Below the pieces are notes generated by a model. The model made no database searches, had not been told where the DNA came from, and saw only the letters and a program-made list of their open reading frames with translations. Position numbers and translations under genes: made by a program. This document shows, piece after piece, positions 1 through 64,000 of a stretch of DNA of 64,000 nucleotides. The first letter of the stretch is position 1. Each line of letters starts with the position of its first letter. Where the stretch lies: contig CAVXTP010000022.1 of the NCBI GenBank assembly GCA_963764715.1, forward strand, positions 224,001 through 288,000. The letters are read 5' to 3'. Source of the DNA: an uncultured Acidobacteriota bacterium (GTDB lineage Bacteria > Acidobacteriota > Thermoanaerobaculia > UBA5066 > Gp7-AA6).

Positions 1-588
1 GGTCCCGGCGTAGGGTCCGAGCTCAGCCTGCCAGCGCTTTTCGCCCTCGTTCAGCTTCGCCTCGAACGCGGCGAGGTTCGCGGCGTACTCGGCGGCGCCC
101 GGGGGATCGAGCTTCGTCAGGCGGTCGGCGATCGAGTGCGCGATGACCCGGCCGTTGTCGGGGTCCAGCCAGTAGTGGGGATTGCCGAACGGGTGGACGT
201 CGCCCATGGCGCGGGTCACCGTTCCGGTCGGCCGTTCGAGGATGTCGCAGCCCGACGAGACGTCGAGGTACCCCGACGCCCCCGGCCGGATCTTGTCGTT
301 CCGGCTCTGGTCGATCAAGGGCGGCAGGTAGCCGATCTCGAGCTCGAGGCCCGCCACGATCAGGAGGTCCGCGCGCGAGAGCTTGAGGACGAAGGACGGC
401 TTGGGCTCCACGAAGTGCGGGTCCTGGTACCCCTTCGCCAGCGCGAAGGTCTCGACGCGCTTGCCGCCGACGGCGTCGGCGATCGAGGCGAAGTCCTGGA
501 GGCTGGTGACGATTCGGACGGCAGCGGAAGCCGACGACGCGGACAGGACGAAGAGCGTGGCGGCGAGGAGAGTCATGATGCGTTTCAT
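1..588 (-). CDS. Metal (Zn/Mn-type, cluster A-I) ABC transporter substrate-binding protein; C-terminus runs off the window edge
   Basis: Manual minus-strand translation from ATG at 588: signal peptide MKRIMTLLAATLFVLS, then DPHFVEPKPS, ADLLIVAGLELE and GDVHPFGNPHYWLDP, typical ZnuA/TroA-family motifs. Not in the ORF track. Confidence 0.9.
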   Translation of the reverse strand, partial: MKRIMTLLAATLFVLSASSASAAVRIVTSLQDFASIADAVGGKRVETFALAKGYQDPHFVEPKPSFVLKLSRADLLIVAGLELEIGYLPPLIDQSRNDKIRPGASGYLDVSSGCDILERPTGTVTRAMGDVHPFGNPHYWLDPDNGRVIAHSIADRLTKLDPPGAAEYAANLAAFEAKLNEGEKRWQAELGPYAGT

Positions 589-595
589 GCGTACC

Positions 596-1744
596 TCAAA
601 AAGGATGGGCGCCGTGGGCGCCGATGGCGAACTGGATCTGCAGGAAGCCTTCGTTGGCCCGGATGCCGGGAGCGTACTCCCGGTACCGGTACTCGGCGCG
701 GAGCATCGAGAACTCGCTCGGCATGAACGTGAACGTCGCGGCGACCCCCTTGTCCCGCTGCGTCGCGTCGGTGGCGTGGTCCGAGAACTCGTACCGCGCT
801 CCCGTGTACCAGCGGCGGCCGAGCTGGTAGTCGCCGCCGACGAAGAAGCCCTGCGCGTTCTGCTTGCCGTCGGGCTGCTCGCGCTGGCTCCAGAAGTACT
901 CGCTGCGCAGGATGAACGAGCGGTACGGCTTTCCCTGGAGCGGCTTCCACCGGTAGACGAGATGGACGTTCTGGAGGCTCGTCGTGTTCGTCAGCGACGT
1001 GCCGTTGTGGCCGTACGCGTACGAGAAGCCCATCTCGAGGTTGTGGTCGTCGCCGAAGTCACGGTAGGCGCGGTACTGGCCGTTGTACGAGAGGTCGCCC
1101 TTGGAGGGCGCCGCGAAGAGAGGCTCGGAGCTGCCGTCGACGACCTGGAAGTAGGCCTCCGAGTAGGTGTCCCCTGGAAGCTCGATGACCTTGGAGAGCG
1201 AGATGCCCTCGCCCTCCCAGGTGTCCGGGGAGAGCAGGAGATCGTCGAACGGCAGGGGCTCGTCCACCCACGGCAGGACGTGAAGGTGCATCGTGTTGAC
1301 CTTGCCGAACTGCATCTTGAACTTCCCGGCCTTCGCCTGCATCTGCCAGGGCAGCGACAGGAACGTGACGTAGCCCTCCTCGATGTCGACGCCGTCGTTG
1401 TTGAACGAGAGGAACAGGTCGGCGCGGGCGTACGGATCGACGACCGCCTGGAAAGAGATCTCCGACTCCTCGACCTGGAACGCGGGGGAGGGCTGGACGG
1501 GGTTGTGGCCGACGGACGCGAGGAAGTTTCCGATGACGGCGATCGCCGGATTGAAGAACGTCGGGTTGACGGCGGGGGCCGCCGCCGGAGCGGGCGGGGG
1601 AGGCGGGGGCTCGGGCGCCGGCGTCGGTTCGGGGGCGGGCGCGGCGGGAACGGGCGTCGGTGTCGGCGACGGCGTGTCCTGCGCCCGGGCGCTCAGCGCG
1701 GCGCAGAGCGCCGCGGCGAAAACCAGAGTTGTTCGGACTTTCAA
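596..1744 (-). CDS. Outer-membrane beta-barrel porin-like protein associated with a metal ABC transporter
   Basis: TTG start with SD GGAGGAG; signal peptide, Pro-rich linker, amphipathic beta-strands, C-terminal GAHGAHPF; directly upstream of the binding protein. Confidence 0.8.
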   Translation of the reverse strand: MKVRTTLVFAAALCAALSARAQDTPSPTPTPVPAAPAPEPTPAPEPPPPPPAPAAAPAVNPTFFNPAIAVIGNFLASVGHNPVQPSPAFQVEESEISFQAVVDPYARADLFLSFNNDGVDIEEGYVTFLSLPWQMQAKAGKFKMQFGKVNTMHLHVLPWVDEPLPFDDLLLSPDTWEGEGISLSKVIELPGDTYSEAYFQVVDGSSEPLFAAPSKGDLSYNGQYRAYRDFGDDHNLEMGFSYAYGHNGTSLTNTTSLQNVHLVYRWKPLQGKPYRSFILRSEYFWSQREQPDGKQNAQGFFVGGDYQLGRRWYTGARYEFSDHATDATQRDKGVAATFTFMPSEFSMLRAEYRYREYAPGIRANEGFLQIQFAIGAHGAHPF

Positions 1745-1746
1745 AA

Positions 1747-1820
1747 TCTCCTCCCGGCTTCGACTCGGAGCGGGCCGCGGAATGCGGCCGCGCGTCTTAC
1801 GAGCGGCCGGAAGGAGGAGA
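1747..1820 (-). promoter_or_regulatory. Predicted SD-sequestering stem-loop (translational attenuator) for the porin gene
   Basis: Plus-strand 1747-1758 TCTCCTC/CCGGC is complementary to 1806-1810 GCCGG and 1814-1820 GAGGAGA. On the mRNA the RSPP-coding anti-SD pairs with the porin SD. An inner GGCCGC/GCGGCC hairpin lies at about 1773-1789. Confidence 0.7.
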
Positions 1821-2132
1821 GCGGCCCGGGAGGTCGAGGGCCGCGCGGCGGGAGAGGGCGCCGGTTTCGAGAGCGAAAGCGACGCGGGCGTCGGACGAAT
1901 CCACGGCGAGCGGATCGGGGGCCGGCGTCAGCAGCGCGGCCGCGTGCGTCAGGCAGGCGGGGCAGGCGTGGGGAGCGTCCTCCGGGTGGGCGCTCGAGAG
2001 GCCGCGGTGGGAGGCGAACCCGTCGGCGCCGATCGGCTCCGGGTGCAGGCCGAAGGCGGCGAGCAGCGCCAGCGCCGCGGCCGCCACCAGGACGGCCCGA
2101 ACCCCGGGCGCGGCTCTCATCCGACGCAGCAT
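1797..2132 (-). CDS. DUF2946/CruR/CutF-like exported leader peptide (CxxC plus RxPP arrest-like motif)
   Basis: C-terminal part of ORF 1797..3659: hydrophobic N-terminus VLVAAAALALLAAFGL, HPEDAPHACPACLTH, ends LPGRSPPSGRS*. Alternative ATG at 2120. TAGAAT -10 on the minus strand at 2161-2166. Confidence 0.8.
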   Translation of the reverse strand: MLRRMRAAPGVRAVLVAAAALALLAAFGLHPEPIGADGFASHRGLSSAHPEDAPHACPACLTHAAALLTPAPDPLAVDSSDARVAFALETGALSRRAALDLPGRSPPSGRS

Positions 2133-2158
2133 TTCAGGCTCCCCAAGCAGGCGCCCGC

Positions 2159-2200
2159 GCATTCTATTCCGCGGAGGCCTCCGGGCGCTGCGTAGAATGC
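2159..2200. promoter_or_regulatory. Back-to-back sigma70-type -10 elements with a central palindrome
   Basis: GCATTCTA (2159-2166) and TAGAATGC (2193-2200) form an inverted pair, giving TAGAAT on each strand. Perfect 12-bp palindrome CGGAGGCCTCCG at 2172-2183. Confidence 0.55.
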
Positions 2201-2204
2201 CGTC

Positions 2205-2867
2205 GTGACCACCGGTCCCCACGCCCTCGCGGCCCCCGGGCACGCGGCCCCGGCGGCCTCCGAGGCCCTGCGCCGGCGCATGCACTGGCTGCTCGGCCTG
2301 ACCTTCGTGCACGTCTTCGGCGAGGGCGGCCTCGCCCTCTTCGAGGCGGCCCGGACGGGCAGCCTCGCCCTGCTCGCTTTCGGCCTCGAGAGCGTCATCG
2401 AGGGGGGCGCGGCGCTCCTGGCCGTGAGGCACCTGCGCCACCTCGCCGACGAGGAGGAGGACCACGCGAGGCGCGACCAGATGCTCGCCCGCTGGATCGG
2501 CGTGTCGTTCCTCCTGCTCGCGACCTACACGCTGGGGCGGGGGACCTACGAGCTCATCGCGGGCAATCGCGTCGAACCGAGCGTGCTCGGCCTTCTGCTC
2601 ACGATCTTCGCCACGTTCGGCATGCCCGTCGTCGGGTACTTCAAGTGGAAGACGAGCCGGAGCCTTGGCAGCAAGGGACTGGCGGCCGAGGCCAAGGAGT
2701 CGATCGCCTGCTCGATCGACTCGGGGCTCACGATGCTGGCGATGGTCGCCGGTCTGCTGGCGTTGCCGCACTGGATCGACCCCGCCCTCTCGCTCCTGAT
2801 GGTGCCGTGGTTCCTGCGGGAAGGCCTCGCCCACGTGCGCGGCCGCGTCCACGCGCACGTCCACTGA
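2205..2867 (+). CDS. Cation diffusion facilitator (CDF) family transporter, TM domain only
   Basis: 5-6 TM helices; SLALLAFGLESVIE, LAAEAKESIAC and WIDP motifs; His-rich tail HVRGRVHAHVH; no C-terminal cytoplasmic domain. Confidence 0.75.
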   Translation: MTTGPHALAAPGHAAPAASEALRRRMHWLLGLTFVHVFGEGGLALFEAARTGSLALLAFGLESVIEGGAALLAVRHLRHLADEEEDHARRDQMLARWIGVSFLLLATYTLGRGTYELIAGNRVEPSVLGLLLTIFATFGMPVVGYFKWKTSRSLGSKGLAAEAKESIACSIDSGLTMLAMVAGLLALPHWIDPALSLLMVPWFLREGLAHVRGRVHAHVH

Positions 2868-2975
2868 GACGAGGCTCCGCCGCGGGAGGGCGGGCGGGGC
2901 TCCGTTGTAGAATGGGCGCCGCCTGAATCCCCGGACAGGGTCAGCGCATATATCGTGTCGAAGGAGCATTTGCCG

Positions 2976-3305
2976 ATGTCGAATCCCAACGTTTCCCAGG
3001 TCTCCGACGCGAGCTTCGACGGGGACATTCTCAAGAGCCAGGTGCCCGTGCTGGTCGATTTCTGGGCGCCCTGGTGCGGACCCTGTCGCTCCGTCGCACC
3101 GATCGTGGACGACCTGGCGACGCAGTACGCGGGCAAGATCAAGGTCGCGAAGATCAACGTCGACGAGTCGACCGAGGTCGCCATGCGCTACCAGATCACC
3201 TCCATCCCCACCTTCATCCTCTTCAAGAACGGCCAGGTGGCGGACCGGGCCCTCGGCGCGCTGCCGAGGAGCGAGTTCGTCAAGCTCATCGACCGCAACC
3301 TCTGA
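2976..3305 (+). CDS. trxA: Thioredoxin
   Basis: VLVDFWAPWCGPC, SIPT; SD AAGGAG at 2961; -10 TAGAAT at 2908. Confidence 0.97.
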   Translation: MSNPNVSQVSDASFDGDILKSQVPVLVDFWAPWCGPCRSVAPIVDDLATQYAGKIKVAKINVDESTEVAMRYQITSIPTFILFKNGQVADRALGALPRSEFVKLIDRNL

Positions 3306-3329
3306 GGCCGGGGCCGTCCCGGCGTTTCG

Positions 3330-3358
3330 AAAAGGGCCCCCGCGGGCCCTTTTTCTTT
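3330..3358 (+). terminator. Intrinsic terminator after trxA
   Basis: AAAAGGGCCC-ccgc-GGGCCCTTTT followed by a T-rich tail. Confidence 0.85.
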
Positions 3359-3443
3359 GGCCCGATGTAAATTCGCGGCGCGCCGGCCTCGGAGGAGGAC
3401 GGTCGGGGAAGAAGGCTCCGGCGGGACCGGTTGGAAGGGGCGC

Positions 3444-4688
3444 ATGAAGAAACCACTGTGGGTGGCCGGCGTCGTGCTCGTGGTCGGCGCGGGCGCCTTT
3501 CTGCTGCTCGGAAGTCGGAAGAAGGCCGAGCCCAAGTACCGCACGGCCAGGGTCGAGCGTGGCAACGTCACGCAGACGGTCGCGGCGACGGGCACCCTGT
3601 CCGCGGTGACGACGGTCAAGGTGGGGAGCGTCGTCTCGGGCAACGTCGCGGCCCTCCACGCCGACTTCAACAAGAAGGTCAAGAAGGGCGACCTCCTCGC
3701 GGAGCTCGACCCGGCGCCGTTCATGGACAGGCTGGCTCAGGTGCGCGCGGCCCTGGAGAAGGCGCAGGTCGACCTCCGCAACTCCGAGATCTCCCTGCGG
3801 CGGCAGAAGGCCCTCTGGGACGAGAAGCTCGCGGCGCAGGCGGACCTCGACCAGGCGCAGGCCAACTTCGACTCGGCCGCCGCCGCCGTCAACCAGGCGA
3901 AGGCGTCGCTCGCCCAGGCCGAGACGGACCTGCGCAACAGCCGGATCACGGCCCCGATCGACGGCGTCGTCGTCGACCGCCAGTACGACGTGGGCCAGCC
4001 GGTGGCGGCGTCCTTCACCGCCCCCACGATCTTCACGATCGCGCAGGACCTCACGAAGATGCAGGTCTCGGCCGACGTCTCGGAGTCCGACATCGGTATG
4101 TGCAAGGTCGGCCAGCCGGTCCGGTTCACCGTCGACGCCTACCCCGACGAGACCTTTCGCGGGAAGATCGCGCAGATCCGGTTGAACGCGACCGTGAACC
4201 AGAACGTCGTGACTTATCCCGTGATCATCGAGGTCGACAATCCCGATCTCGCCCTCCGGCCGAGCATGACGGCGAACGTGTCGATCGACGTCGCCACGGT
4301 ACGCGACGTGCTGCGCGTTCCGAACGCCGCCCTGCGCTTCAAGCCGGAAGAGTCGGCGGCCTCTCCGGCCGCGGCGGCGGGCGGCGCCTCGGTCGAGGAG
4401 CGCGCGGCGCGCGGGACCGGAAGCGGGCCGGCCGGTGCGGCGCGCCAGTTCGACCGGTCCGGGGCCGGCGGCAAGCCGAAGCGGCCGGGGCAGACGGTCT
4501 ACACGCAGGGGCCCGGGGACAACGGCGCCCTGAAGCCGGTCGAGATTCGCGGGGGAATCACCGACGGGCGCTACACGCAGGTGGTCTCGGGAGATCTGAA
4601 GGAGGGGGACACCGTCGTCGTCGGTCTCGTGACGGCGAAGGTCGATTCCGCGGCGGGACGCAGCCCCGTGGGCGGCCGGAGATTCTGA
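3444..4688 (+). CDS. MacA-type periplasmic adaptor (membrane fusion protein)
   Basis: N-terminal TM anchor, [49 protein letters not shown]. Confidence 0.92.
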
Positions 4689-4690
4689 CG

Positions 4691-5416
<726 letters not shown>

Positions 5417-5423
5417 GGGGGCC

Positions 5424-6641
5424 ATGCTGAAGTTCCTGACGATCCTGAAGGTCGGGCTCAAGGCGATCGCCCGCAACAAGATGCGCTCGATCCTGACGGC
5501 GCTCGGGATCATCATCGGCGTCGCCTGCGTGATCGCGATGATCGCCGTCGGCCAGGGCTCGCAGGAGGCGATCCAGGCCCAGATCTCTTCGCTCGGGACG
5601 AACTTCCTCATGATTTTTCCCGGAGTCGCCACGCAGTCGGGAGCGCGGATCTTCACCGGCCAGTCGACGATCACCGAGGAGGACGTCGAGGCCGTGCGGG
5701 CCGAGTGTCCCGCGGTCGCCTACGTGACGCCGATGTCGCGGTCGGCCGCCCAGATCGTGTCGGGCAGCATGAACTGGGGCACGAGCGTCCAGGGCGTGGG
5801 CGTCGAGTGGCCCTTCGTGCGTTCCTGGAACGTCGAGCGCGGCGTCTTCTTCGGCGAATCCGACGTGCGGGCCGCGGCCAAGGTCTGCGTCCTCGGATCG
5901 ACCGTCGCCAACGCCCTCTTCGAGGGCCAGGACCCGGTCGGACAGACCGTGCGGATCAAGAACTTTCCGTTCCGCGTGATCGGCGTGCTCGAGACCAAGG
6001 GCGGCAACTCCATGGGCCAGGACCAGGACGACGTGGCGATCGCCCCGTACACGACCGTGATGCGCCTGCTCAAGAAGACGCAGAAGATCGACATGTTCAT
6101 GGCGTCGGCCGTGTCCCGGTCGGCGGTCGAGGAGGCGCAGAAGCAGATCGAGGCGCTCCTGCGCCAGCGCCACCGGCTGGGGCCGGGCCAGGACTCCGAC
6201 TTCATGATCCGCTCGCAGCAGGAGATCGCCCAGACGGCGGACCAGACGTCCAAGACCCTTTCGGTGCTGCTCGCGTCGGCGGCTTCGATCTCGCTTCTCG
6301 TCGGCGGGATCGGGATCATGAACATCATGCTGGTCTCGGTCACGGAGCGGACGCGCGAGATCGGGATCCGCATGGCGATCGGGGCCAAGGGCCGGGACGT
6401 CCTCACCCAGTTTCTGATCGAGGCCCTGACCCTTTCGATCGCGGGCGGCGCCATCGGCGTCACCCTCGGCATCGCCGCCTCCCGGATCCTCGCCTGGAAG
6501 GCCGGCTGGCCGATCCACCTCGACGGCCGCGCCATCGCGCTCGCTTTCGGCTTCTCCGCCGCGATCGGGGTTTTTTTCGGTTTCTATCCAGCCCGAAAGG
6601 CATCGAGGCTGGATCCGATCGAGGCGTTGAGGTACGAGTAA
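5424..6641 (+). CDS. MacB/FtsX-type ABC permease
   Basis: [58 protein letters not shown]. Confidence 0.95.
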
Positions 6642-6724
6642 GCAGCAGGCGGGAGGCAGTCGGCAGGAGGCAGGGATCGCCGTCTCCTCGACCTGCCTCC
6701 TGCATCCCGCCGCCTGCCTCCTGA
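6640..6724. repeat. Inverted array of tandem heptamers (AGGCAGG-type) forming a long hairpin
   Basis: AGGCGGG AGGCAGT CGGCAGG AGGCAGG (6647-6674), 17-nt spacer, CCTGCCT CCTGCAT CCCGCCG CCTGCCT (6692-6719). Confidence 0.85.
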
Positions 6725-6748
6725 TCCGACCGGCGCTACAATTCCTCA

Positions 6749-9406
6749 GTGAAACCGCTTCCCTTCGAGCGCCTCTGGCGGCGCTTCGATCCGCGAACGA
6801 GCCTCGCGGCCCGGCTCCTGCTGGGCTCCTTCGTCGCCTTCCTCCTGCCGGCCGTCGTGTACGTCTTTCTGGTTCAGCGGCGGCTCTCGGCGCTCCAGAC
6901 GGCGTCGGCCGAGCAGGTGGCGGCCGTGCGGGTCACGGAGGCCTCGATCCGGATGGCGCAGGATGCGATCTTCCGGGCCGAGTGGATCGAGCGGCGGACC
7001 GAGGTGGCCGAGGAGGCGGCCTGGGCGATCGCGGCGGCGGCCGGCGAGGCCCTGCAGGCGACGGAGGCCCCGGGCGCGGGGAGCACGGCGCCCGACGCGC
7101 ACGGGCACGTCTGGACCGCCGTCCCGGAAGAAGGTTCGGTGGCCATCATCTCCTCGCGCCGTCCGGACGAGGCCGCGGCCCGCGGGGACCTCGCCCGGAC
7201 CCGCACCCTCGCTCCGCTGATGGCTCAGCTCCGGCGACGCCGCCCGTCGTTTCGCTCCGTGGGCCTCTGGACCGCCTCCGGCGTGGCTCGCCTCTCTCCG
7301 TGGATCGACTTCCACAAGGCCAACCAGGAGTCCGGGGGCGAGCTCGAGCGGTTTCTCTTCAACCGCGTGGCCCGGTTTCCGGAGGCGCCGCCGGCGGGCG
7401 GCGAGAAGGCGGTCTGGACGGAGGCGCACGCGGGGCCGTCGACGGGCCCGGCCGATCCGAGGTTCCCGACCCTCTTCGTGCCCGTCCGGGACGGGGCCGG
7501 CAAGCTGCTGGCGGGGGTCGCGATCGAGGTCGACGCGCGCCGGTACGTGAGCGAGGCGATGGAGACCTGGCAGGCGCCGGGGGACTTCTGGTTCTCGACC
7601 GATTCCGACGGGCACGTCGTCTCCATGACGCCGCGCGCCGCAGCCGTTCTCGGCTGGAACGGCGCGAGCGGCGCCCCGCTCGCCTCGGCGCCGGCGCCCG
7701 AGTTGAAGGACCTCGCGGCCCGGGGCCGGTCGGCGACGCGCTCGAGCGAGGAGTACCTGATCGACGGCAAGCGGGTCCGGATCGCCTCGGCGAGGCTCGG
7801 CTCGACCGGCTGGATCTTCTACGAGGGCCTGTCGCGCGAGGCCCTCGACACCATCCGGGGCGAAGCGGCGGCCGCGTTCTCGCCCTCCTCGCTCTCGACC
7901 CTTCGCCGCGACGTGCTGATGCTCTTCGTCCTCCTTCTGCCGGCGGCCCTCGTCGTCATCGGCATCGTGTCGCGCCGGGTTTCCGCTCCCGTCTCGCAGC
8001 TCGTCGGCGCGGCCGAGGAGATCGGCCGCGGGCGGACGGTGGAGGTCGGCGGCGGGGACCAGTCGGACGAGCTCGGCCGGCTCGCCGCCGCGATCGACAC
8101 GATGGGCCGCCGCGTCGCGCGTCGGGTCGAGACGCTGCGCCGGCTCCACCAGTTCTCGCGGTCGGCGTACCGCATGACCGACGTTCAAGAGGTCCTGGCC
8201 CGCTCGGCGCAGGCGATCGCGGCCTTCACCAACGCCGAGCGGGTCTGGTTCTACCTCTACGACCGGAACACCCATCGGCTCGAGGCGGCCGTGCCGGCCT
8301 TCAACCTCACCGAGGAAATCGCCTCCCGGCTCAAGGTCTCCGTCGACGCCCGCTCGATCGAGGGAATGGTCTTTCGGACCGGCGAGCCGTACTGCAGCCA
8401 CGACGTGGCGCGGGACCCGTACGCGAGCCAGGAGCTGGGCCGGCTCGTCGGAGCGTCCAACGGCGTCTACGCGCCGCTCAAGACGGAGGAGGAGACGCTC
8501 GGGGTCGCCGTCGCGATCAATCGCTCCGAGGGTTTCGGACAGGAGGAGATCGACGCGGTGACCTCGTTCGCGGACCTCGCGTCGCTGCTCCTGCGCAACG
8601 CCCGGCTCTACACGACGCTGGCCGGCACGGTCGACGAGCTCCGGCGGGCGAGCCGGCTCAAGGACCACTTCCTCCAGAACGTGAACCACGAGCTGCGCAC
8701 GCCCCTGACCGCGATCGTCGGGTGGACGGACCTCTTCGAGGAGCAGGAGGTCGACGACGCGACCCGCCGGCGGGGGATGCGGCAGATCCGCCAGTCGTCG
8801 CGCGTGCTCCTCGCCCTGATCGACGACCTGCTCGACCTCGCCCGCCTCGACCGCGGCGCGCTGACGCTCGACCTGAAGCCCGTCTTCCTCTCGGAGGTCG
8901 TGCAGCGCTCGATCGAGACCGTGCGGCTCATGGCCGAGGCGCGCGGCGTCGTGCTGATGGCCGCGCCGATGCCGGAGCCCATGGCCCCGGTGCGCGCCGA
9001 CGCCCTCCGGCTCCAGCAGGTCCTCTGGAACCTGCTCGCCAACGCCATCCACTTCACGCCGGAGCACGGCCGGGTCGTCGTCCGGGTGGAACGGGAGCCC
9101 GAGCGTTTTCTCGTCAGCGTCGAGGACGACGGCATCGGCATCCCCGACAGCGAGCTGCCGCACGTCTTCGAGCGGTTCCGGCAGGTCGACGGCTCGGCGA
9201 CGCGCGGCCACGCGGGGATGGGCATCGGGCTGGCGCTCGCGCGGTCGCTCGTCGAGCTGCACGGGGGGACGATCTGGGCCTCGAGCGTGGTCGGCCAGGG
9301 CAGCCGGTTCACCTTCGCGATCCCGATCCGGGGAGCGGAGCGGCGGGCGACGGACTCGGGTGGGGTGGCCTCGGCGGCGGGGATGCCCCGGGCCGCGGGC
9401 GACTGA
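6749..9406 (+). CDS. Membrane sensor histidine kinase (periplasmic Cache-like sensor, HAMP, GAF, HisKA, HATPase)
   Basis: Two TM segments; DELGRLA (HAMP); GAF region; FLQNVNHELRTPL; NLLANAIHFT; DDGIGI; GMGIGLA. Confidence 0.92.
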   Translation: MKPLPFERLWRRFDPRTSLAARLLLGSFVAFLLPAVVYVFLVQRRLSALQTASAEQVAAVRVTEASIRMAQDAIFRAEWIERRTEVAEEAAWAIAAAAGEALQATEAPGAGSTAPDAHGHVWTAVPEEGSVAIISSRRPDEAAARGDLARTRTLAPLMAQLRRRRPSFRSVGLWTASGVARLSPWIDFHKANQESGGELERFLFNRVARFPEAPPAGGEKAVWTEAHAGPSTGPADPRFPTLFVPVRDGAGKLLAGVAIEVDARRYVSEAMETWQAPGDFWFSTDSDGHVVSMTPRAAAVLGWNGASGAPLASAPAPELKDLAARGRSATRSSEEYLIDGKRVRIASARLGSTGWIFYEGLSREALDTIRGEAAAAFSPSSLSTLRRDVLMLFVLLLPAALVVIGIVSRRVSAPVSQLVGAAEEIGRGRTVEVGGGDQSDELGRLAAAIDTMGRRVARRVETLRRLHQFSRSAYRMTDVQEVLARSAQAIAAFTNAERVWFYLYDRNTHRLEAAVPAFNLTEEIASRLKVSVDARSIEGMVFRTGEPYCSHDVARDPYASQELGRLVGASNGVYAPLKTEEETLGVAVAINRSEGFGQEEIDAVTSFADLASLLLRNARLYTTLAGTVDELRRASRLKDHFLQNVNHELRTPLTAIVGWTDLFEEQEVDDATRRRGMRQIRQSSRVLLALIDDLLDLARLDRGALTLDLKPVFLSEVVQRSIETVRLMAEARGVVLMAAPMPEPMAPVRADALRLQQVLWNLLANAIHFTPEHGRVVVRVEREPERFLVSVEDDGIGIPDSELPHVFERFRQVDGSATRGHAGMGIGLALARSLVELHGGTIWASSVVGQGSRFTFAIPIRGAERRATDSGGVASAAGMPRAAGD

Positions 9407-9407
9407 C

Positions 9408-10085
9408 TCAGCCCGAGGCCGCCGGCAGCCCGGTGCCCTTGAGAAGGTCCTTGACGATGCGCGCGGTCTCTTCCTTGCCGGGCACGCAGAGGTTGGGGTC
9501 CTTCTCCTTGCCGTTGGCGAGGGCCACCGCGTAGCCCTCGCAGTCGTAGCCGCAGGCGGTGCAGTCCGTCTGGGCCATGGCCGCGTAGAGCTTCAGCGCG
9601 AGGTTGCCGTCCTTCGCCATCTCCATGCGCTTCCCCAGCGGAATCGTCTCGTCGTGGAAGGCCGGCGCCTCCTTCTTGGGCTTGGCCGCCACGACTTCTT
9701 CTTCCTCGCGGCCCGTCTCCATCCACTGGCCGTAGGAGAGGCAGTTGGGGCAGACGAAGCTGTAGTCCCAGCCCTGGGGCAGGAACACGGCCGGCGTCCG
9801 GTAGACGTGGAGGGCCGTGAAGTCCTGGGGGCACGTGGGCGACTCGCGCTCCTGCGCGTCCCGGACCATCGTCTTCAGGTGGGGCCGCGAGAACTCGATC
9901 TGCTTGGGCTTCTGCGCGAACCGGTGCATCTCCTTGCCGCGCGGGCAGACCATGACGACCTGCGGCTTGTAGACGCGGTCCACGAAGAAGGTCCGCATCG
10001 GCACGTCGTGCGTGGGGCAGACCGAGGGGGCGTCCTTCCAGAACGAGGCGACGAGGGCGGATTTCTCCGGAATCGAAAGTCCCAT
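9408..10085 (-). CDS. Cys-rich protein with two putative Zn-ribbon repeats and a C-terminal 4Fe-4S (FeS, RnfB/AcsC N-terminal type) domain
   Basis: CPTH..CPRG, CPQD..CPNC, then AAMAQTDCTACGYDCEGYAVALANG..NLCVPG; TATAAT 9 nt upstream of ATG. Confidence 0.75.
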   Translation of the reverse strand: MGLSIPEKSALVASFWKDAPSVCPTHDVPMRTFFVDRVYKPQVVMVCPRGKEMHRFAQKPKQIEFSRPHLKTMVRDAQERESPTCPQDFTALHVYRTPAVFLPQGWDYSFVCPNCLSYGQWMETGREEEEVVAAKPKKEAPAFHDETIPLGKRMEMAKDGNLALKLYAAMAQTDCTACGYDCEGYAVALANGKEKDPNLCVPGKEETARIVKDLLKGTGLPAASG

Positions 10086-10106
10086 CGGGCGAGGATTATA
10101 AACGGG

Positions 10107-10751
10107 TCAGAGCGCGGCGAAAGGGTTCAGGCGCTTCTCCTCGGCGATCGTCGTGCCCTCCCCGTGGCCGCAGACGACGGGCGTCGAGCCCTCGAGCGGG
10201 AAGAGCCGGCCGCGGATCGAAGCGAGGATCGCGTCGGTGTCCCCGCCCCAGAGGTCCGTCCTTCCGATCGAGCGCCGGAAGAGCGTGTCGCCCGAGAAGA
10301 GAACGGGGGAGTCGCCTTCGAGCAGGAAGCACGTCGAGCCGGGAGTGTGGCCCGGGGTGTGGATCGTCCGCAGCCGGTAGGGGCCGAATCGCACGACGTC
10401 TCCGTCGGCGAGCGGCGTGTCGGGCGGAAGCGGTGCCTCGGCGCGCAGGCCGAAGAACGCCGCCTGCTCCGGCAGGGCGTCGTAGAGCGGGCGGTCGGCG
10501 GGATGAAGCCGGATCGGCGCGCCGGTCGCCTCCTTCATCGCCCGCGAGGCCGTGATGTGGTCGAGGTGCGCGTGGGTGTGGAGCAGCGCGACCGGCTTCA
10601 GCTTCGCTTCTTCGAGAAGCCGGAGGATCCGCTCGGGCTCGTCGCCCGGGTCGATCACGACGGCCTCGCGCGAAACCGGATCGGCGAGAACGCTGCAGTT
10701 GCACTGGAGCGGGCCGACCGGGAAGGTCTCGACGATCGGGGCCGCCGTCAC
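10107..10751 (-). CDS. MBL-fold metallo-hydrolase (glyoxalase II-like)
   Basis: GPLQCNC, IDPG, HTHAHLDH, HTPGHTPGS, FSGDTLF, GRTDL; GTG start overlaps the upstream stop. Confidence 0.92.
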   Translation of the reverse strand: MTAAPIVETFPVGPLQCNCSVLADPVSREAVVIDPGDEPERILRLLEEAKLKPVALLHTHAHLDHITASRAMKEATGAPIRLHPADRPLYDALPEQAAFFGLRAEAPLPPDTPLADGDVVRFGPYRLRTIHTPGHTPGSTCFLLEGDSPVLFSGDTLFRRSIGRTDLWGGDTDAILASIRGRLFPLEGSTPVVCGHGEGTTIAEEKRLNPFAAL

Positions 10752-11152
10752 GGGTGCACCGCCACGACGGTGTCGACGTCGTGCCGCTCGCGGGCCGAGG
10801 CGTCGGCCCACACCGTCTTCGGAGAGGAGAGGTTGAGCTGGACGGCCCACTCCTGGTTGTCGGGCCGCCGGTACTCCGAGGCGAAGAGCTGGCGGCGGCT
10901 CTTCGGCGTGAAGATCTCCCACCGGATGTAGCCGAAGTCGGCGGTGTCGCCGTGCAGGTAGAACGCCGGGATCCTCTCGCCGGGCTCGATCCGCGCGTCC
11001 CGCACGGTCGTCGGCGAAAATCCGTTGGCGGCGAGCCGCTCCTCGAACTCGGGGGCCACGAGCCGGCCCTTCCAGCGCAGGCTGTGCCGTCCGCGCGCGA
11101 CGCCGCGGCCGAGGATGAGGTCGTCGAGCGCGGAGGAAAGCTCCGGATCCAT
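10748..11152 (-). CDS. Hypothetical protein (134 aa)
   Basis: C-terminal part of ORF 10748..12925 from MDPELSS; normal composition; translationally coupled to the MBL gene. Confidence 0.65.
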   Translation of the reverse strand: MDPELSSALDDLILGRGVARGRHSLRWKGRLVAPEFEERLAANGFSPTTVRDARIEPGERIPAFYLHGDTADFGYIRWEIFTPKSRRQLFASEYRRPDNQEWAVQLNLSSPKTVWADASARERHDVDTVVAVHP

Positions 11153-11165
11153 CGGAACCCCGATC

Positions 11166-12632
11166 TTAGCGCCCCGGAACTCCGGCCGGGTCGATCCGGC
11201 GCACCGTCGCGCCCGCGGCCGTGGGGAAGCTCTCGGACGGAAGGCCGGCGGCCCACCGGCGCAGCCACGGGTCCTCGGGGCCCGCCGCGAGCACGAGCCA
11301 GCCGCGGCTGCCCGGGCGCCAGGCGCGGGCCATGGACCCGCGATCCCCTCCCACGTCCACGATCGAACGGCCGGGGTCGCGGCCTTCCGTCGCGTCGAAG
11401 AGCCAGCGCGGGCCCACGATGTAGTAGGCGACGCAGAGCTGCGTGTGCTGGTTCTCGGCGAAGATGCGCTCGGCCGGCGCCGCTTCGCGCCGCAGGTACG
11501 CGGCCACGGGACGCCAGTCCGGCCGGCCCTGCCGGAAGTAGACCCGCAGCGCGCGCGCATCGAGGACGAGGACCGCGGCGAGAAGCGCCACGCCGGGCAG
11601 CCGCCCGACGGGCCGCGCGAGCAGCGCCGAGACGGCCACCGCGGCGAGCGCCGTGACGGCGAGCCCCGCCGGAAGGAATATCCGCGACGCGTCGACGTGG
11701 GGATGGATCCGGGAGAGGGCCTCGATCGTGGCCGCGCCGCCGAGTCCCCAGACGGCGAGGAAGCGAAGACCCGGCCGCGCCACGGCGATCCAGGCTCCGC
11801 ACGCGGCGAGCAGGAGAAACACCGCTCCGCCCGCGGAGAGAGCGGCCCCGTCGCCCGGCGCGAACGCGAAGAAGGCGGCGATCCTCCCCGCCCGCTCGAG
11901 CGTCGGCGGCGGGGGAGCCGCCGTCGGCGGCCGGCGCATGGCGTCGAGCACGACGGGCGTCCACGGCAGGTAGGCGAGGGCGAGAGCCAGCGCGAAGAGC
12001 GGGCTCCAGGCGAGGAAGCGCCGTGCCGTGCGTCGGCGAGCAGGGTCCGCCGCGAATGCGTCCTCGAGCAGGAGCGCGCCGGCGGCGATCGCGAGGACCA
12101 GGCCCGCGGTGTAGAGGGTGTAAGCCGTCCCGAGGCAGAGCAGGTAGAGCGCCGCCAGCCTCGCCGCGCCCGGGCGCTCGAGGAATCGGTCGAGCGCCAC
12201 GAGGGCGAGGACGAGCAGGAAGAGCGCCAGGGAGTACGGGCGGAGCTCCTGGGAGAAGCGCACGTGGTACGGGGCGAAGGCGAGGAGGGCCGCGCCGGCG
12301 AGGCCGAGGACGGGCCCTCCCCGCCGGGCGAGAAGGAGCCCGAAGGCGCCGACGCCGCCGGCGCCCCAGAGCGCGGGCAGGAGCTTTCGCCCGGCGTCGC
12401 CGGGATGGAGCGCGTCGAAGAGCTTGCCGGCGACGTAGTCGAGGGGAGGGTGGACGGCGTCGAAACGCAGGGACTTCCAGAGGTACGCCCAGTCCCCGCT
12501 GATCCAGTACGACTGCCGGATCTCGTCGAGCCAGTAGGAGAAGTGGCCGAGGCGGAGGAGGGTCGCCGCGAAGCCGGCGGCGACGATTCCGGCGAGGGCG
12601 GCGCGGAAGGGACGCGGCACGCGGAGCAGCAT
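11166..12632 (-). CDS. GT-C fold membrane glycosyltransferase (family 39/PMT_2-like)
   Basis: SYWLDE, VHPPLDY, SQELRPYSL motifs; many TM helices; periplasmic tail RPDWRPVAAYL. Confidence 0.8.
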   Translation of the reverse strand: MLLRVPRPFRAALAGIVAAGFAATLLRLGHFSYWLDEIRQSYWISGDWAYLWKSLRFDAVHPPLDYVAGKLFDALHPGDAGRKLLPALWGAGGVGAFGLLLARRGGPVLGLAGAALLAFAPYHVRFSQELRPYSLALFLLVLALVALDRFLERPGAARLAALYLLCLGTAYTLYTAGLVLAIAAGALLLEDAFAADPARRRTARRFLAWSPLFALALALAYLPWTPVVLDAMRRPPTAAPPPPTLERAGRIAAFFAFAPGDGAALSAGGAVFLLLAACGAWIAVARPGLRFLAVWGLGGAATIEALSRIHPHVDASRIFLPAGLAVTALAAVAVSALLARPVGRLPGVALLAAVLVLDARALRVYFRQGRPDWRPVAAYLRREAAPAERIFAENQHTQLCVAYYIVGPRWLFDATEGRDPGRSIVDVGGDRGSMARAWRPGSRGWLVLAAGPEDPWLRRWAAGLPSESFPTAAGATVRRIDPAGVPGR

Positions 12633-12647
12633 ATAGACTCCCGCGCC

Positions 12648-13109
12648 TTGGACGTTCCATCGCTCGCCGTGCGGTTCGCGCTCGCCCTCTGGGTGGGCGG
12701 GACTCTCCTCGTCGTGATCGCCGCCCCGGTCGTCTTCGGAAAGATCCCGTCGCGGGACGCGGCCGGCGGGGTCTTCGGCGAGATCCTGCGGCGGTTCGAG
12801 ATCGTCAAGCAGGTCCTCTCGCTCGTTCTGGTGATCGGGGTCTTCGTCGCCCTCGAGCGGGGCCTCGTGCTGCGGGGCCGGACCGCGGCCGGCGCGATCG
12901 GGATCTTCGTCGCGATCGCGACCAACGTCTACCTCGCGATGGTCCTCCGGCCGAGGATGGACTACTTCCGGATGAAGGTCGGCTCCTTCGACGCCGCGCC
13001 GCCGGACGATCCGTTCCGCGTACGGTTCGACTCGCTGCACCGCCGCGCGACGCGCGTGCTCTCCCTCGGCTGGCTCGCGGCGGCGCTCGGCCTCGCGCTC
13101 TGGGCCTAG
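12648..13109 (+). CDS. DUF4149/TMEM205-like membrane protein
   Basis: ALWVGG..IAAPVVFG..SRDAAG, FDSLHRRA; four TM helices; TTG start inferred. Confidence 0.75.
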   Translation: MDVPSLAVRFALALWVGGTLLVVIAAPVVFGKIPSRDAAGGVFGEILRRFEIVKQVLSLVLVIGVFVALERGLVLRGRTAAGAIGIFVAIATNVYLAMVLRPRMDYFRMKVGSFDAAPPDDPFRVRFDSLHRRATRVLSLGWLAAALGLALWA

Positions 13110-13113
13110 GGCC

Positions 13114-13494
13114 TCAGCGCTTCAGGCGGGCGACGACGTCGATCTCGACGGACGCGCCTTTGGGGAGCTCCGCGACGGCCACCGTCGAGCGCGCCGGACG
13201 GTGGTTGCCGAACCGCCGCGCGTAAATCCCGTTCATCGCGGCGAAGTCGGACATCCGGAGGAGGTAGACGGTCGACTTGACGACGTCCTGGAGGCTCGCC
13301 CCGGCCTCGCGGAGGACGGCCTCGAGATTGTCGAACACCCTCTCGACGCCGGCCTCGAAGCCCCCCGGAACGAGCTCGCCCGTCGCCGGATCCAGCGGAA
13401 CCTGTCCCGACGCGAACAGGAGGTCGCCGTCGACGATCGCCTGGCTGTACGGTCCGATGGCCTTCGGGGCGCCTTCCGCGGCGATGATTTTCAT
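13114..13494 (-). CDS. ridA: RidA (YjgF/YER057c/UK114) reactive-imine deaminase
   Basis: APKAIGPYSQAI, SGQVP, PARSTVAVAELPKGASVEID. Confidence 0.93.
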   Translation of the reverse strand: MKIIAAEGAPKAIGPYSQAIVDGDLLFASGQVPLDPATGELVPGGFEAGVERVFDNLEAVLREAGASLQDVVKSTVYLLRMSDFAAMNGIYARRFGNHRPARSTVAVAELPKGASVEIDVVARLKR

Positions 13495-13578
13495 CGTTTT
13501 CGCACCTCGGCGGCCCCGGTTCCCGGCCGGCGCCGCGGTCTTTCCGCGCTAAGATACCGGGAACCGCGGAACAACACG

Positions 13579-15093
13579 ATGTCCGTCGAGCGAATCCAGC
13601 TTCTTCACGAAGACTACATTCGCCTGACCGAGAGGTTCAAGGCGTTGTGGACGTTCCACCAGTTTCTGCGTGGCGTCCAGAAGACGTTCTTCGCCGCCGA
13701 GCCCTCGTACGCCCTCGACTTCTCGAAGCTCTACGACGACGTGCGCTCGGTCGCCGGGGCGATCGACACGACGTCGCCGGAGAAGGTCGCGCCGCGCATC
13801 CGGGAGCTCTCGGAACGCCTCGACGCCTTCGCGCACAAGCTCCGCGAAGCCGACCGGCACGTGTCGCCGTCCTACGTGCGGCGCTTCTTCGAGAAGGTGC
13901 AGCCCCAGGACGAGAAGATCGCGTTTCACCTCCTGCGCTTTTACTTCTCGCAGCCCGACGTCGACGAGGACGTCGTCGACAAGGTCGACTTCCTGGCGAC
14001 GGTGCTCGCGGCCGGGCAGGGAGGCGACGCCTCCGCGGCGCGGCCCCGCCCCGAGGTCCGCAAGTACTTCGAGTCCGCGACCGCGACCTCCGTCTGGCCC
14101 CGGATCGATGCCGAGACGGCGCCGACGATCGCGCGGGCCTTCGACGACGTCGCGGCCGAGATGGCGCGCGCGCAGGAGTTCGAGGACCTCGTGACGGAGA
14201 AGCTCCTCCAGAACGTGCGCATCCTGAAGCGCCGGGTCGCGGGCGGGCTCGCCCATCCGGACGTCCTCGCGGCGGCGGCGACGTGCAACCTGCGCACGCG
14301 GTCGGTCTTCCACCGCCTCTACGAGCGCGAGGAGCGGCGGCTCGACGAGGCCACCGAGCGGATCGGCGACCTCGAGAAGGAGCTGACGCGCGGCGGCCTC
14401 GAGGTGCCCACGGCCGACGAGTTCCGGAAGTTCCACGAGTCCCGGCAGCGCTTCGAGCGCCAGTCGCGCGACTCGAACCTCAAGGCGCGGCAGGTCGTCG
14501 AGCTCAAGGAGGCCATCGGCCACGTCCTCGGACGGTTCGAGCTCGCGGGGCTCGCCGCCGAGGACATCGACGAGGCCCTGAGCCTCGTCGAGGAGGTCGA
14601 GTCGGACGCCGACGACGACGCGTTCTGGAAGCCGGCCGTCGAGCGGGTGCTCGCCGCGGTCGAGCACTACGACGACGGCGCGGGCCCTCTGCGCACGGAC
14701 CTCGCCGGGCTCGAGAACCTGCGCCTCGAGCCGTGGGAGCTGAAGGCCGCGCGGCATGCCGTGGCGGCGGGCGGGCGGCCGCCGAACGAGCGGGACCGCA
14801 TCCTCCTCCGTGCGGCCGCGCTGCGGCTAAAGGCCGAGGAGGAGACGGACGCGCTCGCCCGCTCCGGCGGCGAGCCGCGGGCCGAGACGCTCCGCGCGGC
14901 CCGCTCGACGCTCGGCCGGGTGCCGGCGCTCGACGGCGCGCTCTCGAGCGTGGTCGACGAGGCCGAGGCGGTCAGCTCGTCGGAGGAGATCCGTTCCTGG
15001 ACCCGCACGCGGTTCCGGCTCCTGCGCGCCACGGCCGACCTCTGGCTGATGCAGGACGCCCCCCGCAGCGAGCGCCGCGACTCGCGTCCGTAA
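13579..15093 (+). CDS. Hypothetical all-helical cytoplasmic protein (504 aa)
   Basis: Long ORF from MSVERIQLL with genome-typical codon usage; helical/coiled-coil character; no recognised motif. Confidence 0.8.
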   Translation: MSVERIQLLHEDYIRLTERFKALWTFHQFLRGVQKTFFAAEPSYALDFSKLYDDVRSVAGAIDTTSPEKVAPRIRELSERLDAFAHKLREADRHVSPSYVRRFFEKVQPQDEKIAFHLLRFYFSQPDVDEDVVDKVDFLATVLAAGQGGDASAARPRPEVRKYFESATATSVWPRIDAETAPTIARAFDDVAAEMARAQEFEDLVTEKLLQNVRILKRRVAGGLAHPDVLAAAATCNLRTRSVFHRLYEREERRLDEATERIGDLEKELTRGGLEVPTADEFRKFHESRQRFERQSRDSNLKARQVVELKEAIGHVLGRFELAGLAAEDIDEALSLVEEVESDADDDAFWKPAVERVLAAVEHYDDGAGPLRTDLAGLENLRLEPWELKAARHAVAAGGRPPNERDRILLRAAALRLKAEEETDALARSGGEPRAETLRAARSTLGRVPALDGALSSVVDEAEAVSSSEEIRSWTRTRFRLLRATADLWLMQDAPRSERRDSRP

Positions 15094-15132
15094 GCCGGCG
15101 GACCGCCGGGACCGACCGTATACTCCGCTCCG

Positions 15133-16668
<1,536 letters not shown>

Positions 16669-16672
<4 letters not shown>

Positions 16673-17851
16673 CCGTGCGGTTCGAGACCTCCGTCGCGCT
16701 CCGCTACCTGGCCGCGTCCCGGCGCCGGGCCCACGTCGCGCTGATCGCGACGATCTCGATCGTGGGCCTCGCGGTCGGGGTCGCCGCGCTGATCGTCTCG
16801 CTCGCGCTGCTCTCGGGCTTCCAGGACCGCATCCGCCGCCAGATGATGGAGCGGACCGCGCACCTCACGGTTTTCCCGGCGCGCGGCGCGCTCCTGCCCG
16901 ACGCCGACGCCGCGCGGCGGGCGCTCGAGAAGGCGCCGGGGGCCTCGGGCGTCGAAGCCGCGATCGAAGGCCGCGGCTGGGCCTCGGACATCGACGGCTC
17001 CGCCATCCAGCCGGTCCGCTTCCGCAACGGCGACGCCGCCGGGACGGAGTCGGGCGACGGTGCCCGGCGCCGTCATCACGCGGCCGCTCGCCGCGCGGCT
17101 CCACCTCGCGGTGGGCGACCCGATGCGGCTGACGTCGTCGCGTACGCGGCTCTCGCCGGTCGGACCGATCCCGGTCTCGGTCGTGCTCGAGGTCTCCGAC
17201 GTCCGGGGCGCGGGCCTCCTCGAGAAGGCCGCCGAGGTCGAGGTCTCGGAGTCGACCGCGCGGCTGCTCTCGGGAGTGGCCTCGGGCGCGTTCGCCTACG
17301 AGGCGCGCCTCGCCGACCCGACACGGGCCGACGACGCGGCGGCCGCGGTGCGGGCGGCGCTCCCGGCGGGATACAAGGTCGAGACGTGGCGGGACCGCAA
17401 CGCGCCGCTCGCCTTCGCGCTGCGGCTGGAGAAGGCGGTCATCTTCGTGACGGTTGGCCTCGTGATCGTGGTCGCGGCGCTCAACATCGTGGCCTCGATC
17501 GCCCTGACCGTGGTCGAGAAGAAGCGCGACCTCGGGGTCCTGACGTCGATGGGCGCAGCGCCCGGAGCGCTCCTCCGGATCTACCTGACGCTCGGCGCGG
17601 TGATCGGCGTCGTCGGAACGGCCGCCGGGGTCGTGATCGGCGTCGGCCTCTCGGTCGCCGCCGACCGGCTGAAGCTGGTGCCCCTGCCGCCGGAGGTCTA
17701 CTCGATCTCGCACGTTCCCTTCGCCATTCACCCGGCCGAGGTCGCCGCGTGCGCCGCGTTCGCCATCGGCACGGCGATCGCGGCCGCGGTCCTGCCGGCG
17801 CGCGCGGCGGCGCGGCTGGCGCCGGGCGAGGCGATCCGGCTGTCGCGATGA
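16669..17851 (+). CDS. lolE: Lipoprotein-releasing ABC permease LolC/E (LolF-type), frameshift near 17050
   Basis: [28 protein letters not shown], then [35 protein letters not shown]. Confidence 0.85.
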
Positions 17852-18549
17852 CGGCGCTGGCGATCCGGGCCGAGGGGCTCTCGAAGACCTACACGGGGGA
17901 GGGCGCGCCCGTGACGGTGTTCTCGGGCCTGTCCTTCGACCTTCGCGAGGGCACGTTCGCCGCGGTCATGGGACCCTCGGGCGTGGGCAAGTCGACCCTG
18001 CTCCACCTGATCGGCGGCATCGACCGGCCGGACACCGGCCGCGTCGAGGTGTTCGGCACGGCGATCGAGGAGCTGACGCCGCGCGCGCGGGCCCGGTTCC
18101 GCAACGAGAAAGTCGGGTTCGTGTTCCAGTTCCATCACCTTTTGCCCGAGTTCACGGCTGAAGAGAACGTCGCGATGCCTCACCGCATCGCCGGGGTGCC
18201 GGAAGCCGAGGCGCGCCGGAAGGCCGCGGCGCTGCTCGAGCGCGTGGGACTCGGGGACCGGCGCCACCACGGAGCACGGGCCCTCTCGGGCGGCGAGCAG
18301 CAGCGCGTCGCGATCGCGCGCGCCCTCGCGCGGGGCCCGGGGCTGCTCCTGGCCGACGAGCCGACCGGGAATCTCGACTCGGCCTCGGCCGGGGCGGTCT
18401 TCGGCCTCCTGCGGGAGCTCCACGCGGAGCGGGGAATGACGACCGTTCTCGTCACGCACAACCCGGATCTGGCGAATCGCTGTGATAGACTTTTCACGAT
18501 GTCCCGGGAAGGAATTACTCCGTCGCCCGGTTTGCCAGAGCGAGGCTAG
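17848..18549 (+). CDS. lolD: Lipoprotein-releasing ABC ATPase LolD
   Basis: [48 protein letters not shown]; follows lolE with ATGA overlap. Confidence 0.9.
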   Translation: MTALAIRAEGLSKTYTGEGAPVTVFSGLSFDLREGTFAAVMGPSGVGKSTLLHLIGGIDRPDTGRVEVFGTAIEELTPRARARFRNEKVGFVFQFHHLLPEFTAEENVAMPHRIAGVPEAEARRKAAALLERVGLGDRRHHGARALSGGEQQRVAIARALARGPGLLLADEPTGNLDSASAGAVFGLLRELHAERGMTTVLVTHNPDLANRCDRLFTMSREGITPSPGLPERG

Positions 18550-18609
18550 TCCGGAGACTTCGCTCGATGGCTTTCCACCACAGATCTCCAACGGCGACAG
18601 GTTCCTTCC

Positions 18610-21042
18610 ATGTTTGAGAAGTACAACGAAAAAGCGCGCCGCGCGCTGTTTTTCGCCCGCTACGAGGCGTCCAAGCTCGGCTCTAAGGTGATCGAGTCCG
18701 AGCATCTCCTGCTCGGCATCCTCCGGGAGGGCGAAGACGTCATCAAGGAGATCTTCGCCCGGTTCAACGTCAAGCCCGAGGACGTCCGGCGGGAGATCGA
18801 GGGCGACCGGATCTTCGTCGAGCGGATCTCCTCGACGGCCGAGCTGCCCCTGTCCGAGGAGTCCAAGAAGATCCTGGCCTACGCCTCCCACGAGGCCGAG
18901 TCCATGATGCACCCCTACGTCGGCACGGAGCACCTCCTGATCGGGCTCCTGCGGGTCGACGGCTGCGTCGCCGGGCGCCTGCTCGCGGCCCGGGGCTTCA
19001 ACCTCTACGGCGTGCGCGAGGAGACGATCTCGCTCATCAAGGAGCGGGAGGTCTCGAAGCAGAAGAAGGAGCTGCCGTTCCTGGCCGAGTACAGCCGGGA
19101 CCTGACGCAGCTCGCCGGGACCGGGACCTTCGACCCGCTGATCGGCCGCGACAAGGAAGTCGAGCGCATCATCCAGATCCTCTCGCGGCGCACCAAGAAC
19201 AACCCGATCCTCCTGGGGGAGCCGGGCGTCGGCAAGACCGCGATCGTCGAGGGGCTCGCGACCCGCATCGTCGAAGGCGCCGTCCCGATGTTCCTCTCGT
19301 CCAAGAAGATCCTGGCGCTCGACCTCTCGCTGATCGTCGCGGGGACCAAGTACCGCGGCCAGTTCGAGGAGCGGCTGAAGGGGATCATCCGGGAGCTCCG
19401 GGAGAACCCGGACCTGATCATCTTCATCGACGAGATCCACTCGCTGATCGGGGCGGGCTCGGCGGAGGGCTCGCTCGACGCCGCCAACATCCTCAAGCCG
19501 GCGCTCTCCCGCGGCGAGGTCTCGTGCATCGGCGCGACGACCCTGAAGGAGTACCGGAAGTACATCGAGAAGGACCGGAGCCTCCTGCGGCGGTTCCAGG
19601 CGATCCACGTCACGGCGCCCTCGGAGAACGAGACTTTCGAGATCCTCGAGGGCGTGAAGGACCGGTACGAGCAGTTCCACAAGGTCCGGTACTCGGCCGA
19701 GGCGATCAAGACCGCGGTCTACCAGTCCAACCGCTACATCACCGACCGCTTCTTCCCGGACAAGGCGATCGACATCCTCGACGAGGCCGGGGCGAAGGTC
19801 AAGCTCAAGCGGGTCGCCGACACCCAGAACCTGCGCAAGCTCGAGCTCGAGATCCGCCAGATCGTCAAGGAGATGAAGAAGGCGATCTCGGACAAGGATT
19901 TCGAGAAGGCGGTTTTCCTCCGCGAGCGCGAGATCGAGCTCAAGGAGGAAATCGAGCGGGCCAAGGCGCAGTCGGCCGAGAAGAGCGACGCGACCCAGGA
20001 GGTCACGCGCCGCGACATCGAGGAGATCATCTCCTCCTGGACCGGCATCCCGGTCGCCTCGCTCGAGATGGAAGAGGCCGAGAAGCTCCTCCACATGGAG
20101 GACGCCCTCCGCCGCCGGATCGTCGGCCAGGAGGCCGCGATCATCGGCGTCTCCAAGGCGATCCGCCGCTCGCGGCTCGGGGTCAACAACCCCAACCGGC
20201 CGATGGGCTCCTTCATCTTCCTCGGGCCCTCGGGCGTCGGGAAGACGGAGGTCGCGCGGCGGCTGGCGGAGTTCATGTTCGAGAACCAGAAGTCGCTCGT
20301 GCGCTTCGACATGTCGGAGTACATGGAGAAGCACGCGGTCTCGAAGCTGATCGGCTCGCCTCCGGGCTACGTCGGCCACGAGGAAGGCGGCCAGCTCACC
20401 GAGCGGATCCGCCGCAATCCCTACAGCGTCATCCTCTTCGACGAGATCGAGAAGGCGCACCCGGACATCGCGAATCTCCTGCTCCAGATCCTCGAGGACG
20501 GGATCCTGACGGACGCCTACGGCAACGTGGTCGACTTCAAGAACACCCTGATCATCATGACGTCGAACATCGGCACGAAGCACCTCGTCAACCGGACGCG
20601 CGTGGGCTTCGGAGGCAACCGCGAGCACCAGAGCAACAAGGAGATCGAGGACCTCGTCCTCAAGGAGCTGCGGCGCGACTTCTCGCCCGAGTTCATCAAC
20701 CGCATCGACGACATCATCGTCTTCCATCCGCTCGCGCGGCCGGACCTGGCGAAGATCTGCCGGCTGTTGATCGACGACGTGAACGCCACGATCGCCCCCA
20801 AGGGCGCCGTGATCGACGTCGACGACGCCTCGATCGAGTGGCTTCTGGCGCAGAGCGGGGAAGACCCCAACATGGGCGCCCGGCCGCTGCGCCGCGCCAT
20901 CCAGAAGCACGTCGAGGACCCGGTGTCGGAGCTGTTGATCGCGGCGCGCGCGGAGCGCATCGAGGCGATCGAGGTTCGTGTCGGGCCCGAGGGGCTGCGC
21001 GTGACGGTTCGCGAAGACGAGCCGATCACTCAGGGGCGCTGA
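18610..21042 (+). CDS. clpC: ATP-dependent Clp protease ATP-binding subunit ClpC
   Basis: Clp_N repeats, two Walker A motifs (GEPGVGKT, GPSGVGKT), UVR-like middle helix, GSPPGYVG, GARPLRRAI. Confidence 0.95.
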   Translation: MFEKYNEKARRALFFARYEASKLGSKVIESEHLLLGILREGEDVIKEIFARFNVKPEDVRREIEGDRIFVERISSTAELPLSEESKKILAYASHEAESMMHPYVGTEHLLIGLLRVDGCVAGRLLAARGFNLYGVREETISLIKEREVSKQKKELPFLAEYSRDLTQLAGTGTFDPLIGRDKEVERIIQILSRRTKNNPILLGEPGVGKTAIVEGLATRIVEGAVPMFLSSKKILALDLSLIVAGTKYRGQFEERLKGIIRELRENPDLIIFIDEIHSLIGAGSAEGSLDAANILKPALSRGEVSCIGATTLKEYRKYIEKDRSLLRRFQAIHVTAPSENETFEILEGVKDRYEQFHKVRYSAEAIKTAVYQSNRYITDRFFPDKAIDILDEAGAKVKLKRVADTQNLRKLELEIRQIVKEMKKAISDKDFEKAVFLREREIELKEEIERAKAQSAEKSDATQEVTRRDIEEIISSWTGIPVASLEMEEAEKLLHMEDALRRRIVGQEAAIIGVSKAIRRSRLGVNNPNRPMGSFIFLGPSGVGKTEVARRLAEFMFENQKSLVRFDMSEYMEKHAVSKLIGSPPGYVGHEEGGQLTERIRRNPYSVILFDEIEKAHPDIANLLLQILEDGILTDAYGNVVDFKNTLIIMTSNIGTKHLVNRTRVGFGGNREHQSNKEIEDLVLKELRRDFSPEFINRIDDIIVFHPLARPDLAKICRLLIDDVNATIAPKGAVIDVDDASIEWLLAQSGEDPNMGARPLRRAIQKHVEDPVSELLIAARAERIEAIEVRVGPEGLRVTVREDEPITQGR

Positions 21043-21046
21043 GCGT

Positions 21047-23581
21047 TTGCGTCGGGGCCTTTGCACGGCCGCGGTCCTCGCCGCGGCGGCGGTGAGTTTT
21101 GGGGCCGCGGCCCAGGAGCCCGCCCCGCCACCGCTTCCGGTCCCGACTCCCCAGGCGACGACCCCTCCCGCTCCCGAGGCGCCCGCCGCTCAGGCCGCGC
21201 CCCCGGCCTCCGCCGCGGTCGCCGGCGAGCCGATCCTCGGAATCCGGGTCGTCGGGTTCCAGACGGTGTCCCCCGACACGATCGCGCACTACCTCGGCAT
21301 CAAGGTCGGCGATCCCTACGACCCGGAGAAGATCCGGTCGAACTTTCACGCGCTCTGGGAGGTCGGGCTCCTCGAGAACGTCCAGATCGAGGCCGAGCGC
21401 GAGCCCGCGGGCGTGACGCTCGTCGTCACGATCGAGGAGCGGCCGATCATCAAGGAGGTCGACTTCACCGGGAACAAGAAGCTGACCACGACCCAGATCC
21501 GGGACGTCCTGAAGGAGGCCAAGGTCGAGGTCAAGGCCGGGGCGCCGCTCTCGCTCCGCGACATCGCCCGGGCCCGCGCCGCGATCGCCGACGCCTATCT
21601 CGCGCAGGGCTTCCGCAGCGCCACGGTCGACTACCGGATCGAGGACCTGTCGAAGACCGAGAAGAAGGTCCTCTTCGTCATCGACGAGGGCGACAAGGTC
21701 AAGATCGAGTCGATCACGTTCACGGGCAACGAGCACGTCTCGGCGCAGACCCTGCGCAATGCCATGTCGAAGACCAAGGTGGCGGTGTTCTGGCGGATTC
21801 TTTCCGACAATACCGTCTACAGCCAGGCCAACTACGAGGCCGACGTCGAGAGCCTCAAGGGCGTGTACCAGGCCCGGGGCTACAAGGACGTCGTCATCAA
21901 GGACCCGATCCTCGACGTCTACGTCGTGAACCCCGACGCCAAGCCCGAGAAGCTCAAGCGGCGCGTTCGGATCACGATCCCGGTCGTCGAGGGCGACCTC
22001 TTCTACACCAACGAGGTCCACATCGTCGCGGTGCAGCAGAACGGCCAGCCGACCGAGTCCGGGCAGCCCCAGGTCTTCTCCGCGAGGGAGCTCCTGAAGC
22101 CCTTCTGGGAGCTCAAGCCCGGCACGATCCTCAACCGCGACCGCATCGTCGAGGGCCTGATGCAGGTCGAGACGATGTACAAGTCGCGCGGGTACATCTA
22201 CTCGTACCCGAACCCGGTCTTCAAGGAAGTCGGCGACCACAAGGTCGATGTCGACATCTCGATCTTCGAGGGCGAGAAGTTCTACCTCGGCCGCCTCGAG
22301 GTCCAGGGCAACACCCAGACCCGCGACAAGGTCATCCGGCGCGAGTTCGCCCTCGACGAGGGCGACGTCATGGACATGGACGCGATCAAGAAGAGCGTGA
22401 CCAAGATCCAGCAGCTCGGCTACTTCAAGATGACCGAGGACCCGCAGTTCGCCGTCCGCGGGGAGGAGAAGAAGGTCGACATCACGATCAAGGGCCAGGA
22501 GACCTCCCGCAACGAGATCCAGTTCGGCGCGGGGTACTCCGGGTTCGACGGGTTCTTCGGGCAGTTCTCCTTCCAGACCCGCAACTTCCTCGGACGCGGC
22601 GAGATCATCGGGGCGTCGGCCCAGCTCGGGAAGGTCTCCAACTTCTTCGACCTCTCCTACACGATCCCGTGGTTCATGGACAAGAACCAGTCGGTCGGCG
22701 CGGCGCTCTTCCGGCGCAACGTGAACTACCTGTCGCAGGAAGAGCGCCGGACGGGCGGCTCGATCTTCTACGGCAAGGGGCTGTCGCTCTTCGACTCGGT
22801 CTCCCTGCTCTACGCGTACGAGGACATCACGGCCAACTTCCCGGTCCGCAGCGCGCCGACGCCGCCCGGCCAGCCCCCGCCGCCGCAGAAGTTCACCGAG
22901 ACGACCGGAACGACCTCGTCGTTCACGCCGGGCTACCGCTACGACAGCCGGAACGACCCCTTCGACCCGACGCGCGGGCTGCGCCTGTCGGCGTCGGTCC
23001 AGATCGCGCCCGACCTGCTCGGCGGGACGAGCTCGTTCATCAAGGCCATCGGCGGCGGCACGATCTACGTTCCGGTGCGCATTCCCCGGAACGCGTTGCT
23101 GGCGCTCAATCTCGAGATCGGGTACGTCGCATCGCTCAACTCCGTCGAGATCCCGATCTTCGAGCGGTTCCAGCTCGGCGGCGAACAGAGCCTGCGCGGG
23201 TTCCAGCAGGGCGCGGTCGTGCCGGTGAACCCGACGACCTACGAGGTCTTCACCGACCCGCTCGGCCGCATCCTCGGCGGCAACAAGTTTTTCGTCTTCA
23301 ATGTGGAGTACCAGTTCATTTCGATCGGTCCGGCGAAGCTGCTCGCGTTCTTCGACGTCGGCCAGAACTACTACGACACGCAGAGCTTCGGGATCGGCAA
23401 CGTCCGCTCCTCGGCCGGGGCGGAGCTGCGCATCTTCCTGCCGATCTTCCAGGCGCCGCTGCGGTTCATCTACGCCTTCAACCTCAACCCCATCCAGCCG
23501 GTCGACCAGTTCGGCTTCCCGATCAGCTACCTCGCCGAGAAGCCGTCGGGCTTCACGTTCTCCATCGGCCGGACGTTTTAG
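21047..23581 (+). CDS. bamA: Outer membrane protein assembly factor BamA
   Basis: POTRA repeats, GNTQTRDKVIRRE, barrel with LRGF motif, C-terminal FTFSIGRTF. Confidence 0.95.
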   Translation: MRRGLCTAAVLAAAAVSFGAAAQEPAPPPLPVPTPQATTPPAPEAPAAQAAPPASAAVAGEPILGIRVVGFQTVSPDTIAHYLGIKVGDPYDPEKIRSNFHALWEVGLLENVQIEAEREPAGVTLVVTIEERPIIKEVDFTGNKKLTTTQIRDVLKEAKVEVKAGAPLSLRDIARARAAIADAYLAQGFRSATVDYRIEDLSKTEKKVLFVIDEGDKVKIESITFTGNEHVSAQTLRNAMSKTKVAVFWRILSDNTVYSQANYEADVESLKGVYQARGYKDVVIKDPILDVYVVNPDAKPEKLKRRVRITIPVVEGDLFYTNEVHIVAVQQNGQPTESGQPQVFSARELLKPFWELKPGTILNRDRIVEGLMQVETMYKSRGYIYSYPNPVFKEVGDHKVDVDISIFEGEKFYLGRLEVQGNTQTRDKVIRREFALDEGDVMDMDAIKKSVTKIQQLGYFKMTEDPQFAVRGEEKKVDITIKGQETSRNEIQFGAGYSGFDGFFGQFSFQTRNFLGRGEIIGASAQLGKVSNFFDLSYTIPWFMDKNQSVGAALFRRNVNYLSQEERRTGGSIFYGKGLSLFDSVSLLYAYEDITANFPVRSAPTPPGQPPPPQKFTETTGTTSSFTPGYRYDSRNDPFDPTRGLRLSASVQIAPDLLGGTSSFIKAIGGGTIYVPVRIPRNALLALNLEIGYVASLNSVEIPIFERFQLGGEQSLRGFQQGAVVPVNPTTYEVFTDPLGRILGGNKFFVFNVEYQFISIGPAKLLAFFDVGQNYYDTQSFGIGNVRSSAGAELRIFLPIFQAPLRFIYAFNLNPIQPVDQFGFPISYLAEKPSGFTFSIGRTF

Positions 23582-23704
23582 GCGGGCCTCGACGGCCCGC
23601 ATGGGGGAGAGGCGGTCGGCGGGGGCGCAAACGAAGCGTTTGCGTAACGGGGTAATCCCGGTCCCGGCGGCGGTTTAGGCGGAATGGCGGTCGGACGGGG
23701 CCTG

Positions 23705-23732
23705 TTGCCTAAGCGGTGATTTTTGCTACACT
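23705..23732 (+). promoter_or_regulatory. Putative sigma70 promoter for skp-lpx genes
   Basis: TTGCCT, 16-nt spacer, TACACT preceded by TG (extended -10). Confidence 0.5.
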
Positions 23733-23770
23733 TCCGCGCTTTCTCGAGTCCGAGTGAAGAAGGAGAGGGA

Positions 23771-24394
23771 ATGAAACGCTTTGTCTTGACGGTGGCGGCT
23801 GCGTTCGTGGCGGCTGTTGCCGGTGCTCAAGGGTCCACGGGGGCGACGGCGCCGGCAGGGGGTGCGCTGAAGATCGGCACCATCAACGTCGAGCGCCTGG
23901 TGCAGGAATCGGCGCTCGGCAAGGAGGCCTTCAACCGCGTCAAGAAGCTCAACGACCAGAAGAAGGAAGAGGGCGAAAAGCTCCAGAAGGAGCTCCGCGA
24001 CATGGAGCAGAAGCTCGCCGACCAGGGCTCGGCCCTGGCCGACGACAAGCGCGACGCGCTCCAGAAGTCGTACCAGGAGAAGGCGATCGCCTTCAAACGC
24101 TTCCAGGACGACGCGAACCGGGAGCTCGAGGCGTCGCAGAAGAAGGAGCTCTCCGAGCTCGAGCGGCGCGTCTTCCCGGTGATCAACCAGGTCGGCAAGG
24201 AGAAGGGCTATACGCTCATCTTCAACAAATTCCAGTCGGGCCTGGTGTACGCCGAGGATGCCGTCGACATCACCGACGACGTCCTGAAGGTCTTCAACAC
24301 CACCGTCGCGGTGCCCGCGGCAAAGCCCGCCGCGGCGGCGCCCGCCGCCGGCGCGAAGCCGGCCCCCGCGCCGGCGCCGACCAAGAAGCCGTAG
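23771..24394 (+). CDS. skp: OmpH/Skp periplasmic chaperone
   Basis: Signal peptide, KIGTINVERL, long coiled coil, GYTLIF..DITDDVL; located between bamA and lpxD. Confidence 0.92.
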   Translation: MKRFVLTVAAAFVAAVAGAQGSTGATAPAGGALKIGTINVERLVQESALGKEAFNRVKKLNDQKKEEGEKLQKELRDMEQKLADQGSALADDKRDALQKSYQEKAIAFKRFQDDANRELEASQKKELSELERRVFPVINQVGKEKGYTLIFNKFQSGLVYAEDAVDITDDVLKVFNTTVAVPAAKPAAAAPAAGAKPAPAPAPTKKP

Positions 24395-24422
24395 CGCAGC
24401 CGCAGGCCGGAACCGAGGCGCC

Positions 24423-25497
24423 GTGGCCCGCTCGAAGCACCCGATCCGGGGTAAGGGCAGGCCGCGGCGTCCCGCCGCGCCGCGCGGCTCCTTCTCCCTG
24501 GAAGACGTGGCCGCCGCCGTCGGCGGCCGCGCGCATGGATCGGCCCGCGCTCTGACCGGCGTCGCGGGCCTCGAGTCGGCCGGTCCGACCGACCTCTCCT
24601 GGGTCGCCGACGAACGCCGGGCGGCCGGGGCGGCAGAAAGCCGCGCCGGCGCCCTGCTCGTTTCCGACGCGTCGTTGGCCGGCGGCAAGCCCTGCGTGGT
24701 CGTCGAGCGGCCGCAGCTCGCCCTCGGCCGGTGGCTCGCGGTCTTCCGGCCGGCGCCGCGGCCGAAGGCCGGAGTGGCCCGCGGGGCCTTCGTCGCGAAA
24801 TCGGCGAGGCTCGGCCGGGGCGTTTCCGTGGCGGCCGGTGCGACCGTTTCCGCGGGCGCCCGCGTCGGCGCGCGGACGACGATCGCGGCCGGGGCCTTCG
24901 TCGGCGAGGGGGCCGTGCTCGGCGAGGATTGCGTGCTCCACCCCAACGCGGCCGTCCTCGACGGCTGCCGGCTCGGGGCGCGCTGCGTGCTCCAGGCCGG
25001 AGCGGTCGTCGGCTCCGACGGGTTCGGCTACGTCTGGGACGGATTGGCGCACCGACAAGATCCCGCAGGTCGGCATCGTCCGCGTCGAGGACGACGTCGA
25101 GATCGGCGCCAACGCGGCGATCGACCGGGCGACCCTCGGCGAGACGGTCGTCGGCCGGGGGACGAAGATCGACAATCTGGTGCAGATCGGGCACAACGTG
25201 ACGATCGGCGAAGACTCGATCCTCTGCGGCCAGGCGGGAGTGGGCGGCTCCTCGACCCTGGGCCGGGGAGTGACCCTGGCGGGCCAGGTCGGGATCTCGG
25301 ACCACGTCCGCATCGGCGACGGCGCCACCCTCACCGGGCAGGCCGGAATCGCCCGGCAGGGGCGCGTGGAGGCGGGCGCGGTACTCTCCGGCATGCCGGC
25401 GCTGCCGCACCGCGAGTTTCTCCGGCGCGCGGCGCTGCTCGGCCGGCTCGAGCGGGCCCTCGAGCGTCTGGCCGAGCTCGAGAAGAAGCTCGGCTGA
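24423..25497 (+). CDS. lpxD: UDP-3-O-acylglucosamine N-acyltransferase LpxD, frameshift near 25050
   Basis: Hexapeptide repeats, [44 protein letters not shown]. Confidence 0.93.
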
Positions 25498-25520
25498 TCG
25501 GCGAACCGACAGGAGGAATC

Positions 25521-25957
25521 GTGGAGATTCGAATCGACGAGATCCTGAAGATCCTGCCGCACCGCTATCCCTTCCTCCTCGTGGACCGGATCCTCGAGCT
25601 CGAGCGGGCAAGCGGGTCGTCGGCATCAAGAACGTCACGTTCAACGAGGAGTTCTTCCAGGGGCACTTTCCGGGCAACCCGGTGATGCCGGGCGTGCTCG
25701 TCCTCGAGGCGATGGCCCAGGTCGCCGCGATCGCGCTGCTCGGCGTCGTGCCGGACAAGGAGCGCAAGTTGCTCTACCTCTCGGGAGTCGACCGCTGCAA
25801 GTTCCGCCGTCCGGTCGTTCCGGGCGACCAGCTGCGGATCGAGGCCGAGATCGTGTCCCTGAAGACGCGCGTCTGCAAGTGCCGGGCGACCGCGACGGTC
25901 GACGGCGCGCTGTGCACCGAGGCCGAGCTGCTGTCGGTCCTGGTGGACCGCCCGTGA
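25521..25957 (+). CDS. fabZ: 3-hydroxyacyl-ACP dehydratase FabZ, frameshift near 25610
   Basis: [14 protein letters not shown], then [33 protein letters not shown]. Confidence 0.93.
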
Positions 25958-26735
25958 CGACCGCCATCCATCCCACGGCGGTCGTGGCCGACGGAGCGGT
26001 GCTCGGCGAGGGTGTCGAGGTCGGGCCCTACGCGGTCATCGGGGATGACGTCACGCTCGGCGCGCGGACGACCGTGGGCGCGCACGCTTCGATCCAGGGG
26101 CCCGGCGGTCTTCGGCGAGGACAACCGCATCTTCTCGCACGCCGCCCTCGGGTTCGAGCCGCAGGACCTGAAGTACCGGGGCGAGCGGACGCGGCTGGTC
26201 GTCGGTTCGCGCAACGTCTTCCGGGAGTTCACGACCGTGCATCGCGGCACCGCCAGCGGGCAGGCCGAGACGGTGATCGGCGACGACAACTACTTCATGA
26301 ACTACACCCACGTCGGGCACGACAACCGCATCGGCTCGAGGGTCGTCATGGCGAACTCGGCCGTCGCTCGCCGGCCACGTGGAGGTCGGCAACCACGCGA
26401 TCATCGGCGCGTTCAACGCGATCCACCAGTTCTGCCGCGTCGGCGCCTACGCGTTCCTCGGGGCGTACACGGGCTGCCGGCAGGACGTCCTGCCGTTCTG
26501 CCGCACCGACGGCCTCGACGCGCGCACGTACGGCCTCAACACGATCGGCTTGAAGCGCAACGGCTTCTCCGACGAGCGGATCGACGCCCTGCAGAAGGCG
26601 TACCGGTTCCTCGTCAAGTCGAAGCTCAACACGAGCCAGGCGCTCGAGCGGATCGCGGCGGAGCTCGCGGGGCAGCCCGACGTCGAGGAGCTCGTGCGCT
26701 TCATCAAGACGAGCGAGCGGGGCTTCATCAAGTGA
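25954..26735 (+). CDS. lpxA: UDP-GlcNAc O-acyltransferase LpxA, frameshifts near 26100 and 26365
   Basis: [47 protein letters not shown] across three frames. Confidence 0.92.
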
Positions 26736-27699
26736 ACGGCGCCGAGCCGGTGCGCCTCGCCGTCGTCGGCGTCGGCCACCTCGGGCGCCACCACGCCCGC
26801 GTGGCGGCGAGCCTGCCCGGGGTGGCGCTCGTGGGCGTCCACGATCACCACGAGGGCCGCGCGGCAGAGGTCGCCCGCGAGAGCGGCCTGCGGGTGCTGT
26901 CGGGGCCCGAGGCGGTGGCCGATGCCGCGGAGGCGGTGGTCGTCGCCACGCCGACGAGCTCGCACGGGCGAGCTCGGACGGTTCTTCCTCGAGCGCGGCC
27001 TCGACGTCCTGATGGAGAAGCCCCTCGCCCCGGGTGTCGCCGAGGCGACCGAGCTCGTCGAGCTCGCCCGGCGCAACGCCCGGGTGCTCGCGGTCGGGCA
27101 CGTCGAGCGCTACAACCCGGCCGTCGAGGCGCTGCTCGCGACGGGCCGGGCGCCGGCCTACATCGAGGGCCACCGGCTCGGTATCTTCACCACCCGGAGC
27201 CTCGACGTCGACGTCGTCCTCGACCTCATGATCCACGACCTGCAGATCGTCGTCCGACCTCGTGCGCCGCCCGGTGCGGGAGATTCGCGCCGTCGGTATG
27301 CCGGTCGTGACGCCGCGGATCGACATCGCCAACGCCCGGATCGAGTTCGAGGGCGGCTGCGTGGCGACCCTGACGGCCTCGCGCGTCTCCTCCGAGCGCC
27401 TCCGCAAGCTCCGGGTCTTCGCCCCGCCCCTCTACTGCTCGGTCGACATGCACGCCCGGACGCTGCGGGCCCTGGGGCTGGAGGCCGGCGCGGAGGGCCC
27501 CGAGATCGTGTCCGTCGACGTCCCCGTCGTCGACGGCGACCCGCTCGCGCGGGAGCTCTCCGATTTCGCGGGCGCCGTGCGCGAGCGGCGGGACCCGATC
27601 GTGTCGGGCGAGGTCGGCCGGGACGCCCTCGTCCTCGCCCATCGGGTGCTCGCGGCGATCGAGACGCACCGAGCCGCATTCGAGGGGATCCGCGTTTGA
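26732..27699 (+). CDS. Gfo/Idh/MocA oxidoreductase, GnnA-like (UDP-GlcNAc 3-dehydrogenase), frameshifts near 26965 and 27255
   Basis: VGVGHLGRHHAR, MEKP, VGHVERYNPA, DVDVVLDLMIHDL, DIANARIEF..CVATLTASRVS; directly after lpxA. Confidence 0.8.
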
Positions 27700-28559
27700 C
27701 CGAACGCGGCCGGGTCGGCCTCATCGGGGGCAGCGGGGTCTACGATCTCTCGGCGATCGAGGACCTCCGCGAGGAGCGCCTCGACACGCCCTTCGGGAAG
27801 CCCTCGGACGCTTACATGACCGGAACGCTCTCCGGCGTCCCGGTGGCGTTCCTTTCCCGGCACGGGCGCGGCCATCGCCTCGCGCCGACCGAGATCAACT
27901 ACCGAGCCAACGTCTGCGGCTTCAAGATGCTCGGCTGCGATGCGCTGCTCTCGGCGTCGGCCTGCGGAAGCCTCCGGGCCGAGCTCGCGCCGCGCCAGGC
28001 CGTCATCCCCGACCAGTTCATCGACCGGACGCGCCATCGCGAGGACACGTTCTTCGGCGACGGCATCGTCGCCCACGCGGGCCTCGCCGATCCGGTCTGC
28101 CCGTCGCTCTCGGCGGCGCTCGAGGACGGCGCCCGCCGCGGCGGCCTGCGTGTCCGGCGGGGCGGGACCTACGTCTGCATGGAGGGGCCGCAGTTCTCGA
28201 CCCGGGCCGAGTCGCACCTGTACCGGTCCTGGGGCGCCGACGTCATCGGGATGACCAACCTGACCGAGGCGCGCCTCGCCCGCGAGGCCGAGCTCTGCTA
28301 CGCGAGCCTGGCGCTCGTGACCGACTACGACTGCTGGCACGAGGCGGAAGAGGACGTGACGGTGGAGGCGATCCTGTCGATCCTGGCGGAGAACGCGGCG
28401 GCCGCGCGGCGGTCGCTCGCCGAGACCGTGGCGCGCGTCGATCCCACGCGCGCCTGCGGCTGCCGCGACGCGATGCGCTTCGCCATCATCACCGACCGGA
28501 GCGCGATCCCCGGGGCGGCGAGGGAGCGGCTCCGGGCGATCGTGGGGAGATACCTTTGA
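27696..28559 (+). CDS. mtnP: S-methyl-5'-thioadenosine phosphorylase
   Basis: GLIGGSG, TPFGKPS, FLSRHGRGH, PDQFIDRT, EGPQFSTRAES, VTDYDCW. Confidence 0.93.
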   Translation: MTERGRVGLIGGSGVYDLSAIEDLREERLDTPFGKPSDAYMTGTLSGVPVAFLSRHGRGHRLAPTEINYRANVCGFKMLGCDALLSASACGSLRAELAPRQAVIPDQFIDRTRHREDTFFGDGIVAHAGLADPVCPSLSAALEDGARRGGLRVRRGGTYVCMEGPQFSTRAESHLYRSWGADVIGMTNLTEARLAREAELCYASLALVTDYDCWHEAEEDVTVEAILSILAENAAAARRSLAETVARVDPTRACGCRDAMRFAIITDRSAIPGAARERLRAIVGRYL

Positions 28560-29546
28560 AGAAACAGGGCCGCATCGTCGTGACGGGCTCGGTCGCCTTC
28601 GACTACCTGATGACCTTTCCGGGACGGTTCACGGAGCACCTGATCCCCGACCGGATGTCGCGGCTGTCGGTCTCGTTTCTCGTCGACGAGATGCGCCGCG
28701 TGCCGGGAGGCTGCGGGCCGAACATCGCCTACGGCCTGGCGCTCCTGGGCGAGCGCCCGGTCCTGCTCGCGACGGCCGGCGCCGACGCGGCCGAGTACCG
28801 GGACCGGCTCGGCCCAGGAGGGCGTGGACGTCTCGGGCCTGCGCCTGGAGAGCGACGTCTTCACGGCGTCCTTCTTCGTCTCGACCGACCAGGACCAGAA
28901 CCAGCTCGCGTCCTTCTACACCGGCGCGATGGCCCGGGCGCGCGACCTGCCCCTCGAGTCGGTCGACCCGGCGACGATCGCCTTCGTCGTGATCTCGCCC
29001 AACGATCCGCCGGCCATGGCGGCGCACGCCGAGGCCTGCCGGCGGCACGGGATCCCGTTCCTCTACGATCCGAGCCAGCAGGTCACGCGGCTCTCGGGCG
29101 AGGAGATGGCCGAGGGTTTCCTCGGCGCCGCGATCCTGATCGTGAACGAGTACGAGTTCGGGATCCTGACCCACAAGACGGGACTGACGCGCGAGCAGAT
29201 GCTGGAGCGGGTGCCGGCCGTCATCGTCACGAGCGGGGCCGACGGCTCCACGATCCACGTCGCCGACGGGAGCGGCGCCGTCGCGACCCACGCGATCCCG
29301 CCGGCCCGGGTCGAAGGGGAGGCGGTCGACCCGACGGGAGTCGGGGACATGTATCGGGCCGGCCTCCTCCGGGGCCTGCGGATCGGCGCGCCCTGGCCCG
29401 TCGCCGGCCGGATCGGCAGCGTCAACGCGGTCTTCGGGCTCGAGGCCCTCGGTCCGCAGCCGCCCCGCTACACCCCGTCCGAATTCGTCGCGCGCTACCG
29501 GCGCAACTTCGGCGACACTCCCGAGCTCGCGCGCCTGTTCGCCTGA
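28556..29546 (+). CDS. PfkB-family carbohydrate kinase (adenosine kinase-like), frameshift near 28815
   Basis: GSVAFDYLM, GGCGPNIAY, FYTGAM, DPSQQ, NEYE, VDPTGVGDMYRAG. Confidence 0.85.
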
Positions 29547-29597
29547 CCGGCCCGGCCGGGTTACAATTCGATTTTCAACGAGGACGGTCCTTTGAGC

Positions 29598-30089
29598 ATG
29601 CGCGTGCCGCGCCGCGTGGCGGTGTCTTTTTCGCCGAAGCAGTACGAGGGAAGCCTCGACGCCTCGGGGTTGCAGCTCGCCGTCGTGTGCGCCCGGTGGA
29701 ACCCCACCGTGACCGACGCCATGCTCGCCGCCGCGCTCGACACGCTCCGCCGGCGGGGCGCCCGCCCCGAGGACGTGTCGGTCGCCCGCGTGCCCGGAGC
29801 CTTCGAGGTCGCCTCCGGCGTGCGCGCGCTGATCGACGCGGGCAAGCCCCACGCCGTGATCGCGCTCGCGGCCATCGTCCGCGGCGAGACCAGCCACCAC
29901 GAGGTGCTCGGCCATGCGGTCGCCACGGCGCTCGCCGCGCTCTCGGTCGAGACCGGCGTGCCGGTCGGGTTCGGGATCCTCACCTGCGACACGATGGAGC
30001 AGGCCCGCCGCCGGACCGACAAGGGCATCGAGGCGGCCGAGGCCGCGATCGAGATGGCGAACCTCCGCCGCCACCTGAAGGCCCGGTAG
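29598..30089 (+). CDS. ribH: 6,7-dimethyl-8-ribityllumazine synthase
   Basis: ARWN, VPGAFEV, VRGETSHH, PVGFGILTCD, KGIEAAEAAIEM; precedes nusB. Confidence 0.92.
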   Translation: MRVPRRVAVSFSPKQYEGSLDASGLQLAVVCARWNPTVTDAMLAAALDTLRRRGARPEDVSVARVPGAFEVASGVRALIDAGKPHAVIALAAIVRGETSHHEVLGHAVATALAALSVETGVPVGFGILTCDTMEQARRRTDKGIEAAEAAIEMANLRRHLKAR

Positions 30090-30514
30090 ATGGGGGCGCG
30101 GCGCAAGGCCCGGGAGCTCGCGCTCCAGATGCTCTACGAGCACGACGTCTCCGGCACGGAGCCGCAGGAGATGTTCCGCCGCTCGGACGACCTGAAGAAG
30201 GCCTCCGAGGGCGTCCAGGACTTCACCCGGCGGCTCGTCTCGGGGACCCTCGACCACCGCGAGGACCTCGACGCGCTCATCTCCCGACAGGCGGACCACT
30301 GGAGGCTGGCGCGGATGCCGGTCGTCGACCGCAACATCCTGCGCCTGGCCCTCTTCGAGCTTCTCCACGAGCCGGAGACGCCCGCGGCCGGTCGTCATCG
30401 ACGAGGCGCTCGAGATCGCCAAGCGCTTCTCGACGCCCAAGTCCTCGCAGTTCATCAACGGCATTCTCGACGGCGTGCTGAAGGCGCGCCGCGGCGGAGG
30501 TCCCGTCGGCGTGA
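30090..30514 (+). CDS. nusB: Transcription antitermination factor NusB, frameshifted (3' end approximate)
   Basis: RRKARELALQMLY, WRLARMPVVDRNILRLA, then in a shifted frame VVIDEALEIAKRFS..FINGILD. Confidence 0.9.
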
Positions 30515-31287
30515 GCCGGGCGCTCCGGGCCCTCCTCTTCGCCGCGCTCCTCGCCGCCCCCCGGGGCGCCGGCGCCGACGAGCTCGCCGTCTACCGCGCG
30601 ACCGGGCCGGACGCGAAGCTCTTCGACCAGTACGACAACGACGGCTATTCGCTGGCGGTCTCGCCCCGCCGCGACGGGGGCCTCGACCTGACGGTCCGGG
30701 TTTCGGGCGGGCCGCTCGCGAGCCGCGCGCCGTTCCCGACGGCCGCCCCCCGCGACGCCGACATCCTGGCCTCGCCCGAGCGCGACGCGTTCGCGCGGAC
30801 GCTCGCGGGCGACGCGCGCTCGCAGGCCGACGCGGTCGAGCGCGTCCTCGCGGGCATGGCCTCGTACCTGCGCTACGACCCCGACCGCAGCCGGCTCCAG
30901 GACCCGGCCTCGGTCTTCGCCTCGCGGCGCGCCCACTGCGTCGGCTTCGCCGAGCTCGCGGTCGACCTGCTGCGGCGGATCGGCATCGCCGCGCGCACGG
31001 TCCAGGGCATCCTTCGGACGAAGCCGGAAACCGACGGCTACGACGCCTCGATCGGCGGCGTCTATCACCGGTGGATCGAGGTCTACTACCCGGACCGCGG
31101 GTTCGTCTTCTCCGATCCGTTCTCCTCGATCAACGCCGTCGACGCGCGGTACGTCCCGTTCGGGCGGCGGGCGTTCGAGCGGCCCCGGGACCTGACGGTC
31201 ACGGCCGTCGAGGCGTCCGGCACGCTCGATTTTCCGGTCCGCCGCCTTCCCGACGCGACGCTGCGCGTGCGTCCGGCCACCCGCTAG
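30511..31287 (+). CDS. Secreted transglutaminase-like (Cys-His-Asp) domain protein
   Basis: Signal peptide; AHCVGFAELAVDLLRRIGIAARTVQG, HRWIEVYYPDRGFVFSDP. Confidence 0.8.
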   Translation: MSRALRALLFAALLAAPRGAGADELAVYRATGPDAKLFDQYDNDGYSLAVSPRRDGGLDLTVRVSGGPLASRAPFPTAAPRDADILASPERDAFARTLAGDARSQADAVERVLAGMASYLRYDPDRSRLQDPASVFASRRAHCVGFAELAVDLLRRIGIAARTVQGILRTKPETDGYDASIGGVYHRWIEVYYPDRGFVFSDPFSSINAVDARYVPFGRRAFERPRDLTVTAVEASGTLDFPVRRLPDATLRVRPATR

Positions 31288-31334
31288 CCGGGTCCGCGGG
31301 ACGGCGGAGGGCTTCGGGTATATTGCCCGCTCCG

Positions 31335-33812
<2,478 letters not shown>

Positions 33813-33816
<4 letters not shown>

Positions 33817-34334
33817 GGCGGACGGCGGGCGCGGCGTTCCTGGCGGCGATCCTGGTCCTGGCCGCGGGCTGCGGCTACACGCTCGTCGGCAAGGGCTCGT
33901 CGCTGCCCGAGAACATCCGGGTCGTGCAGTTCACGACGCTCGAGAACATGACCCAGCGGGTCGGGCTCGAGCAGCGGCTCTCGGGCGAGATCGCGCGGGA
34001 GCTCGCCTCCCGCGGACGGTTCAAGGTCCAGGCCACCGCCGAGGGCGCGGACGCGGTGCTCTCGGGCGCCGTGGTGGGGTTCAACCTCTTTCCGGTGGCC
34101 TTCGACTCGCAGGGCCGGGCGACCGACTACCAGGTCCAGATCACGACCCGCGCGTCGCTCAAGACGCTCCCGGACGAGAAGGTCCTCTGGGAGAACCCCG
34201 CCTTCACCTTTCGCGACAACTACCAGTTCAACGCGACCGCCGCGACCTACGTCGACCGGGAAAACGACGCCATCGACCGCGTCGCGGACCGGTACGCGCA
34301 GAGCCTCGTGACGAGCATGCTGGAGGGGTTTTAG
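33813..34334 (+). CDS. lptE: LPS-assembly lipoprotein LptE
   Basis: Lipobox LAAGCGY; follows leuS as is typical. Confidence 0.85.
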
Positions 34335-34562
34335 GCCGTCGCCTTCGCTTGCTCCGGGGTCTGCGCCTGCGGCGCACCGGCCTGCGGCTCGCGGATGGCG
34401 CTCGACCGCAGACCTGGCCCTTCACTGCGCGCTTCGCTCCCGCGGCGCGGACCTCCTCCCTCCCTTCGGTCGGGAGACTATCCGCGCCGCGAGCGGATGC
34501 TGCGGTGCCGCGGAAATGAGGCTGGCAGGCTCCGGTCGTCGGGGCGGCCCTTGTGGCCGCCC
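34335..34562. repeat. REP-like multi-hairpin intergenic element plus hairpin between convergent lptE and rpsT
   Basis: GGTCTGCG/CGCAGACC stem; CGCGGCGCGGA (34441-34451) with TCCGCGCCGCG (34481-34491) enclosing CTCCC..TTCG..GGGAG; GGGCGGCC-cttgt-GGCCGCCC at 34542-34562. Confidence 0.65.
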
Positions 34563-34579
34563 GCAACGAATCGCGAAGG

Positions 34580-34825
34580 TTACTTGGCGGCTTTTTTGGC
34601 GAGGCGGCTCTTGTAGCGGGCGGCGGCGTTGCGGTGAATGACGCCTTTGGACAGCGCCCGGTCGATCGCGGAGTGGGTCGCGGGCAGCGCCTCGGCCTTC
34701 GTCTTCGAGTCGGCGGCGCCGTACTTCTTGACGACGCCGCGCAGGCGCGAGACGCGGGCCTTGTTGCGGGCGCGCTTCTTGGCGTTGGTTCGGATGCGTT
34801 TCTCGGCGGACTTGATGTTGGCCAT
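34580..34825 (-). CDS. rpsT: 30S ribosomal protein S20
   Basis: MANIKSAEKRIR..KGVIHRNAAARYKSRL. Confidence 0.97.
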   Translation of the reverse strand: MANIKSAEKRIRTNAKKRARNKARVSRLRGVVKKYGAADSKTKAEALPATHSAIDRALSKGVIHRNAAARYKSRLAKKAAK

Positions 34826-34929
34826 GGTGGCTGCTGTTCGCTCCTAAGCTATTCGTTCCGGTTCCGGCCGCGGGTCGGCGGACCGGGTGGGGGAGAATAT
34901 CGCGTTTCGGCGCCCGTTCAAGCGGGCCG

Positions 34930-35766
34930 TTACTTGGCGTCGACCCCGATGGACTTGAGCCGCGCCCGGGCCAGCCGGGCCTCCTCGGAGGTCGGGAACT
35001 CGTGGATGACGTACTGGAGCTGGACGACGCCCTCGGCCTTCTGGCCCAGCTCGAGCAGGGCGTAGGCTTTCTTGAGGAGCGCGGCGGCGGCCTTGTCGCT
35101 CGCCGGCCACTGCTTCAGGAGCTCCGTGAAGTCGTTGATCGCCTCGGGAAACTTCCGCTGGGCGAAGTGCGACTCGCCGATCCAGTACTGGGCATTGTCG
35201 GAGAGGTCGGTCGACGGATAGCTCGAGAGGTAGTCCTGGAATCCCTGGATCGCCAGGGCATAACGGCCCTTGGAGTAGTCGGCGTAGGCGGTGTCGTAGA
35301 GCTCGGCCGGCGAGGGCCCCGCGGCGCCGGGCCGGGCGGTCGTCGCGGGGGACCCCGGCGCGCCCGCGGGCGGAGCGCCGGGCAACACCGCCCCGCCGCC
35401 GGCGTTGCGCAGCCGGAGCAGCTCGCTCTGCGTCTCGGCGATCTGCTGGGAGAGCTGCGAGAGGCGGCGGTTGGTGTCCTCGAGCTTGGCCTCGAGCTGC
35501 TCCATCTTGGTCGTCAGCTCGGAGAGGCGGATCGCCGTGTCCGCGTTCGACTTCAGGAGCTGCGTGGTCTGGGTCGCGACGTTCTGGTTGAGCTTCTCGA
35601 CTTCTTCCTTGCTCGACGACTTCTTCTCGAGCGTCTGGATCTGTTTCTGGATGTCGCCCATCTGGCGGTGCAGACCCTCGATGTCGTCGGAGGAAACGCA
35701 GGCGGCGCCGGTCAGCGACGCCGCCGCGAGCAGGCCGTACAGGCCGAAGCGCCGGGGACCCGTCAA
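34930..35766 (-). CDS. cpoB: Tol-Pal-associated CpoB/YbgF (coiled coil plus TPR)
   Basis: Lipobox GAAC, coiled coil, TPRs (DNAQYWIGES, AALLKKA); follows pal. Confidence 0.92.
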   Translation of the reverse strand: MTGPRRFGLYGLLAAASLTGAACVSSDDIEGLHRQMGDIQKQIQTLEKKSSSKEEVEKLNQNVATQTTQLLKSNADTAIRLSELTTKMEQLEAKLEDTNRRLSQLSQQIAETQSELLRLRNAGGGAVLPGAPPAGAPGSPATTARPGAAGPSPAELYDTAYADYSKGRYALAIQGFQDYLSSYPSTDLSDNAQYWIGESHFAQRKFPEAINDFTELLKQWPASDKAAAALLKKAYALLELGQKAEGVVQLQYVIHEFPTSEEARLARARLKSIGVDAK

Positions 35767-35767
35767 G

Positions 35768-36334
35768 CTACTTGGCCGTGATGACGAGGTGGGCGCGGCG
35801 GTTCTGCTGCCAGCAGCTCTCGTTCGAGTCCGAGCAGAACGGCCGCTCTTCTCCGTACGATACGGTCTTGATTCGGGAGGCGTCGATGCCGAGCGACACC
35901 AGGTATTCCTTGGCGGCGTTGGCGCGGCGGTCGCCGAGGGCGAGGTTGTAGTTGCCGGTGCCGCGCTCGTCGCAGTGGCCCTCGATCAGGATCTGCACCG
36001 AGGGGTACTTCTTGAGCCACTCGGCGTCGGCGGCGAGCGCCGTGCGGGCGTCCTCGCGCAGGTCGGACTGGTCGTAGTCGAAGTACGCGTCGGTCAGGTA
36101 GCCCTTCTTGTTCATCTCCGCGACGTCCTGCTTGAGCACGTCGGACGTCACGTCGCGGCTGGTGGACGGCGCCGCCGGCGGCGGGACCTGCGTGTCCGAG
36201 GGAGTCTTGGCGGTGACCGGAGGGCGGGCATCCTGTGTGCTCGTGGGAGCCTTCTTCTTGCAACCGGAATTCACGACGAGCGCCACCGTGGCGAGGAGAA
36301 CGAGTGTGGTGAGACCCCTGAGATTCTTCGTCAT
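35768..36334 (-). CDS. pal: Peptidoglycan-associated lipoprotein Pal
   Basis: Lipobox SGC, YFDYD, IEGHCDERGT..YNLALGDRRA, SYGEERP, NRRAH. Confidence 0.97.
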   Translation of the reverse strand: MTKNLRGLTTLVLLATVALVVNSGCKKKAPTSTQDARPPVTAKTPSDTQVPPPAAPSTSRDVTSDVLKQDVAEMNKKGYLTDAYFDYDQSDLREDARTALAADAEWLKKYPSVQILIEGHCDERGTGNYNLALGDRRANAAKEYLVSLGIDASRIKTVSYGEERPFCSDSNESCWQQNRRAHLVITAK

Positions 36335-36438
36335 TCGGTACTCCCTTAAGTCGGTGGAGCGGGGCTCGCAGCGCGGTGGCACCGCCCGGAAACCCAGTGT
36401 AGCAAAGACCTTCGCCAAACCCCAGTCTGAATCGTTCT

Positions 36439-37761
36439 CTACGGAATCCACCAGGGCGAAGAGTGATTTCCTCCGCGCGTCAGCTGGCGCTTGTTCTGCC
36501 CGTTTGCGTCCATCGTGTAGATCTGAGTCGATCCGTTGCGCCGCGAGGCGTAGACGATCTTCTCGCCGTCGGGCGACCACGAGGGGTGGCCGTTCGAGCC
36601 CTCCGACGTGAGCTGGATCGTCTGGCCGGTCGCGAAGTCCATGACGCAGATGTTGAAGTCGCCCTCGTTGCGGCAGGCGAAGGCGATGCGCGCGCCGTCG
36701 GGGGACCAGGCCGCCTCGTCGTTCCAGTTTCCGGCGAGCGTGACCCGGCGCGACCCCGTGCCCTCGGCGTCCATCACGTAGATCTGGGGCGTCCCCGTCA
36801 GGTCCGAGGTGTAGAGGATCTGGCGGCCGGTGGGCGACCAGGCGGGGGAGGCCTCGAGGGCGCGGCTCGTCGTCAGGCGCCGGGCCGGTCCGCCCGCGAC
36901 CCCAATCGTGTAGATGTCGGCGTTGCCTTTGGCCGAGCCGGCGAACGCGATCTGCGAGGCGTCGGGCGAAAGCGAGGGCGACGCGTTGAGCTCGAGGCCC
37001 GTCGCCATCTCGCGCTTGTCGCCGCCGTCGAGCGACATCGTCCAGATCTGGGGATAGAGGTGGACGTAGGACGTGTAGGCGATGCGTCCATTGGCGCCGT
37101 TGGGGTTGAGCGCGATCGACTTGTGCGAGGTCAGCTGGCGCACGCCCCGGCCGTCGAAGTCCATCGCCGAGATCTCCTTGATGGGCGGCTGGTCGGTGAC
37201 GAAGAGGATCGTCGACAGGAAGAGGCCCGGCTTTCCGGTGAAGTACTTGACGATGTCGTTGGCGATCGTGTGCGCGATGCGCTCGACGTAACTGGCGCCT
37301 CCCGAGTAGCGGCGCCCCATGATGAGCTTGCGGGACTTCAGGTCCCAGACGCGGGCCTCGATGGAGACCTTGTCCCCCGCGATCTCGCCGCGGGTGTCGA
37401 TCAGGGCCTCGGCGCCGGTGCCGAGCCAACGGTCGGCCACCTCCGGGGTCGTCGGGTCGCGGTAGCCCGCGGGATAGAGGGCCGGCTCGGCGACCGCGAA
37501 GGCTCCCGCGTACTCGAGGTCCGAGCGCAGCGTCGCCGTGAAGGGCTCCGCGACCTTGTCCTGGAGCCCGGCCGTCCCGGGCGCGAAGAGGGGCGGGACC
37601 GCGACCGCCAGGCGACGGCCCTCCCCGCCCTTGATCGTGATCTGGATGTCCTCGGCGGGGGCCGGCGTGGGCGCCGGCGCCTGGGCGAGGAGCGGGAGCG
37701 CGGCGGCGCCGAGCGCGGCCGCGAGGACGAAGCGTCGAACCATCGGTGACTCCTGGGTCAT
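36439..37761 (-). CDS. tolB: Tol-Pal beta-propeller protein TolB
   Basis: TolB N-domain and PD40 repeats (PAWSPTG, WSPDG). Confidence 0.93.
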   Translation of the reverse strand: MTQESPMVRRFVLAAALGAAALPLLAQAPAPTPAPAEDIQITIKGGEGRRLAVAVPPLFAPGTAGLQDKVAEPFTATLRSDLEYAGAFAVAEPALYPAGYRDPTTPEVADRWLGTGAEALIDTRGEIAGDKVSIEARVWDLKSRKLIMGRRYSGGASYVERIAHTIANDIVKYFTGKPGLFLSTILFVTDQPPIKEISAMDFDGRGVRQLTSHKSIALNPNGANGRIAYTSYVHLYPQIWTMSLDGGDKREMATGLELNASPSLSPDASQIAFAGSAKGNADIYTIGVAGGPARRLTTSRALEASPAWSPTGRQILYTSDLTGTPQIYVMDAEGTGSRRVTLAGNWNDEAAWSPDGARIAFACRNEGDFNICVMDFATGQTIQLTSEGSNGHPSWSPDGEKIVYASRRNGSTQIYTMDANGQNKRQLTRGGNHSSPWWIP

Positions 37762-38522
37762 TCGAAGACGACCTGTATGCCCAAGTGCGGGCCGGGGTAA
37801 TCGGTCGGAAGCGGCGGGAGGGGCGAGGAGGCGATCACCGCGCGCAGCGCGGCCCGGTCGACGAACGGCAGCCCGCTCGACACGACCAGCCGCGGGTCGG
37901 TGATCGTTCCGTCGCGCTCGATCTGGAAGTGCACGACGGGGTTGGTCTGCACGACCTGCGCGGGCTTGAACCAGTTGAGGCTCATGATGCCGACCATCCG
38001 CTCGATGTAGATCGGGTACTTGAAGTCGGCCTGGTCGATCTTGAAGCCGCCGATGCCGGCCGAGCCGCCGGCCCCCGGCGCGGCGCCCGCGGAGGTCCCG
38101 GGCGTCTCGTCCTCGGACGTCGGCAGGTTCACGGCGGGCGTGGCGGCGCGCCCCGGCCGGCTGACGGGCGGAGGCGTCGGCTTCTTCTTGTCCTCCTTGG
38201 CGGGCAGCAGCACGGCCTTCTTCGAAGGCTTGGGGACCTCCTCGACCGGCTTCTCGATCTTCGGCTTTTCGGCGGCCGGCGGCGCCGCGGGCGCGGGAAC
38301 CGGGGCCGGCGCCGGCTTGACCTGCGGCGCCTGGATCGAGCCCGAGCGGAGGAGCCGGATCGCCACCGCGCGCGGCGGCGTGATCCGCATGGGCTTGGCC
38401 ATGAAGGAGGCGAGCAGGCCGCCGAGGACGGCCCCGTGGAGGATGACCGTGAGCACCGTGGCGGGGGCCCACGGCATTCGTTCCTCCTGCCGCGCGGCGA
38501 GGATGCTGCCGACCGCGTCCAT
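37758..38522 (-). CDS. tolA: TolA/TonB-like energy transducer
   Basis: TM helix with His (VILHG), Pro/Lys-rich linker, C-domain FQIERDG..SSG..DRAALRAV..PLPPLP. Confidence 0.85.
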   Translation of the reverse strand: MDAVGSILAARQEERMPWAPATVLTVILHGAVLGGLLASFMAKPMRITPPRAVAIRLLRSGSIQAPQVKPAPAPVPAPAAPPAAEKPKIEKPVEEVPKPSKKAVLLPAKEDKKKPTPPPVSRPGRAATPAVNLPTSEDETPGTSAGAAPGAGGSAGIGGFKIDQADFKYPIYIERMVGIMSLNWFKPAQVVQTNPVVHFQIERDGTITDPRLVVSSGLPFVDRAALRAVIASSPLPPLPTDYPGPHLGIQVVFE

Positions 38523-38550
38523 CAGCGCCCCGGAGCGGTGTGGCGGGGAG

Positions 38551-38979
38551 TCACTTCTTCGAAGCTCCCGAGGTGTCGGTGACGAGGCCGAGGCTCTCGA
38601 TTCCCATCCGGTTCAGGAGGTCGAGGGTCTCGATCACCGTCCCGTACGAGAGCCCGCGGTCGGCTTTCAGCAGCACGGCCTTCTCGCGTCGGCCGCGGAG
38701 AATCGCCCGCAGCCGGTCGCGGAGCAGGCCGCGGGCCACCGGTGTCTCGTTGATGTAGAAGAGCCCTTCGCGCGAGATGGAGAGGACGATCGGGTCCTCG
38801 GGGTTCGACTGGAGGTTGGTCGTCGCCGTCTTCGGCAGCGCGACCGAGATCCCCTGGTGGAGCATGGGGGCCGTGACCATGAAGATGATCAGCAGCACGA
38901 GCATCACGTCCACCAGCGGCGTGACGTTGATGTCCGCGAGGTGGTCGAATTCGTCGGCGGACTGGCGCTGGAATGCCAT
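38551..38979 (-). CDS. tolR: TolR/ExbD
   Basis: INVTPLVDVMLVLLIIFMVTAP, LKADRGLSYG. Confidence 0.93.
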   Translation of the reverse strand: MAFQRQSADEFDHLADINVTPLVDVMLVLLIIFMVTAPMLHQGISVALPKTATTNLQSNPEDPIVLSISREGLFYINETPVARGLLRDRLRAILRGRREKAVLLKADRGLSYGTVIETLDLLNRMGIESLGLVTDTSGASKK

Positions 38980-39000
38980 GCTCTAGGGAGACACCGCGGC

Positions 39001-39746
39001 CTACGTGAAGTTCCTCTCCGCCAGGTTGATGAACTCGAGGGAGAAGTCCTCCATGCCGGCGCGCTGCTGGCGCACCTTGCCCATGAAGTAGTTGTAGAAA
39101 ATCATGGCGGGGATCGCCGCGGCGAGGCCCGCGGCGGTGTTGACGAGGGCCTCGGAGATTCCGGGCGCGACCGCCGCGATCGACGTCGAGCCCGTCATGC
39201 CGATCGCCCGGAAGGACTGCATGATGCCCCACACCGTGCCGAAGAGGCCGATGAACGGGCAGGCCGAGGCCGTCGTGGCGAGGAACGTCATCCACTTCGT
39301 CAGACGCGAGAGCTCGACGCCGATCGCGCGCTCGAGCGCCCGTTCGATCCCGGAGATGTTCTTGATCACGAGCTTGCCCGGACGCGCCGCCGGCCGGTCG
39401 TGGGCGCGTCGTCGGCGCGGTTGGCCTTGACCTGCGCGTCGAGCTCGGCGTAACCGGCTTTGAAGAGGGTCGTCAGGGGCGTGTCCGAGAGCTCGCCGGC
39501 GAAGGTGTTGACCTCGGAGAACCTCTTGGACTTGCGGAAGAAGGCCACGAACTTATCGGACTGGCGGGACACCCGGCGGAGCCGGATGAACTTGGCGAAA
39601 ATGATCGCCCACGACACGAACGAAAAGAGCAGGAGGATGCCCAGGACGACCTTGGCGGTGGTCCCGGTTTCCCAGAAAAACGAGAGGATGGAGGTCTGAC
39701 CCGGCAGATTTTCGGTGGATACGGGCTGAAAAGCGGTCGCCAACAT
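39001..39746 (-). CDS. tolQ: TolQ/ExbB proton channel, frameshift near 39385
   Basis: N-terminal TM SFVSWAIIFAK in one frame; LATTASACPFIGLFGTVWGIM, VAPGISEAL in another. Confidence 0.92.
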
Positions 39747-39788
39747 CGGTTTCGACCGTAACATAGGGACATGAGAGGGTCAAAGGGA

Positions 39789-41657
39789 ATGGAGCGGCGG
39801 AGTCGGGGCGTTGTGCCGTTCGTGAGACTGCTCTCGAGCCGTCGGTTGGGCCTCATGCTGCTCGGAGCGCTGCTCTCGGCGGCCGCGGCGACCGCGACCG
39901 AGATCTTCCCCGTCAAGGACCTCGCTCCCGGCATGCGGGGCTTCACCCTCTCCGATCTCGGCGACGGCAAGGGCGTCCAGCGTTACGACATCGAGATCGT
40001 CGGCGTGCTCCAGAGCTACGCCCCGAAGCAGGACCTGGTGCTGGCGCGCGTCCTGAACGACGCCATCGAGAAGACCGGGATCATCGCGGGCATGAGCGGG
40101 AGCCCGGTCTACGTCGACGGGCGCCTCGTCGGAGCGCTCGCCTACGGATGGCCCTTTTCGCGGGAGCCGATCTGCGGCATCACGCCGATCCAGAGCATGC
40201 TCGACATCCGCAAGGCGCCCGCGGCGCCTCCCGTCCCGATCGGGGGCGCGGCCGCGCCGGCGGCGCAGTTCGTTTCGACCTTCGGCGGGCGCGATTTCGC
40301 CGGAGGGCTGACGGCGCTGCTCTCGCCGCTCAAGGGCGGCGAAGGGGCGAGCGCGGGCCCGGTGCCCCTGCCTCTGCCGGTGTCCTTCACGGGAGCGACG
40401 GCGGGCGGGACCCTCTTCGGGCGCGTCGCGGAGGCGGCCGGCTGGCTCGTCGCGCCGTCGGGCGCCTCGGCCGCGGCGCATGCCGCGGCGGCTCCGGGAG
40501 GCGGCGGGACGGTGCCGGATCCGGCCCATCGTCTGGAGCCGGGCTCGGCCGTCGCCGCCGTGCTTCTTTCGGGCGACATGGTCCTTTCGGCGACCGGGAC
40601 CGTCACGTGGGTCGACGGCAACTCGATCCTGGCGTTCGGCCACCCGTTCCTCTCGATGGGGCCGGTCGACATGCCGATGGCGCAGGCCGAGGTCCTGACC
40701 GTCCTGCCGTCGCTCTACCGCTCCTTCAAGTTCTCGACGACGGGCCCGGTGCTCGGCTCGGTCTCGCAGGACCGCTCGACCGGAATCCTCGGCAGCTTCG
40801 GCAAGCCGCCGACCATGGTGCCGGTGACGATCCGCATGACGTCCGAGGATGTCCCGACCCAGACCTTCAAGTTCGAGGTCGTCCACAACGCGATGCTGAC
40901 GCCGATCCTCGTGGCGCTCGCGACGGACAACGTGCTGACGACCCTGGAGAAGCGGGCCGGGGAACGCACGATCGTCTGGAAATCGGCGATCGCGACCGAC
41001 GACCGCACCGTGCGCTGGGACTCGGTCTTCTCGGGGCTCTCCGCCCGCGAGGAGGCCGTGGGCTCGCTCGCCCTCCTGACGAACTACCTGATGGCCAACG
41101 AATTTCACGACCTCTCGATCCGGGGCGTCGAGATCGAGATCGTGCACTCCGACCGGCTCCAGAGCGCCCGGATCATCCACGTCGAGGCGCAGAAGGAGCG
41201 CGTCCGGCCGGGCGACACGGTGCCGGTGTGGGTCGACCTCGAGGACTTCCGGGGCGGTCCCCGCCGCGTGGTGATGACGGCCCGGGTTCCCGAGGACGCG
41301 CCGCCCGGGCCGCTGACGGTCTTCGTCGGCGACGGAAACGCCGCGACGGCGTACGATCTCGCCCTCTATCCGCCGGACCCGCACTCGCTCGACCAGGTCC
41401 TCGACTTCATCTCGCGCATGCGGCCGGCCAACACGCTGAACCTCCTGACCTACCGGGCCGCTCCCGGAGCGGTCGTCAACGGCGAAGCGCTCGCGGCGCT
41501 GCCGCCGACGCGGGCCGCCCTCCTGAAGGACCGCGGACCGGGGGACGGGACGCCGGACCTCGGCTACCTGCGCCTCCAGGCCGAGTCGATCGAGCAACCC
41601 GTTCCCGTGACCGGTTCGGCGCGGCTGAACCTGGAAGTGTTGCCGAGGGTCTGGTGA
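39789..41657 (+). CDS. SpoIVB-like S55 serine peptidase, exported (start uncertain, 39771-39856)
   Basis: TGIIAGMSGSPVYVDGRLVGALAYG, GITPIQSM, GTVTWVDG..AFGHPF, QDRSTGI. Confidence 0.85.
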   Translation: MERRSRGVVPFVRLLSSRRLGLMLLGALLSAAAATATEIFPVKDLAPGMRGFTLSDLGDGKGVQRYDIEIVGVLQSYAPKQDLVLARVLNDAIEKTGIIAGMSGSPVYVDGRLVGALAYGWPFSREPICGITPIQSMLDIRKAPAAPPVPIGGAAAPAAQFVSTFGGRDFAGGLTALLSPLKGGEGASAGPVPLPLPVSFTGATAGGTLFGRVAEAAGWLVAPSGASAAAHAAAAPGGGGTVPDPAHRLEPGSAVAAVLLSGDMVLSATGTVTWVDGNSILAFGHPFLSMGPVDMPMAQAEVLTVLPSLYRSFKFSTTGPVLGSVSQDRSTGILGSFGKPPTMVPVTIRMTSEDVPTQTFKFEVVHNAMLTPILVALATDNVLTTLEKRAGERTIVWKSAIATDDRTVRWDSVFSGLSAREEAVGSLALLTNYLMANEFHDLSIRGVEIEIVHSDRLQSARIIHVEAQKERVRPGDTVPVWVDLEDFRGGPRRVVMTARVPEDAPPGPLTVFVGDGNAATAYDLALYPPDPHSLDQVLDFISRMRPANTLNLLTYRAAPGAVVNGEALAALPPTRAALLKDRGPGDGTPDLGYLRLQAESIEQPVPVTGSARLNLEVLPRVW

Positions 41658-43836
41658 GGCGGGGCCTCACCCGGGTCGGCGCGCCGGCGCTCGCGGCGGC
41701 GCTCGCGGCGGCGTCGCTTTCGGCATCGACCGTCCGGATCTGGGTCTGCGACACGTCGGCGGACTTCTCGCTCGGCGAGGCGCGAGGCATCTCGGTCACC
41801 GCCGACGGCGCGCTCGTCGCCGGCCGGAGCCTCGCGAAGGTCGACGGGATCTCCGAGGCGGTCCTCTTCGGGGCCGCCGCGGGCAAGGGCGGCGAGCTCT
41901 ACGTGGGGACCGGAGACTCGGGCCGGATCCTGCGCGTCTCCTCGTCGGGGGCCGTCGACATCTGGGCGACCCTGCCCGAGCAGGAGGTCACGGCGCTCGT
42001 GGTCGGACCGGACGGCGCCGTCTACGCCGGCGGCTCGCCGGGCGGCAAGGTCTACCGCGTCGAGAACGGGAAGGCCGCGGTCTACTACGAGACGAAGGCG
42101 CAGTACGTGTGGGCGCTGGCCTTCTCCGGCCCCGTCCTGTACGTCGCGACGGGCCTGCCGGGCGAGATTCACCGCGTCCGCACCTCGGGGCAGGGCGAGC
42201 GCGTCTACGCGACGACGGACGCCCACGTGCGCTCGCTCTATCGCCGACGGCGTCGGCCGTGTCTGGGCCGGCACGTCCGGCTCCGGCCTCGTGCTGCGGA
42301 TCGACAAGACCGGCCGCGTGTCGACGATCTACGACTCCTGCGAAGCCCGAGATCACCGCGATCACGGCGGACGCCAGCGGGAGGATCTGGGCGGCCGCCG
42401 GCGCGGCGGACATGTCCGCCCCGAACGCCGAGCCGATCTCGGTTCCCGTCGTGGCCGCCGCCGCGAAGCCCGCGCGCAGCGGCTCCCCGACGGACGAAGA
42501 GGACCGATCGAAGCCCGAGGTCACCGTGAGCGTCTCGACGCCGCGCCTGGCCCCTTCGCGGGGGTCCGCGCGGGGCGGGTATTCCTCCGAGATCGTCCTG
42601 TTCGAGGAAGGGGAGCCGCCCCGCTCGGTCTGGACCGGGGCGGAGGAGGTGGTCTTCGATCTCGCGCGGGACGACGCCGGCGGCGGGGTCGTGGCGGCCA
42701 CGGGGCCCCGCGGCAAGCTCTACGCGATCGCTCCCGACACGGCCGCCCTCGTGCGGACCTTCGACGAGAAGCAGGTCACGTTCCTCGGCGGGAGGCGACG
42801 TCGGGCTGAACGCGTCGACGGCCCTGTACCGGGGCAAGCCCGGGCGGCTCGGTCGGCGAGTACGTCTCGCCCGTCAAGGACACCGGACGGACCAGCCGGT
42901 TCGGCGCGTTCCGGTGGGAAGGAGACGCGCCCTCGGGCTCTCGGATCCAGTTCGCGTTCCGGTCCGGCGAGTCGTCCACTCCCGACGGCACCTGGAGCGA
43001 GTGGACGGCCTGGGAAGAGGGCGCGCGGACCGTGGCGATCGCGGTCCCGGACGGGCGGTTCCTGCAGTGGAAGGTCCGCATGGAGTCGGACGGGTCGCGG
43101 ACCCCGCGGATCCGGCGCACGGAGGCGGCCTACCGCAACCGCAACTCGGCCCCGGTGATCGAGAGCGTGGTCGCGCTCGAGCCGGCCGAGATCCTGGCGC
43201 GGTCGGGCTCGAGCGGCACGAACGTGTTCGAGTCCTCGGCGCCCGACGAGAAAGGCATCTTCACGAGCCTCGAGGAGCCGAAGTCCGAGGGCTCGCCGCG
43301 CAAGCTCTTCCGCAAGGGCTACCGGACGATCCAGTGGAAGGCGACCGATCCCGACGGGGACCCGATGGCCTACGAGATCGATTTCCGGCCGGCCGGAGGC
43401 TCGAAGTGGATGGTCCTTCGCAAGGACGTCCGCGACTCGTCCTACTCGTTCGACTCGACGTCCCTGCCCGACGGCGAGTACGTCTTCCGCGTGACCGCGT
43501 CGGACGCCGAGGCGAACCCGAGCGACGCGAAGTCGACGTCGCGCGACTCGTCGCCGGTCCGGCTCGACAACGCGCCCCCGGCGATCCGCGAGGTCTCGCG
43601 CTCGGCCGGGCGTGCTCGAGGTCGAGGTCACGGACGCGGGCTCGCCGCTGACGGAGGCCGAGTACAGCGTCGACGCCCGCAAGTGGACCCGCGTCGAGGC
43701 CAAGGACGGGCTCTCCGATTCGCCCCGCGAGAACTACGTGATCCGGCTCCCGGCGGACGCCCGCGGCGGCTACCTGCTCGTGCGCGTCACCGACTCCGCC
43801 CGCAACGTCGCGACCGAGTCCTACACCGCGCCGTAG
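41654..43836 (+). CDS. Secreted beta-propeller plus FN3/Ig-like protein, multiple frameshifts
   Basis: Signal peptide; propeller repeats (LYVGTGDSGRILRV, VYAGGSPGGKVYRV, YVWALAF); C-terminal WKATDPDGD, LPDGEYVFRVTASD, VRLDNAPP. Confidence 0.8.
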
Positions 43837-43895
43837 CCGGCGAAGCGACCGGCCGCGGGCCCTCCGGCGCGCGAGTCCGTCATAATCTGATCGCG

Positions 43896-45586
43896 ATGCG
43901 GCGGGCTTGGGGGGTGGCGGGGCTCCTGGTCCTGGCGGCGTGCCGCGCCCGCACGGAGGCGCCCGCTCCCGTCGGGCGCTACGCCGGCCGCGACCCCCGC
44001 GGCCGCGCTCGACGAGTCCCGCGACGGCCCGGTCCGCGAGGGCGGCACGCTCCAGCGGCGTCTCGTGGGCGAGCCGACGACCCTGAACGCCGTCCTCCAG
44101 TCGAGCCTGCCCGAGGCCCTGGTTCTCGCGTACGTGCAGCGGAACCTGTTCGACTTCGACGCCCGGCTCGACCTGCGGCCGAGCCTCGCCGAGCGGATGG
44201 ACGTGTCGGCCGACGGCCGCGAGTACGTCGTCACGCTGCGGCCCGAGGCGGTCTGGGAGGACGGCCGGCCGGTGACGGCGGAGGACGCCGTCTTCACCAT
44301 CCGGAAGATCGTCGATCCCGACGTCCCGTCGCCCGTCTTCAAGGCGCTCTTCGAAGACCTCGAAACGGTCGAGGCGCTCGATGCGCGGCGTTTCCGGGTC
44401 CGCTTCCGCGAGCCGTACGCCTTCCGCGCGATGGCCTTCGTGTTCCCGCCGCTTCCCGGCGCACCGGTTCGCCGGGCAGAAGTTCCTCGAGGCGAAGGAC
44501 AACCGGCGCCGCTCTCGAACGGCCCGTACCGGCTGGTGTCCTGGAAGCCCGGGCGAATCGGTCGAGCTCGCGCCGAACCCGAAGGCCTGGGGCCCCGGCG
44601 GCCACTTCGAGCGCGTCGTCTTCCGGATCCTGCCGGACAACACGACGGCCTATCGCGGGCTGACGTCGGACAGCCTCGACGAGGACCAGCTCGACGCGAC
44701 GCTGAAGGAACGCGCCCGAGACCGACCCGGCCTTCGCGTCCTGCTGCCGGCTCGTCGAGTTCTACAACCTCGACTGGAGCTACGTCGCGCTCAACAACCG
44801 CTCGCCCTTCTTCGCCGACGCCCGCGTGCGGCGGGCGCTCACGATGCTGTCCGACCGCGCCTCGATCGCGAAGAACCTCTACCGCGGCTCCGCGAGGGTC
44901 ATCTCGGGGCCGTGGGCGCCGGATTCGCCGGCCTACGATCCGGCCCTCGCCGCCGCTCGCCTTCGACCCCGCGGCCGCGAAGGACGCTGCTCGCCGAGGC
45001 GGGCTGGCGCGACACCAACGGGAACGGCACGCTCGACCGCGAGGGGCGGGAGTTCGAGTTCGAGCTCCTCGTCCCGGCGGGCTCGGAGATCGGCCGGCAG
45101 GTCGACGAGATGCTCGCCGCCGAGCTTTCGCGCGCCGGCGTGACGGCCCGCGTCCGCACGCTCGAGTGGGCGGCCTTCGTCGAGAGGATCGACGCCGGGC
45201 AGCTTCGAGGCGGCCTCGCTCGCCTGGTCCGCGGTCGATCCGAATCCCGGACCCGTACCCGTACTGGCACTCTTCGCAGTGCCCGCCGAACGGGCTCGAA
45301 CAACGGGTGCTACCGGAGCGCCGAGGCCGACCGCCTGATGGTCGAGGCGCGCCGGGAGCTCGACCCGGCGCGGCGCAACGCGATCTTCCACCGGCTCCAC
45401 GCGATCTTCCGCGACGACGCGCCGGCGATTTTCCTCGTCAACTCCACCCAGAAGTTCGGCTTCAACCGCCGCGTCCGCGGGCTGACGACCTCGCCGCTCG
45501 GCCTCTTCGGGATCTGGCCCGGTCCGCTCGGCTGGTGGTCCACGGCGGGGGCCGGGGCGCCGGCCGCGGAAAGGCCCGCGGCGTGA
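43896..45586 (+). CDS. Peptide ABC transporter substrate-binding lipoprotein (OppA/DppA family), multiple frameshifts
   Basis: Lipobox LAAC, EPTTLN, PSLAE, WEDGRPVTAEDAVFT, NGPYRLVSW, LAEAGWRDTNGNG. Confidence 0.85.
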
Positions 45587-46558
45587 TCCGTTACGTGCTC
45601 CGGCGGCTCGCCCTGGCGGTCCCGACGCTCTTCGGGATCGCGGTCGTCGTCTTTCTTCTCGTGCACCTGGCGCCGGGAAGTCCCGTCGCCGGCAGCGACT
45701 CCTCGCTCCGCCGCACGACGGGTCGCGCCGCCGAGGAGATGCGCCGCCTCTACGGCCTCGACCGGCCGCTGCCCGAGCGGTTCGGCGCCTGGCTCTCGCG
45801 GGCCGCGCGGTTCGACCTGGGCGAGAGCTTCGTCGACCACCGGCCGGTCTCGCTCCGGATCCGCGAGGCCCTGCCGAACACCCTCCTCCTGAACGGGCTC
45901 GCCCTCGTTCTCGCGCTGGCGATCGCGATACCTCTCGGCGTCGTCGCCGGCGCGCGGCCGGAGGGCGCGTTCGACCGCCTCTCGGGCGCCGTGCTCTTCG
46001 CGCTCTACTCCATGCCGACCTTCTGGGCGGCGCTGCTCCTCCAGACCCTCTTCGCGGTCCGGCTTCGCTGGTTGCCGCTCTACGGCGTGGCTTCGGACGC
46101 GGCGCCCGGCGGGCCTCGCGGGTCTCCCGGACCGCCTGGCGCACGTCGCGCTGCCGGCCACGTGCCTCGCCTACGGAACGCTCGCCTTCGTCGCGCGCCT
46201 GGTGCGCTCGGGAGTCGCCGAGGCCCGCGAGAGCGATTACGTCCTGGCGTCTCGGGCGCGCGGGGCCTCGCCGCGCCGGGCGATCTGGGCCCACGCCTTC
46301 CGCAACGCCGATGCTGCCGCTGATCACGCTCTTCGGCCTCCTGCTGCCGGCCCTGCTCTCGGGCAGCGTGATCGTCGAGAAGATCTTCGCCTGGCCGGGC
46401 CTCGGGCGGCTGTACTTCGACTCCATCCTCTCGCGCGACTACCCGGTGATCCTGGCGCTCTCGCTGCTGTCGGCGGTCGCGACGCTCGCCGCGACGCTCG
46501 CCTCCGACGTCGCGAGCGCGGCGGCCGACCCGCGCGTCCGGGACGGCGCGGCGCCGTG

Positions 46559-46559
<1 letters not shown>
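45583..46559 (+). CDS. Peptide ABC permease (OppB family), frameshifts near 46110 and 46310
   Basis: RYVLRRL..PTLFGI, YGLDRPL, SMPTFW, DYVLASRARG, GSVIVEKIFAWPGLG, RDYPVI. Confidence 0.88.
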
Positions 46560-47866
<1,307 letters not shown>

Positions 47867-47889
47867 GCGGCCCCTCCGCCGCCTCGCGG

Positions 47890-48294
47890 ATGGTCGAGAC
47901 GCGCCTCCGGGTGCGTTACTCGGAGACGGACCAGATGGGGATCGTGTACCACGCCCACTACCTCGTGTGGTTCGAGATCGGGCGCACCGAGTGGTGTCGC
48001 GCGGCCGGCATCCCGTACGCCGAGATGGAGCGGTCCGGCCTCTTCATCCCGGTGACGCGGGTCGAGGCGTCGTTCCGCCGGCGGTCGTCGTACGACGACG
48101 TGGTCCGCGTGCAGACGCGCATGGCGGAGCTCTCGGGCCGCGGCTGCGGATTCGGCTACGAGGTGCGCGACGAGGCGGGCGAGCTTCTCGCCGACGGCGC
48201 GACCCGCCACGTGTTCACCGACCCCTCGGGCCGGCCGACGCGATCGCCCCGCGAGATCCTGTCCGTGCTCGAGGGCTTCCGCGGCGCGGCCTGA
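47890..48294 (+). CDS. Acyl-CoA thioesterase (YbgC/4HBT family)
   Basis: [26 protein letters not shown]. Confidence 0.92.
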
Positions 48295-48368
48295 CGTCCG
48301 AAGCCCTTGCCGTCCGTCGTCGGACGAGATATGACATCGGAAAATCCCCGGGTTCGAAAGGAGACGGT

Positions 48369-49064
48369 ATGACGCTCGGCAAGAGGGCCTCGGCGGAGTT
48401 TCTGGGCACTCTCTGGCTCGTTCTCGGGGGCTGCGGCAGCGCGGTGCTCGCTGCGGTTTTCAAGGACGTCGGCATCGGGCTGCTCGGCGTGTCCCTGGCT
48501 TTCGGGTTGACCCTGCTGACGATGGCGTTCGCGATCGGGCCGATCTCGGGATGCCACATCAATCCCGCGGTGACCTTCGGCCTGGTCGCGGCGAAACGTT
48601 TCCCGGCCTCCGAGCTCGTCCCTTACGTCGTCGCCCAGGTCCTCGGCGGGATCGCCGGCGCCGGGATCCTCTACGCCATTGCGACCGGCCGGCCCGAGTT
48701 CCAGGTCTCGGCGGGCTTCGCGGCGAACGGCTACGGCGAGCACTCGCCCGGCGGCTACTCGCTCGGAGCGGCCCTCGTCTGCGAGATCGTGATGACCTTC
48801 TTCTTCCTGTTCGTCATCGTCGGCGCGACCGACAAGCGGGCGCCGGCCGGCTTCGCCGGGATCCCCATCGGGCTCGCCCTGACGCTCATTCACCTCATCA
48901 GCATCCCGGTGACGAACACGTCGGTCAACCCGGCGCGCTCGACCGGTCCGGCGATTCTCGTCGGAGGCTGGGCGCTTTCTCAACTCTGGCTCTTCTGGGT
49001 CGCGCCGATCGTCGGCGCGGTCGTGGCGGGCGTCGTGTATCGAAGCATTTTCGAGGAGAGGTGA
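48369..49064 (+). CDS. aqpZ: Aquaporin Z
   Basis: [47 protein letters not shown]. Confidence 0.96.
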
Positions 49065-49065
49065 A

Positions 49066-49668
49066 GTGGTTTTGAAACGGTACGGGATTCTCGGGATCGT
49101 GGCGGGACTGGCGCTCGGGGCGGCGGCACGGGCGCAGGAGCCGGCGCCGACGCCCGGCGAAATGAAGAAGGCGGGAGAAGCCGTCACGGAGTCGACGGCC
49201 AAGGCCGGCGAGGCGGCCAAGGACGCCGGTAAGGCCGTCGGCGAGGAGGCCAGGAAGGTCGGCGACGCGACGGCCAAGGAAGCCAGGAAGGCCGGGGATG
49301 CCACGGTGAAGGGGGCCAAGGACGCGGGCAAGGCGGTCGGGACCGAGGCTACGAAGGTCGATGCGGGGGCCAAGAAGGCCGCCGATGCGACGGGCAGGGA
49401 TGCCAGGGACGCCGGTAAGGCGGTCGGGACCGAAGCCAAGAAGGTCGATGCGGGGGCCAAGAAAGCCGCCGATGCGACGGCCAACGATGGCAGGGTCGCC
49501 GGCAAGGCGGTCGGCGAGGAAGCGAAGAAGGTCGGCGACGCGACCGCGACCGACGCCAAGGACGCGGCCCGGGCGGTCGACAAGGAATCGAGGAAGGTCG
49601 ACGAGGGCATTTCGGAGGAAGTCAAGAAGCTCGAGGGCAAGGACAAGGAGCCCACGCCCAAGCCATAA
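49066..49668 (+). CDS. Secreted LEA-like (11-mer repeat, A/K/D/E/G-rich) protein
   Basis: Signal peptide, repeats such as AKDAGKAVGEE and ARKVGDATAKE; 87-bp-period DNA direct repeat at about 49330 and 49417. Confidence 0.75.
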   Translation: MVLKRYGILGIVAGLALGAAARAQEPAPTPGEMKKAGEAVTESTAKAGEAAKDAGKAVGEEARKVGDATAKEARKAGDATVKGAKDAGKAVGTEATKVDAGAKKAADATGRDARDAGKAVGTEAKKVDAGAKKAADATANDGRVAGKAVGEEAKKVGDATATDAKDAARAVDKESRKVDEGISEEVKKLEGKDKEPTPKP

Positions 49669-49694
49669 CCCTCGCGGAACGGCGGTCGCCCGGC

Positions 49695-50606
49695 TCAGGG
49701 AACGGGCCGGGCGATCAGCCGCCCCCGCACGACCGTGATGGCGAGGCCGGCGAAGATCAGCCCCGCCGCGACCGCGGTCTTTCCCGTGAACGCCTCCCCG
49801 AGGATCAGGATGGCGAGCGCCGTCGTGATCACCGGCTGGAGGAAGACGTAGAACGCGACGTGCGACGCGTGCGTGCGCGCGAGCGCCCAGGAATTGAGGA
49901 GGTACGGGATCGCGGTGCAGAACACGATCACCGCCGCCAGGCACGCCCAGGCGAGCGGCGGAACGCGCGCCGGGGCGAAGCGCGCGAGGTCCGGCAGGGC
50001 CGCCAGGACGATGAGGACCGCGCCGTAGCGGAAAACCGCGGCGGTGAAGGTCGCGACGTTGTAGTGGGCGAGGATTGGCCGCGACAGCACGAGGTAGAGC
50101 GAGTACGACGTGCAGTTGAGGAGAAGCAGGAGCACGCCCCGCGAGGAGTCGCTCGACCAGTCGAAGCGGTGGACGTTCAGGAGCGTCAGTGCGCCCGCGC
50201 CCGCGAGCGCGATCCCGAGGGCGCCGCGGGCGCTCATGAGCTCGCGCCGGAGAGCGACCGCGGCCGCCAGCGTGAAGACCGGGATCGTGGCCGTCAGGAT
50301 CGAGGTGTTGATGGCGGTCGTCAGGGACAGGCCCAGGATGAAGAGGATCTGGTTGAACGAGACGCCCAGGAGGGCGTAGGTCAGGATGCGCCGGCGGTCG
50401 CCCGGGCGGATCGGCTCGCGGGTGTGCGAGAGCCGGACCGCGTCGAGGATGACGACGGCGCCGACGACACGGAACGCCGAGAAGACGAACGGCGGGATCG
50501 ACGCGAGGGCGAGCTTGCCGAAGATCGGAAAGAGGGCGAACCCCACCTGCGCGCCGGTCAGGGCGGCGTGGATGCGCCAGGGAGCCACCGCGGAGCGGCG
50601 GCTCAC
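49695..50606 (-). CDS. DMT/EamA family transporter
   Basis: About 10 TM helices; GLSLTTAINTSIL, YVFLQPVITTALAILILGE. Confidence 0.9.
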   Translation of the reverse strand: MSRRSAVAPWRIHAALTGAQVGFALFPIFGKLALASIPPFVFSAFRVVGAVVILDAVRLSHTREPIRPGDRRRILTYALLGVSFNQILFILGLSLTTAINTSILTATIPVFTLAAAVALRRELMSARGALGIALAGAGALTLLNVHRFDWSSDSSRGVLLLLLNCTSYSLYLVLSRPILAHYNVATFTAAVFRYGAVLIVLAALPDLARFAPARVPPLAWACLAAVIVFCTAIPYLLNSWALARTHASHVAFYVFLQPVITTALAILILGEAFTGKTAVAAGLIFAGLAITVVRGRLIARPVP

Positions 50607-51523
50607 GCGAAGGGCAACCCGACCACGACCGCGGCCTCGGGACCGGCGGCCGGCAGGCGGGCGCCGTCGGCGACGTCGCGGAAGGCATACCCCAGGCCGA
50701 TCGGGCCGAGTCGCGGGGATACGACGGCGCTCGTGATCCGCGCGAGCTCGAGCGAGGGCCTGTCGGGATCGGTGAACGCCGTGCCGGGCGCGAGGATCCC
50801 GCGCGGAAAGCGGAAGCCCGCGAGCCGACGGTTCGCCCGCCCGTAGGTGCGGATGCGCGCCACGATTTCCTGGCCGACGTAGCAGCCCTTGTTCGCGGCG
50901 ATCGCGTCGGAGAGCCCGGCCTCCTCGGCGAGATGCGTCTGGTCGGCGTCGCGGCCGAGCCGCGGCCGCCCGGCCTCGACGCGGAGCGCCTCGGCCGACT
51001 CCTCGGAAACCGGGGTGGAACCGGACGCCTCGAGCCATCGAAGGAGCTCCGCCCCGGTCGTGGCCGGCGCGAGGACCTCGGCCGCGAGGTCCCACTCCGC
51101 CGGGAGCCGCACCGCGGAAGGCGGCACGGCGAGCGATGCGGCGAGCGGCCCGTAGAGGGCGATCCGGACGACCTCGGCGGTGGCGTCCCGCACCGTCGCC
51201 TTCTGGAAGGCGGCGTACTTCGCGAGGTGCGCGGCGGCGGCGGCGACGGCATCCGACGGAAGAAGGAGCAGGAACCGATCGGCCTCGGCGACGAGCCGGC
51301 CGAAGTAGAGGAGTTTTCCCTTCGGAGTCAGCCCGGCGGCGAGCCGCGACTGTCCGGGAGCGAGACCCCGGACGTCCTGCGTCAACTGTCCCTGGAGGAA
51401 CGATTCGCGGTCGGGACCCTCGACGGCGATCGCGCCGGACCGGACGCGGTGCGCGAGGCCTTCGCGCGCCGCGGCGTATCCGCGCGGCGCCGCGCTATTT
51501 CCGGTCGTGAACGAAGCTGGCAC
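50603..51523 (-). CDS. ygfZ: YgfZ/CAF17-like folate-binding Fe-S maturation protein
   Basis: GPDRESFLQGQLTQDV, LTPKGK, signature KGCYVGQE. Confidence 0.9.
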   Translation of the reverse strand: MPASFTTGNSAAPRGYAAAREGLAHRVRSGAIAVEGPDRESFLQGQLTQDVRGLAPGQSRLAAGLTPKGKLLYFGRLVAEADRFLLLLPSDAVAAAAAHLAKYAAFQKATVRDATAEVVRIALYGPLAASLAVPPSAVRLPAEWDLAAEVLAPATTGAELLRWLEASGSTPVSEESAEALRVEAGRPRLGRDADQTHLAEEAGLSDAIAANKGCYVGQEIVARIRTYGRANRRLAGFRFPRGILAPGTAFTDPDRPSLELARITSAVVSPRLGPIGLGYAFRDVADGARLPAAGPEAAVVVGLPFA

Positions 51524-51947
51524 GCACGCGGACTTTCGGAGAGTCGGCGGCGTCGAGCGTGCGCATCCGCCCGGAGATCCGGTACGACTCGCTCTCGAAC
51601 CCGTCGATGGTGACGCCGCGGTCGCTCGACGTGACGACCTTGCCGGCCTTGTCGAGCACCTCGACGGAGAGCTTGACCTTGAGCTTCTCCGGCCCCCGGT
51701 TGTCGAGCTCGAACTGCCACCAGATCCAGGAGCTGTCCTTCGGGTCGTTGGCGCGCGCCTTCTCGATGTCCTCCTCGTCCGGGTAGTTGCGCACCTCGAG
51801 GGTTTCGATGGTGCACTTCTTGTAGACGAGCCCGACCTTGCTCGGGGCCTCGCCGCGGAAAGGCGATCGTCTTTTCGAGGGGCCCTCTTCGGCGAGCAGG
51901 ACCGAGGCGGCGAGCAGGGCGGCGGCGGCGATCGACCGGCGCAACAT
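51495..51947 (-). CDS. Hypothetical secreted beta-rich (Ig-like, FxLYD-type) protein
   Basis: SD AAGGAGG; signal peptide; VEVLDKAGKVV. Confidence 0.65.
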   Translation of the reverse strand: MLRRSIAAAALLAASVLLAEEGPSKRRSPFRGEAPSKVGLVYKKCTIETLEVRNYPDEEDIEKARANDPKDSSWIWWQFELDNRGPEKLKVKLSVEVLDKAGKVVTSSDRGVTIDGFESESYRISGRMRTLDAADSPKVRVRASFVHDRK

Positions 51948-51991
51948 GCGGACCTCCTTGTCGGCGGCGGGAGAGCGTATCATTGCCGGTC

Positions 51992-52267
51992 ATGTCGCTC
52001 GAGGAAGACGCGCCGGACCGGCACGTGATCGACATCTTCATGATGTCGCTGAAGTGCGGAAACTGCGACACGTACCAGACGATCGTGAAGTTCCGGAAGC
52101 TTCCGGACAAGAACGTCTACACGTACGAGTGCGAGAACGAGATCTGCGACCCCAACGTGACCCGCACGATCGTCGAGGTGCCCCGCCATCTGGACAATTC
52201 GACCCGCCGCGCCGAGGAGCTGCCGTACTACGAAAAAGAGGGTTCCCCGGAGGATCCGGCCGGCTGA
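51992..52267 (+). CDS. Small four-Cys (Zn-ribbon-like) protein
   Basis: CGNC..CENEIC; TATCAT 8 nt upstream of ATG. Confidence 0.7.
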   Translation: MSLEEDAPDRHVIDIFMMSLKCGNCDTYQTIVKFRKLPDKNVYTYECENEICDPNVTRTIVEVPRHLDNSTRRAEELPYYEKEGSPEDPAG

Positions 52268-52307
52268 CCCGGGCCCCCGTCCCGGAATCGCATAGAATAG
52301 GGGCTTC

Positions 52308-52790
52308 GTGAGCCTGCACACGGCCACGCGGGAGCCGGCGGGGATCGCCCCCGACCTCCTGCAGCGCCTGCGGAAACGCCTCGCCGATTCGCCCGCCCTG
52401 GGTTGGCTGTCCCCGAGCCTCGAGGAGCTCGGTCTGGACCGGTGTGTCCTGGCCCTGCCGCTCCACGAGCAGGCGACCAACGGCTCGGGCACGGTGCACG
52501 GCGGGGTCCTGGCGATGCTGGCCGACACGGCCGTGGCGTTCGCCCTCGCGACCAACTTCGACGGCAAGATGGGGTTCGCCACGGCGGACCTGACGATTCA
52601 CTTTCTGCGGCGGGCCCGGGGCGACGTCCGGGCGCGCGCGCGGATCATCAAGAAAGGACAGCGCGTCAACGTGGGGGAGGTGGAGATCGTGGACGGGCAG
52701 GGGCGCGAAGTCGCCCGCGCCCTCGCGACCTTCATCCTGACCACCTCCTCCTTCGACTACGCGCCGGAAAGGAAACAGGAAAAAACATGA
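52308..52790 (+). CDS. PaaI-family hotdog thioesterase
   Basis: NGSGTVHGGVLAMLADTA, TADLTIHFLR. Confidence 0.9.
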   Translation: MSLHTATREPAGIAPDLLQRLRKRLADSPALGWLSPSLEELGLDRCVLALPLHEQATNGSGTVHGGVLAMLADTAVAFALATNFDGKMGFATADLTIHFLRRARGDVRARARIIKKGQRVNVGEVEIVDGQGREVARALATFILTTSSFDYAPERKQEKT

Positions 52791-53725
52791 TGGACGACAC
52801 CGTTCCGTTCCCCGCGGCCGAGGCCGTGGAGGCGGAGAGAAAACCTTCGCGGCGCCGCCGGGGCGGCGCGCGGCGGCACAAGGCCTTCCCCGCGCCGGCC
52901 GAGGAGCCGGCCGCGGCGGCCCCGCCGGCGCCCGCGCCCTCCGTGCCGGCGTCGATGAACGTGAGCGCGGGCCCTCCCGCCCGGGCGAGCGTCGACCAGC
53001 GCCTCGCGCTCTTCATCGACTTCGAGAACATCGCCCTCGGCGTGCGCGACGCCCAGTACAAGAAGTTCGACATCCACCTCGTGCTCCAGCGGCTGATCGA
53101 GAAGGGCCGCATCGTGTACAAGAAGGCCTACTCGGACTGGACCCGCTACTCGGAGTACAAGCGGGAGTTCCACGAGGCCGCGATCGAGCTGATCGACATT
53201 CCCCAGCGCAACTACTCGGCCAAGAACTCCGCCGACATCCGGATGGTCGTCGACGCGATGGACCTCGTGGCGTCGAAGGGCCACATCACGACGTTCGTGA
53301 TCTGCTCCGGCGACTCCGACTTCTCGCCGCTCGTCTCCAAGCTCAAGGAGAACGACAAGAGCGTCATCGGCGTCGGCGTGAAGAACTCGACGTCGAACCT
53401 TCTGATCTCCAACTGCGACGAGTTCATCTTCTACGAGGACCTCGTCCGGGAGACGCGGGCGCTGCCGTCGATCGACAACCTGCCCAAGAAGAAGCAGGAG
53501 GTCTTCCGGCTCGTCATCGACTCGATCCAGGCGCTCGGGCGCGAGAACTACGACGTCATCTGGGGCTCGATGGTCAAGCAGACGATGCAGCGCAAGCAGC
53601 CGTACTTCAACGAGTCCTACTACGGCTACAAGTCGTTCTCGGAGCTCCTTGAGGACGCCGAGCGCCACGGCATCCTGTCGATGAAGAAGGACGCGAAGAG
53701 CGGCGGCTACGTGGTCTCGGCCTGA
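52787..53725 (+). CDS. NYN (LabA/DUF88) nuclease-domain protein with C-terminal OST-HTH/LOTUS domain
   Basis: ALFIDFEN, KNSADIRMVVDAMD, SGDSDFSPLV, CDEFIFY, YGYKSFSELLE. Confidence 0.92.
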   Translation: MMDDTVPFPAAEAVEAERKPSRRRRGGARRHKAFPAPAEEPAAAAPPAPAPSVPASMNVSAGPPARASVDQRLALFIDFENIALGVRDAQYKKFDIHLVLQRLIEKGRIVYKKAYSDWTRYSEYKREFHEAAIELIDIPQRNYSAKNSADIRMVVDAMDLVASKGHITTFVICSGDSDFSPLVSKLKENDKSVIGVGVKNSTSNLLISNCDEFIFYEDLVRETRALPSIDNLPKKKQEVFRLVIDSIQALGRENYDVIWGSMVKQTMQRKQPYFNESYYGYKSFSELLEDAERHGILSMKKDAKSGGYVVSA

Positions 53726-53743
53726 GGGCGCGCGGCGCCCGGG

Positions 53744-54661
53744 CTACTTGCGGCGGAGAACGACGCGGTCGCTCGCGCCCGCCGGCTGCGAGATCGTGAC
53801 GGCGACGTTCAGCCCGACGAAGTCGGCGGCGCCGGAGAGGTCCCAGACGAGGTTCCGGAACCCGCGCAGCGAGCTGTCGGGCCCGGGGTGGATGACCTTC
53901 GACAGGGCGTCCGACCCCCGCGGGGCGGCGTAGGCCGGCGAGAGGTAGAGGTACGACAGAAAGCCGGTGGCGTTGACGCCGGCCTGGACGAGGTAGTCGG
54001 GCTCCCGGGACTCGAGCAGGAGATAGGTCGTCTCCTCGGGGCTCCGCCGCTGGCCTTCGATGACCTTCCAGGTCCGCTCGCGCCGCGGCATCCACGGCGC
54101 GAACGGGATGAAGTCGATCGCGACGCCGGCGCCGGCCGGGGAGGAAGCCAGCGCGGCGGCGAGCTCACGGACCCGGCGCCCGCCGTCGGGAACCGTCAGG
54201 TACCCGGCGCCCGCTCCGCCGCGACCCGGGTCGGTGAGGGTGACTCCCGCGGAGACCACGTTGCCCGCGCGGTCCGTCTCGACGAAGACCTCGCGGAGGG
54301 CCGGCCGCGGAGGCGTCCCGGCGATCGTCGTGGCGATCTTGCCTTCCCACCGCCCGGTCAGGTCGAGTGCCCAGGGCTCGGGCGAGGTCGAGGGCGGCGG
54401 CGCGCCCACGTCCGCGGTGCCCGCGCTCCGGGATCCCCAGAGGAGGACGCCCGTGATGACGGCGAGCGCGAGGGCCGCGAGGACCAGGAGGTACTGGCGC
54501 GGGATCGCGGCCAGGATGGCCCCCGGCGAGGACGGCGCGGCGGGCGGCGGCGGGGAGACGGGCTCGGAGGGCGTGGGCCGCTCGAGGCTCTTCTTGCACT
54601 TGAGGCATTTCGCCGCGGGGATCTGCGTAAACCCGCAGTGAGGACACGTCACCCAGGCCAT
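53744..54661 (-). CDS. Hypothetical membrane-anchored protein with N-terminal Zn ribbon
   Basis: CPHC..CLKC, Pro-rich linker, single TM, beta-rich extracytoplasmic domain. Confidence 0.75.
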   Translation of the reverse strand: MAWVTCPHCGFTQIPAAKCLKCKKSLERPTPSEPVSPPPPAAPSSPGAILAAIPRQYLLVLAALALAVITGVLLWGSRSAGTADVGAPPPSTSPEPWALDLTGRWEGKIATTIAGTPPRPALREVFVETDRAGNVVSAGVTLTDPGRGGAGAGYLTVPDGGRRVRELAAALASSPAGAGVAIDFIPFAPWMPRRERTWKVIEGQRRSPEETTYLLLESREPDYLVQAGVNATGFLSYLYLSPAYAAPRGSDALSKVIHPGPDSSLRGFRNLVWDLSGAADFVGLNVAVTISQPAGASDRVVLRRK

Positions 54662-54698
54662 GGGTGAATGGTAACCGATCGTGCGTAAGTCTTGGTGC

Positions 54699-54771
54699 AG
54701 TCAGTAGTAAGCGGTAAGCCGGGGGATGGCTGTCGCGACGCTTACTGCTTACCGCCTACGGCTTACTGACT
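54699..54771. repeat. Inverted array of tandem heptamers (AGTAAGC-type)
   Basis: AGTCAGT AGTAAGC GGTAAGC (54699-54719), spacer, GCTTACT GCTTACC GCCTACG GCTTACT GACT (54740-54771). Confidence 0.85.
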
Positions 54772-54772
54772 C

Positions 54773-55834
54773 TCAGATCTCCCGGAAGAAAAACCTGTCC
54801 AACACCGACATCCGCTCCTGGAGCTGCTTCGGATCCGGATCCATGAGCCAGAGCGCGGCGTGGATCGAGGAGGCGAGGGAGTTGCCGTCCTGCGGCGTGA
54901 AGCAGAAACCGACGATCTCGTGGCCGCCGGGGACCGCGATCGTGGGGGAGGCGATGACGGCCTGGGACAGGATGCGGCCGTAGTACCCGTGGTCGCGCCC
55001 GAACGAGAAGATCTGGTTGGCCGAGCGGCGCTCGGTCACCGCGATCCGGCGGTTGGCCTTGAGCTTCGAGAGCACCTGCTCCTTCGACGTCGGTTCGGAC
55101 ACGTCCATGTCGAACCACAGGGCGTGCATGTACTGCGTGTTCATCTTCATCGCGGACGAGAAGATCGGCGGCTCCCATCCGATCGTCGAGAGCAGCGCCG
55201 ACGCGTCGCGGGCGTGGTGCGTGCCGAACTCCGGGTCGTCGTGCTTGCCGACCGACGGCGCGGGCGCGAAGCCCGAGTCCTGCGACACGTCGTTCGCCCG
55301 GCGCATGCAGACGAAGCGGCCGCGCGTCAGGATCTTGCCGCCCGCGTCGTTGGTCCCGAGCGTCTTGATGAGGCAGGAGATGTTGTGGGTGTTGCAGGAG
55401 ACGATCTGGAGAAAGCGGTCCTGCCCGGGGATGAGGGCCTCGTCGTTGATCCCCATGGCGTACATCTTTCCGAACCCGAACTCGCTGCCCTGGGCGAGGA
55501 ACCCCCGTGGGCCTGAGATCTTCTCGTAGACCTTCTTGTTCTCGTTGCCGGCCGGGGTGCAGTCGATTACGACGGTCGCCCGCTCGAGGGCCGGGCCGGC
55601 CTCGTGCGAGACCTTGTGCCCGAGGGCCTCGAAGTCGGCGAGCTTGTCGGAATCGACCGCGAGCTTCGCCCCGCGCGCCATGAGGTGATTGACCTTCGCG
55701 CGCTCGGTGGTCATCGGCGTCCGCTTGTGGAAGGTGACCTCGTCGACGCCGAGGTGCTTGCCGAAGTCGGTGAAGAGACCGATCAGCGGCTCTCCGATCG
55801 TGCCCGTCCCGACGATGTGGACGATCCGTTTCAT
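54773..55834 (-). CDS. Archaeal-type (class II) glyceraldehyde-3-phosphate dehydrogenase homolog
   Basis: GTGTIG, VVIDCTP, AQGSE, catalytic IVSCNT, RRAND, THHARD, TQYMH, FGRDHG; colinear with archaeal GAPDH motifs. Confidence 0.82.
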   Translation of the reverse strand: MKRIVHIVGTGTIGEPLIGLFTDFGKHLGVDEVTFHKRTPMTTERAKVNHLMARGAKLAVDSDKLADFEALGHKVSHEAGPALERATVVIDCTPAGNENKKVYEKISGPRGFLAQGSEFGFGKMYAMGINDEALIPGQDRFLQIVSCNTHNISCLIKTLGTNDAGGKILTRGRFVCMRRANDVSQDSGFAPAPSVGKHDDPEFGTHHARDASALLSTIGWEPPIFSSAMKMNTQYMHALWFDMDVSEPTSKEQVLSKLKANRRIAVTERRSANQIFSFGRDHGYYGRILSQAVIASPTIAVPGGHEIVGFCFTPQDGNSLASSIHAALWLMDPDPKQLQERMSVLDRFFFREI

Positions 55835-55920
55835 CGCGTTCTCCTGTCGATCGAAGGCGTTTGGGACCCGGAACGGCGGGAAGGATACGATGAGACGGGC
55901 GATTCGCCAACCGGAGGGCG

Positions 55921-56574
55921 ATGGTGGCGGGCAGGCTTCGTTCCGTGACGTTTCGCGGTCCCGCCGGGGCCCTCGAGGGCCTCTGGAAGGAGGCGTCGCA
56001 ACCGCGCCGGGGCTCGGCGGTCTTCGCGCACCCCCATCCCATGCACGGCGGCACGCTTCACAACAAGGTCGTCTACCGCGCGGCGCAGGCCCTGGCGCGG
56101 TCCGGGTGGGAGACGCTCCGGTTCAACTTCCGGGGCGTCGGGGTGTCGGAGGGCCGGTACGACGCGGGCCGCGGCGAGGTCGAAGACTTCCGGGCGGCCC
56201 TCGACGAGGCCGAGCGCGCGGCCGGCCGGCCGATCGTCGCGGGAGGCTTCTCGTTCGGCTCGGCCGTCGGCCTGAAAGCGGCGGCGGGGGATCCGCGGGT
56301 CGCGGCGTTCGTCGCGCTCGGCGTGCCGCTCGCGACCGAGTCCGGGCGCATGGTGCCGGTGCCCTCGGTCCCGTCGCTCTTCGTCGTCGGCGAGAACGAC
56401 CGCTTCGGGCCGCCCGAGGACCTCGCCCGGTTCCTGGCCGGGCGTCAACGGATGGTCGTCATCCCCGGAGCCGACCACTTCTTCGAAAGCCAGCTCGAGC
56501 TGCTCGGCGAGACGATCCTGGAGTTTCTCGCGTCGCTTCCGGCGGCGACGCCGGCGGCGGAAGCACCGGCGTGA
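55921..56574 (+). CDS. Alpha/beta hydrolase (COG2945-like)
   Basis: HPHPMHGGTLHNKVV, RFNFRGVG, GFSFG nucleophile elbow, GADHFF. Confidence 0.9.
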   Translation: MVAGRLRSVTFRGPAGALEGLWKEASQPRRGSAVFAHPHPMHGGTLHNKVVYRAAQALARSGWETLRFNFRGVGVSEGRYDAGRGEVEDFRAALDEAERAAGRPIVAGGFSFGSAVGLKAAAGDPRVAAFVALGVPLATESGRMVPVPSVPSLFVVGENDRFGPPEDLARFLAGRQRMVVIPGADHFFESQLELLGETILEFLASLPAATPAAEAPA

Positions 56575-57131
56575 GCGCGGGAGCCCGGACGCTCTCGGAG
56601 GAGGCACGGCGGGACCTGCTGCGGCTGGCCCGCACGAGCCTCGAGGCGCACTTCCTCGGCGAGCCCTCTCCGCGGCTCGCGTCGGACCGCGCGGAGGCCT
56701 TCGGGGAGCCCCGGGGCCTCTTCGTCACGCTGTGGAAGGACGGGGACCTGCGCGGCTGCATCGGGACGCTCGCTCCGCACGGCGACCTGACGCGGGTCGT
56801 CGCCGAATACGCGCGACGCGCGGCCTTCGAGGATCCGAGGTTTGCGCCCCTCGACGCCGTCGAGCTTCCCGCCTGCCGCCTCGAGATCTCGGTCCTGACG
56901 GCGCCCCAGCCGATCGCGGGCCTCCACGACATCGAGATCGGGCGGGACGGCCTGATCCTCGAGAGCCGCGGGCGGCGCGGGCTGCTCCTGCCCCAGGTCG
57001 CGACGGAGTGGGGCTTCGACCGCGAACGGTTCGTCCAGGAGGTCTCGCGCAAGGCCGGGCTGCCCCCGGATGCGTGGAAGGACCCGGGCTCCCGGGTCTG
57101 GGTCTTTCAGGCGGAGGTGTTCTCGGAATGA
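56571..57131 (+). CDS. amrA: AMMECR1-domain protein (AmmeMemoRadiSam protein A)
   Basis: GLFVTL..LRGCIGT, AAFEDPRF, LEISVLT, GRDGL, GLLLPQVA, KAGL, FQAEVF. Confidence 0.92.
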   Translation: MSAGARTLSEEARRDLLRLARTSLEAHFLGEPSPRLASDRAEAFGEPRGLFVTLWKDGDLRGCIGTLAPHGDLTRVVAEYARRAAFEDPRFAPLDAVELPACRLEISVLTAPQPIAGLHDIEIGRDGLILESRGRRGLLLPQVATEWGFDRERFVQEVSRKAGLPPDAWKDPGSRVWVFQAEVFSE

Positions 57132-57200
57132 AGGGCATCGGCAACCGGCAGAAAAAGACCGTCCGACCCCGGAAGGCCTGGGTCGCGCCGAAGCCCGCCC

Positions 57201-57959
57201 CTAGAGCCGGCGAAGCGAAGGCGAGTAGAGGAGCAGCGCCGTGGCCACGGCCGCGTTCAAAGAATCGACCGGGGCCCGCATCGGGATCGTGAGCCGGCGG
57301 TCGAGATACCGGTAGGCTCCGGCCGGCAGCCCCGTGCCCTCGGCGCCGACCACGACGACCGAGCGCGGGTCGAGCGGCGCCTCGAACACGTTCTCTCCTC
57401 CGACGGCCGTGGCCCCGCAGACGGGCCGGCCGGCGGCCTTCGCGTCGGCGGCGAAGGGCTCGAACGAGACGCGGCCCGAGACCGGCAGGCGCAGGACGCT
57501 GCCGGCGCTTCCGCGCACGGCGCGAGGATGGAAGAAGTCGGCCGTTCCGGGCGCGGCCACGACCCCGGCGCCCCCGGCGGCCTCGGCCACGCGGACGATG
57601 GCCCCCAGGTTGCCCGGGTCCTGGACGCCGAACGCGAAGACGATGGGCCCTTCCCGCGCCAGGATCTCCGCGACCGGGACGTCCCGTCGCTTCGCGACGG
57701 CGAGCAGGTGCTGCGGCGTGCGGGCGTCGGCGAGACGCTCGAGCACGGCGCGGGAGACGAGGCGCGGGTGCGACGCGGTCAGCGCCGAGAGACGGCCGGG
57801 CCGGATGCTTTCGTCGTGAAGGACGTGCTCGAGCGCGATTCCCGCGGCGACGGCGTCGAGAATCGCCTTTTCGCCCTCGAGCAGGAGATAGGTGCGCTCC
57901 TCGAGGTGGCGCGCGATGTCGCGGATCAGAGGGTTGGACGGAGACTCGATCGCGGGCAC
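57201..57959 (-). CDS. TrmH/SpoU family RNA methyltransferase
   Basis: VQDPGNLGAIVR, VGAEGTGL, IPMRAPVDSLNAAVA. Confidence 0.92.
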   Translation of the reverse strand: MPAIESPSNPLIRDIARHLEERTYLLLEGEKAILDAVAAGIALEHVLHDESIRPGRLSALTASHPRLVSRAVLERLADARTPQHLLAVAKRRDVPVAEILAREGPIVFAFGVQDPGNLGAIVRVAEAAGGAGVVAAPGTADFFHPRAVRGSAGSVLRLPVSGRVSFEPFAADAKAAGRPVCGATAVGGENVFEAPLDPRSVVVVGAEGTGLPAGAYRYLDRRLTIPMRAPVDSLNAAVATALLLYSPSLRRL

Positions 57960-57985
57960 GACGGCCCATGCTATAACCGCGCGCC

Positions 57986-59182
57986 ATGAAGTGGCTCCGC
58001 GGCGAAAAGCTCCTCGCGGCCGCGGCGGAGCACGGGCCGCCCGGGTCGGCGCTGTCGGCGCTCTGGACCTTCCCGGCGATGATCGGGGCGGCCTTCGTCG
58101 TGGCCTGGGGAGCGGAGGCCGCCGAGTTCCTCATCTCGCAGGGCCTCGCCCTCGCGATCCTCGCCCTCATCCAGACGATGCCCGAGTTCGCGGTCGAGGC
58201 CGTCATCGCCTGGAAGGCCGGCAAGAACCCGGACATGGTGCACCTGGCGATCGCCAACTTCACCGGCAGCCTGCGCCTCCTGACCGGCTTCGGCTGGCCC
58301 ATGATCTACGCGGTCGCCGCCTACTTCTCGCGCCGCCGCCGCGGCCGCAAGCTGGGCGCCCTCCACCTCCACGACGAGCATGCCGTCGAGGTCATCGGCC
58401 TCCTGCCGCCCCTCGCCTACTTCGTCCTGGTCTGGGCGAAGGGCAACCTCTCCCTCGTCGACGCGGCCGTGCTGACGGTGACCTACGTGGTCTACCTCTT
58501 CGTCCTGCTCCGGATGCCTCCTCGCGAGGACTCGGAGGAGGAGGACGAGGAAGTCCCGCGGGTGTCGCGCTGGGCCCTGTCCTTCTCGGGCTGGAAGCGG
58601 TGGGCCGCGGTGCTCGGGCTGTTCGTCCTCGGGGGCGCCGTGATCTTCGTCGTCGCCGAGCCCTTCCTCAACTCGATGCTCGCCGTCGCGGTCAGCCTCG
58701 GCATCTCGCAGTTCACCTTCATCCAGTGGGTCGCGCCCTTCATCTCGGAGTTCCCGGAGAAGACCTCCGCCTTCGTGTGGGCCCGCCGGATCACCCGGGC
58801 CCCCGTGGCCCTGATGAACATGGTGTCGTCGAACATCAACCAGTGGGGGGTCCTCTCGGGGCTTCTCGCCGTCGTTTACTGCTGGAGCCACGGGAGCACG
58901 GAGCCGCTGCCGTTCGACGATTTCCAGCGGCTCGAGATCCTGCTGACGATCCTCCAGGCCTTCCTGGGGTGGATCTTCCTCGCGTCGATGACCCTCGAGT
59001 GGTACGAGGCGGCCGGGCTCTTCGTGCTCTGGATCGTCCAGTTCTTCTTCCCGTCGCTCCGCCATACGATGATCTGGGTCTACGGAGGCTGGATCGGCGT
59101 GGAGCTCCTCCTCGTGGCGCTGGGCCGAAAACAGTTCCGGGCTTTCGGCGCGTTCGCCCGCTCCTGGAAGGGGAGGCGTTGA
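57986..59182 (+). CDS. Ca2+/cation antiporter (CaCA superfamily)
   Basis: Alpha-repeats QTMPEFAV..ANFTGS and ISEFPEK..NMVSSNINQW; acidic loop EDSEEEDEE. Confidence 0.82.
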   Translation: MKWLRGEKLLAAAAEHGPPGSALSALWTFPAMIGAAFVVAWGAEAAEFLISQGLALAILALIQTMPEFAVEAVIAWKAGKNPDMVHLAIANFTGSLRLLTGFGWPMIYAVAAYFSRRRRGRKLGALHLHDEHAVEVIGLLPPLAYFVLVWAKGNLSLVDAAVLTVTYVVYLFVLLRMPPREDSEEEDEEVPRVSRWALSFSGWKRWAAVLGLFVLGGAVIFVVAEPFLNSMLAVAVSLGISQFTFIQWVAPFISEFPEKTSAFVWARRITRAPVALMNMVSSNINQWGVLSGLLAVVYCWSHGSTEPLPFDDFQRLEILLTILQAFLGWIFLASMTLEWYEAAGLFVLWIVQFFFPSLRHTMIWVYGGWIGVELLLVALGRKQFRAFGAFARSWKGRR

Positions 59183-60370
59183 TGGATCTGCGTCTCTCGC
59201 GCCGGATCGCGGCCCTCGCCCCGTCGTCCACGACCTCGGCCGGCCGCAAGGCCAAGGCGCTGGCCGCCTCGGGGGTCGACGTCGTGGACCTCTCGATCGG
59301 CGAGCCCGACTTCGCGACCCCCGCCCACGTCGGCCGCGCCGGAGTCCGAGCGATCGAGAACGGCCGCACGAAGTACACCGACGTCGCGGGGGAGGCGGCC
59401 CTCCGGGACGCGATCGCCGCCAAGTACGCCCGGGAGCAGAACGCGAAGGTCGGCCGCGACAGCATCATCGTGACGGCCGGGGCCAAGCAGGCCGTGTTCA
59501 ACGTCTGCATGGCCCTCTTCGACGAGGGCGACGACGTGGCGCTCTTCTCGCCCTACTGGGTCTCGTTTCCCGAGATGGTCCGGCTGACCGGGGCGCGGCC
59601 CCTGTTCGTCGAAACGTCCCTCGAGGACGGCTGGCACGCGCGGGCGAGGTTGCTCGAGGGGGCCGGCGTGGAGCGGGTGCGGGGAGTCATCCTCAACTCG
59701 CCCAACAACCCGACCGGGGCGGTCGTCGACGCCGCGGAGCTCTCGCGGATCGTCGAGTGGTGCGCCGCCCGCCAGGCGTGGCTCATCTACGACGAGACCT
59801 ACGACCGCTTTCTCTACGACGGCCGGTCGCACGCGTCGGCGGCGGCCCGGCGCCCGGACTACGAGCGGGTCGTCGTGACCGGGGCGGCGTCGAAAACCTT
59901 CGCGATGACGGGCTGGCGCCTCGGGTGGGCCATCGGGCCGCCCGAATTGATCACGGCGCTCGCTTCGTTCCAGAGCCACACGACCTCGAACGCCTCGTCG
60001 ATCTCCCAGGCGGCGGCGCTCGAGGCCCTGACGGATCTCGATGGCTCCGCGGCCTCGGTCGACGACATGCTGTCCCACTACGAGACCCGCCGGACAGGCG
60101 ATGGTCGAGGGCCTCGCGTCGATCCCGAACGTCCAGTGTCCGATGCCCGAGGGCGCGTTTTACGCTTTCGCCGACGTTTCGCGCCTCTACGAGCGCAAGG
60201 GCGTCCGGGGCTCGGCCGACTTCTGCGACCGGCTCCTCCAGGAGGCGCACGTGGCGGCCGTGCCGGGCGACGCCTTCGGCGACGACCGCTGCGTCCGGTT
60301 CTCCTTCGCGACGAAGACGGACCGAATCCGCGAGGGCGTGCGCCGGATCGCGGAGTGGACGGGGCGCTAG
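59182..60370 (+). CDS. Class I/II PLP aminotransferase (aspartate aminotransferase-like), frameshift near 60095
   Basis: GEPDF, TAGAKQA, NSPNNPTG, DETY, SKTFAMTGWRLG, PEGAFY, VRFSFA. Confidence 0.92.
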
Positions 60371-60386
60371 CCTCGACGGCCCGCGC

Positions 60387-61319
60387 TCAGGGAATCGGGG
60401 TGGCCGGGGCGGCGCCGACGGGCGCCCGACGGATCGGAGCCGGGGCGGAGAGGGCGCGCTCCGCCCGCTGGTCCAGGAACTCGAGGTAGGAGCCCCACGC
60501 GGCGACGCGCACCGCCGAGCGCACCCAGAGGACCAAGAACTGGAGGAGGAAGAGCCCCGCGATCGCGATCGGCGACGCGGCCGACACCGACCAGGCCAGG
60601 GCGAAGAGACCGAACCATACGGCACCGCCCGCGACGAGCCAGAAGGCAAAGAGCCCGAGGGCCTCCCCCCGGGAGCCGCGCAGCGCCCGTCCGGCGAACC
60701 TCCAGGCGCGCCAGGCTCCGATCGCGGGCACGTAACGCCGCGCGGCGCGCGCGAAATCGTAGTGGAGCGAGAGGACTCCCCACAGGAACACCGCGAGGAC
60801 GCCGAGCCCCCAGTGCCAGGCCGTGCGGCTCGCGGCGTCGGGCGGAACGTTCTCGAAGATCTTCTTCGCGGCCGCGAACGCCCCGCCGAAGAGCGCGCCG
60901 AAGACCACGACGAGGAAGACCGCGAAGAGAAAGAAGCACTTGACGTTGTGCCAGAAGTTCCGCCGGGCGGGCTCGAAGAACTGCCCGAATGCGAACGGCC
61001 CCCGCCCGAGGACACCGATGATTCCGCCGGCGAAGAACATCTGGAGAACGACCGTGAGCAGGAGGCCGTACCGGGAGCCCGACAGGACGCCGGTCACCGC
61101 TGCCGCCTCGAACCGGAGGAAGTCGAAGAAGTCGGTCGGCGCCGCCGTCGGGTGGTTCCTCAGGAAATGATCGCCCGCGAGCGTTCCGCCCAGCTCCTTC
61201 ACGAATACGCCGTGGAGGGGCGCGGCCGTCCCGGCGGCGACGACCGCCGTCGTCACCGCCAGCAGGAGGATGAGCTTGCCGTGACCGAGCGCGCGGAATC
61301 CGGCCGCGAGACTTCTCAT
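60387..61319 (-). CDS. Hypothetical polytopic membrane protein
   Basis: About 6 TM helices from MRSLAAGF; ATGA overlap with the M1 peptidase gene. Confidence 0.75.
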   Translation of the reverse strand: MRSLAAGFRALGHGKLILLLAVTTAVVAAGTAAPLHGVFVKELGGTLAGDHFLRNHPTAAPTDFFDFLRFEAAAVTGVLSGSRYGLLLTVVLQMFFAGGIIGVLGRGPFAFGQFFEPARRNFWHNVKCFFLFAVFLVVVFGALFGGAFAAAKKIFENVPPDAASRTAWHWGLGVLAVFLWGVLSLHYDFARAARRYVPAIGAWRAWRFAGRALRGSRGEALGLFAFWLVAGGAVWFGLFALAWSVSAASPIAIAGLFLLQFLVLWVRSAVRVAAWGSYLEFLDQRAERALSAPAPIRRAPVGAAPATPIP

Positions 61320-63451
61320 GCCAGGACCCACGCGAGCTGGTCCCAGATCCCGAGGAGGAAGGCCGCCAGGCCCGTGTACCTGGCCGGAGCGTGGGGGGAG
61401 AGAACCGCCGCCGCCCCCCGGCCGCTCGCGAGGACCTTCGAATCGTTGAGTCGGTTCCAGTCCCACGCGTTGCGGCGGTCGGGATCGACGACCGCCCAGG
61501 CCAGTTTCGACTTGTAGCGGATTTCGTAGCGCACCCATTTCGCCGCGGCCGGCAGGTCGCGCTCGAGGATGGTCCCGTCTTCGAAGGCGATGCGGGCGTG
61601 GGCCGCGTGCTCCCAGCCTCCGGTGTTGCCGAAGAGGACGCGGATCGCGTAAACCTTGCGCTTCTTGCCCTTCGCCGGAGGCTGCTTGTCCTTCTCGGGA
61701 AGAACGATGCGGCCGTCGTCGAGCGTCACGCGGCCGGCGGAACGATCGAAGACTCCCTCGTCGGGGTTGGCCTCGCGGCACCGGGCGGTGACGACCTCCC
61801 AGTCGAGGCGCGCCGTGCCCTCGACGAGGTTACGGCGGTAGGTCGAGAGGTCCTTTCCCGAGACGCGCTCGAACGTGCGGAAGAAGTCCGTGGTCGTCGG
61901 ATGGCGGAAGGACCACTCCTGGAAGTACGCCCGCTGCGCGCGCGCGAAGACCGTGGCCCCGAGGTCGTTCTTGAGCTGGGCCATGAAGAGGCCGACCTTC
62001 GGGTAGGAGTTGACGCCGTAGGAGGCGCCCGAGGCGTAGCACCAGGCGCAGCGCCGGATCGGGTCGAGGTTGGGAAGGAAGTTGTATTGGGAATGCGCGA
62101 CCGAGATCGAGTCCGTTCCGATGCCCCCCGGGAGGTTGACCTCGTCGCGCTCCCCGTAGGCGAGCGCCATCGCGCGGTGCTCGGAGTCGTCGTTCAGGCC
62201 CTCGTCGAGCCACGACTCCTCGAACTCGTTGGATCCGACCATGCCGTACCAGTACTGGTGGCCGAATTCGTGGATCGTGACGACCTCGACGATCCGGACG
62301 CGCTGGAACGGCCACCGCATCAGGAAACTCTTGATGACGCCGCCCGTGATGAACGTCGGGTACTCCATTCCGGCCGAGCCCATGCCGTCGTCCGGGGGAT
62401 CGACGACCGTCAGGGTCTCGTACGGGTAGGCGCCGTACCAGAGGCCGTAGAAGGACAGGGCTTCCTTCGTGCAGCGCAGGTAGCGGTCGCGAACCGCCTC
62501 GTGGCCGGGCTGGAGGAGGAGCCGGACCTGCACGGGCTTGAGCGCGATCTCGGCTTCCGTCATGCCGAGCTCCTGCGCCGCCTTGGCGCTCCAGCCCGCG
62601 GGGACGTCGCGGGCCGGGTCGAAGGTGAACTCGGTGACGAGCCAGCGCGGGTCGGCCGTCCAGGCGAAGTCGTGGACGTCGTTCTGCACGTAGCGATACG
62701 TCGTCTTGTCGCCCGACTTCGTCTCCGAGACGCGCTTTCCCGTCGCTCCGACGATGAACTTCGACGGGACCGTCATGGAGACGTCGAAGCGGCCGTAGTC
62801 GGCGTAGAACTCGGAGTTGCCGTGGAACGCGTGGCAGTTCCAGCCGCCGGTCCTGCGCTCCCGCATCCCGGCCGGCTCGTAGACGCCGATCTTCGGAAAC
62901 CACTGGCCGACGAGGAAGTAGTCGCGCACGAAGCCCGTTCGGGCGAAGATGCGCGGAAGCTTGGCGTCGAAGACGACGTCGAGGACGATCTCCCCGCGCG
63001 GGGGAACGGGGGAGGAGAGCGGGACGGCGAGCACCGTCTGGTCGTCCGGGTCGTTGCCGTCGGGCTGGATGAAGCGGGCCCGGGGCCGAAGCTCCTCGCC
63101 GGCGGCCGTCTTCATCGAGGAGACGTCGATCCAGCCCCAGTCGGCTGGCTTGTCGCCCGCCTCGTCGCCCCGCAGCTGTCCCCCGGATTCGCGCATGAAG
63201 GTCGTGCGGTTGTTCTTGAAGCCGTTCAGGTACAGGTGGAACCGCAGCTCGGAGACCGTGTCGGTCGAGGGGTTGCGCCAGGTCAGGCGCTCGCGGCCGT
63301 GGAGCATCTTCGTCGCCGGGTCGAGCGAGACCTCGATCCGGTACTCGACGACCGGCGGGGACGGCGGCGCGGCCGCCGCGGCCGGCCGGGCGGGCGCGGC
63401 GAGGGCCAGGGCCGCGAGCGGCGCTCCAAGGACTTTCCCGGAGATTCGCAT
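61316..63451 (-). CDS. Exported M1-family Zn metallopeptidase
   Basis: Signal peptide, GQWFPK, VHDFAW, GMEYP, HEFGHQYWYG..EESWLDEG. Confidence 0.92.
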   Translation of the reverse strand: MRISGKVLGAPLAALALAAPARPAAAAAPPSPPVVEYRIEVSLDPATKMLHGRERLTWRNPSTDTVSELRFHLYLNGFKNNRTTFMRESGGQLRGDEAGDKPADWGWIDVSSMKTAAGEELRPRARFIQPDGNDPDDQTVLAVPLSSPVPPRGEIVLDVVFDAKLPRIFARTGFVRDYFLVGQWFPKIGVYEPAGMRERRTGGWNCHAFHGNSEFYADYGRFDVSMTVPSKFIVGATGKRVSETKSGDKTTYRYVQNDVHDFAWTADPRWLVTEFTFDPARDVPAGWSAKAAQELGMTEAEIALKPVQVRLLLQPGHEAVRDRYLRCTKEALSFYGLWYGAYPYETLTVVDPPDDGMGSAGMEYPTFITGGVIKSFLMRWPFQRVRIVEVVTIHEFGHQYWYGMVGSNEFEESWLDEGLNDDSEHRAMALAYGERDEVNLPGGIGTDSISVAHSQYNFLPNLDPIRRCAWCYASGASYGVNSYPKVGLFMAQLKNDLGATVFARAQRAYFQEWSFRHPTTTDFFRTFERVSGKDLSTYRRNLVEGTARLDWEVVTARCREANPDEGVFDRSAGRVTLDDGRIVLPEKDKQPPAKGKKRKVYAIRVLFGNTGGWEHAAHARIAFEDGTILERDLPAAAKWVRYEIRYKSKLAWAVVDPDRRNAWDWNRLNDSKVLASGRGAAAVLSPHAPARYTGLAAFLLGIWDQLAWVLA

Positions 63452-63505
63452 GAACGGGCCGAATGCTGTCCCGTGCCCCCCCGGGGAGTCAATACAATTC
63501 CCCGG

Positions 63506-64000
63506 ATGCGGACCGCGCTTCTCACGGGAGGAACGGGCTTCGTGGGCAGCCACGTCGCGCGCGCGCTCGTCCGGGAAGGCTGGTCGGTCCGCCTTCTCGC
63601 GCGGGACCCGGGGCGGGTCGATCCCGCCCTCGTCTCGGGTCAGCCGATCGAAGTCCTCGCCGGCAGCCTCGACGATCGTCCGTCCCTCGCGCGGGCCGTC
63701 GCGGGAGTCGGCGCGATCGTCCACGTGGCCGGCCTGACCAAGGCGCGCACGCTCTCGGAATATCGGGACGTCAACGTCGGCGGAACCGAGCGCCTGATCG
63801 AAGCGGCGCGGCAGGCGTCGCCCGAAGCGCACTTCGTCCTGGTGTCGAGCCAGGCGGCGGCCGGCCCCTCGACGGGTGGTCGGCCGATCGGACACGCGGA
63901 CCCGGCACGGCCGATCTCGTGGTACGGGGTCTCCAAGCGGGAGGGCGAGAAGGCGGTGGAGCGTGCCTGGCCGGGGCCGTGGACCGTCCTGCGTCCGGGA
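63506..64000 (+). CDS. NAD-dependent epimerase/dehydratase (extended SDR), truncated by the window end
   Basis: Manual translation: MRTALLTGGTGFVGSHV, IVHVAG, VNVGGT, VSSQAA, YGVSK (YxxxK). Confidence 0.88.
   Translation, partial: MRTALLTGGTGFVGSHVARALVREGWSVRLLARDPGRVDPALVSGQPIEVLAGSLDDRPSLARAVAGVGAIVHVAGLTKARTLSEYRDVNVGGTERLIEAARQASPEAHFVLVSSQAAAGPSTGGRPIGHADPARPISWYGVSKREGEKAVERAWPGPWTVLRPG

Follow-up and report, generated by a model that had tools for sequence, protein, structure and literature searches.

The first genes of a stretch of acidobacterial DNA, read on the minus strand, raise the question of whether a short reading frame ahead of a porin gene can act as a metal-sensing leader, on which a stalled ribosome would decide whether a metal-transport operon is expressed. 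To our knowledge, arrest leaders that sense metals have been experimentally demonstrated only for copper, and in two proteobacteria. The locus lies at the start of the window, a term used here for the whole 64,000-nucleotide stretch of DNA that was analysed, and all positions refer to it.

The known cases provide the frame in which the locus has to be read. CruR (Bp2923) of Bordetella pertussis, the prototype of DUF2946 (PF11162), controls a TonB-dependent transporter via Rho termination; copper relieves its arrest, its signal peptide is dispensable, and the hallmark of the family is a CXXC-to-RAPP spacing conserved within 1-2 residues, which amounts to 45 in CruR (PMC9426467). CutF of Rhodobacter capsulatus is an exported nascent sensor that stalls at a C-terminal proline motif, and its stalling opens a stem-loop by which the next gene's Shine-Dalgarno sequence (SD) is masked; 5,334 CutF-like proteins are encoded beside metal-homeostasis genes, not all of them copper-specific according to the authors (PMC9973294; 10.1101/2025.02.05.636593). 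An RND operon of the OEP-CusB/HlyD_D23-ACR_tran type is the setting from which CutF-like genes have most often been reported, and the main text of the CutF paper makes no mention of ZnuA, porins or Acidobacteria (PMC9973294). CzcI-type genes are located upstream of czc/czr heavy-metal RND operons (as cited in PMC9973294), and the Caulobacter gene CC2720, of DUF2946 or CzcI type, precedes czrCBA (PMC4176598).

A conserved reading frame within a spurious one

The leader ORF (1797..2132, minus strand, including the stop codon at 1799-1797) encodes 111 residues and is recognized from its translation and from its full-length conservation in genus and family. Its frame is the tail of a spurious 620-residue open frame in the ORF list (1797..3659, minus strand), and in several orthologs a stop codon occurs 3-33 nt upstream of the same leader ATG, so that the preliminary description was right in proposing a real ORF of about 110 residues hidden in a longer, meaningless one. 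The leader is kept full-length in 35 of the 36 other genomes of the genus. Of 301 genomes belonging to the class Thermoanaerobaculia, 47 have it, 40 of them among the 43 of the window's family, and a search of 1.84 billion representatives yielded 104 relatives, each of about 110 residues. Every leader record inspected is annotated as ‘hypothetical’, because the leader escapes the Pfam model.

Conservation acts at the level of the protein, under synonymous change, and extends across two classes. For the genus, 34 loci were fetched and four were left out, three with the leader split over two frames (L024, L030, L034) and one with internal stops and no HMM match (L035). Within the alignment of the remaining 30 orthologs, ten columns are invariant (G28, H30, P31, E32, C57, C60, G103, R104, P106 and P107), and the rest of the peptide is fast-evolving.

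Peptide motifs and a spacer of fixed length

The invariant residues fall into three motifs that follow a conserved N-terminus. The latter consists of a basic n-region, MLRRMR, and a 16-residue hydrophobic h-region (residues 12-27; 2052..2099, minus strand), which, as read from the sequence and its alignment, is a candidate export signal or signal-anchor. The first motif, GLHPEP (residues 28-33; 2034..2051, minus strand), has its G28, H30, P31 and E32 invariant in 30/30 orthologs, and 188 of 213 family proteins carry G[LMF]H[PA]E together with the other two motifs. The second lies within residues 50-64, HPEDAPHACPACLTH, and is a candidate metal site, H55-x-C57-x-x-C60 (1953..1970, minus strand), in which both cysteines are invariant in 30/30 and H55 reaches a conservation of at least 90%; among family proteins, a histidine occupies position -2 of the first cysteine in 165 of 180.

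The third motif, G-R-S-P-P (residues 103-107; GGC CGC UCU CCU CCU; 1812..1826, minus strand), is a candidate arrest motif, to judge by its invariant G, R, P and P, the selection for rare codons and the depletion of such motifs from the proteome; its codons also form the predicted anti-SD discussed below. Among the 213 family proteins, 201 contain both CxxC and RxPP, the latter as GRSPP in 107 and as GRAPP in 84, with PP three residues from the C-terminal end in 148. The preliminary description was correct in reading a CxxC and a GRSPP, but not in calling the latter terminal: R[A/S/G]PP is invariant across leaders at a position 2-5 residues ahead of the stop, and in the window four residues, SGRS, follow it.

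Between CxxC and R104 runs a 43-residue spacer (1824..1952, minus strand) whose sequence is hypervariable and of low complexity (mean pairwise identity 24%) and whose length is fixed: it measures 43 residues in 193 of 201 family proteins and 42 in the other 8, and 42-44 in 68 leaders across Acidobacteriota. No such constancy is seen in the neighbouring GLHPE-to-CxxC segment, with lengths of 22 to 40 residues.

The tetrapeptides at the end of this ruler are avoided elsewhere in the genome. In its 1312 long ORFs, RSPP occurs once against 12.9 expected, RGPP 4 times against 20.9 and RAPP 11 times against 28.7, while the comparison tetrapeptides ASPP (18 against 20.2) and RLPP (24 against 21.4) are near expectation. 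The RAPP-type class has been reported as the most avoided in proteomes, and RSPP as partially permissive for arrest in ApdA/ApdP (PMC12992588).

The porin-ZnuA operon and its association with the leader

The gene that follows the leader (596..1744, minus strand) encodes a 382-residue outer-membrane porin with a signal peptide, a Pro/Thr-rich linker, a barrel and the C-terminal sequence IGAHGAHPF. Its AlphaFold2 model (pLDDT 74) has 16 strands, within the 16-18-strand beta-barrel fold of general porins, and Foldseek matches it to Omp32, OmpT, OprP and MOMP with probability 1.0 and TM of 0.5-0.62; the only Pfam match, to BBP2, is sub-threshold. Next comes a ZnuA-family (cluster A-I) metal-binding protein, of which the first 196 of 309 residues are encoded within the window (1..588, minus strand; Pfam ZnuA, 3.6e-51). 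Its closest solved structure is Synechocystis ZnuA (2.6e-22), with whose histidine motifs its DPH, NPH and YHNSW align; we take these histidines to be Zn ligands. No His-rich loop was seen in this homolog, and in NCBIfam it reached no equivalog, the best being AztC at 97 bits, below its cut-off. Both the porin and the ZnuA/TroA-type binding protein thus correspond to what had been proposed from the sequence. An ABC-3 permease follows beyond the window (Pfam ABC-3, 1.1e-36; like the ZnuA match, on locus L001).

Upstream of the leader, a cation-diffusion-facilitator (CDF) efflux gene of 220 residues is transcribed divergently (2205..2867, plus strand; Pfam Cation_efflux, 4.9e-09), and a CDF homolog is found in the upstream flank of 45 of 54 loci. 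A candidate -10-like hexamer, TAGAAT (2161..2166, minus strand), precedes the leader ATG by about 25 nt; GGAATA[G/C]AAT recurs at the same place in most of the 54 loci, and a scan for consensus promoters found no full sigma-70 match.

The leader is the first gene of a metal-related operon in two contexts. It is followed by the porin in 47 of 54 loci, and ZnuA comes after the porin in 44 of these 47, the remaining three ending before it; in the other 7, which belong to sister species, it heads a heavy-metal RND efflux operon (OEP-CusB/HlyD_D23-ACR_tran). The association holds at greater distance, as the preliminary description had anticipated for orthologous porin operons. For other families of the class, 18 porin loci were fetched, 17 of them with upstream sequence, and 13 of the 17 have an upstream CxxC-(41-44)-R[A/S/G]PP ORF. 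Among the best 80 Acidobacteriota porin loci in GTDB genomes, ZnuA is downstream of the porin in 79; of the 74 for which sufficient upstream DNA exists, 66 have a CxxC-(42-44)-R[A/S/G]PP leader ahead of the porin, while only 7 of 3,881 ORFs elsewhere fit the same pattern.

Candidate arrest codons and the Shine-Dalgarno sequence of the porin gene

The porin SD, GGGAGGAG (1755-1748), and the TTG start codon six bases past it (1744-1742) together occupy 1742..1755 of the minus strand. Weak starts are common at this gene: those modelled for the 47 porin-context loci are TTG in 21, GTG in 11, ATG in 9 and CTG in 6, counts that are approximate for a few loci such as L055. The intergenic spacer between leader and porin, 52 nt in the window and 47-74 nt in its family, is fully structured in the former and nearly all base-paired in the latter.

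Minimum-energy folds, a consensus fold of the 5 closest orthologs and an arm-swap test against a shuffled control agree on a long hairpin around the leader stop codon (1748..1820, minus strand). Its outer helix is formed by the S-P-P codons and the SD, its middle helix by the tail codons and the region 5' of the SD, and an inner GC hairpin lies at about 1793-1770. At the level of the mRNA, 5'-UCUCCUCCUUCCGGC (1820-1806) complements GCCGGGAGGAGA (1758-1747) with a 2-nt bulge, and the minimum-energy fold, in which UCU-CCU-CCU pairs with the SD, has -64.2 kcal/mol (z = -2.74; 1 of 200 shuffles equally stable). The complementarity between the SPP-region codons and the SD of the TTG-started gene, noticed in the preliminary description, is therefore borne out, and in 26 of the 30 genus loci at least four of the five SD-core bases pair with the S-P-P codons.

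Synonymous choice at S-P-P is selected towards CUCCUCC. The first proline is CCU in 25/30 loci, against 3.5% genome-wide; serine is UCU in 15/22, against 2%; alanine, where it replaces serine, is GCU in 5/8, against 2.8%; and CCG, which makes up 59% of proline codons in the genome, encodes the second proline in only 1/30. Slow decoding, instead of pairing, could be the role of these rare U-ending codons. The arms of the hairpin co-vary, and the stem is maintained by this co-variation: exchanging the 3' arm between loci costs a mean of 14.6 kcal/mol, with 98% of 1337 pairs positive, as compared to 1.7-2.7 kcal/mol and 57-69% positive in dinucleotide-shuffled controls. This comparison, and the computation of unpaired probabilities below, exclude locus L066, whose modelled spacer exceeds 120 nt.

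Other routes to the same structure were less productive. RNAalifold found no structure on a MAFFT alignment of 28 orthologs, since that alignment is not structural; a covariance model built from 5 orthologs located the site in most loci and gave in addition antisense and off-site matches, so that its alignment was not used for pair counts and the arm-swap test was employed instead; and in a first, one-sided version of the swap test, the length and composition of the arms acted as confounders (mean z about -1). No Rfam family was detected in positions 1-3000 of the window.

How much a stalled ribosome would expose was estimated by equilibrium folding. The mean unpaired probability of the SD core rises from 0.127 in the free mRNA to 0.314 with a ribosome on PP, and exceeds 0.5 in 7 of 53 loci, indicating that the predicted release is only partial; in 250 other GGAGG genes of the genome, the SD has a mean of 0.289 and a median of 0.218. 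In modelled loci from beyond the window's family, pairing between SD and S/A-P-P codons was obtained for only 22 of 57, with spacers of up to 158 nt and a predominance of ATG starts, and therefore the SD-release mechanism may be lineage-specific.

Relationship to CruR, CutF and other leaders

Membership in DUF2946, to which the preliminary description had turned for a precedent, failed in the profile searches. The product of 1797-2132 scores 8.6 bits (E = 4) against PF11162, whose gathering threshold is 23.7 bits; the threshold was likewise not reached by any of the 30 orthologs (5/30 match at E <= 10, the best at 0.049) or of 13 distant leaders, one of which scores 18.0 bits. Aligned by hhalign to four acidobacterial DUF2946 proteins, the leader showed no homology (probability 5.6% over 11 columns, with only CxxC aligned); it matched no Pfam or NCBIfam family at threshold, no structural family was detected, and a search of the window's own genome with PF11162 returned only a weak match elsewhere. 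In the ESM Atlas, the nearest clusters comprise unnamed proteins of about 111-117 residues from Gemmatimonadota and Nitrospirota; in a single cluster, 13% of the members carry DUF2946, which offers no more than a lead.

The leader nevertheless shares with DUF2946 a conserved CXXC, an RSPP or RAPP about three residues from the end, and a spacing constant within 1-2 residues, which is 43-44 in four acidobacterial DUF2946 proteins that score at threshold level. This likeness could be convergent.

The comparison with CruR (PMC9426467) goes further: both are small first genes of a metal-related operon with an N-terminal signal (a candidate one here), a CXXC, a length-conserved spacer (45 residues in CruR, 43 here) and RxPP about three residues before the stop, and both lie ahead of an outer-membrane uptake protein, whose control is predicted in the present case. 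CruR differs in having RAPP and a 162-nt intergenic region, where the present leader has RSPP (RAPP in relatives) and a structured 52-nt spacer whose SD pairs with the candidate arrest codons; the present leader, which comes from Acidobacteriota and stays below the Pfam threshold, has as its presumed targets a porin and a ZnuA-type ABC importer. With CutF, the leader shares an SD-shielding stem-loop within reach of the proposed stalled ribosome (26/30 genus loci, 22/57 of the wider set). CutF, however, has CxxxC and an EF-P-dependent PPP, so that the earlier attribution of CxxC and a RAPP-like motif to both proteins holds for CruR only; the present leader has CxxC and PP alone, its predicted anti-SD consists of the candidate arrest motif's own codons and not of an intergenic stem-loop, and its presumed target is an import system instead of a copper oxidase serving detoxification (PMC9973294). 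Like CzcI/CC2720-type genes, the leader heads an RND operon in 7/54 loci; unlike them, it precedes porin-ZnuA-permease in the window and in 47/54.

Proposed mechanism and competing explanations

The reading that we favour, and consider probable though well short of secure, is that of a regulatory leader of the CruR/CutF type, in which a nascent chain senses metal, arrest takes place at RSPP, and the arrest codons serve as an anti-SD that controls the porin operon. Its basis is what has been shown above, namely conservation, a ruler, selected codons, a hairpin with co-varying arms and a recurrent place ahead of metal-transport genes, and from these we infer arrest, export and metal binding of the leader. 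The interpretation in the preliminary description is supported in so far as its predictions held wherever they could be checked in silico, apart from the DUF2946 profile search. The short exported peptide would sense metal through H-x-C-x-x-C, probably joined by the invariant His and Glu of GLHPEP. Arrest would occur at R-S-P-P, when the P site contains peptidyl-...RSP-tRNA and the A site Pro-tRNA, and the ribosome, parked on PP, would cover the 5' arm of the hairpin (UCU-CCU-CCU and three or four tail codons) about up to the stop codon. The 3' arm, the porin SD, would thereby be freed, so that the weakly started (TTG) porin gene could be translated, and coupling or relief of polarity would bring about the expression of ZnuA and the permease; upon run-through and termination the hairpin would re-form and the operon fall silent. 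The fixed 43-residue spacer would set the point at which the Cys/His site emerges from ribosome and translocon at arrest, where metal binding would alter the pulling force or folding that ends it. Metal may either prolong arrest, following the logic of CutF, or relieve it, following that of CruR. The likeliest metal is zinc, given the His3Asp ZnuA, the CDF neighbour and the alternative context of a heavy-metal RND operon. It is of note that the latter context clashes with a simple scheme in which low metal turns uptake on: with the same leader placed before an efflux operon, the idea that metal status sets uptake does not yet form a coherent scheme.

A transcription attenuator of the CruR type is an unlikely competitor. 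Arrest at RSPP would here act mainly as a block to Rho; relief of the arrest by metal would let Rho terminate ahead of the porin gene or inside it, and the pairing of the SD would play a secondary part. In CruR, with the same CXXC-45-RAPP layout, an uptake gene is governed in this manner (PMC9426467), the 5' coding region of the porin (1660-1541) is rut-like (61% C, C/G >2), and distant lineages have spacers of 90-158 nt that lack the pairing of SD and arrest codons; in the window's family, by contrast, the spacer of 47-74 nt is short and almost fully base-paired, and codon selection points specifically at SD complementarity. Rho attenuation and SD release could also act together.

Slightly less likely still is plain translational coupling, in which the small protein would be a functional exported metal-binding accessory (a chaperone or anchor) and metal-dependent arrest would play no part. 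Any ribosome terminating at its end would open the hairpin, and the signal-like N-terminus and Cys/His motif suit such a role. A functional accessory is harder to reconcile with a hypervariable, low-complexity spacer (24% identity) of fixed length, with a protein for which no Pfam or structural family is detected, and with R[A/S/G]PP held invariant 2-5 residues before the stop although its tetrapeptide class is the most avoided in the proteome, by the counts given above and by published ones (PMC12992588).

There is little to recommend an arrest peptide of the SecM/ApdA type that would report the status of Sec, Bam or the envelope and not metal. Like ApdA, ApdP and SecM, the leader is a small protein with a localisation signal (a candidate one here) and a proteome-depleted R-[A/G/S]-P-P core near its C-terminus, as in monitoring substrates; those proteins, however, report on Sec or YidC and lack both a Cys/His site and a ruler (PMC12992588), whereas the invariant H-x-C-x-x-C and fixed ruler are traits of the metal-sensing DUF2946 class (PMC9426467) and the 54 loci have porin, ZnuA and permease or a heavy-metal RND operon downstream, never sec or yidC. 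Finally, a spurious ORF whose proline codons complement a strong SD by chance, as could be imagined in DNA of 70% GC with many long open frames, where any CCUCC pairs with GGAGG and SD sequestration is common in silico, is refuted by the invariant columns conserved under synonymous change in two classes, the fixed spacer, the codon selection and the enrichment of motif-bearing ORFs at the expected place before porin genes (66/74 loci against 7/3,881).

Implications

A broader reading, which we offer tentatively and hold to be somewhat doubtful, is that a portable sensor, in which a nascent chain responds to metal (probably zinc), is in use among Acidobacteriota. A ruler of 42-44 residues would place the His/Cys site at the exit of ribosome or translocon just as R[A/S/G]PP reaches the peptidyl-transferase centre, and in the window's lineage one element of 12 nt would have two roles, bringing the ribosome to a halt and, as anti-SD, serving as the switch. 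The module would be ancestral to the porin-ZnuA importer in at least two classes and would, in sister species, have been transferred to a heavy-metal RND exporter; its sharing by importer and exporter operons implies either a reversible polarity of response or the co-induction of import and export genes.

If the favoured reading is correct, a copper-sensing mechanism of proteobacteria extends to soil Acidobacteriota, and probably to zinc. In comparison to the known cases, the controlled genes would be a zinc/manganese-type importer and its own porin, the leader escapes the Pfam model, and the arrest codons would double as anti-SD, so that a few synonymous and compensatory mutations would suffice to test the mechanism. 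The natural exchange of leaders between import and export operons in sister species provides a ready-made experiment on the polarity of the sensor, and the constant length of the 43-residue ruler is relevant to the question of how, and at which point, a ligand may be sensed by a nascent chain.

A conserved leader peptide with a fixed spacing

The 111-residue leader (translated from 2132..1797, minus strand) is the tail of a spurious 620-residue open frame, of a kind typical of its 70% GC genome. The suggestion in the preliminary description that a small ORF preceding the porin gene is genuine was confirmed by a six-frame search, which recovered it full-length in 35 of the 36 other genomes of the genus, and by an alignment with ten invariant columns (G28, H30, P31, E32, C57, C60, G103, R104, P106 and P107); the small ORF is real. 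Its sequence opens with MLRRMR and a 16-residue hydrophobic stretch, followed by GLHPEP, a variable segment, H55-A-C57-P-A-C60, 43 more residues and GRSPP (residues 103-107), with S-G-R-S and the stop completing the ORF. Of 301 genomes of the class searched with a profile of 30 orthologs (a tally that takes in G064, an unpublished genome), 47 have the leader, nearly always in single copy; the window's family accounts for 40 of these, out of 43 genomes, and a second family for six, out of 26, which all belong to one genus. In the two other families of the order, no genome gave a six-frame match better than E = 0.004. HMMER returned 104 proteins at E ≤ 0.001 among 1.84 billion representatives, nearly all of 100-125 residues, and a word-indexed search yielded 118 clusters from Thermoanaerobaculia or Acidobacteriota MAGs, all named "hypothetical protein" at source and none carrying a Pfam domain. 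At six loci (L024, L030, L034, L035, L088 and L089) the leader is divided between two frames, interrupted by stops or degenerate, these copies being either assembly errors or decayed.

CxxC and RxPP motifs are both present in 201 of the 213 gathered leader-family proteins, and among these 201 they are separated by 43 residues in 193 and by 42 in 8, with exactly three residues after PP in 148. The spacer itself is hypervariable (mean pairwise identity 24%), and the segment ahead of it, from GLHPE to CxxC, spans 22-40 residues. The family is divided between GRSPP (107) and GRAPP (84). In the arrest peptides ApdA and ApdP, the Ala-to-Ser form RSPP is described as partially permissive for arrest, and RSPP is listed as one of the four-residue motifs with the strongest depletion in the proteomes of bacteria (Fujiwara et al., PMC12992588). 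In 1312 long, high-GC3 ORFs of the window's organism (685k residues), RSPP was observed once against 12.9 expected, RGPP 4 times against 20.9 and RAPP 11 times against 28.7, the control values being 18 vs 20.2 for ASPP, 24 vs 21.4 for RLPP and 75 vs 44.9 for AAPP; the most-avoided motif is therefore the one that is invariant at the leader's end. Depletion in this sample extends beyond the RAPP-like set to REPP (2 observed, 13.1 expected) and KAPP (4 vs 10.2).

Predicted pairing of the candidate arrest codons with the porin Shine-Dalgarno sequence

The Shine-Dalgarno sequence (SD) and start of the porin gene (minus strand) comprise GGGAGGAG and then a TTG 52 bases downstream of the leader. In the fold of 1860-1720 (z = -2.74), the S-P-P-S-G codons, CUCCUCCUUCCGG, form a helix with CCGGGAGGAG; the tail codons are joined in a middle helix to sequence lying 5' of the SD, and an inner GC hairpin completes the structure. 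The complementarity of the S-P-P codons to the porin SD, proposed from the window, recurs across the genus, at least four of the five SD-core bases being paired with these codons in the minimum-energy fold of 26 of 30 loci. Codon choice in the motif departs from genome-wide usage: the first proline is CCU in 25 of 30 loci vs 3.5% of Pro codons, the serine UCU in 15 of 22 vs 2% and the alanine GCU in 5 of 8 vs 2.8%, while CCG, although the commonest Pro codon (59%), encodes the second proline only once in 30. Synonymous sites at S/A-P-P are thus under strong selection, yielding the string CUCCUCC. The anticipated covariation of the stem was borne out by exchange of 3' arms between loci with leaders at most 60% identical, which cost a mean of 14.6 kcal/mol and was positive in 98% of 1337 pairs, whereas in dinucleotide-shuffled sequences the cost was 1.7-2.7 kcal/mol (57-69% positive); the hairpin is maintained through lineage-specific complementary arms.

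Equilibrium modelling is only mildly supportive of SD release. Across 53 loci, the mean probability that the SD core is unpaired is 0.127 in free RNA; a ribosome placed 30 nt upstream gives 0.106 and one on PP 0.314. For 250 of the genome's other GGAGG genes the mean is 0.289.

The operon and its candidate metal

The gene following the leader (1744..596, minus strand, TTG start) encodes a 382-residue protein that is a porin: its AlphaFold2 model (38 orthologs, pLDDT 74) shows 16 strands, together with a signal helix and a Pro/Thr linker that is disordered, and was matched by Foldseek to Omp32, OmpT, OprP and MOMP with probability 1.0. The C-terminus, IGAHGAHPF (596-625), contains histidines, and G375, H377, G378, A379, H380 and F382 are invariant in the 38 orthologs; its codons form a terminator-like hairpin with a T-run (622-608) directly ahead of the ZnuA gene, and shuffled sequence also gives one site of this kind. 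The RNA for the Pro/Thr/Ala linker (1541-1680) has a C content of 54-61% and a C/G ratio above 2, and could possibly act as a Rho-utilisation site when the gene is untranslated; because this region reaches 61% C, Rho-dependent polarity may add to control. Downstream on the same strand are the genes for a ZnuA-family binding protein, whose 309 residues are covered by the window up to residue 196, and for an ABC-3 permease just outside the window, after which a convergent ribF marks the end of the operon (10560-12588, minus strand, in L001, the window's locus with longer flank). No ABC ATPase gene is present from leader to permease in L001, and the ATPase is therefore encoded elsewhere or shared.

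Divergent from the leader is a CDF efflux gene (220 residues). Two conserved -10-like hexamers, TAGAAT/TACAAT, stand back to back at 2189-2205 and 2161-2170, one about 25 nt ahead of the leader ATG and the other about 6-7 nt ahead of the CDF GTG, which suggests that the CDF mRNA is leaderless or nearly so. The interval between the hexamers showed no conserved operator-like palindrome, which would fit post-transcriptional control. Also on the plus strand, and judged by translation alone, are a 116-residue thioredoxin-like ORF with WCGPC (2955-3305) and membrane-fusion-protein-like, then ABC-ATPase-like ORFs (3357-5416).

The nearest relatives of the binding protein are Synechocystis ZnuA (2.6e-22) and AztC (97 bits, under the cut-off); its DPH, NPH and YHNSW motifs, whose histidines we take to be zinc ligands, align to those of Synechocystis ZnuA, and it is devoid of a His-rich loop. 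The CDF neighbour and a heavy-metal RND alternative are consistent with a divalent cation, and H-x-C-x-x-C with the invariant His and Glu would suit a Zn(II) site, but CxxC is a classic site for Cu(I) as well.

This RND alternative occurs in 7 of the 54 leader loci analysed (L010, L013, L015, L022, L023, L032 and L033, from sister species), where the gene after the leader encodes a TolC-like OEP and those behind it a CusB-type HlyD_D23 protein and an RND pump of the AcrB family (ACR_tran); it is also found at L097 and L098, the RND gene of the latter being apparently split over several frames. The divergent CDF gene is kept in six of the seven, the locus being otherwise alike, and none of the five genomes covered by the porin search has a porin match. 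In four of the seven, a 32-56-residue ORF opens at the position of the porin-gene start, has an SD that pairs with the S-P-P codons, and terminates in TTGA, overlapping the OEP start, thus tying the exporter to the same switch. OEP/RND genes are reported as the most common neighbour of CutF-like genes (PMC9973294), and in Caulobacter a DUF2946 gene is described ahead of czrCBA (PMC4176598).

Proposed mechanism and relation to known arrest leaders

With P106 in the P site, the ribosome's footprint would reach about as far as the stop codon and would cover the whole 5' arm of the hairpin; arrest would then leave the SD open, with C57-C60 lying 46-49 residues from the peptidyl-transferase centre. 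In RAPP arrest the P site is described as occupied by peptidyl-...RAP-tRNA and the A site by Pro-tRNA (Morici et al., cited in PMC12992588). Metal is reported to prolong arrest in CutF (preprint 10.1101/2025.02.05.636593) and to relieve it in CruR (PMC9426467). An importer target would argue for relief of arrest by metal and an exporter for its prolongation; both have the same leader.

The locus would be of the CruR/CutF working type, and it has all the defining motif features of DUF2946. The HMM search against DUF2946 nevertheless failed, the leader not reaching the Pfam threshold; hhalign against four acidobacterial PF11162-matching proteins (three over cut-off) aligned the CxxC alone, and of 301 genomes from the phylum only 3 have PF11162 over the cut-off. 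Non-copper CutF-like leaders (PMC9973294) and RAPP uORFs ahead of diverse genes (PMC12992588) had been foreseen in published surveys. The main texts of the CutF, RAPP and CruR papers (PMC9973294, PMC12992588, PMC9426467) make no mention of ZnuA, zinc, porins or Acidobacteria as leader hosts, and the leader-porin-ZnuA system was not found in literature searches on DUF2946, ZnuA with stalling or zinc arrest peptides; single accessions may already be listed in the large supplementary tables.

Distribution of the leader-porin module

The porin follows the leader in 47 of the 54 loci and ZnuA follows the porin in 44 of these, the other three ending before the ZnuA position; the permease is present in 10 of 11 loci with longer flanks and the divergent CDF gene in 45 of 54. 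The porin family is far wider than the leader profile, occurring in 152 of 301 genomes and 67 of 107 genera, a floor from a stricter first look that takes in the unpublished G064, G173 and G208. That orthologous porin operons carry a CxxC/RxPP upstream ORF held well beyond the genus. Among 18 porin loci fetched from profile-negative genomes of seven other families, 17 have upstream sequence, and 13 of these carry a small ORF with CxxC-(41-44)-RSPP/RAPP/RGPP, the last motif lying 2-6 residues from the stop. In the best 80 loci of a collection-wide porin-profile scan (Thermoanaerobaculia, Vicinamibacterales and MAGs labelled gp5, gp6 and gp22, some being the same contigs as in the profile-negative set), ZnuA follows the porin in 79; 74 of the loci have 700 nt or more of upstream sequence, and in 66 of these the porin is preceded by a leader meeting this motif criterion. 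The motif is RAPP in 32 leaders, RSPP in 31 and RGPP in 5, and the spacing 42 in 4, 43 in 33 and 44 in 31. Six-frame translation of these 80 loci gave 3,881 ORFs of at least 60 residues, of which 77 match the motif criterion, only 7 of them elsewhere. A distinct subfamily (L147, L152, L156, L161, L162, L164, L165, L167, L169, L174 and L176, mostly Vicinamibacterales-labelled MAGs) has FEHHDLxCHxKxPxHCxxC, then 44 residues, then GRSPP, with far more His/Cys/acidic candidate ligands than the window's leader.

In this wider set, where leader-porin spacers reach 158 nt, 57 loci were modelled: 47 have an SD that is mostly paired by prediction, 31 have pairing of the SD with any base under an arrested ribosome, and only 22 with the S/A-P-P codons. 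The peptide module is therefore phylum-wide; the design in which the arrest codons serve as the anti-SD is best supported in the window's lineage.
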